42,125 nucleotides of DNA from Macrostomum lignano (taxonomy: Eukaryota). The stretch covers positions 184,015-226,139 of the forward strand of contig NIVC01001879.1 in the NCBI GenBank assembly GCA_002269645.1. Reading direction: 5' to 3'. Positions 1 to 42,125 of the stretch are shown piece by piece (position 1 is the first letter of the stretch; every line of letters starts with the position of its first letter). The position numbers were made by a program, and so were the translations under genes. Under the pieces are notes generated by a model. The model saw only the letters and a list, made by a program, of their open reading frames with translations. It made no database searches and was not told the origin of the DNA.

Positions 1-2028
1 CATCAGTTCAGAATCATCAGTTCAGAATCATCAGTTCAGAATCATCAGTTCAGAATCATCAGTTCAGAATCATCAGTTCAGAATCATCAGTTCACAATCA
101 TCAGTTCAGAATCATCAGTTCAGAATCATCAGTTCAGAATCATCAGTTCACAATCATCAGTTCAGAATCATCAGTTCACAATCATCAGTTCAGAATCATC
201 AGTTCAGAATCATCAGTTCACAATCATCAGTTCACAATCATCAGTTCAGAATCATCAGTTCACAATCATCAGTTCACAATCATCAGTTCACAATCATCAG
301 TTCAGAATCATCAGTTCACAATCATCAGTTCAGAATCATCAGTTCACAATCATCAGTTCACAATCATCAGTTCACAATCATCAGTTCAGAATCATCAGTT
401 CACAATCATCAGTTCAGAATCATCAGTTCACAATCATCAGTTCACAATCATCAGTTCACAATCATCAGTTCACAATCATCAGTTCACAATCATCAGTTCA
501 CAATCATCAGTTCAGAATCATCAGTTCAGAATCATCAGTTCAGAATCATTAGTTCACAATCATCAGTTCAGAATCATCAGTACAGAATCATCAGTTCAGA
601 ATCATCAGTTCAGAATCATCAGTTCACAATCATCAGTTCAGAATCATCAGTTCAGAATCATCAGTTCAGAATCATCAGTTCAGAATCATCAGTTCACAAT
701 CATCAGTTCAGAATCATCAGTTCACAATCATCAGTTCAGAATCATCAGTTCACAATCATCAGTTCAGAATCATCAGTTCAGAATCATCAGCTCACAATCA
801 TCAGTTCAGAATCATCAGTTCAGAATCATCAGTTCAGAATCATCAGTTCAGAATCATCAGTTCAGAATCATCAGTTCACAATCATCAGTTCAGAATCATC
901 AGTTCACAATCATCAGTTCACAATCATCAGTTCAGAATCATCAGTTCACAATCATCAGTTCAGAATCATCAGTTCACAATCATCAGTTCACAATCATCAG
1001 TTCACAATCATCAGTTCACAATCATCAGTTCACAATCATCAGTTCAGAATCATCAGTTCAGAATCATCAGTTCAGAATCATCAGTTCACAATCATCAGTT
1101 CAGAATCATCAGTACAGAATCATCAGTACAGAATCATCAGTTCAGAATCATCAGTTCAGAATCATCAGTTCAGAATCATCAGTTCAGAATCATCAGTTCA
1201 CAATCATCAGTTCAGAATCATCAGTTCAGAATCATCAGTTCAGAATCATCAGTTCAGAATCATCAGTTCACAATCATCAGTTCAGAATCATCAGTTCAGA
1301 ATCATCAGTTCAGAATCATCAGTTCAGAATCACCAGTTCAGAATCATCAGTATAGAATCATCAGTTCAGAATCATCAGTTCACAATCTTCAGTTCAGAAT
1401 CATCAGTTCACAATCATCAGTTCAGAATCATCAGTTCACAATCATCAGTTCAGAATCATCAGTTCAGAATCATCAGTTCAGAATCATCAGTTCAGAATCA
1501 TCAGTTCACAATCATCAGTTCAGAATCATCAGTTCAGAATCATCAATTCAGAATCATCAGTTCAGAATCATCAGTTCAGAATCATCAGTTCAGAATCATC
1601 AGTTCAGAATCATCAGTTCAGAATCATCAGTTCAGAATCATCAGTTCACAATCATCAGTTCAGAATCATCAGTTCAGAATCATCAGTTCAGAATCATCAG
1701 TTCACAATCATCAGTTCAGAATCATCAGTTCACAATCATCAGTTCAGAATCATCAGTTCAGAATCATCAGTTCACAATCATCAGTTCACAATCATCAGTT
1801 CAGAATCATCAGTTCAGAATCATCAGTTCAGAATCATCAGTTCAGAATCATCAGTTCAGAATCATCAGTTCAGAATCATCAGTTCAGAATCATCAGTTCA
1901 CAATCATCAGTTCAGAATCATCAGTTCAGAATCATCAGTTCAGAATCATCAGTTCACAATCATCAGTTCAGAATCATCAGTTCACAATCATCAGTTCAGA
2001 ATCATCAGTTCAGAATCATCAGTACAGA
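1..2028. repeat. 14-bp tandem minisatellite (CATCAGTTCA[G/C]AAT)n, about 145 copies, truncated by window start
   Basis: Direct reading; period 14, main variant G/C at position 11. Confidence 0.98.
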
Positions 2029-2574
2029 CTCAATATATTGTGCAATCGAGCGTTGTCCAAATTTGACCCCTAAACATTCCAGTCAGAAATTTCCCAGCAT
2101 AAATGCTACATAGAACTTTTAGATAAGCATTTATAGTCAATGGGAAATTACATCAACCCCAGAACTAAAACTTCCCAATGGGAGTTTTTGTGCACTATAC
2201 TCCGGCTTAATAGTGCACGCTCTCCATCTCGATCGCGCAGCTTCTGTCAGCTTGGAAATGAGACTGTCTTTCGGAACTGCATGCATAGATGCGGAGGGAG
2301 TCTGAAGCAGATAGCGAGGGTAATTAGAAGCCCCAGATACTTCGCCACATCTCTGCTTGTCTCTGCCCCATCATTAGCGACCGTCTCATTATTATTGCCC
2401 CAAGAATTACGCTATCAATAAATTCAAGCCCACATCAGAAGCTGCCGGTTTCATGATAAGCTTTTGAGCAAATCAGTACTGGGTGTCCTCACTCGATGAC
2501 ACTTCCACCTGCCCATAGAATCCCATGAGGAGAATTTTCACGGTGAACCTTCTAACTAAAAGTTCTGGATTCCC

Positions 2575-2930
2575 CTTACATAGAATTCCCTTAGTATAGA
2601 ATTCCTCTGGATATAATTCCCTTGGTATTGAATTACCCTATAGAATTCCCTTAGTATAGAATTCCCCTATATAAGATTCTCTAATTGCGAGTTTCCTTCG
2701 AATAGAATTCCACTATATAGAATTCCCTTAGTATAGGATTCTCTATATAAAATTCTCTTTTTGCGAAGCCTCTTATATACATGTATAATTCTCCTATCGA
2801 GAATCCCCATCCTATAGAATTCCCTTATCAAGAATTTCCTGGGCAAGAATTCTCCTTACCCAAAATTCCTCAGCCGATAATTCCCTACTTGAGAATATTC
2901 CATATTTGAGAACAACACTTCTACACTAAT
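2575..2930. repeat. Degenerate AT-rich repeat built on TAGAATTCCC motifs
   Basis: Recurrent tagaattccc/ataagattctc-like words with variable spacing. Confidence 0.65.
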
Positions 2931-3047
2931 TCCCTGTCACTAATTATGAGATTACCGCTTCGGAACACTGAAGACCCCCTGAGTTTGAGTTCGCCGAGTC
3001 GGAATCTCGATGCGAATCGAACTCGCGACCTCCGTCCGTTATTCATT

Positions 3048-3139
3048 CCAATAGGCCTGCAGCCGAGTGCTCAAGCCGTCATTGGATGCCGAGCTCGGAG
3101 AGTGAGACCGTGGGGGGGGGGCGAGAGGCGGCTTAAATA
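3048..3139 (+). promoter_or_regulatory. Candidate GPCR promoter: CCAAT (3048), ATTGG (3081), G-rich box, TATA-like TTAAATA (3133)
   Basis: Motifs lie 85-175 bp upstream of ATG 3224 in CpG-rich sequence; motif-level only, no transcript data. Confidence 0.35.
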
Positions 3140-3223
3140 CCCGCCCGAGATGCCGCCCGACAAGCAGAATCGCCAGTAATCTCGACCCCAGATCTCAAAT
3201 CCCAGATCCCAAATCCCAAAAAG

Positions 3224-3584
3224 ATGTCATCGCCAACCGAGCAGCCGAGGCCGGCCAGCAACTCCAGCCCGATGATGTGCACCCCAGCCTACAACGCGGT
3301 GGTGCCCATCCTGGCCGCCGACCTCGCCATCAACGCCGCCGCCTTCTGCACCAACCTGCTGGCTGTGCTCATCCTGCGAGCCAATCGAGACCAATCCCGG
3401 ATGCGCATCATGCTGTACTTCCTGTCCGTGGTGGAGTGCTGCCAGCAGGCCGTGTCGGCACTGTACACCGTCGCCACCCTGACGGTGCGGGCTGTGATAT
3501 GCTTCAGCGACACTGCCGGAGCTGGTCAGGAGCCGCCTAAGCTGCTGGACGTGTTTAGCGACGCTCGGATTGTGGCGATTTTTG
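3224..3584 (+). CDS. Class A (rhodopsin-like) orphan GPCR, exon 1 of 3 (N-terminus, TM1, TM2, start of TM3)
   Basis: ATG 3224; TM1 AVVPILAADLAINAAAFCTNLLAVLIL; TM2 IMLYFLSVVECCQQAVSALY; donor G|GTGAGA at 3585, phase 1, matches acceptor at 10668. Confidence 0.85.
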
Positions 3585-3800
3585 GTGAGAGTGACCATGA
3601 GTGTGACATTGAGTGGGATATTGAGAGTGACATTGAGAGTGATATTGAGAGTGAAAATAGTATGAGTTAGATTTGGGGAGTGAGGTAGAGAGTAAGATTG
3701 AGAGTGACGTTGAGAGTGAAATTGTGAGTGAAAGTATGAGTTACATTGTAGATTGGAAGAGTGAGGTAGGGAGTGACATTCGGGTGAGACTTACAATGCG
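3585..3800. repeat. Degenerate 12-bp repeat (TGAGAGTGACAT)n starting at the exon 1 donor
   Basis: attgagagtgac/attgagagtgat units read directly. Confidence 0.75.
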
Positions 3801-3932
3801 AGTGAATTTGGGAATGACAAGAGGGAAAGAGTAGATGTGAGAAATCTATGATTTAATAAGAGCAAATAGCACATTGCGATGGCTTCCATCTATAAAACTA
3901 TAGTACAGTACAGAGTGATCGAACAGCATTAC

Positions 3933-4196
3933 TGTGATGACGTACAGTGTAGTGTGTTGTTGTGTGAGAGGGGGTTGGGGGAAGTGGGGTAGGAGTGTTC
4001 ATTATCGCGATGCGTCACCCATTGCTTGCTTGCTGTTCCTTCCTTCCTTTCCTTTCCCCCTTTGATTTGCGTACATGTATGAGAGACCCTCGAGGGTCTT
4101 TGTTGCTTGCGTACGGTGCTCGCTAAATATATAGAAGCGACTGGCTCTTTCGGAGCCTCAATCTTACTCGTACTTCTGCAGTAGACACGGTCTACA
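3933..4196 (+). repeat. 5-prime LTR (264 bp, TG...CA; shared homology continues 3 nt to 4199)
   Basis: Matches 8198-8455 except 4 transitions and one 6-bp indel; contains TATA-like TAAATATATAG. Confidence 0.95.
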
Positions 4197-4200
4197 AAAG

Positions 4201-4211
4201 TGGCGACGAGG
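4201..4211 (+). other. Primer binding site TGGCGACGAGG, complementary to the 3-prime end of tRNA-Ser(GCU)
   Basis: Located 4 nt after the LTR CA; reverse complement is CCUCGUCGCCA, the end of eukaryotic tRNA-Ser(GCU) as recalled; tRNA identity not database-checked. Confidence 0.8.
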
Positions 4212-4212
4212 T

Positions 4213-4871
4213 ATGAACCAAATTGGCTCCGTCGGACCCTTCGAAGAAGGGACAGAAACTTGGGTGCAATATCAAGAGCGCATTGAGCAGTTTTTTGTTG
4301 CCAACGACATTGCAGATGAGAAAAAGAGAGCAGTGTTGCTCAGCACGTGTGGCAAGCAAACGTATCAGTTGCTCTGCAGCCTTCTGTTGCCGAATAAGCC
4401 AGCTGGAACGTCTTATGCCGACATCTGCAAAGTACTAAAGGAGCACTTCGACCCAACGCCGCCAGAAATCGTTTTGCGCCATCGCTTTTATACTCGACAC
4501 CGTCAGCCTGGTGAATCCATTGCCGTCTTCTTGGCCGACCTCCGCAAGTTGGCAAACGGTTGCAATTTCACCAACCTGAACGAAATGCTGACGGACAGGC
4601 TCGTGCTGGGCATCAACGATGACGGAATCCAGCGGAAACTCCTTGCTGAGAAGGAACTGACGCTAGCAAAGGCACTATCAACCGCGCAGGCCCTCACTAC
4701 GGCCGCCGAGGGCACTCAGTTTGTGATGAAGGGCACCGAGCCAGAGTCTGTTCATGTCGTTCAGCAGTCGGCAACTGCCAGACGCTGTTTCCGATGTCTC
4801 TCACAGCGGCATCTGGCCGCCAAGTGTCCCTTCTTGAGCAAGAAATGCTTCAACTGCTCCAAGCTGGGGCA
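4213..4871 (+). pseudogene. gag: Retrotransposon gag (capsid-like region, one intact CCHC knuckle, second knuckle broken by frameshift)
   Basis: MNQIGSVGPFEEG...YQERIEQFF...DRLVLGI; CFRCLSQRHLAAKC; CFNCSKLG then frame switch to AACK. Confidence 0.92.
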
Positions 4872-5730
4872 GCTGCATGCAAGTCCCAGGCAGCCAGTGG
4901 TCGACGCGAGAGCCAGGCGGCGGTGCGCGAAGTCGGGTCGGAGATGGAAGAGACGCACTCCCTAGACGTGATGGCCGAGCGGAAGGGCAAGGTCCCTCCT
5001 ATTGAGACGACGGTTACAATTGACGATATACCCGTCCGTATGGAGATTGACACAGGTGCGTCAGTTTCGCTAATCTCTGCCAGGACCTATCGCTCACTGC
5101 TGCTGGAGCGGCCCAAGCTCGAGCCTGCTGGCACGATGCTACGAACGTACTCTGGCGAGCCGGTCCCCGTGCTGGGCAGGATCCGCGTTCGCGTGCGCGC
5201 CGAGGAGGCTGCCAAGGTCCTGCCACTGCTCGGGGTAGATGGCTCCGGTTCAGATCTAATTGGCCGAGACTGGCTGGCCGATCTGCCCCTGGACTGGCGC
5301 GAGATCAAGCAGATGCAGTTGCACCAGAGCGGTGAGCATCCTAAGATCCGCGACCTGCTGAAGCAGTATTCCGGTGTGTTCGAGTCCGGACTCGGCCAGT
5401 ATACAGGGCGGCCGGTGCAGTTGCGACTGAAGGACGGGGCCCGGCCTCGCTTTTTAAAGGCCCGCAACGTGCCTTACGCGCTGAAGGCCAAGGTTGAGGC
5501 ACACCTGGACAAGGAGATTGAGCAAGGTGTGCTCAAGCCCGTGAGTAGCTCTGACTATGCATCGCCTATTGTTCTGGTGCTGAAGGCCAATGGATCCGTT
5601 CGCATCTGTGCCGACTTCAAGCAGACGGTGAATCTCGACGTGGAACCGGAAAAGTATCCGCTGCCTCGGATTGACGAGCTATTCGCTAAGCTGGCCGGAG
5701 GGCAGAAGTTCACGAAGCTCGACCTCTCTC
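4872..5730 (+). pseudogene. pol: pol fragment 1: aspartic protease and N-terminal reverse transcriptase
   Basis: MEIDTGASVSLIS (DTG at 5049-5057); ASPIVLV..RICADFK..YPLPRIDELF..FTKLDLS. Confidence 0.93.
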
Positions 5731-7230
5731 TCACAGGCGTATTCGCGAATGCCCCTGGACGAGGCCTCTCAGCAGATCTGCACCATAAACACGTCCAAAG
5801 GGCAGCTGCGCTACACCCGGCTTCCGTTTGGCGTAGCGCCTGCAGCCGGAATTTTTCAGCGGCTCATGGATAGCCTGCTGCAGGCCATTCCGCATGTCGC
5901 CTGCTTCATTGATGACCTCATCATCACCGGGAGCGACGACGAGAGCCACCTGCGTTCACTAGAGCTGGTTCTACAGCGCCTGCAGCAGAGTGGCCTGAAG
6001 TGCGGACCGAACAAGTGCAGCTTTATGCAGGAGAGCGTGAGTTATCTGGGACACCGAATCGATGCCGCCGGCTTGCACCCGCTGCCAGAGAAGGTGCGGG
6101 CCATCGTGGATGCGCCAACGCCCAAGGACGAGACTCAGCTCCGCAGCTTCCTGGGGTTGGTCAACTACTACGGAAAATTCCTGCCGAACCTGGCCACCGA
6201 GCTGGCCCCACTGCATCGTCTACTGAACCGGGACGCTGGCTGGCGCTGGGGCACCGCACAGGATGCTGCCTTCCGTAAGAGCAAGGAGCTGCTCAGCAGG
6301 GCGCCAGTGCTCGCACATTTCGATGAGCGGCAGCCGCTAGTGCTGGAGTGCGACGCTTCTCCATACGGCTTAGGCGTGGTCATCAGTCATCGAATCGACG
6401 GTATCGACAGACCAATCGCCTTTGCCTCGCGCTCACTGCACGAAGCCGAGGCTAAGTACTCCCAGCTGGAAAAGGAGGCTTTGGCGGTGGTGTTCGGAGT
6501 GAAGAAGTTTCACACGTATCTATACGGCCGGCAGTTCACACTGATCAGCGATCACAAGCCGCTGTTGGGGCTGCTGCATGAGTCGAAGCCGATTCCCGCC
6601 ATGGCTTCCAGCAGAATCCAGCGGTGGGCGCTCACCCTGGCCGCCTACAGCTGCTCCATGGTGCACAGGGCGGGCAGGTCGCTGCTGCGTGCGGATGCTC
6701 TCAGCCGTCTTCCGCTGCCAGAGAGGCCGAAGGATTCGCTGGTGCCAGCGGATGTCGTGCTGATCATGGACATGCTGGACGAAGGCCCGGTGACAGCACG
6801 GCACATTCGAGCATGGACAAGGACGGACCCTGTGCTATCCAAGGTGCTGCGATCAGTCGAGTCCGGCCAGTGGCCGGCGAGACCGCCTCCGGAGCTGCAG
6901 CCGTACCGGTCGCGTGCGGAGCAGCTGGGCGTGGAAGACGGCTGCCTGATGTGGGGCAGTCGAATTGTGGTGCCATCGGCCGGTCGGGAGGCGCTGTTGC
7001 ACTGTCTGCATCAGGGACACCAGGGCGCCTCGAGGATGAAGGCGCTAGCCCGCAGTTTCTTCCGGTGGCCTGGGCTAGATGCCGAAATTGAGCAGCTCGT
7101 CAGCGCCTGCCCCGACTGCCAGGAGCTGCAGAAGACGCCTGCACCTGTACCGCTGCAGCCTTGGGCTTGGCCGGACCGGCCCTGGTCGCGCCTTCACATC
7201 GACTTCGCTGGTCCGGTGGAGGGCAAGATG
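5731..7230 (+). pseudogene. pol: pol fragment 2: RT core, RNase H, integrase HHCC zinc finger and first catalytic Asp
   Basis: RLPFGVAPAAGIFQR, FIDD (5905-5916), CDASPYGLG, YSQLEKEALAVVFG, SDHKPL, HQGH...CPDC, WSRLHIDFAGP. Confidence 0.94.
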
Positions 7231-7231
7231 C

Positions 7232-8122
7232 TTGCTAGTCATCGTTGACGCGCACTCCAAGTGGATGGATGTCCATGTGATGACGGCGACCTCCTCGGCC
7301 GCGACCATCCAGAGACTGCACCAAAGCTTCGCCACGCACGGGCTGCCGGACATCATCGTATCAGACAACGGACCGAACCTCGTGAGCGAGGAGATGGAGG
7401 CGTTCCTGGCGAAGAACGGCATCAGGGATGTGCGGACAGCGCCCTACCACCCGGCGTCCAATGGGCAAGCAGAGAGGACCGTCCATACGGTCAAGAGGTC
7501 ACTGGCAAAGCAGAAAAGCGGCTCCTTGGACGAGCGAGTGGCGCGGTTTCTGCTGACCTACCGTGTGACACCTCATGCAACGACGGGGACCCCTCCCTGT
7601 GAATTACTGATGGGTCGGAGGCTGCACTCGCTCCTGGATCGCGTTCGACCGGATCTGCCAGCACGAGTACAGCAGCAGCAAGCGCTGCAGAAACAGCAGT
7701 ACGACATCCATGCGCACGATCGTCGGGTCGAGGTCGGCGATGCCGTGCTGGCGAAGGACTTCGCCAATGGAGGCCGTTGGAAGCCGGCTACCGTAACGGT
7801 TAGTGCTGGCACGACGTCCCTTGAGTGCCGTTTTGACGACGGTCGCGGCGCCCACCGACACGTCGATCAGGTACGCAAGCCTGCGGCGCCCATTGTGCCG
7901 GCGGCCCCCTTTGATATCTCCGCAGCCTGCGAGTCTGCCGCCATCCTGCCGCTGCCCGGAGGAGGCAACCATCGACCTCTCGCAACCGCAGAGTTGCCTG
8001 AGACCCCGGCAGCAGAGACGGGCGTTGCTGATGCTGGTCCTGAAGCAGCTTCCGAGGAGTGGGCGGTGCCACGGAGATCGGCCAGGCTGCGATTCAAGCC
8101 GGAGAGGCTGACCTACAATTGA
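7232..8122 (+). pseudogene. pol: pol fragment 3: integrase catalytic core and C-terminus
   Basis: LLVIVDAHSKW, IVSDNGP, YHPASNGQAER, YRVTPHATTG; stop TGA ends at 8122. Confidence 0.94.
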
Positions 8123-8185
8123 CTGATTGCAACTGATGATCGCTTGTTTTGCTTTTTTGATGACACCTTCCGTGAACAAGATCTT

Positions 8186-8197
8186 AGTGGGAAAGGG
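8186..8197 (+). other. Polypurine tract AGTGGGAAAGGG
   Basis: Directly abuts the TG of the 3-prime LTR. Confidence 0.88.
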
Positions 8198-8455
8198 TGT
8201 GATGACGTACAGTGTAGTGTGTTGTTGTGTGAGAGGGGGTTGGGGGAAGTGGGGTAGGAATGTTCATTATCGCGATGCGTCACCCATTGCTTGCTTGCTG
8301 TTCCTTCCTTCCTTTCCTTTCCCCCTTTGATTTGCGTACATGTATGAGAGACCCTCGAGGGTCTTTGTTGCTTGCGTACGGCGCTCGTTAAATATATAGA
8401 AGCGACTGGCTCTTTCGGAGCCTCAATCTTACTTCTGCAGTAGACACGATCTACA
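8198..8455 (+). repeat. 3-prime LTR (258 bp, TG...CA), followed by AAA and then the ATTAC duplication
   Basis: Alignment by eye with 3933-4196. Confidence 0.95.
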
Positions 8456-9110
8456 AAAATTACCTTCTGCTAGCACTCAATGCAAAACAGGCTCTCAGAC
8501 CAACCTTGGGCTTTTAGGCACAAAATTCTGCATAGCTGCAATGGAGATGATGGAGAACAAGGGGGGCGAGAGGATACCGGGCTACCAGCCTCACCTCCCA
8601 TGCAGTTTTGCACCAGAACAAATATTGAATGAGCTGCTGGTTACCCCCGAATGACACAGGACTGTGGCTGCTGGCTGACTGCAATATCTGTACAGCAAGG
8701 TTGGCTGAGCAAGATCGATGCCCCGCCCGGGCCTGTCAGTGTTTAACCAGCCAGTCTGCCAGTCTGTTTCCATTTCTATATATTCTCTATTATTTCTAAA
8801 GCCTAATGGATCGGCTCAATGCGAGTTGGGGGGAGGACTGGGAAGTCTGACTCTGCCAAGAGTAATCAGTCAAATTTAATTCTAAGCGCGAGGCGCCAGT
8901 TCCGGCCTTTGATCTTGCTGAGTAAAGAAAACTTTTTAAGGAAAATTAGAGAAAAAAGAGAAATTTAAGGCGAAAAAAAATTGCAAGTGTGTTTCTGTCT
9001 TAATCAGATGGGCCAACTGCTTTGGTGATGAGGCGGGGAAAGGAGAAAAGAGCAAATGAGATCAGACGAGAGAAGTGACAAGGGACATGAAATGATAGCG
9101 GATGGTTGGT

Positions 9111-9575
9111 ATGAGAGGGGAGAGGGGAGTGGGAAGATGGAAGAGGGAAGAGGGGGATGAAAGAGGAGGAATGGGAGATAAGAGAGGGGAGATGAGAGAG
9201 GGGAGATGGAAAATGGGAGATAGGAGATGAGAGAGAGGAGAGGGGATATGAGAGAGGGGAGAGGGGAGAGGGGAGAGGAGAGAGGGGAGATGGGAGATGA
9301 GAGAGGGGAGAGGGGATATGAGAGAGGGGAGATTGGAGATGAGAGAGGGGAGATGGGAGAGGAGAGAGGGGAGATGGGAGATGAGAGAGGGGAGAGGGGA
9401 TATGAGAGAGGGGAGATTGGAGATGAGAGAGGGGAGATGGGAGATGAGAGAGGGGAGATGGGAGATGAGAGAGGGGAGATGGGAGATGAGAGAGGGGAGA
9501 TGGGAGATGAGAGAGGGGAGATGGGAGATGAGAAAGGGGAGATGGGAGATGAGAGACGGGAGAGGATAGAGGGGA
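9111..9575. repeat. Polypurine minisatellite, core 21-bp unit GAGATGGGAGATGAGAGAGGG
   Basis: Direct reading; almost all G/A on the + strand. Confidence 0.9.
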
Positions 9576-10280
9576 GAGTGCAGGCTGCTAAACCTGGGCA
9601 GTTATCGCGAGCGAAGGAGGCAGGGATCTACAGCCAAATTGGGAAAAATTTATCGATGGAGCGATAAGCCACCTAAGTAGATGGGAGGGCTGCTCATAAA
9701 TAATCAGTCTACATGCAAGGAATGCCTCAGTAAAGCTGCACATTGTCTGGTCTATTGTGCAGACTGCAGCACCCAAACTCTGCCTTCGGGGCCTCATCAT
9801 TGTTCGCCTGAGTCCGCTCTCCCCATTTTCAAATTCCCGGAGACGCGCTGAGGTTAACAAAGAAAGGAATTTCCCATACCGGCAAACTCGGGGCTCCCCA
9901 GGTCCACGGCTGAACTTTTAATTGTGCTTGCTTCTAGGGATTATAAACCCCCTTTAGGCGACTTCCTGAGCGAATAGCGGCAAAGTTTTGACCGCTTTTG
10001 ACCTCGAGTTAAAAGCTTTGTATTGTACCTGTGACTGGGAGTGTGGAAGGAAGCCAGGAAGGATTCTGCTTTGCTGACAGGTCTTGTATTGATTCGTCTA
10101 AAAAAGTTAAGACACTTCCCTTACATGTTCCTTATTTACGAGTACTCGGCTTTAAAATTACGGGGAAAACCAAAACATTGAGTAGTCCGCTTTTCAATTC
10201 GTGTTGGAATTGAGTGTGAAAAATTAAAGTGTTGAAGATATGGCGAAGAAATAGAAAGGTTAATAAAATTGCTCACTGAC

Positions 10281-10650
10281 CAATAAATCAGCGCCTCTCA
10301 CCCCAGCACCCATCACCCCATCCTCCGCCATCCCAAAACCAATCAATCAGCGCCTCTCACCCCAGCACCCACCACCCCATCCTCCACCATCCCAAAACCA
10401 ATCAATCAGCGCTTCTCACCCCAGCACCCACCACCCCATCCTCCACCATCCCAAAACCAATCAATCAGCGCTTCTCACCCCAGCACCCACCACCCCATCC
10501 TCCACCATCCCAAAACCAATCAATCAGCGCCTCTCACCCCAGCACCCACCACCCCATCCTCCACCATCCCAAAACCAATCAATCAGCGCCTCTCACCCCA
10601 GCACCACCACCCCATCCTCCGCCACCCACCGACCAATCAGCGCTTCTCAA
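10281..10650. repeat. 59-bp tandem repeat, 6 copies plus a degenerate seventh running into the exon 2 acceptor
   Basis: Unit starts at 10281, 10340, 10399, 10458, 10517, 10576. Confidence 0.93.
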
Positions 10651-10668
10651 CTCAACACCCACCTTCAG

Positions 10669-11134
10669 TCCGAAACTTCTGGGTGGCCCTGATCGCCATC
10701 ACCCGCTGGGACGCGGTCGCCAAGCCGTTGCGTCCTCGGTTCAACGCCTACGGCCGGAACGCCTTCCTGGGAATCCTGGCCGTCACGCTGGCGGTGGCCA
10801 GCCTGCTGATTTTGCCGCCGCACTTCCTCGCGAATGTTTGCGCAATCTCGCGCTACTACACCTTCTATAGCTGCGTCTCGAACGTGGTGCCATTCATCGT
10901 GATTCTCAGCTTCGGCTGCATGACAATTATCAAGAGCGGCCGTCTGCCCAGGCACCTGCACCTGGGCAACCAGCACCAGCATCAACAGCCGCCTCCGCTG
11001 AACCGGGCCGCCTACTATCACCACTGCCACCGCACAGTGGCTCACTACCACTATCACCACGGCCATCACCATCATCACCATCATCACCATCATTTTACGA
11101 ACTGTGCGAAACAACCGCTGCGGGGCGGTCACAA
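10669..11134 (+). CDS. Orphan GPCR exon 2 (TM3-TM5 and His-rich ICL3)
   Basis: Acceptor ccttcag| at 10668 (phase 1) gives VRNFWVALIAITRWDAVAKP; TM4 AFLGILAVTLAVASLLILPP; TM5 YSCVSNVVPFIVILSFGC; donor AA|GTGAGT at 11135, phase 2. Confidence 0.88.
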
Positions 11135-11188
11135 GTGAGTCCTGGCCGATGAAGCCTAAGGTTATTGAGGTTGCAGAGACCCGAGGAT

Positions 11189-14010
11189 AAGTTTCGGACC
11201 ACTGAGGAGTCGCGAGAAGAGCTAGAAAGTTCTGCACTGTTGTAGGATCCCTAGAGTCGCAGAGTCCCAAGGAAGAGTCGCAGAGTCCTAAGGAAGAGTC
11301 GCAGAGTCCCAAGGAAGAGTCGCAGAGTCCCAAGGAAGAGTCGCAGAGTCCCAAGGAAGAGTCGCAGAGTCCTAAGGAAGAGTCGCAGAGTCCCAAGGAA
11401 GAGTCGCAGAGTCCCAAGGAAGAGTCGCAGAGTCCCAAGGAAGAGTCGCAGAGTCCCAAGGAAGAGTCGCAGAGTCGCAAGGAAGAGTCGCAGAGTCCTA
11501 AGGAAGAGTCGCAGAGTCGCAAGGAAGAGTCGCAGAGTCCCAAGGAAGAGTCGCAGAGTCCCAAGGATAAGTTTAGGACCACTGAGGAGTCGCGAGAAGA
11601 GCTAGAAAGTTCTGCACTGTTGTAGGATCCCTAGAGTCGCAGAGTCCTAAGGAAGAGTCGCAGAGTCCCAAGGAAGAGTCGCAGAGTCCTAAGGAAGAGT
11701 CGCAGAGTCCCAAGGAAGAGTCGCAGAGTCCTAAGGAAGAGTCGCAGAGTCCCAAGGAAGAGTCGCAGAGTCCTAAGGAAGAGTCGCAGAGTCCCAAGGA
11801 AGAGTCGCAGAGTCCTAAGGAAGAGTCGCAGAGTCCCAAGGAAGAGTCGCAGAGTCCCAAGGAAGAGTCGCAGAGTCGCAAGGAAGAGTCGCAGAGTCCT
11901 AAGGAAGAGTCGCAGAGTCCTAAGGAAGAGTCGCAGAGTCCCAAGGAAGAGTCGCAGAGTCCCAAGGAAGAGTCGCAGAGTCCCAAGGAAGAGTCGCAGA
12001 GTCGCAAGGAAGAGTCGCAGAGTCCTAAGGAAGAGTCGCAGAGTCGCAAGGAAGAGTCGCAGAGTCCCAAGGAAGAGTCGCAGAGTCGCAAGGAAGAGTC
12101 GCAGAGTCCCAAGGATAAGTTTAGGACCACTGAGGAGTCGCGAGAAGAGCTAGAAAGTTCTGCACTGTTGTAGGATCCCTAGAGTCGCAGAGTCCTAAGG
12201 AAGAGTCGCAGAGTCCCAAGGAAGAGTCGCAGAGTCCTAAGGAAGAGTCGCAGAGTCCCAAGGAAGAGTCGCAGAGTCCCAAGGAAGAGTCGCAGAGTCC
12301 TAAGGAAGAGTCGCAGAGTCCCAAGGAAGAGTCGCAGAGTCCTAAGGAAGAGTCGCAGAGTCCCAAGGAAGAGTCGCAGAGTCCCAAGGAAGAGTCGCAG
12401 AGTCCTAAGGAAGAGTCGCAGAGTCCCAAGGAAGAGTCGCAGAGTCCTAAGGAAGAGTCGCAGAGTCCCAAGGAAGAGTCGCAGAGTCCCAAGGAAGAGT
12501 CGCAGAGTCGCAAGGAAGAGTCGCAGAGTCCCAAGGAAGAGTCGCAGAGTCCCAAGGAAGAGTCGCAGAGTCCCAAGGATAAGTTTAGGACCACTGAGGA
12601 GTCGCGAGAAGAGCTAGAAAGTTCTGCACTGTTGTAGGATCCCTAGAGTCGCAGAGTCCTAAGGAAGAGTCGCAGAGTCCCAAGGAAGAGTCGCAGAGTC
12701 CTAAGGAAGAGTCGCAGAGTCCCAAGGAAGAGTCGCAGAGTCCCAAGGAAGAGTCGCAGAGTCCCAAGGAAGAGTCGCAGAGTCCTAAGGAAGAGTCGCA
12801 GAGTCCCAAGGAAGAGTCGCAGAGTCCCAAGGAAGAGTCGCAGAGTCCCAAGGAAGAGTCGCAGAGTCCCAAGGAAGAGTCGCAGAGTCCTAAGGAAGAG
12901 TCGCAGAGTCGCAAGGAAGAGTCGCAGAGTCCCAAGGAAGAGTCGCAGAGTCCCAAGGAAGAGTCGCAGAGTCCCAAGGATAAGTTTAGGACCACTGAGG
13001 AGTCGCGAGAAGAGCTAGAAAGTTCTGCACTGTTGTAGGATCCCTAGAGTCGCAGAGTCCCAAGGAAGATTCGCAGAGTCCCAAGGAAGAGTCGCAGAGT
13101 CCCAAGGAAGAGTCGCAGAGTCCCAAGGAAGAGTCGCAGAGTCCCAAGGAAGAGTCGCAGAGTCCTAAGGAAGATTCGCAGAGTCCCAAGGAAGAGTCGC
13201 AGAGTCCCAAGGAAGATTCGCAGAGTCCCAAGGAAGAGTCGCAGAGTCCCAAGGAAGAGTCGCAGAGTCCCAAGGAAGAGTCGCAGAGTCCCAAGGAAGA
13301 GTCGCAGAGTCGCAAGGAAGAGTCGCAGAGTCCTAAGGAAGAGTCGCAGAGTCCTAAGGAAGAGTCGCAGAGTCCCAAGGAAGAGTCGCAGAGTCCCAAG
13401 GAAGAGTCGCAGAGTCCCAAGGAAGAGTCGCAGAGTCGCAAGGAAGAGTCGCAGAGTCCTAAGGAAGAGTCGCAGAGTCGCAAGGAAGAGTCGCAGAGTC
13501 CCAAGGAAGAGTCGCAGAGTCGCAAGGAAGAGTCGCAGAGTCCCAATGAAGAGTCGCAGAGTCCTAAGGAAGAGTCGCAGAGTCCCAAGGAAGAGTCGCA
13601 GAGTCCCAAGGAAGAGTCGCAGAGTCGCAAGGAAGAGTCGCAGAGTCCCAAGGAAGAGTCGCAGAGTCCCAAGGAAGAGTCGCAGAGTCCCAAGGATAAG
13701 TTTAGGACCACTGAGGAGTCGCGAGAAGAGCTAGAAAGTTCTGCACTGTTGTAGGATCCCTAGAGTCGCAGAGTCCTAAGGAAGAGTCGCAGAGTCCCAA
13801 GGAAGAGTCGCAGAGTCCTAAGGAAGAGTCGCAGAGTCCTAAGGAAGAGTCGCAGAGTCCTAAGGAAGAGTCGCAGAGTCCCAAGGAAGAGTCGCAGAGT
13901 CCTAAGGAAGAGTCGCAGAGTCCCAAGGAAGAGTCGCAGAGTCCTAAGGAAGAGTCGCAGAGTCCCAAGGAAGAGTCGCAGAGTCCCAAGGAAGAGTCAC
14001 AGAGTCGCAG
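11189..14010. repeat. Higher-order VNTR: six 65-bp spacers, each followed by 15, 23, 19, 16, 31 and 11+ copies of the 21-mer GAGTCGCAGAGTC[C/G][C/T]AAGGAA
   Basis: Spacers start at 11189, 11569, 12117, 12581, 12982, 13698; all periods equal 65 + 21n. Confidence 0.96.
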
Positions 14011-14038
14011 TGCTCAGCCTCACTCTCGAATCCCACAG

Positions 14039-14819
14039 GACGAACCAGTCGCTGATGAGACGCAAGCGCACGGTAACAAAAACAATCTTCACCCTTCTCG
14101 GCGCCTTCCTCATCTTCGAGATCCCATTCTTCACCATGACCAGCATCACCAACCTGGCCATGTGCCACGACGGCGTGTTCGACTTCGCCGAGCACCGCGC
14201 CCTGATCCTCCAGCTCATGTTCCTGAGTTACCTGCCCGCCAACCTGGACTCTCTCTGCAACTTCTTCATCTACTTCGCCTGCTACACGCCGTTCCGCCGC
14301 AAGGCCAGGCAGTTTTTCCGACTTCGAGTGCGCGCCGCCCCTGCGCTGTCCTGCAGCCGCGGAGGCGGGGGCCGTGGCGGCGGCGGCGGCGGTGGTGGCA
14401 ACGGCGACGGCGGCCGCGGCGGCGTGGGCGGCGGCGGCGGTGGCGGCGGAGGCGAACTCAGCGGTGGTGGAGGCGACGGCACCCGCCTGGTCAGAGTTGG
14501 GGAGGGTAGCGCTCCCGCTGCTGTCGCTGCCGCGGCTGCCTCCACCTCGGCCGCTGTCTCTGGCGACGCCGCCGCGGCTATTCGGCACCAGCGATGTCTC
14601 GTCGTTGCCGACTGTTGCGACGAGAATTTCGACGACAATGACGACGAAATCGATGTCGAAGACGACATGGCAAGCGGCGTGGCCGCCTGCGGACAGCAGG
14701 AGCTGTGCAGAATCCTGGAGAGCGAAGCTTCATCAATGGACTGCTCGCCAGTGCACCGGTTCTACTGCCGAAGGCAGATCTCTAATCAGGACTCGGCCAC
14801 CGAGCTCACCATCACGTGA
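14039..14819 (+). CDS. Orphan GPCR exon 3 (TM6, TM7, long Gly-rich/acidic C-tail)
   Basis: Acceptor tcccacag| at 14038 (phase 2); KTIFTLLGAFLIFEIPFF; ANLDSLCNFFIYFACYTPFRR; joined CDS is 1608 nt, 535 aa, no internal stop. Confidence 0.9.
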
Positions 14820-14929
14820 TTGAGCAGAATCGACTGAGCTGATCAGAAATCTGTCTAGCGTCACCAGCAAGGTGACTGGTCTGAACATTCGCTCATCGAG
14901 GCGAAATCATTCTTTAGTTATGACTCATA

Positions 14930-15656
14930 ACTCAGCTGTGACTCATCGGACATGTGACTCATCGGACATGGGACTCATCAGACATGTCACTCATCAAACA
15001 TGTGACACATCGGACATGTCACTCATCGGACATGTCACTTATCAAACATGTGACTCATCGGACATGTGACTCATCGGACATGTCACTCATCAAACATGTG
15101 ACTCATCGGACATGTGACTCATCGGACATGTCACTCATCAAACATGTGACTCATCGGACATGTCACTCATCAAACATGTGACTCATCGGACATGTCACTC
15201 ATCAAACATGTGACTCATCGGACATGTGACTCATCGGACATGTCACTCATCAAACATGTGACTCATCAAACATGTGACTCATCGGACATGTGACTCATCG
15301 GACATGTCACTCATCAAACATGTGACTCATCAAACATGTGACTCATCGGACATGTGACTCATCGGACATGTCACTCATCAAACATGTCACTCATCAAACA
15401 TGTGACTCATCGGACATGTCACTCATCAAGCATGTGACTCATCGGACATGTCACTCATCGGACATGTGACTCATCGGACATGTCACTCATCAAACATGTC
15501 ACTCATCAAACATGTGACTCATCGGACATGTGACTCATCGGACATGTGACTCATCGGACATGTCACTCATCAAACATGTGACTCATCGGACATGTCACTC
15601 ATCAAACATGTGACTCATCGGACATGTCACTCATCAAACATGTGACTCATCGGACA
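14930..15656. repeat. 16-bp minisatellite ([G/C]ACTCATC[GG/AA]ACATGT)n, about 45 copies
   Basis: Direct reading. Confidence 0.96.
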
Positions 15657-15680
15657 ACTATCTGTGAACTTACAGTAGAA

Positions 15681-15686
15681 ATTAAA
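15681..15686 (+). terminator. Candidate polyadenylation signal ATTAAA for the GPCR
   Basis: First A[A/T]TAAA found after the stop codon; followed by T-rich sequence. Confidence 0.3.
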
Positions 15687-16284
15687 TCAGTAATACGCTC
15701 GTAAAATGACTTTGTTTGTTGTAGGCTTGTAGCTTCGATAAGTACGCCAAGTGTCACGAGCTTTTGTGTCCCCTTCTACAAAAAATCATTCCAAGAACTT
15801 CTAGTGACTCAGTTTTGCTGCAAGGTACACCAAAGGTTCGGCCATGTGACTTTTGGAAAGCGTGAATTTTTTGTTTAATTATTTCTCTTCTGTTTTTAGG
15901 CGCTTATTAAAATTAAGAGACTTGTGCGTGCTCCTTGTCGTTCAGTTACCTGTATCCGCGTTTTGTGCCCCTCATTTGCGAATTTTAATCAGCTGTAGTC
16001 GTTAGTTTCAACTTCCCAGTTCCTGACAGATCCCAGTTGACCCCACTGACAAATGCTATAAACTGCACTGGACAACATTTGCTAACAAAAAGCACAAATT
16101 GCGACTTTTTTCGGTTGCTGAGTCCCTACGATACGCTTTAAGTAGTTAGAGACACTGCGTTGTGGTCAACTTATTGTTTAACTTGCGTATTTTTTACTGT
16201 TTGGCTTGTAGATTTTCATTGTCTTTACACGTATTCTATAGCTTTTTCTGGTTTTAAAAGACTGTGAAGCTGGCGGGTTGGGAG

Positions 16285-17418
16285 GTTCGTGGATTGTGAA
16301 GTTTGTGGCTTGTCAAGTTTTTGGATTGTGAAGTTTGTGGATTGTGAATTTTGTGGACTGTGGAGTTTGTGGATTGTGAGGCTTGTGGCTTGTGAAGTTC
16401 GTGGATTTTGAAGTTTGTGGATTGTGAATTTTGTGGACTGTGGAGTTTGTGGATTGTGAGGCTTGTGGCTTGTGAAGTTCGTGGTTTTTGAAGTTTGTGG
16501 ATTGTGAATTTTGTGGACTGTGGAGTTTGTGGATTGTGAAGTTTGTGGATTGTGAAGTTTGTGGATTGTGAAGTTTGGGGATTGTGAAGTTTGGGGATTG
16601 GGAAGTTTGTGGATTGTGAAGTTTGTGGATTGTGAAGCTTGTGGATTGTGAAGCTTGTGGATTGTGAAGTTTTTGGACTGTGGAGTTTGTGGATTGTGAA
16701 GTTTGGGGATTGTGAAGTTTGTAAATTGTGAAGTTTGTGGATTGTGAAGTTTGTGGATTGTAAAGTTTGGGGATTGTTAAGTTTGGGGATTGTGAAGTTT
16801 GTAAATTGTGAAGTTTGTGGATTGTGAAGTTTGTGGATTGTAAAGTTTGGGGATTGTTAAGTTTGGGGATTGTGAAGTTTGTGGATTGTGAAGTTTGGGG
16901 ATTGTGAAGTTTGTGGATTGTGAAGTTTGTGGATTGTGAAGTTTGTGGATTTGGAAGTTTGGGGATTGTGAAGTTTGGGGATTGTGAAGTTTGTGGATTG
17001 TGAAGCTTTTGGATTGGGAAGTTTGTAAATTGTGAAGTTTGGGGATTGTGAAGTTTGGGAATTGTGAAGTTTGTGGATTGTGAAGCTTGTGAATTGTGAA
17101 GTTTTTGGATTGGGAAGTTTGTAAATTGTGAAGTTTGGGGATTGTGAAGTTTGGGGATTGTGAAGTTTGTGGATTGTGAAGCTTGTGGATTGTGAAGTTT
17201 TTGGACTGTGGAGTTTGTGGATTGTGAGGCTTGTGGATTGTGAACTTTTTGGATTGTGAAGTTTGTGGATTGTGAAGTTTGTGGGCTGTGAAGTTTGTGG
17301 ATTGTGAGGCTTGTGGATTGTGAAGCTTGTGGACTGTGGAGTTTGTGGATTGTGGAGTTTGTGGATTGTGAAGCTTGTGGATTGTGAATTTTGTGGATTG
17401 TGAAGTTTGGGGATTGTG
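16285..17418. repeat. 16-bp G/T-rich minisatellite (GTTTGTGGATTGTGAA)n with variants
   Basis: Direct reading. Confidence 0.95.
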
Positions 17419-17978
17419 CTGCTTTTTTATTAACATGCCGTTCTTGTACACAATGCACAGTGTATTGCATCTTTCTTGAGTCCTGTACCCAGCACCCAAA
17501 TCACTAGATATGCGGATTAATATCAAATGAAAAGAAATATGTAATTACGAGCTATTGCACATACTGTGAAGCACTTGAATATTGAGAACTGCTCTCTGTT
17601 AGAGTCTTGCCCTGGAACCCTGTGAAGTGAAATAAAAGTCCAGCAGGTCCAATGGATGTTTGAGTCTACGTACAATTTCACAAATATGATCTTCTTTACC
17701 GTTTCGAATTTTAATGAGCGCAAAATCCAGGCCAGGCGATTCTGAGGGAGAAAAAACTGCAAAGAAAGCGCGAGGTCGCGTTCGTGATGAAGCCAGGATT
17801 CTGGGATGCAAAAACTGCTCAAAGCAGCAGCAGTTTGATTGTTGCGGGTTTTTTAAGAAGAAAATTCTGGAATTGAGTCCACAAGCACATACTACTGAGA
17901 GTAGAAATGATAGTAGAATTTGTGGCTTGAAAATTCGCATATAAATTAGTTACTTTGACGAGTACAAGCCGTCATTGA

Positions 17979-18208
<230 letters not shown>

Positions 18209-18559
18209 TGCCAGGGCTCCCAAATCACTCCTGCCTGCTCTCTGCCGCATCAATCTTTCTCAGTTTCACTGCCGCTATCCTCTCCCACCTGTCGCCGCTC
18301 CCCCATGTGCACTCTCCTATTTGCCCAATCGTATCGGTTTACGAATGGTAAAAAACTCTACATTTCGGTTATGTGACACCGAAATAGGGATAACTGTCCC
18401 TTCTAGCCATTGTCCTTCTATCTGAACCTTCAAACCCGCCACAGTTTCCTCCCAGATCCCCTTCGGCTGGAAACAGCTGACGCAGATTCCCACGAAACGC
18501 CTCATCCAGCCGGCTCAAACACTGCTTTGTTCGTGCGGGACCTCCAGAGCTCCGTTCCG

Positions 18560-18579
18560 ATTGGCCAGCGGCCCATTGG
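18560..18579 (+). promoter_or_regulatory. Two inverted CCAAT boxes (ATTGG at 18560 and 18575) in a CpG-rich candidate promoter of the glycosyltransferase
   Basis: Motif spacing and CpG-island-like context; no transcript evidence. Confidence 0.4.
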
Positions 18580-19051
18580 CCCGCCAGTCCGACCTCTACA
18601 AAGCACAGCGCGGCGGTGAAAAGAGCCTCGCTTGGGCACTGAGGAGCTGCTGTGAGGCCCGGCCACGGACACCAGCTGAGAGCATCTTCTGCGGAGCATC
18701 CGAGGCAGCGGCATTTGCGACTCTCGAGACGCAGCCTCGAGGCAAGGCGGCAGCGGCTGCGGCGGCTGTCAGAGGAGGCGCCATTTTTCCTCCGCGAGCG
18801 GCTCCCCTGGCGCCGCGATTTCTGCCGCTCTGGCGCCAACAACAACAGTGCGCCAGGCAGGCGGCAGCGGCGGCGAGGTGACGCTCCGACTGTCGCCAGC
18901 CGGATCCTGCGGCGACGACGCTGGCAAGGGGAGCAGGAAGCTGCTGCGGCTGCAGCCTCACCTGCATCAGCACGGCCAGCCCGCTGCTGCCGCGACTCAA
19001 CTGGCGGCGCTGCGCTGGCCGTCCGGCGGAGCGGCGCCGGCCCTTGTGGCG

Positions 19052-19556
19052 ATGCTGCTGCTGTGCTCCGCGACCTTCATCCTGTTCCAGCTGCTGGTTG
19101 CCAGGGCGACTCTCAGCCGGCGGAACTCCCTGCTGCTGACCGACTCCCGGTCTCTGGAGGCCGGCGCCGACGGCGGCGGTAGCGTCGGCGGCGGCGTGGC
19201 TCGTCAGCTTCTCGGCGAGGCGCCCAGAGGTGCCGAAGTCGGCTTTGGCAGCGGTGAGGAGCAGCGGCCTGAGCGGGTGCTGCAGTGCCTGCGCGCCCTG
19301 GACGAGGAGCTGCGAGCGCTGGTGTACCAGCCGGTGCCCTCCGTCGAGAGGTTCACCGCCCAGCTGGCCGACGAGCTGGCGCGAATCCACGGCGCCGACG
19401 TCAGCCGCGGCGGCTGCAGCCGAATGCCCGGTCAGCACCGAGTGGCCAGGGAGATTCGCCAGCTGGGCGGCCCTGCGGCTGCTTCGACTCCGCCTGACCT
19501 GCCCGCCTGCCTGCCGCCTGCCGCCCCCAGCGCCCGGCTGCTGCGCTGGTTTTACC
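19052..19556 (+). CDS. GT7 beta-1,4-Gal/GalNAc-transferase exon 1 (membrane anchor and stem); start codon uncertain
   Basis: First ATG after 18371; hydrophobic [17 protein letters not shown]; donor C|GTGAGT at 19557, phase 1, matches acceptor at 33187; the link across the 13.6-kb intron is inferred. Confidence 0.65.
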
Positions 19557-19565
19557 GTGAGTTGC

Positions 19566-20047
<482 letters not shown>

Positions 20048-20995
20048 CCTGCCTCATCCCAAGTCAGCAGCAATTAATTTGGGAGTCGCAGCTTTATAAA
20101 AACGAGTTTCTCGAGAGGCAATTTAGAGAATTTCATTAATTGAATCCTGAGCCATCTTGAATATTAATAAATTTCCATTGAAATTTTTGTGCCGAAAGCG
20201 ATTTGCCTGAATAAAATCCGAACCGACTATAAAATAAGCAGTTGTTCTCCATTAATCCTAAGTAGCCTGTAATTCCCAGCTCTGCCAATCCCGAGGAACA
20301 CGAGAATTTCAAGCAAATCCTAAGGATTAATCTCCCGCGTCTCTACCCGGCTCTGTGCAGAGCTCCAGCGGTAGCAGCAGTCCGCACAGGAACAATGCCA
20401 GCAGCCCCCTGCCATGTGCCAACCCCAGCCCTATTCTCCTGTTTCACTATCGACTGCTTCTTTGCAACCCACGCAGCCAGCGCACTTGAAGGGACTGAAA
20501 CTATCGCTTTTTGAAGAGGCTCCCGCAGTCGGGCCGCGAACTGCCGCCCCCACACAGCCAAGCTCCCCTCCCTGGCCTCTCTCCCATTGTCTCAAACCGC
20601 CGCCGCTGCTGTCGCGCACAAAAAAGGGAATTCTTCACCAAAGCCTTTCAGCTGTCTCGGGGTTAAAAATGGCAGAACCCAAAAATACACGCATGCCATC
20701 CGCAGCGGCTCTCTAGCGATATTAGCTGGGGATCAATACAGCGTGCGGGAGGGAATGGAGAGAGCAGGGGAGAAATGCCGGCGTCGAGGGTAATAAAACT
20801 GAGTCCAATTTGAGTTGAGCTCAGCAGATATTATACGAGTTGAGTAAAGCAGTTGAGCTGCACTGGCTGGATGCACTTTTCCTGAGATATTTAATCTTCA
20901 GCAGCATCATCAATGATGAGGTGGACAGTGGAGGCTGAGATCAACAGTGGGGATTTTTACTGTGATTAGCATTTCCCTCTTTACTAGCGGGTCAG

Positions 20996-21365
20996 GACTG
21001 GAGGGTTTCAAGAACCGCGGAGATGTCCATGGACTGGGGGTTTCAAAGACTGTTGAGATTCCCATTGACTGGAGGGTTTCAAGGACCACTGAGGTTTCCA
21101 TTGACTGGAGGGTTTCAAGGACCGCTGAGATTCCCATTGACTGGAGGGTTTCAAGGACCGCTGAGGTTTCCATTGACTGGAGGGTTTCAAGGACCACTGA
21201 GGTTTCCATTGACTGGAGGGTTTCAAGGACCGCTGAAATGTCCATGGACTGGAGCGTTTCAAGGAACGCGGAGATGTCCATGGACTGGAGGGTTTCAAGG
21301 ACCGCGGAGATGTCCATGGACTGGAGGGTTTCAAGGACCTTTGAGATTCCCATGGATTGAAGGGC
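20996..21365. repeat. 36-bp minisatellite (GGAGGGTTTCAAGGACCRCTGAGGTTTCCATTGACT), about 10 copies
   Basis: Direct reading; 12-aa periodicity in the overlapping ORFs. Confidence 0.92.
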
Positions 21366-21558
21366 CTGAAGGACCACTGGACTGCAGAATCTCGAATTAC
21401 AAAGGTCTTCAAACTTCCAAAAATGTAACCTTGACTTTAAAATCTCAACACTGACTGACAGCACGAGGGTAGGAGCAGTCTCCGCCTTCTCCACTGAATG
21501 CTGCAGGCGCCTCTTCTGAGCTCTTTAGCTGGCGAGGACATTTTCTGCTCCTTGTACT

Positions 21559-21561
<3 letters not shown>

Positions 21562-21630
<69 letters not shown>
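21562..21630. repeat. (CT)n microsatellite
   Basis: Direct reading. Confidence 0.98.
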
Positions 21631-21634
<4 letters not shown>

Positions 21635-22085
21635 ATTGGTGTCAAAGCATCCTTGCCACAATGGCATGCTTTGGAAGCTGCACACAGGCGCTAAGTGAAT
21701 GGCTGGATGGATGGATGCGTGCCTGCAAGGGACGCGACCCCCCCCCCTGCCGTCTCCACCTCTCTCTCAGGTTGCCTGTGCCGCAGCAACTCCTAAGGTT
21801 GCAAATGTCTTCTTATGTTACGTTAACAGGGAGAGAGAGAGGAGTGGTGATGCCCACCCGGTTATTCTGATAGTCTGTGACGGCCAGCGTGGCAGGGGGG
21901 GGGGTAATTGTCCCATTCACCCCGGTCCTGTGCATCAGCAGAGTCTGCAACAGCAGCAGCAGCAGCAAAAGCAGCTGCCGCAGCAAATTGTAATTTTTAG
22001 GTGGAAGTTAAAATCACTGGTTAGTACAGTAGCCTAGGAAAAATTTAAAGTGCAAATCTTGCGGACACTGTTTTCTCTCAGCAAT

Positions 22086-22373
22086 TCTCCCAGCCTCTCC
22101 CAGACTCTCCCAGACTCTCCCAGATTCTCCAAGACTTTCCCAGACTCTTCCAGACTCTCCCAGACTCTCCCAGACTCTCCCAGCCTCTCCCAGCCTCTCC
22201 CAGACTCTCCCAGACTCTCCCAGCCTCTCCCAGACTCTCCCAGACTCTCCCAGACTCTCCCAGCCTCTCCCAGACTCTCCCAGACTCTCCCAGACTCTCC
22301 CAGACTCTCCCAGACTCTCCCAGACTCTCCCAGACTCTCCCAGACTCTCCCAGACTCTCCCAGACTCTCCCAG
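22086..22373. repeat. 10-bp minisatellite (CCAGACTCTC)n, array A
   Basis: Direct reading. Confidence 0.96.
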
Positions 22374-23027
22374 AAATCTCTGTGTCTTCCCGTTGCTAAA
22401 AATTGCTCTTTTTCTTGCTTATTAAACTGCAAAGCCAGCCCACCTGTATTCCTGCCCTATCCAGAAACATTACAGAAGAAAGCCATCCCAACGCTCCCCA
22501 TTTTGTTTACCCAATCCCCCCCCCGATGCTTGGGCGAAAAATTTGTGAAAACGAAGAATTCCCGGACCAACATGCGCAATGCAGTGCAGTTGACGCCTCT
22601 CACCTGCTGAAGAGGAGGCAAATCTAACCTCTCTTCCTCTTCCTCTCGTCTCCTGGCCCACAGGACTCTTCTCCCTCCACTCGCCCAGCCCTTGTGTCGA
22701 GCCTGATTGCATCCGAGAGTGCACCGTCCCTGCCTGCTCTGCCTTTCTCTCACTCTCTCTCTCTCTCTCTCTCTCTCGTTATTTTGCAAGTGAGAGAGTT
22801 GCCCGACGCTTACCTACAGAAAGTGCCAAATTAATCACTAAGGTTGAGCATGATGAGTACAATGTTTAGGCGCAGTGCTGTTTACCTGGATACGGGGAAG
22901 GAGAGTCTTTGAGCATGAAAATTTCTCCAAATCGCACTAGAAATTATAAATGCTGTCCGGGAAAAGTCACTAGTCATTGTCGGCTCGCGGTTGAACTGCT
23001 GCTTTGTTGAAGAAGAACCAAGGCATC

Positions 23028-24986
23028 ACTGGGAGCAGACTGGAAGCAGACTGGAAGCAGACTGGAAGCAGACTGGAAGCAGACTGGAAACAGACTGAAA
23101 ACAGACTGGAAGCAGACTGAAAACAGACTGAAAACAGACTGGAAGCAGACTGGAAACAGACTGAAAACAGACTGGAAGCAGACTGAAAACAGACTGGAAG
23201 CAGACTGGAAACAGACTGAAAACAGACTGGAAGCAGACTGGAAGCAGACTGGAAACAGACTGAAAACAGACTGGAAGCAGACTGGAAGCAGGCTGGAAAC
23301 AGACTGGAAGCAGACTGAAAACAGACTGGAAGCAGACTGGAAACAGACTGAAAACAGACTGGAAGCAGACTGGAAGCAGACTGGAAACAGACTAAAAACA
23401 GACTGGAAGCAGACTGAAAACAGACTGGAAGCAGACTGGAAACAGACTGAAAACAGACTGGAAGCAGACTGGAAACAGACTAAAAACAGACTGGAAGCAG
23501 ACTGAAAACAGACTGGAAGCAGACTGGAAACAGACTGAAAACAGACTGGAAGCAGACTGGAAACAGACTGAAAACAGACTGGAAGCAGACTGAAAACAGA
23601 CTGGAAGCAGACTGGAAACAGACTGGAAACAGACTGGAAGCAGACTGGAAGCAGACTGGAAACAGACTGAAAACAGACTGGAAGCAGACTGGAAGCAGGC
23701 TGGAAACAGACTGGAAGCAGACTGAAAACAGACTGGAAGCAGACTGGAAACAGACTGAAAACAGACTGGAAGCAGACTGGAAGCAGACTGGAAACAGACT
23801 AAAAACAGACTGGAAGCAGACTGAAAACAGATTGGAAGCAGACTGGAAACAGACTGAAAACAGACTGGAAGCAGACTGGAAACAGACTGAAAACAGACTG
23901 GAAGCAGACTGAAAACAGACTGGAAGCAGACTGGAAACAGACTGAAAACAGACTGGAAGCAGACTGGAAACAGACTGGAAGCAGACTGGAAACAGACTGA
24001 AAACAGACTGGAAGCAGACTGGAAGCAGGCTGGAAACAGACTGGAAGCAGACTGAAAACAGACTGGAAGCAGACTGGAAACAGACTGAAAACAGACTGGA
24101 AGCAGACTGGAAGCAGACTGGAAACAGACTAAAAACAGACTGGAAGCAGACTGAAAACAGACTGGAAGCAGACTGGAAACAGACTGAAAACAGACTGGAA
24201 GCAGACTGGAAACAGACTGAAAACAGACTGGAAGCAGACTGAAAACAGACTGGAAGCAGACTGGAAACAGACTGAAAACAGACTGGAAGCAGACTGGAAG
24301 CAGACTGGAAGCAGACTGGAAGCAGACTGGAAGCAGACTGGGAGCAGACTGGAAGCAGACTGGAAGCAGACTGGAAGCAGACTGAAAGCAGGCTGGAAAC
24401 AGACTGGAAGCAGACTGAAAACAGACTGGAAGCAGACTGGAAACAGACTGAAAACAGACTGGAAGCAGACTGGAAGCAGACTGGAAACAGACTAAAAACA
24501 GACTGGAAGCAGACTGAAAACAGACTGGAAGCAGACTGGAAACAGACTGAAAACAGACTGGAAGCAGACTGGAAACAGACTGAAAACAGACTGGAAGCAG
24601 ACTGAAAACAGACTGGAAGCAGACTGGAAACAGACTGAAAACAGACTGGAAACAGACTGAAAACAGACTGGAAGCAGACTGGAAACAGACTGAAAACAGA
24701 CTGGAAGCAGACTGGAAGCAGACTGGAAGCAGACTGGAAGCAGACTGGAAGCAGACTGGAAGCAGACTGGAAGCAGACTGGAAGCAGACTGGAAGCAGAC
24801 TGGAAGCAGGCTGGAAACAGAATGAAAACAGACTGGAAGCAGACTGGAAGAAGACTAGAAGCAGACTGGAAGCAGACTGGAAGCAGACTGGAAGCAGACT
24901 GGAAGCAGGCTGGAAACAGAATGAAAACAGACTGGAAGCAGACTGGAAGAAGACTAGAAGCAGACTGGAAGCAGACTGGAAGCAGA
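23028..24986. repeat. 11-bp minisatellite (CAGACTGGAAG / CAGACTGGAAA / CAGACTGAAAA)n
   Basis: Direct reading; variants recur in higher-order blocks. Confidence 0.97.
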
Positions 24987-25581
24987 TCATTCACAGATGG
25001 CTAAATACTTTCAACGGTGAAGACTCCTCATAACTCGCGAAATTATCGTAGAATTTAAAGCAGAAATCAATTGGATAAAAGGATAATAAAAGAAGCTTCT
25101 GCAGCTTTAAAACAACAGCATGTTCACTGGAATTCGATGCAAAGATTTCGGATTAACTGCGGGTTGTTTCCAGTCCAGGCCTACTGATGTTCATGGATTT
25201 CTAGGTGTGCACTGACCTGCTTCCAGTCCAGGTCTACAGTGCGTCCCTGGTTAACCTGTCGGTCTGCCAAGCGAGAACTGGAGAGAGAAGTCAGCACAAA
25301 TTGAGCGAGGACCCAGGGGAGGAACGGGCCCTCCCTAATGCTTGAGTCGTGTCTCTTTTAAGAATTGCCCCCCCCCCAATTCCGATTTATCGTCTACATT
25401 TTAATCCCACTTTTTGCTGATTGACTGTCAGCAGCAGCAGCAGTGGCAGCAGAATATTTTAAGTTGGCCTCTGGTCGGTTCCGTGATCCAATGGTAATGG
25501 CCTTTCTTTGTTTGAAGTCGGTTGCAACCCTTGACTAAAAATATACTTTTATGCTTTATTACATATGGAGGCAGGGAGGCT

Positions 25582-27524
25582 GGGAGTGCAGGGAGTGAAG
25601 GGAGTGCAGGGAGTGAAGGGAGTGCAGGGAGTGAAGGGAGTGCAGGGAGTGAAGGGAGTGAAGGGAGTGCAGGGAGTGAAGGGAGTGCAGGGAGTGCAGG
25701 GAGTGAATGGAGTGAAGGGAGTGAAGGGAGTGCAGGGAGTGAAGGGAGTGTAGGGAGTGCAGGGAGTGAAGGGAGTGAAGGGAGTGAAGGGAATGAAGGG
25801 AGTGCAGGGAGTGAAGGGAGTGCAGGGACTGAAGGGAGTGAAGGGAGTGAAGGGAGTGAAGGGAGTGCAGGGAGTGAAGGGAGTGCAGGGACTGAAGGGA
25901 GTGAAGGGAGTGCAGGGAGTGAAGGGAGTGCAGGGAGTGAAGGGAGTGCAGGGACTGAAGGGAGTGTAGGGAGTGCAGGGAGTGAAGGGAGTGAAGGGAG
26001 TGAAGGGAGTGAAGGGAGTGAAGGGAGTGCAGGGAGTGAAGGGAGTGTAGGGAGTGCAGGGAGTGAAGGGAGTGAAGGGAGTGAAGGGAGTGCAGGGAGT
26101 GCAGGGAGTGCAGGGAGTGAAGGGAGTGAAGGGAGTGTAGGGAGTGCAGGGAGTGAAGGGAGTGAAGGGAGTGAAGGGAATGAAGGGAGTGCAGGGAGTG
26201 AAGGGAGTGCAGGGAGTGCAGGGAGTGAAGGGAGTGCAGGGAGTGAAGGGAGTGCAGGGACTGAAGGGAGTGAAGGAAGTGAAGGGAGTGAAGGGAGTGC
26301 AGGGAGTGAATGGAGTGAAGGGAGTGAAGGGAGTGCAGGGAGTGAAGGGAGTGCAGGGAGTGCAGGGAGTGCAGGGAGTGCAGGGAGTGAATGGAGTGAA
26401 GGGAGTGAAGGGAGTGCAGGGAGTGAAGGGAGTGTAGGGAGTGCAGGGAGTGAAGGGAGTGAAGGGAGTGAAGGGAGTGCAGGGAGTGAAGGGAGTGCAG
26501 GGAGTGAAGGGAGTGCAGGGAGTGAAGGGAGTGAAGGGAGTGCAGGGAGTGCAGGGAGTGCAGGGAGTGAAGGGAGTGAAGGGAGTGCAGGGAGTGCAGG
26601 GAGTGAAGTGAGTGAAGGGAGTGAAGGGATTGATGGGAGTGCAGGGAGTGCAGGGAGTGCAGGGAGTGAAGGGAGTGCAGGGACTGAAGGGAGTGAAGGG
26701 AGTGAAGGGAGTGAAGGGAGTGCAGGGAGTGAAGGGAGTGCAGGGACTGAAGGGAGTGAAGGAAGTGAAGGGAGTGCAGGGAGTGCAGGGAGTGAATGGA
26801 GTGAAGAGAGTGCAGGGATTGCAGGGAGTGAAGGGAGTGCAGGGAGTGAAGGGAGTGCAGGGAGTGCAGGGAGTGCAGGGAGTGAAGGGAGTGAAGGGAG
26901 TGAAGGGAGTGAAGGGAGTGAAGGGAGTGTAGGGAGTGAAGGGAGTGAAGGGAGTGAAGGGAGTGAAGGGAGTGCAGGGAGTGAAGGGAGTGCAGGGAGT
27001 GCAGGGAGTGCAGGGAGTGAAGGGAGTGAAGGGAGTGCAGGGAGTGAAGGGAGTGCAGGGAGTGAAGGGAGTGCAGGGAGTGCAGGGAGTGCAGGGAGTG
27101 AAGGGAGTGAAGGGAGTGCAGGGAGTGCAGGGAGTGAAGGGAGTGCAGGGACTGAAGGGAGTGAAGGAAGTGAAGGGAGTGAAAGGAGTGCAGGGAGTGA
27201 AGGGAGTGCAGGGACTGAAGGGAGTGAAGGACGTGAAGGGAGTGAAAGGAGTGCAGGGAGTGCAGGGAGTGAATGGAGTGAAGGGAGTGCAGGGAGTGAA
27301 GGGAGTGAAGGGAGTGAAGGGAGTGCAAGGGAGTGCAGGGAGTGCAGGGAGTGAAGGGAGTGAAGGGAGTGAAGGGAGTGAAGGGAGTGTAGGGAGTGAA
27401 GGGAGTGAAGGGAGTGAAGGGAGTGCAGGGAGTGAAGGGAGTGCAGGGAGTGCAGGGAGTGCAGGGAGTGAAGGGAGTGCAGGGAGTGCAGGGAGTGCAG
27501 GGAGTGCAGGGAGTGAAGGGAGTG
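25582..27524. repeat. 9-bp G-rich minisatellite (GGGAGTG[A/C]A)n, about 215 units
   Basis: Direct reading. Confidence 0.98.
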
Positions 27525-27928
27525 GCTACAAGCAGATGGCTGTGTAAAGTTCCGTCTTAGCCAGCCGAAGATGTAGCCAAAATTATAATTCTAGCCAACA
27601 TTTGTATCGAACAGCCAGTCGGGTTGGAAATTCGAATCCAATCCTGTCTCGCCGGGTCAGAAATCAATCGATTGCATCGCTTGCAGCGCTCGGACTGACG
27701 CTGTTAATCCACCCTGGCTTTGGCCGATCCAAAATTGAGCAAAAAAGTTCAAATAGAAGCTCGGCAGCCTTTTTAACTTAAAATTGGGAAAGCAGAATGG
27801 CCAAGCCAATAGACTGGGGATCTCACAAGAGTTTGATAATCCCCATGGCTAAAAATCTCCCACATCCCGATCGAGTAGAGGCCGACAAACTGTACTTTTG
27901 TGAGCTCAGGGGTTTTTTCTACAGGTCA

Positions 27929-28210
27929 TTCTCCCTGATTCTCCCAGACTCCCAGCTCCCAGATTATCCCTGATTCTCCCAGATTCTCCCAGATTCTCCC
28001 AGATTCTCCCTGATTCTCCCTGATTCTCCCAGATTCTCCCAGATTCTCCCAGATTCTCCCTGATTCTCCCAGACTCTCCCAGATTCTCCCAGACTCTCCC
28101 AGACTCTCTCAGAGTCTCCCAGACTCTCCCAGACTCTCCCAGACTCTCCCAGACTCTCCCAGACTCTCCCAGACTCTCCCAGACTCTCCCAGACTCTCCA
28201 GATTCCCCAG
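27929..28210. repeat. 10-bp minisatellite (CCAGA[T/C]TCTC)n, array B
   Basis: Direct reading; same unit as 22086-22373. Confidence 0.95.
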
Positions 28211-28816
28211 AGTCTTCCAGCTTCTTATATTTATTCTAAACTTTAAGTGAGAACGGAAAGGCTGTCATATCTGCTGCTGGCCTCTCAGTCAGCATCTCAA
28301 TAGTCAATAACCAGTGGGATTCCGTACTAGAAGGTTTGAAACCTGAATCCCACCTTCAGTTTTTGATTGTCAATCTCAGATAAATTAGTGACCTTATTGA
28401 AGTTCAACGAAGGAGGCACGAGTTACCCAAGCCCAGATTGCTAGGGTCACCAGTGGTTCTGAGAGCAACTTCGATTAATAGCGCCCCATCTAGCCGGGTG
28501 CAGAAAGTGGAAATCTGTGTCTTGAAGGGTCGCGTTCTGCCGGGCACTCGAGGGAGAGAGGAGAAAACTTATTTTTGCCCCAGATTGATGAAGCCATTCT
28601 CACACGCACAGCCTCCGCGGCCTGCCGAAAATCCCAGTTAGCTCGGCGGCTCAGCAGCTGCAGCAACCCCCCCTTTCCCCAGCAGCTCAGCCCTGCTCTC
28701 AGGGGGGGGGGCAGAATTTCTGCAAATAATCATTTCATTAATTGGTGCACTTCTGCTTCCGCGGCAGGAGCACTCCCTCAGCCAGTTAATGGTCGGTGCT
28801 GATCAGCGCATGCTGC

Positions 28817-30288
28817 CTCTGTGTCCCTATCCCTGTCTCTGTTGTGTCCCTATCCCTGTCTCTGTTGTGTCCCTATCCCTGTCTCTGCTGTGTCCCTATC
28901 CCTGTCTCTGTTGTGTCCCAATCCCTGTCTCTGTTGTGTCCCTATCCATGTCTCTGTTGTGTCCCTATCCCTGTCTCTGTTGTGTCCCTACCCCTGTCTC
29001 TGTTGTGTCCCTATCCCTGTCTCTGTTGTGTCCCTATCCATGTCTCTGTTGTGTCCCTATCCATGTCTCTGTTGTGTCCCTATCCCTGTCTCTGTTGTGT
29101 CCCTATCCCTGTCTCTGTTGTGTCCCTATCCCTGTCTCTGTTGTGTCCCTATCCATGTCTCTGTTGTGTCCCTATCCATGTCTCTGTTGTGTCCCTATCC
29201 CTGTCTCTGTTGTGTCCCTATCCATGTCTCTGTTGTGTCCCTATCCCTGTCTCTGTTGTGTCCCTATCCCTGTCTCTGCTGTGTCCCTATCCCTGTCTCT
29301 GTTGTGTCCCTATCCCTGTCTCTGTTGTGTCCCTATCCCTGTCTCTGTTGTGTCCCTATCCCTGTCTCTGCTGTGTCCCTATCCCTTTCTCTGTTGTGTC
29401 CCTATCCATGTCTCTGTTGTGTCTCTATCCATGTCTCTGTTGTGTCCCTATCCCTGTCTCTGTTGTGTCCCTATCCATGTCTCTGTTGTGTCTCTATCCC
29501 TGTCTCTGTTGTGTCCCTATCCCTGTCTCTGTTGTGTCCCTATCCCTGTCTCTGTTGTGTCTCTATCCCTGTCTCTGTTGTGTCCCTATCCCTGTCTCTG
29601 CTGTGTCCCTATCCCTGTCTCTGTTGTGTCCCTATCCATGTCTCTGTTGTGTCTCTATCCCTGTCTCTGTTGTGTCCCTATCCCTGTCTCTGCTATGTCC
29701 CTATCCCTGTCTCTGTTGTGTCCCTATCCATGTCTCTGTTGTGTCTCTATCCCTGTCTCTGTTGTGTCTCTATCCTGTCTCTGTTGTGTCCCTATCCCTG
29801 TCTCTGTTGTGTCCCTATCCCTGTCTCTGTTGTGTCCCTATCCCTGTCTATGTTGTGTCCCTATCCCTGTCTCTGTTGTGTCCCTATCCCTGTCTCTGTT
29901 GTGTCCCTATCCCTGTCTCTGTTGTGTCCCTATCCCTGTCTCTGCTGTGTCCCTATCCCTGTCTCTGTTGTGTTCCTATCCATGTCTCTGTTGTGTCCCT
30001 ATCCCTGTCTCTGTTGTGTCCCTATCCCTGTCTCTGTTGTGTCCCTATCCCTGTCTCTGTTGTGTCCCTATCCCTTTCTCTGTTGTGTCCCTATCCCTGT
30101 CTCTGTTGTGTCCCTATCCCTGTCTCTGTTGTGTCCCTATCCCTGTCTCTGCTGTGTCCCTATCCCTGTCTCTGTTGTGTTCCTATCCATGTCTCTGTTG
30201 TGTCCCTATCCCTGTCTCTGTTGTGTCCCTATCCCTGTCTCTGTTGTGTCCCTATCCCTGTTCTCTGTTGTGTCCCTATCCATGTCTC
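28817..30288. repeat. 23-bp minisatellite (GTCCCTATCCCTGTCTCTGTTGT)n, array 1
   Basis: Direct reading; decays gradually into unique sequence on the right. Confidence 0.97.
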
Positions 30289-30811
30289 AATCTATGTCTC
30301 TATCACGTCTATTCCTGTCTGCTTCTACCTCATTCTGTGTCTATCTCTTCATATCTGCCCCAAAAATATACATCTTTCCCAATCTCATATGCTACCTTTC
30401 TCTCCCCCTCACTTCAGTCCCAATCACAGCTTCTTCGTGTATTTCCCCAGTCAGTCTATATATTAAACAGTCAATCAGGATCTGCAGAGGCTAAATAAAG
30501 TTCTATTTAATTGTATGAGTATATTAGAAAACCGCATTAGTGCGAATGGACTCACGGATCGTCACTCAATCGACCTTCAACCTGTCCGCCGAAAATTCCC
30601 AAACCTGCCTCTCTCTCTCTCCCTCCCTCTCTCTCTCTTTCTCTCCCCGGCCGATTCTGAAAAAAGAGGAGGCCAAGCCGGGAAGTGAAGCAAGCTGGTG
30701 CGGGCGGATCGATGCTTAATCGAGTGTTGCGATCCGAGAGCCGCTTGACCTGAGCCGGCAGCGGGAAATGCGGCTGGTCCGCGATCAAAGGACTCGAAGC
30801 ACGACCCCTTC

Positions 30812-31326
<515 letters not shown>

Positions 31327-32368
31327 GCAAACAATGCAAACAACAAATGCAAACAAACGCACCCCGGCCCCCGGCAGCTCCAATCAATCACAATTCCGAC
31401 TCGCTCCAGTGCTCACACGAACCCATCATGCGAGCTGAGGAGGAAGAGCGCACTGGAAGATTCAGACTCCGGTTATCCCCACGGGGCCAAGACGGGCCGA
31501 GTCGGAGAAGGAAAAGCGGGAGACAGAAGAAAAAATGCAGATGAGATGAAAGGCGTTCAACAGAAACTGCCTGGTCCCGAGAGAGACCGGACTGTTTCTA
31601 TGGAAAGCGCTGGAGTTCGGTGTGCACTGCGGGGCAAAGGAAGCCGCTTCGCGGCAGCCAGGCAAGCGCCAGACCTCCTTCGAATTCTGCGCAGAGCCGA
31701 GCGCATCTTCGCAATATTAACTCTGCAGTTCGAGTCAGATGGAGCGCGCGCAATTCGATGGGCCGTGTGTCAGGCAATCCTAAAACAGCGCTTTGGGCCT
31801 GCAACAACACAAGCTGATGGCAGACCAGAAATTCATTGGGCCGCTTTGTCGGGTCTATACTGACGAACAGGGGACGGTGGGCGGCTTCTGATGGAGAAAT
31901 TTTATCTGTCCAAACTGCCGAAGGGAGAGGCTGGGATCTGAATGGGGGGGGCACTTGATGTTACCCTGGCAGCATAAACTGACCCGTGTCTCGCTCTGTC
32001 CGTCTGTCTGTCTGCCTGTTTATCCGACTGTTTGTCTCCCAAAAGCCTGACTGCCCCCTTCCAGTTTCATTCTTTATGGATGCACTGGAGAGAGGCCAGG
32101 AACCCCGCAGTGCTGCATGCCTGGAAGCTCTTCCTGTCTGTGTAGGGGCGCCGGTCCACGGACCACCACTTCAAACTGGAGAGCTGCAAAAAGTGTCTCT
32201 GCGGCAAAAAGAGCGGAGGGGATTTCGCTGTTCGGTTGTGAAGCTTCGGTCAGAGTAGTGTGTCCGCGACTGCTGTGGATTCAGTGCAAGAATGAAGCTT
32301 AGATCCGGGAAGGCTGCGGAAGATGAATTAAAGAAATGTCCTTAAGGATCTTGTAAGGAAAGTAGAAA

Positions 32369-33145
32369 GGACGGGGTAGAGAGAGGATGGGGTAGAGAGA
32401 GGATGGGGTAGAGAGAGGATGGGGTAGAGAGAGGATGGGGTAGAGAGAGGATGGGATAGAAAGAGGATGGGGTAGAGAGAGGATGGTGTACATAGAGGAT
32501 GGGGTAGAGAGAGGATGGGGTAGAGAGAGGATGGGGTAGAGAGAGGATGGGGTAGAGAGAGGATGGTGTACATAGAGGATGGGGTAGAGAGAGGATGGGG
32601 TAGAGAGAGGATGGGGTAGAGAGAGGATGGGGTAGAGAGAGGATGGGGTAGAGAGAGGATGGGGTAGAGAGGGGATGGGGTAGAGAGAGGATGGGGTAGA
32701 GAGAGGATGGGTAGAGAGAGGATGGGGTAGAGAGAGGATGGTGTACATAGAGGATGGAGTAGAGAGAGGATGGGGTAGAGAGAGGATGGGGTAGAGAGGG
32801 GATGGGGTAGAGAGAGGATGGGGTAGAGAGAGGATGGGGTAGAGAGAGGATGGGGTAGAGAGAGGATGGGGTAGAGAGAGGATGGTGTACATAGAGGATG
32901 GGGTAGAGAGAGGATGGGGTAGAGAGAGGATGGGGTAGAGAGAGGATGGGGTAGAGAGAGGATGGTGTACATAGAGGATGGGGTAGAGAGAGGATGGGGT
33001 AGAGAGAGGATGGGGTAGAGAGAGGATGGGGTAGAGAGAGGATGGGGTAGAGAGAGGATGGGGTGGAGAGAGGATGGGGTAGAGAGAGGATGGTGTACAT
33101 AGAGGATGGAGTAGAGAGGACAGGGCAGAGGGGGTAGAGAGAGGA
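32369..33145. repeat. 16-bp purine-rich minisatellite (ATGGGGTAGAGAGAGG)n
   Basis: Direct reading. Confidence 0.96.
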
Positions 33146-33187
33146 CAATCCGAAATCGCTAACAACATGACTTATGGACCATCCCAG

Positions 33188-33453
33188 CGAGCCCCTATGC
33201 GACCCTCCATCTGTCAACTCTCTCTGCCAGGTGGCAACAGCAGCCGGGACGCCGAGTCGCACTGGATTCCCCCTGGGCCAGCGACCCCATCACAGGCGGT
33301 CATCACGCTCCCAGTGACTGCTCGCCAGGCAAGTCGGTGCTCATCCTGGTGCCCTACAGGCAGCGGGAGCAGCACCTGGCGGCTCTGCTGAGCTACCTGC
33401 ACCCGATTCTGCAGCGGCAGCAGCTCTGCTACAGCATTGTGGTTGGAGAGCAG
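33188..33453 (+). CDS. GT7 transferase exon 2
   Basis: Branch-like CTAAC at about 33159 and first downstream AG at 33186-33187 (phase 1); GGHHAPSDC..SVLILVPYRQREQHLAALLSYLHPILQRQQLCYSIVVGEQ; donor CAG|GTGAGG at 33454; 3-prime part certain, acceptor inferred. Confidence 0.88.
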
Positions 33454-33544
33454 GTGAGGCCTAATTAGGCTATCCGGTCTTAAGGTCTGAGAACTCCTTA
33501 GGTTAGCGTGCAGGGAGCTGCGGTCGCATTCATTCTGGGAGACC

Positions 33545-33830
33545 TACATAACCTGAGCCTCCTGGACCTTCCCTGAAGGATCCACAACACTGAACCCTCT
33601 GGATCTCCCCTGATCCTGCTGAAGGACCCACACTCCCTGACCTCCTGGACCTGCCCTGAAGGACCCACACCCTGAGCCACCCTGATCCTTCTGAAGGATC
33701 CTCTCGCTGAACCTCCCTGATCCTGCTGAAAGACCCACACCCTGAGCCACCCTGATCCTTCTGAAGGACCCTCACCCCTAAAGGCCCTGAAACCCTGCTA
33801 ATTCTAAGAAACCACGCCCCGTTGAGCCCT
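33545..33830. repeat. Degenerate repeat with CCCTGA..CTGAAGGACCC motifs
   Basis: Recurrent words, irregular period. Confidence 0.6.
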
Positions 33831-34367
33831 AGCAACAGCCCCTGAGCCTGAGGTCATCCTCATCAAGATCTCAGCCTCCTATTCTAACGCGGATGTGTTG
33901 TTGCCCTCAGTTCCGCGCATCTTGGAACTTCCGGTCTGGAAGTGCGGCCTCAGTTTCTCAAACTCCCAGCGTGTAGAAAGGGATCTCGCATCCCAACGAG
34001 TCTCTTCCCCATTCTTCCTAATAGAGCGCCTTCCCAAATTGGGGCTCCCTCGCTTCCCCTTCTCCCCTCGAGGCAAACGCGGGGATCCAGCGGCCTTAAT
34101 GAAATTCCATCGACTGCTCCGAACTTCCGAATTGAGAAAGGCGGTCACAGCGGAGGGCTGGCTCTAATTTCTCAAGTCCGCAAAGCGGCTTTCAGCTTGG
34201 GAGGGAGCCCGCCCCATGTTTGATTACATTGCGGCTCCGGCTGTGTCAGTCAACATCTTTTCATGTCACTCAGAGTCGCCACTCCGCTCTGCTCTGCAAC
34301 TGACAGGCAGCCAGTAAGCTCGTGCGATGCTGGAGTTCTGAAACCTCCGTTTGAATGCGCCACTCTC

Positions 34368-34700
34368 ACAGTCACTCTTCTCTCTAGGAGTGTCACTCTC
34401 CCAAATCACTCTTCTCTCTAGGAGTGCCACTCTCACAGTCACTCTTCTCTCTAGGAGTGTCACTCTCCCAAATCACTCTTCTGTCTAGGAGTGTCACTCT
34501 CACAGTCACTCTTCTCTCTAGGAGCGTCACTCTCACAGTCACTCTTCTCTCTAGGAGTGTCACTCTCACAATCTTTCCTCTCTCTAGAAGTGTCACTCTC
34601 TCTGTCACCCCTCTCGTAGAAGTGTCACTCTCTCAGTCACTCCTCTCACTAGAAAAGTCACTCTCTGTCACTCCTCTCACTAAAAAGGTCACTCCCGCTG
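34368..34700. repeat. 33-bp minisatellite (GTCACTCTTCTCTCTAGGAGTGTCACTCTCACA), decaying to the right
   Basis: Direct reading; 11-aa periodicity in the overlapping ORFs. Confidence 0.88.
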
Positions 34701-35408
34701 TCACTCGTCCATCAGAAGTTTTTCTCTACCAGTCCGCCAGTCACTCTGCTCGCGGCACTCCTAGCACAAGTTAACCACTTGTCTCAAGTTTACCATCATA
34801 AAGTTGGGCTCCTCAAAAAGTGCTGAATCATTGGCAGCATGGCGCACAGCCTCCGCTCCTCTCTCACTCTCCCCTTCATCAGCGCTTACTCCGCCCCGAA
34901 ATTTCTTATTTTTTCTCAACCCCGAGCCAGCAGCCCTTCCAATTTTTTACTGGAGTGAAATTCCTCATGTCCCACCACGCGGTGCAGCGGGACCGCATAG
35001 CATTAATCATTTACTAAACATTTTTCTCAGACTTCATCGTCTCTCCTTAGTCCCTTGCCGCCCTCTGCGCTTGGCTCGCCTGACCGAAATTTTATCATAT
35101 ATTAATGAAGATCCCCCGGCTACTGCGGGTGAAGCATGCTTAAGATAAAATAATAAATTATTCAAGGCAAAATGCTCTTCGCATAGTGGAAGGCGTTGCT
35201 CTTTGGCCCATTTAACTCTGTATATGTTCAGACACATTGTTATGAAGTTAATTAAAAAGAGTCAAAATTTAGTATTGAGCGCATTGTCCCTTAGAAAAAT
35301 CAATTAGGCTTAAATTGAAATACAGAGCTACGGCCCACAAATACTAGAATATCTAGATAGTTACGAGTGCCACTCGCAACAAACACCTCATCTACTACTC
35401 ATATTTTG

Positions 35409-37165
35409 TCTCTGTTGTGTCTCTATCCCTGTCTCTGTTGTGTCTCTATCCCTGTCTCTGTTGTGTCTCTATCCCTGTCTCTGTTGTGTCTCTATCCCTG
35501 TCTCTGTTGTGTCTCTATCCCTGTCTCTGTTGTGTCCCTATCCGTGTCTCTGTTGTGTCCCTATCCCTGTCTCTGTTGTGTCCCTATCCGTGTCTCTGTT
35601 GTGTCCCTATCCCTGTCTCTGTTGTGTCTCTATCCCTGTCTCTGTTGTGTCTCTATCCCTGTCTCTGTTGTGTCCCTATCCGTGTCTCTGTTGTGTCCCT
35701 ATCCCTGTCTCTGTTGTGTCTCTATCCCTGTCTCTGTTGTGTCCCTATCCGTGTCTCTGTTGTGTCCCTATCCGTGTCTCTGTTGTGTCCCTATCCCTGT
35801 CTCTGTTGTGTCTCTATCCCTGTCTCTGTTGTGTCCCTATCCGTGTCTCTGTTGTGTCCCTATCGGTGTCTCTGTTGTGTCTCTATCCCTGTCTCTGTTG
35901 TGTCCCTATCGGTGTCTCTGTTGTGTCTCTATCCCTGTCTCTGTTGTGTCTCTATCCCTGTCTCTGTTGTGTCCCTATCCGTGTCTCTGTTGTGTCCCTA
36001 TCCGTGTCTCTGTTGTGTCCCTATCCGTGTCTCTGTTGTGTCCCTATCCGTGTCTGTTGTGTCCCTATCCGTGTCTCTGTTGTGTCCCTATCCGTGTCTC
36101 TGTTGTGTCCCTATCCGTGTCTCTGTTGTGTCCCTATCGGTGTCTCTGTTGTGTCCCTATCCGTGTCTCTGTTGTGTCCCTATCCGTGTCTCTGTTGTGT
36201 CCCTATCCGTGTCTCTGTTGTGTCCCTATCCATGTCTCTGTTGTGTCCCTATCCGTGTCTCTGTTGTGTCCCTATCCGTGTCTCTGTTGTGTCCCTATCC
36301 GTGTCTCTGTTGTGTCCCTATCGGTGTCTCTGTTGTGTCCCTATCCGTGTCTCTGTTGTGTCCCTATCGGTGTCTCTGTTGTGTCCCTATCGGTGTCTCT
36401 GTTGTGTCCCTATCCCTGTCTCTGTTGTGTCCCTATCCATGTCTCTGTTGTGTCCCTATCCGTGTCTCTGTTGTGTCCCTATCCGTGTCTCTGTTGTGTC
36501 CCTATCCGTGTCTCTGTTGTGTCCCTATCCCTGTCTCTGTTGTGTCCCTATCCGTGTCTCTGTTGTGTCCCTATCCGTGTCTGTTGTGTCCCTATCCCTG
36601 TCTCTGTTGTGTCCCTATCCGTGTCTCTGTTGTGTCCCTATCCGTGTCTCTGTTGTGTCCCTATCCGTGTCTCTGTTGTGTCTCTATCCGTGTCTCTGTT
36701 GTGTCCCTATCCGTGTCTCTGTTGTGTCTCTATCCCTGTCTCTGTTGTGTCTCTATCCGTGTGTCTGTTGTGTCCCTATCCCTGTCTCTGTTGTGTCCCT
36801 ATCCCTGTCTCTGTTGTGTCTCTATCCCTGTCTCTGTTGTGTCCCTATCCGTGTCTCTGTTGTGTCCCTATCCGTGTCTCTGTTGTGTCTCTATCCCTGT
36901 CTCTGTTGTGTCCCTATCCGTGTCTCTGTTGTGTCCCTATCCGTGTCTCTGTTGTGTCCCTATCCGTGTCTCTGTTGTGTCCCTATCCGTGTCTCTGTTG
37001 TGTCTCTATCCCTGTCTCTGTTGTGTCCCTATCCGTGTCTCTGTTGTGTCCCTATCGGTGTCTCTGTTGTGTCCCTATCCCTGTCTCTGTTGTGTCCCTA
37101 TCCATGTCTCTGTTGTGTCCCAATCCGTGTCTCTGTTGTGTCTCTATCCCTTTCTCTGTTGTGTC
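35409..37165. repeat. 23-bp minisatellite array 2 (same family as 28817-30288), flanked by a 22-bp direct repeat
   Basis: CTCATCTACTACTCATATTTTG at 35387-35408 and 37181-37202. Confidence 0.97.
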
Positions 37166-37805
37166 TTGTAGTAGATGTGACTCATCTACTACTCATATTT
37201 TGAGTAGTTGTCAATAAAATAAACAAGACTAACTAATCTAAATTGAGCTTCCTAAACCTAAAATATTAAGACAGAAGGGGTCAGTGTAGAGTCAGTGAGC
37301 GAAGCCCACAACAGTATCATGGGTCACTCACAGAAACTGAGCTGAGCTGAGCTGAGCTGATTCTGATTCTGATTAGAATCATGGGGGCGCAGGGGGGGGG
37401 GGGTAAAGGCACGCAGAAAGGGGGGTTGGTTAGCTACGCAAAAGAATGGAGGGTGAAGTGAGAACGAGAGGCTAAAGAGGGACGAAGTGAGGACCAATCA
37501 GAGTGAAGAGAGGGTGAGAGAGAGAAAGGCTTAATTGCACGAGAGAGAGAGAGAGAGAGTAAACAACAAAGAGTGCAAGGTGAACTAAAGGAGAACAGAA
37601 GTCGCTACAGTAGTAAAATTTGCGTTTTTTTCCTTGCATATTAGTAAAATACAATTGTAATAACATTTTACTTCTAAAGTAGCTCGTGCAAGCTGTTTAG
37701 CTAAAAACCCATCAAATTGGCATCCTCATCCTGTTCTACCGACTTCAAAGTTATTTGAAAATAAAAACGTTAGGCTTGTTCAAAGACCTCTGTTAAGTTA
37801 AAACC

Positions 37806-38386
37806 CCAACCCTAACCCTAACCCTAACCATAACCCTAACCCTAACCCTAACCATAACCATAACCCAAACCATAACCATAACCATAACCCTAACCATAAC
37901 CATAACCCTAACCATAACCATAACCCTAACCATAACCATAACCCTAACCATAACCATAACCCAAACCATAACCATAACCATAACCCAAACCATAACACTA
38001 ACCATAACCCTAACCATAACCCTAACCATAACCCTAACCATAACCCAAACCATAACCCAAACCATAACCCAAACCATAACCCTAACCATAACCCTAACCA
38101 TAACCCAAACCATAACCATAACCCTAACCATAACCCAAACCATAACCCAAACCATAACCCAAACCATAACCCTAACCATAACCCTAACCATAACCCAAAC
38201 CATAACCATAACCCTAACCATAACCCTAAACATAACCCTAACCATAACCCAAACCATAACCATAACCCTAACCATAACCATAACCCTAGTCATACCCTAA
38301 CTATAACCATAACCCTAGTCATAACCCTAACCCTAACCATAACCCTACACCAACCCATAACCCAAAAGACTAACCGTGACCCTAAC
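37806..38386. repeat. Telomere-like hexamer array mixing CCCTAA, CCATAA and CCCAAA
   Basis: Direct reading; reverse complement TTAGGG/TTATGG/TTTGGG. Confidence 0.92.
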
Positions 38387-38500
38387 TCCTGAACACTAAC
38401 CCAAAGCCTACTAATAAGTTTCAAAATAAATAGGAATTTAGGAACAGACATAACCTCAAGCTCCAGGGTTATTTTTATGCACTTTTACGCGCACCAACAG

Positions 38501-38691
38501 TACGGCAACGCCACGTTCAACAAGGCCAAACTGATGAATGCGGCATTCTTAGAAAGCGTTCGACAGCTTCGTCGCTTCGATTGCGTCGTGTTTCACGATG
38601 TCGACCTGCTGCCAACGAATCCGTTCGTGCCGTACAACTGCCCCGCCTACCCCCGGCACATCAGTGTGTCCATTGACAAGTTCGGCTACTC
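38501..38691 (+). CDS. GT7 transferase exon 3 (FNKA motif and DxD)
   Basis: Acceptor caacag| phase 0; YGNATFNKAKLMNAAF..DCVVFHDVDLLP..PRHISVSIDKFGY; donor TC|GTGAGC phase 2. Confidence 0.95.
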
Positions 38692-38720
38692 GTGAGCTGC
38701 CATTCGCTGACAATTGCTGG

Positions 38721-39815
38721 GGATCTGGGGGATCAGATGATCCAATTAGTCTCAATAGGGGATCAGGTGATCCAATTAGTCTCAATAGGGGATCAGGTGA
38801 TCCAATTAGTCTCAATAGGGGATCAGGTGATCCAATTAGTCTCAATAGGGGATCAGGTGATCCAATTAGTCTCAATAGGGGATCAGGTGATCCAATTAGT
38901 CTCAATAGGGGATCAGGTGATCCAATTAGTCTCAATAGGGGATCAGGTGATCCAATTAGTCTCAATAGGGGATCAGGTGATCCAATTAGTCTCAATAGGG
39001 GATCAGGTGATCCAATTAGTCTCAATAGGGGATCAGGTGATCCAATTAGTCTCAATAGGGGATCAGGTGATCCAATTAGTCTCAATAGGGGATCAGGTGA
39101 TCCAATTAGTCTCAATAGGGGACTCAATTAGTTTCATTAGGAGATCTGGTGACCTAATTAGTCTCATTAGGGTATCATGTGATCCAATTAGTCTCATTAG
39201 GGGATCAGGTGACCCAATTAGTCTCATTAGAAGATCAGGTGACACAATTAGTCTCATTAGAAGATCAGGTGACAAAATTAGTCTCATTAGGGTATCAGGT
39301 GACGCAATTAGTCTCATTAGAAGATCAGGTGACTTAATTAGTCTCATTAGGGATCAGGTGACTTAATTAGTCTCATTAGGGTATCAGGTGATCCAATTAG
39401 TCTCATTAGGCGATTAGGTGACCCAATTAGTCTCATTAGGGATCAGGTGATTTAATTAGTCTCATTAGGGATCAGCTGACTTAATTAGTCTCATTAGGGT
39501 ATCAGGTGACCCAATTAGTCTCATTAGGCGATCATGTGACCCAATTAGTCTCATTAGGGATCAGGTGATTTAATTAGTCTCATTAGGGATCAGGTGACTT
39601 AATTAGTCTCATTAGGGATCAGGTGACTTAATTAGTCTCATTAGGGTATCAGGTGATCCAATTAGTCTCATTAGGCGATCATGTGACCCAATTAGTCTCA
39701 TTAGGGATCAGGTGACTTAATTAGTCTCATTAGGGTATCAGGTGACCCAATTAGTCTCATTAGGGGATCAGTTGACGCAATTAGTCTAATTAGAAGAGCA
39801 GGTGACCCAGTTAGT
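38721..39815. repeat. 30-bp minisatellite (GATCAGGTGATCCAATTAGTCTCAATAGGG), 12 perfect copies at 38761-39120 then diverged 29-30-bp copies
   Basis: Direct reading. Confidence 0.96.
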
Positions 39816-39887
39816 CATTAAGTGACAATATCAGTAGGTATTTAAGCAGGTAATCTCACTCGCCCGTCATCGCCACCATAATTGCAG

Positions 39888-40009
39888 TCTCCCCTACAAG
39901 CAGCTGGTGGGCGGGTCCTGGCCATGCCGGTCCGCCACTTCCTGAAGGTGAACGGCTACTCCAATCTGTTCTGGGGCTGGGGCGGCGAGGACGACGACAT
40001 GGAGGCCAG
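39888..40009 (+). CDS. GT7 transferase exon 4 (WGWGGEDDD); 1-nt deletion in the G-run at 39913-39915 as given
   Basis: Acceptor ttgcag|; LPYKQLVGG then +1 frame VLAMPVRHFLKVNGYSNLFWGWGGEDDDMEAR; exon is 122 nt but the phase 2-2 junctions need 123; donor AG|GTGAGC. Confidence 0.92.
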
Positions 40010-40068
40010 GTGAGCGACATCCTCTTTCTGTCCCTCTGCCTTGAGGTCACATTCGCAAAACCTTGGGA

Positions 40069-40310
40069 AGGTCAATTGACCCCCGTTGGAAGTTTTTGTG
40101 GCTAAGACAGGGAAGGACAATTGACCTCCCGTTGAAAATTTTGTGTCAGAGGCTGAGGCAGCGAGGTCAATTGAACACCTTGGAAAGTTTTGTGTCTAAG
40201 ATAGGGAGGTCAATTGACCCCCCGAGGAAAATTTTGTGCCTAAGGCAGGGAGGTCAATCGACCCCCCATGGAAAGTTCTGTGCCTAAGACAGCGAGGTCA
40301 AAGTGACCCC
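40069..40310. repeat. About six degenerate 43-50-bp units, each with the palindrome AGGTCAATTGACC
   Basis: Palindrome variants at 40069, 40114, 40164, 40207, 40251, 40295. Confidence 0.8.
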
Positions 40311-40625
40311 CATCTGAAGTTGAAGGGGGTAACTTCAAATCTACTAGGGGTCAAGTGACTCGTCAGTTGTTAAAGCATCCAGGGGAGGTCAAGTTACCAC
40401 CCTCAGAATTATCTTCCCAAAGATTATTTCTTAGAATCCTGAATTTTGTCGCACTTCAATAGCAGTAAATCAAAAAGTAAAACAAACCCACTCAGAAAAG
40501 TTCTCAGTATTCTTCTGCTTCTGGCGCAATTGAATAGTTAATTTGAATGCTGTAAAGATCTCATACGTTTGGAAGCCAGCTTAAGCAGGTTAATTTATGA
40601 TCGAATCGAAACCTCATCTCTCCAG

Positions 40626-40873
40626 AATCCGGTCCGTGGGCCTCCTGGTGACCAGGCCGAATCCGCGCCTGGCGCGTTACCGCATGATTCGCCATCAGGC
40701 TCGCAAAGAAATTCTCAACGAAGTCAGGTACAAACTGCTCTACCTGAGCTCCAAGCGGTACCGGCTTGACGGCCTGAACAGCCTCAGCTACAGCCTGGTG
40801 GCCAGCGAGAGCAGACCGCTGTACACCCACTTCCTCATTGATCTGGGACAGCCGCCAAGGAGCTCCAGTTTCT

Positions 40874-40878
<5 letters not shown>
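40626..40878 (+). CDS. GT7 transferase exon 5 (C-terminal, metal-binding M..H)
   Basis: Acceptor ctctccag| phase 2; RPNPRLARYRMIRH..DGLNSLSY..PLYTHFLIDLG; stop TGA 40876-40878; joined CDS is 445 aa from ATG 19052 if one G is restored. Confidence 0.94.
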
Positions 40879-40904
<26 letters not shown>

Positions 40905-40943
40905 TATTGATTGATTGGTTGATTGATTGATTGATTGATTGGC

Positions 40944-40990
<47 letters not shown>

Positions 40991-40991
40991 C

Positions 40992-41037
<46 letters not shown>

Positions 41038-41167
41038 ATTGATTGATTGGCTGATTGATTGATTGATTGATTGATTGGCTGATTGATTGATTGATTGATT
41101 TATTGATTGATTGGCTGATTGATTGATTGATTGATTGATTGGCTGATTGATTGGCTGATTGATTGGC

Positions 41168-41246
<79 letters not shown>

Positions 41247-41359
41247 CTGATTGATTGATTGATTAATTGATTGACTGATTGATTGGTTGATTGATTGATT
41301 AGTTGATTGGTTAATTGATTGATTGATTGATTAGTTGATTGGTTAATTGATTGATTGAT
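40874..41359. repeat. (ATTG)n/(GATT)n microsatellite beginning at the stop codon
   Basis: Direct reading. Confidence 0.97.
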
Positions 41360-41802
41360 AGTTCGGCTCGTCCTTAGTTGAGTAATCATCAGATCTTTTC
41401 AATGTCCGAAAGATTAATAATGGAGAGGTTTATATTATAAATCTCCGCGGTATCGTATCTTACCGCGGATCAAAGAATCTTTGATTTGGTAGTGGTGCCC
41501 TTAAGCGAGCGATACTACTTATATCACGACAATAATATGATTTGATTGTTGCAATGCACAATATGCATTGGCCCAAAATTGTAAATACGCGATATGCATA
41601 TGCTTGTTTATTCGGAAGATGCAATCAACCGTCAATGAAATATTTTTGTTTCCGTTTGCTGTTGCAATCACAAAGTTGCTCACCTGGTTTTACTAATTCA
41701 AATATACCTGCAATCTCGTATTCCTTCACCTACTGGTCGATTACGAGCTACCAAACCACAGAATTGCTGCTTTTGTGGCACAGTGTCTATTCTCTCATCT
41801 TT

Positions 41803-42125
41803 ACTGAATCTCACCCACTGAATCTCACCCAATCTTTACTGAATCTCACCCAATATCTACTTAATCTCACCAAATCTCAAGTGAATCTCAACCAATCTCT
41901 ATTGAATCTCACCCAATGTCTACTGAATCTCACCAAATCTTTACTGAATCTCACCCAATCTCTACTGAATCTCACCCAATGTCTACTGAATCTCACCAAA
42001 TCTCAAGTGAATCTCAACCAATCTCTACTGAATCTCACCCGATCTATACTGAATCTCACCTAATCCATACTGAAATCTCACCTAATTTCTACTGAATCTC
42101 ACCCAATCTCTACTCTCTACTGAAT
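41803..42125. repeat. 21-bp minisatellite (GAATCTCACCCAATCTCTACT)n, truncated by window end
   Basis: Direct reading. Confidence 0.92.

What the first reader, a model, noticed from the sequence alone, without database searches (positions are those of the whole stretch)
35387..37202. A 1.76-kb minisatellite that looks inserted: 22-bp flanking duplication plus inverted templated filler
Seen: the 23-bp array (35409-37165) is bracketed by an exact 22-bp direct repeat, CTCATCTACTACTCATATTTTG (35387-35408 and 37181-37202). The 15-nt filler TTGTAGTAGATGTGA between the array end and the right copy contains GTAGTAGATG, the reverse complement of CATCTACTAC inside the duplicated segment. The right flank also folds as ACTACTCA-tattt-TGAGTAGT. 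Both array edges are sharp. Known: long target duplications occur with target-primed retrotransposition, and inverted fillers copied from flanking DNA are typical of polymerase theta end joining or template switching. Inference: a pre-formed minisatellite was captured at a hairpin-prone break. That would be a route for minisatellites to move between introns without a transposon body; no poly(A) tail or element termini are visible.
Basis: partly seen in the sequence, partly recalled or inferred. Interest (0 to 1): 0.72.

Follow-up and report, generated by a model that had tools for sequence, protein, structure and literature searches.

The report
Minisatellite copy inserted with repair scars
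A 1.76-kb block of a 23-bp repeat sits in unique AT-rich DNA between two exact copies of a 22-bp host segment plus a short back-copied filler, which looks like the scar of one DNA-repair or template-switching accident that planted a second copy of a repeat already present 5 kb upstream; it is a clean example of a process already proposed for satellite DNA.

Summary
An exact 22-mer (35387-35408 and 37181-37202) brackets a 76.4-unit array of a 23-bp repeat. A 15-nt filler contains a perfect 10-nt inverted copy of part of the 22-mer (P about 7e-4). Of 23 arrays tested in this minisatellite-saturated window (51% tandem repeat), only this one has similar flanks (z = 11.9).

The two arrays share 4 of 7 substitution types (P = 0.007). 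However, 58% of the units in the flanked array (44 of 76) carry a private variant.

I found no terminal inverted repeats, Helitron ends, poly(A) tail or other copies of the flanks.

My best reading is a transposon-independent insertion during break repair or replication. In this reading the repeat was copied in by template switching from an existing array, with a snap-back filler and a return 22 nt behind the departure point. The array then turned over in place.

- Sharp edges are the rule for arrays in this window, so they are not distinctive.
- The hairpin is modest and off-centre from the breakpoints.
- Nothing places the array in an intron.

No empty site, other genomic copies or reads could be obtained, so the mechanism is inferred from a single locus. 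Similar satellite dispersal with flank duplication is already published.

The parts
35387..35408 (+). Left copy of the duplicated 22-bp host segment, CTCATCTACTACTCATATTTTG. Its last TG is also in phase with the repeat unit.
35409..37165 (+). Array of the 23-bp unit GTTGTGTC[C/T]CTATC[C/G][C/G/A]TGTCTCT. It has 76 units plus 13 nt, starts at unit position 19 and ends at position 8. The interior is dominated by the private CCGTG and CGGTG variants. The edge units carry variants shared with the upstream array.
37166..37180 (+). 15-nt filler TTGTAGTAGATGTGA. Bases 37168-37177 are an exact inverted copy of CATCTACTAC in the duplicated segment. Together with the adjacent 22-mer it forms a 10-bp stem with a 5-nt loop.
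37181..37202 (+). Right copy of the duplicated 22-bp host segment.
37188..37208 (.). Native 8-bp stem with 5-nt loop, ACTACTCA-TATTT-TGAGTAGT, spanning the right end of the duplicated segment and the first 6 nt of the unduplicated flank.
   Evidence: (-6 kcal/mol, z = -2.9).
28820..30288 (+). Second array of the same 23-bp repeat, with 63 units, in the same orientation, 5.1 kb upstream. It is a candidate donor or sister copy. It lacks the 22-mer. By eye its right edge trails off into degenerate units up to about 30350.

Best explanation
This is the scar of one transposon-independent insertion event made during break repair or disturbed replication in a unique AT-rich spacer.

Proposed path, read on the minus strand from right to left:
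1. A growing 3' end reached the position that is now the left end of the 22-mer (...GTAGTAGATGAG-3').
2. It acquired about 3 untemplated bases (TCA).
3. It snapped back on itself, CA pairing with TG, and copied 8 bases (TCTACTAC).
4. It switched to an existing array of the 23-bp repeat and copied several units. The copy 5.1 kb upstream, in the same orientation, is the obvious candidate donor, but it is unproven.
5. It returned to the original template through a CA/TG dinucleotide, 22 nt behind its point of departure. That return duplicated the 22-mer.

The same product arises if the 22-mer came from filling in a 22-nt staggered break. After insertion the array expanded and homogenised in place, which spread the private CCGTG and CGGTG variants through its interior.

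Shown: the duplication, the inverted templated filler, the absence of element ends, the second array, the shared variant types and the private interior variants.

Inferred: the order of the steps, the copy-in rather than ligation mode, the donor, the size of the seed and the enzymes involved.

The feature is a mutational footprint. No function is implied.
For: - The exact 22-nt flank repeat is unique in the window, with 0 expected by chance. It is the only significant flank similarity among 23 arrays (score 22 against a null of 7.1 +/- 1.3, z = 11.9, all others z < 2.5).
- The filler holds an exact 10-nt inverted copy of the adjacent flank (P about 7e-4). With its template it forms a stem with a 5-nt loop. 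This is the geometry of snap-back synthesis described for Pol theta and SD-MMEJ. A TG/CA primer repeat is reported there too (PMC4912351 abstract; PMC5728401). Short foldback inverted insertions at yeast breaks are also documented (PMC11724301).
- Both flanks are AT-rich (GC 0.35 and 0.33) against 0.50 for the window, as expected for one interrupted spacer.
- An array of the same 23-mer lies 5.1 kb upstream in the same orientation. Four of the 7 substitution types in the flanked array are among the 10 types of the upstream array (hypergeometric P = 0.0067). The two rarest shared types sit in its last two full units.
- A second repeat family, the 10-mer arrays at 22086 and 27928, also occurs twice in the same orientation 5.8 kb apart. 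This hints at local copying in this region.
- The flanks carry no inverted repeats, direct repeats or repeated sequence beyond the 22-mer.
- There is published precedent. Drosophila Rsp-like satellite clusters inserted through microhomology-mediated repair, and four of those clusters carry a 32-bp duplication of the flank (PMC7403614).
Against: - Microhomology at the switches is minimal (2 nt, 0-1 nt and 0 nt). MMBIR and TMEJ junctions usually show more.
- TMEJ normally leaves deletions, not a 22-bp duplication, and its trans-templated tracts are short.
- The order of unit variants in the two arrays shares nothing beyond chance (longest common run 3, equal to the null). Each array also has private variants. 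The upstream array is therefore not demonstrably the donor.
- No empty site, other genomic copies or reads were available. Polarity, timing and even the reality of the junctions in the organism are untested.
- An equally parsimonious variant cannot be excluded. In it the 15-nt 'filler' is native sequence and the left 22-mer is the templated piece.
Confidence: 0.45

Rival explanations
1. Physical capture of a pre-formed piece of the repeat. A free linear fragment or a linearised extrachromosomal circle of the 23-bp satellite was ligated into a break with 22-nt staggered ends. The ends were filled in, giving the duplication. One end was extended by snap-back synthesis before joining.
For: It rests on the same duplication and filler evidence. 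Tandem repeats readily form extrachromosomal circles, and reintegration of such circles has been proposed for satellite spread (PMC7403614; Tribolium preprint; PMC7719264). Junction microhomology of 0-2 nt suits end joining.
Against: The insert is not a whole number of units (76 units plus 13-16 nt), so a circle opened once without trimming is excluded. Natural breaks with 22-nt stagger are unusual. Having the only other copy 5 kb away in the same orientation fits local copying better than random reintegration. The private interior variants show that most of the array was not pre-formed.
Confidence: 0.22
2. The array is old and arose at this site. The 22-mer and filler reflect a later small rearrangement at one boundary, such as a deletion junction repaired with a templated copy of sequence from the other side of a then shorter array.
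For: Sharp array edges are the norm in this window and so do not in themselves indicate insertion. Templated patches copied from nearby sequence are typical of alternative end joining.
Against: It needs two separate events to explain two clean edges, a 22-nt direct copy and an adjacent inverted copy. Both flanks share the same AT-rich composition. The flanks show no unit-like decay (in-phase identity 0.26-0.39).
Confidence: 0.08
3. RNA-mediated insertion by a LINE machinery through target-primed reverse transcription. A transcript of the repeat was reverse transcribed from a nick after ...ATTTTG on the plus strand. A second nick 22 nt away produced the target-site duplication, and the filler arose at the 5' junction.
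For: A 22-bp duplication is within the LINE range; a median near 15 bp is reported for somatic L1 insertions. The inferred first-nick site is T-rich followed by a purine. Extra or inverted bases at 5' junctions of L1 insertions are known (titles and abstracts).
Against: There is no poly(A) tail, no LINE or SINE 3' tail and no element body. The inverted filler copies the target, not the insert as twin priming would. The only retroelement found in the window is an LTR type, which does not use this mechanism.
Confidence: 0.07
4. The array is the internal repeat of a non-autonomous transposon such as a MITE, Helitron or similar element. The 22-mer and filler are element ends or nested copies.
For: Satellite arrays carried inside non-autonomous elements are well documented (discussed in the paper read; review PMC9659126 listed). 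CATCTACTAC ... GTAGTAGATG could be read as 10-bp terminal inverted repeats.
Against: The sequences outside those putative inverted repeats (..AACACCT and TGACTCAT..) are not a target duplication. The right 22-mer repeats the left 'terminal repeat' plus 10 internal bases, which a single element does not explain. No 5'-TC...CTRR-3' ends or A|T insertion site are present. No further inverted or direct repeats occur within 600-750 nt of the flanks. The other array of the family has none of these ends.
Confidence: 0.04
5. Assembly artefact. A mis-join or a collapsed or expanded consensus inside a long tandem repeat created the junctions.
For: Tandem arrays are error-prone in assemblies, and no reads could be examined.
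Against: An artefact would not be expected to produce an exact 22-nt duplication plus a 15-nt filler that is an inverted copy of the flank with a small loop. Both junctions are in unique sequence and the flanks are compositionally continuous.
Confidence: 0.05

Closest known systems
Templated insertions of polymerase theta-mediated end joining / synthesis-dependent MMEJ (snap-back synthesis)
   Same: A short inverted copy of break-proximal sequence lies next to its template, separated by a few bases. A few apparently untemplated bases are present. There is a CA/TG primer repeat and 0-2 nt of junction microhomology.
   Different: Here the insert also contains 1.76 kb of tandem repeat, and the break site is duplicated by 22 bp rather than deleted. 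Enzyme dependence is unknown.
Fork stalling and template switching / microhomology-mediated break-induced replication (established knowledge; discussed for satellites in PMC7403614)
   Same: One nascent strand appears to have used four templates in series: flank, its own strand inverted, a repeat array, and the flank again. It returned behind the departure point, and a possible donor lies a few kb away in cis.
   Different: Microhomology at the switches is at most 2 nt. The donor is not proven. This is a single locus with no parental or empty allele.
Transposon-independent dispersal of satellite DNA in Drosophila (Rsp-like into 1.688), Tribolium Cast satellites and human euchromatic alpha satellite
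   Same: Tandem repeats appear at new euchromatic sites without element ends. Microhomology at junctions is reported there. Four Drosophila clusters carry a 32-bp duplication of the flank.
   Different: The target here is unique DNA rather than a pre-existing satellite. The unit is 23 bp, minisatellite scale. An inverted snap-back filler is present. There are no circular-DNA or comparative data.
LINE-mediated retro-insertion with target-site duplication
   Same: The duplication length is in range and the putative first-nick site is T-rich.
   Different: There is no poly(A) or LINE tail, no element body, and the inverted filler derives from the target.
Minisatellite birth in place by slippage between short flanking direct repeats (Haber and Louis; Taylor and Breden, as summarised in PMC3389668)
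   Same: A direct repeat flanks a tandem array.
   Different: In those models the 5-10-bp repeat is part of the unit. Here the 22-mer is unrelated to the 23-bp unit and absent from the array.

Membership tests
Pol theta / SD-MMEJ templated insertion | The filler is a direct or inverted copy of sequence within a few tens of nt of the junction. | tested here: met
   Exact 10-nt inverted copy lying 5 nt from its template; P about 7e-4.
Pol theta / SD-MMEJ templated insertion | Microhomology at the final junctions. | tested here: inconclusive
   2 nt (TG) at the left junction and 0-1 nt at the array/filler and filler/22-mer junctions. Matches this short are expected by chance.
Pol theta / SD-MMEJ templated insertion | Net loss or no gain of break-site sequence, and short inserts. 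| tested here: not met
   The site carries a 22-bp duplication and the insert is now 1.76 kb.
Pol theta / SD-MMEJ templated insertion | Genetic dependence on POLQ. | not testable with these tools
   The organism is unidentified and no genetics is available.
FoSTeS / MMBIR template switching | Segments from two or more separate templates are joined in one product, including inverted pieces. | tested here: met
   The order is flank, array, inverted flank piece, repeated flank.
FoSTeS / MMBIR template switching | An identifiable donor template, usually nearby in cis, is retained after the event. | tested here: inconclusive
   An array of the same family lies 5.1 kb upstream in the same orientation and shares variant types (P = 0.0067). 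The order of variants is not shared.
FoSTeS / MMBIR template switching | Microhomology of 2-5 nt at each switch. | tested here: not met
   Only one junction has 2 nt; the others have 0-1 nt.
DNA transposon / MITE carrying an internal array | Terminal inverted repeats abutting a fixed short target-site duplication. | tested here: not met
   The only inverted pair is filler against the duplicated segment. The sequences outside it differ. There are no other inverted repeats in 600-750 nt of flank.
DNA transposon / MITE carrying an internal array | Several copies share the same termini. | tested here: not met
   Within the window the other array lacks the 22-mer and filler. Genome-wide copies could not be examined.
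Helitron | 5'-TC ... CTRR-3' ends inserted between A and T, with a subterminal 3' hairpin. | tested here: not met
   Neither strand shows these ends at either junction (read).
LINE/SINE target-primed retro-insertion | Target-site duplication of roughly 7-20+ bp. | tested here: met
   22 bp, exact.
LINE/SINE target-primed retro-insertion | A poly(A) or family-specific 3' tail next to one copy of the duplication. | tested here: not met
   The array abuts the left 22-mer directly. The right side has the inverted filler.
In situ minisatellite birth by slippage between flanking short direct repeats | The flanking repeat is part of, and in phase with, the repeat unit. | tested here: not met
   The 22-mer is absent from the array. 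In-phase flank identity is 0.26-0.39.
Reintegrated extrachromosomal circle of satellite DNA | The insert is a circular permutation with a whole number of units. | tested here: inconclusive
   The insert is 76 units plus 13-16 nt. This is not integral, but end trimming could account for it.
Reintegrated extrachromosomal circle of satellite DNA | The repeat is present in the circular DNA fraction. | not testable with these tools
   No such data are available.

The most novel reading that the evidence does not exclude
The scarred array is the youngest visible product of a recurrent, element-free copy-in process. That process would have seeded most of the 20-odd sharp-edged, unrelated minisatellites that fill half of this region. 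In this genome, break repair by template switching onto neighbouring arrays would then be the main way new minisatellite loci are born. Older copies would have lost, or never had, the flank duplication.
Probability: 0.1. Interest if true: 0.7.

Novelty: new member of a known kind. Interest (0 to 1): 0.35.

Why it matters
How tandem repeats reach new loci without a transposon is still argued mostly from indirect evidence, such as extrachromosomal circles, microhomology and array phylogenies. Here both junctions are intact to the base: a 22-bp flank duplication, an inverted snap-back filler, a possible donor 5 kb away, and edge units that keep donor-type variants while the interior has been rebuilt. 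If an empty allele and other copies can be found in the source genome, the locus would give a base-resolution example of repair-mediated seeding followed by expansion in place. It would also offer a way to ask why this region is half minisatellite. On its own it is one locus, and its mechanism is inferred.

Tried and rejected
Searches for related loci all failed:
- An exact look-up of the open reading frame spanning the array found nothing.
- A protein search with that frame scored nothing.
- A metagenome scan with 20 nt of the 22-mer gave three hits with unrelated flanks, which I take as chance.
- Scans of viral and prokaryote genome collections for the double unit gave 0 hits.
- A full-text search for the repeat units in papers gave 0 hits.

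Attempts to identify the organism:
- The retroelement RT/RNase H piece has its best match at 73% identity on a Tara Oceans marine metagenome contig. Other matches are at 50-55% to fishes, lungfish, a sponge and a hemichordate.
- The GPCR-like fragment had no word-sharing relatives and one distant Srw-type relative.
- The source is an aquatic animal absent from the databases searched.
- Rfam and tRNA scans found nothing.

Ideas rejected:
- Terminal-inverted-repeat transposon and Helitron.
- Segmental duplication of array plus flanks.
- Hairpin-capped end with palindromic P-nucleotide addition. The centre of the palindrome is asymmetric (TGA where AG is expected), so a looped snap-back fits better.
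- A 12-mer at the filler/22-mer boundary matches the unit of the array at 14937-15656, but about 0.85 such matches are expected by chance.
- Conserved order of unit variants between the two arrays was not found.
- Flank duplications at the other 22 arrays were not found, even allowing mismatches.
Full report

Yes. The region reads ...CAACAAACAC | CTCATCTACTACTCATATTTTG | (TCTCT GTTGTGTC...)n | TTGTAGTAGATGTGA | CTCATCTACTACTCATATTTTG | AGTAGTTGTCAATAAA....

- The 22-mer occurs exactly twice in the 42-kb window even with 3 mismatches allowed, and never in shuffles.
- TRF reports a 23-bp array at 35407-37165 with 76.7 copies and 95% matches. Cut by hand it is 76 units plus 13 nt, and two units are 21 nt long.
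- The filler contains GTAGTAGATG, the exact complement of CATCTACTAC inside the 22-mer. Only 7e-4 of 200,000 random 15-mers do as well against the +/-50-nt flanks.
- The stem ACTACTCA/TGAGTAGT exists. In the joined empty site it folds at -6 kcal/mol (z = -2.9).
- Small corrections: the terminal TG of the left 22-mer is in phase with the unit, and the first filler T fits the T-variant unit. Allowing a 2-nt TG slip (or a 3-nt skip), 12-13 of the 15 filler bases are an inverted copy of the flank.

**2.

- The window is eukaryotic, with CpG observed/expected of 0.55. Tandem arrays from more than 20 unrelated families make up 51% of it.
- I tested every array for flank similarity. Exact matches longer than 10 nt occur only here. 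Local alignment of 100-nt flanks gives z = 11.9 here and z < 2.5 for the 22 others. The signature is real but singular.
- 'Sharp edges' is not evidence of insertion in this window. Nearly all arrays drop to random in-phase identity immediately outside the TRF boundaries.
- A second array of the same 23-mer lies at 28820-30288, in the same orientation, 5.1 kb upstream. It lacks the 22-mer. By eye its right edge decays into degenerate units.

**3. How the two arrays relate**

Relative to the common consensus GTTGTGTCCCTATCCCTGTCTCT:
- The flanked array has 7 substitution types and the upstream array has 10. Four are shared (hypergeometric P = 0.0067).
- The two rarest shared types (11T>A, 18G>T) are in the last two full units of the flanked array. 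Its first five units are the shared 9C>T type.
- The interior is dominated by 16C>G (44 of the 76 units, 7 of them also carrying 15C>G), which is absent upstream. The upstream array has a private 2T>C type.
- The order of variants is not conserved (longest common run 3, equal to shuffles).

My reading is that the two arrays draw on one variant pool, the edge units keep older types, and most of the present 1.76 kb was generated in place after the locus was founded. This weakens 'a pre-formed minisatellite was captured'. The founding piece may have been only a handful of units.

**4. Transposon and retro-insertion models**

- The flanks are unique in the window.
- Beyond the 22-mer there is no direct or inverted similarity between 720 nt of left flank and 600 nt of right flank.
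- If CATCTACTAC...GTAGTAGATG are read as terminal inverted repeats, the bases outside them are not duplicated. The right 22-mer would then repeat one terminus plus internal sequence. I reject this model.
- No Helitron ends or A|T insertion site are present, and there is no poly(A) or LINE-type tail.
- A LINE-type nick after ATTTTG and a 22-bp duplication are compatible with target-primed reverse transcription. Everything else that defines that route is missing.
- The only retroelement in the window is a Ty3/gypsy-like LTR element.

**5. Most likely mechanism**

Read on the minus strand, the right junction is ...CAAAATATGAGTAGTAGATGAG | TCA | CATCTACTAC | A(A) | GACACAAC.... The steps I infer are:
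1. A 3' end stops at GATGAG.
2. It gains about three untemplated bases.
3. Its CA pairs with the TG four bases back and copies TCTACTAC from its own strand.
4. It then continues on repeat sequence.
5. At the far end the repeat ...AGAGA(CA) rejoins the host at CAAAATATG, 22 nt behind the departure point. This is what duplicates the 22-mer.

The literature supports the individual steps:
- The alternation of untemplated addition, snap-back copying in cis and copying in trans is the behaviour described for polymerase theta (PMC4912351, abstract).
- The SD-MMEJ model describes the same pattern, including TG/CA primer repeats (PMC5728401).
- Yeast shows analogous short foldback insertions made by Pol delta plus end joining (PMC11724301).
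- A return behind the departure point, an inverted piece and a donor a few kb away in cis are the hallmarks of serial template switching (FoSTeS/MMBIR; established knowledge, invoked for satellites in PMC7403614).

I therefore favour copy-in by template switching (confidence 0.45) over ligation of a free fragment or opened circle into a 22-nt staggered break (0.22).

Points in favour of copy-in:
- The nearby co-oriented copy of the repeat.
- A second family that is also present twice locally (10-mer arrays at 22086 and 27928).
- The non-integral unit count of the insert.

Points against copy-in:
- Microhomology is at most 2 nt.
- The donor is unproven.
- TMEJ usually deletes sequence rather than duplicating it.

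An equally parsimonious sub-variant, in which the 15-nt 'filler' is native and the left 22-mer is the templated piece, can only be separated from this by an empty allele.

**6. The hairpin, the introns and the age**

- The duplication boundaries lie 7 nt left of the stem and 2 nt into its right arm. The hairpin is near the event but not positioned as a cleavage or stalling point. It may have mattered only as single-strand secondary structure during repair.
- Nothing shows that the array is intronic. The one gene-like feature is a GPCR-like TM6-TM7 open frame at 14010-14300 that stops at 14819. It has a single distant relative, E = 5e-4, which is an Srw-type 7TM protein.
- Zero differences in 22 bp only bound the divergence between the two copies below about 13% (95%). 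For comparison, the LTR pair in the window differs by 3.7%.

**7. Comparison with what is known, and novelty**

- Transposon-free spread of tandem repeats through microhomology-mediated repair, template switching or circles has been proposed for Drosophila Rsp-like and 1.688 satellites, Tribolium Cast satellites and human alpha satellite. Four of the Drosophila clusters carry a 32-bp flank duplication.
- The classical in situ birth models need a 5-10-bp repeat that is part of the unit (PMC3389668). That is not the case here.
- This locus is a new, unusually well-preserved member of a known kind, at minisatellite scale and in unique DNA. It is not a new kind of system.

**8. Limits**

- No related sequence from the same or a close genome could be obtained.
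I put that at about 5%.

Noticed in passing
window 1-42125: 51% of the window is tandem arrays from more than 20 unrelated families, with units of 4-59 bp and arrays of 0.15-2.8 kb. They are separated by short unique spacers, and almost all have abrupt edges. What generates such a minisatellite-saturated region is unexplained.
   Followed up: partly
window 22086-22374 and 27928-28225: Two arrays of the same 10-bp repeat (TCTCCCAGAC) are about 87% alike, in the same orientation and 5.8 kb apart. Unrelated arrays lie between them and there is no flank duplication. This is a second case of a repeat family present twice locally.
   Followed up: partly
window 3933-8458: A Ty3/gypsy-like LTR retrotransposon. 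The LTRs at 3933-4199 and 8198-8458 are 96.3% identical. The gag-like, protease, RT-RNase H and integrase regions lie in four overlapping open frames in different phases (4213-4965, 4794-5873, 5671-7248, 7079-8122), so the polyprotein frame is interrupted. The best database match to the RT piece is 73% identity on a Tara Oceans marine metagenome contig.
   Followed up: partly
window 14010-14819 (+): An open frame begins right after the 21-bp array and looks like TM6-TM7 and the tail of a rhodopsin-class GPCR (...NFFIYF...), followed by a Gly/Ala-rich tract from a GCG repeat. Pfam 7tm_1 gives E = 0.009. One distant relative, E = 5e-4, is an Srw-type 7TM protein. If this is a real exon, the 2.75-kb array at 11253-14006 would sit in the intron just upstream.
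   Followed up: partly
window 37802-38386: A telomere-like array (AACCCTAACCAT)n of about 50 copies lies 600 nt downstream of the finding. It may indicate a subtelomeric or interstitial-telomeric setting.
   Followed up: no
window 37175-37186 versus 14937-15656: The 12-mer ATGTGACTCATC across the filler/22-mer boundary equals 12 of the 16 nt of the unit of the array at 14937-15656. About 0.85 such 12-mer matches are expected by chance for the scanned flanks, so I treated it as coincidence.
   Followed up: yes
window 28820-30288 versus 35409-37165 (minus strand): The upstream array has 67 overlapping long-loop (up to 15 nt) G-quadruplex-type motifs on the minus strand. The flanked array, dominated by CCGTG units, has 1. 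Neither has motifs with loops of 7 nt or less. CCATG units could be deamination products of CCGTG.
   Followed up: no
window 18300-19500: A GC-rich segment (GC 0.58-0.63) with long Ala/Arg/Pro-rich open frames on both strands lies between (AGAC)n and (CTGT)n arrays. It may be a CpG island or a first exon. It had no Pfam match.
   Followed up: no
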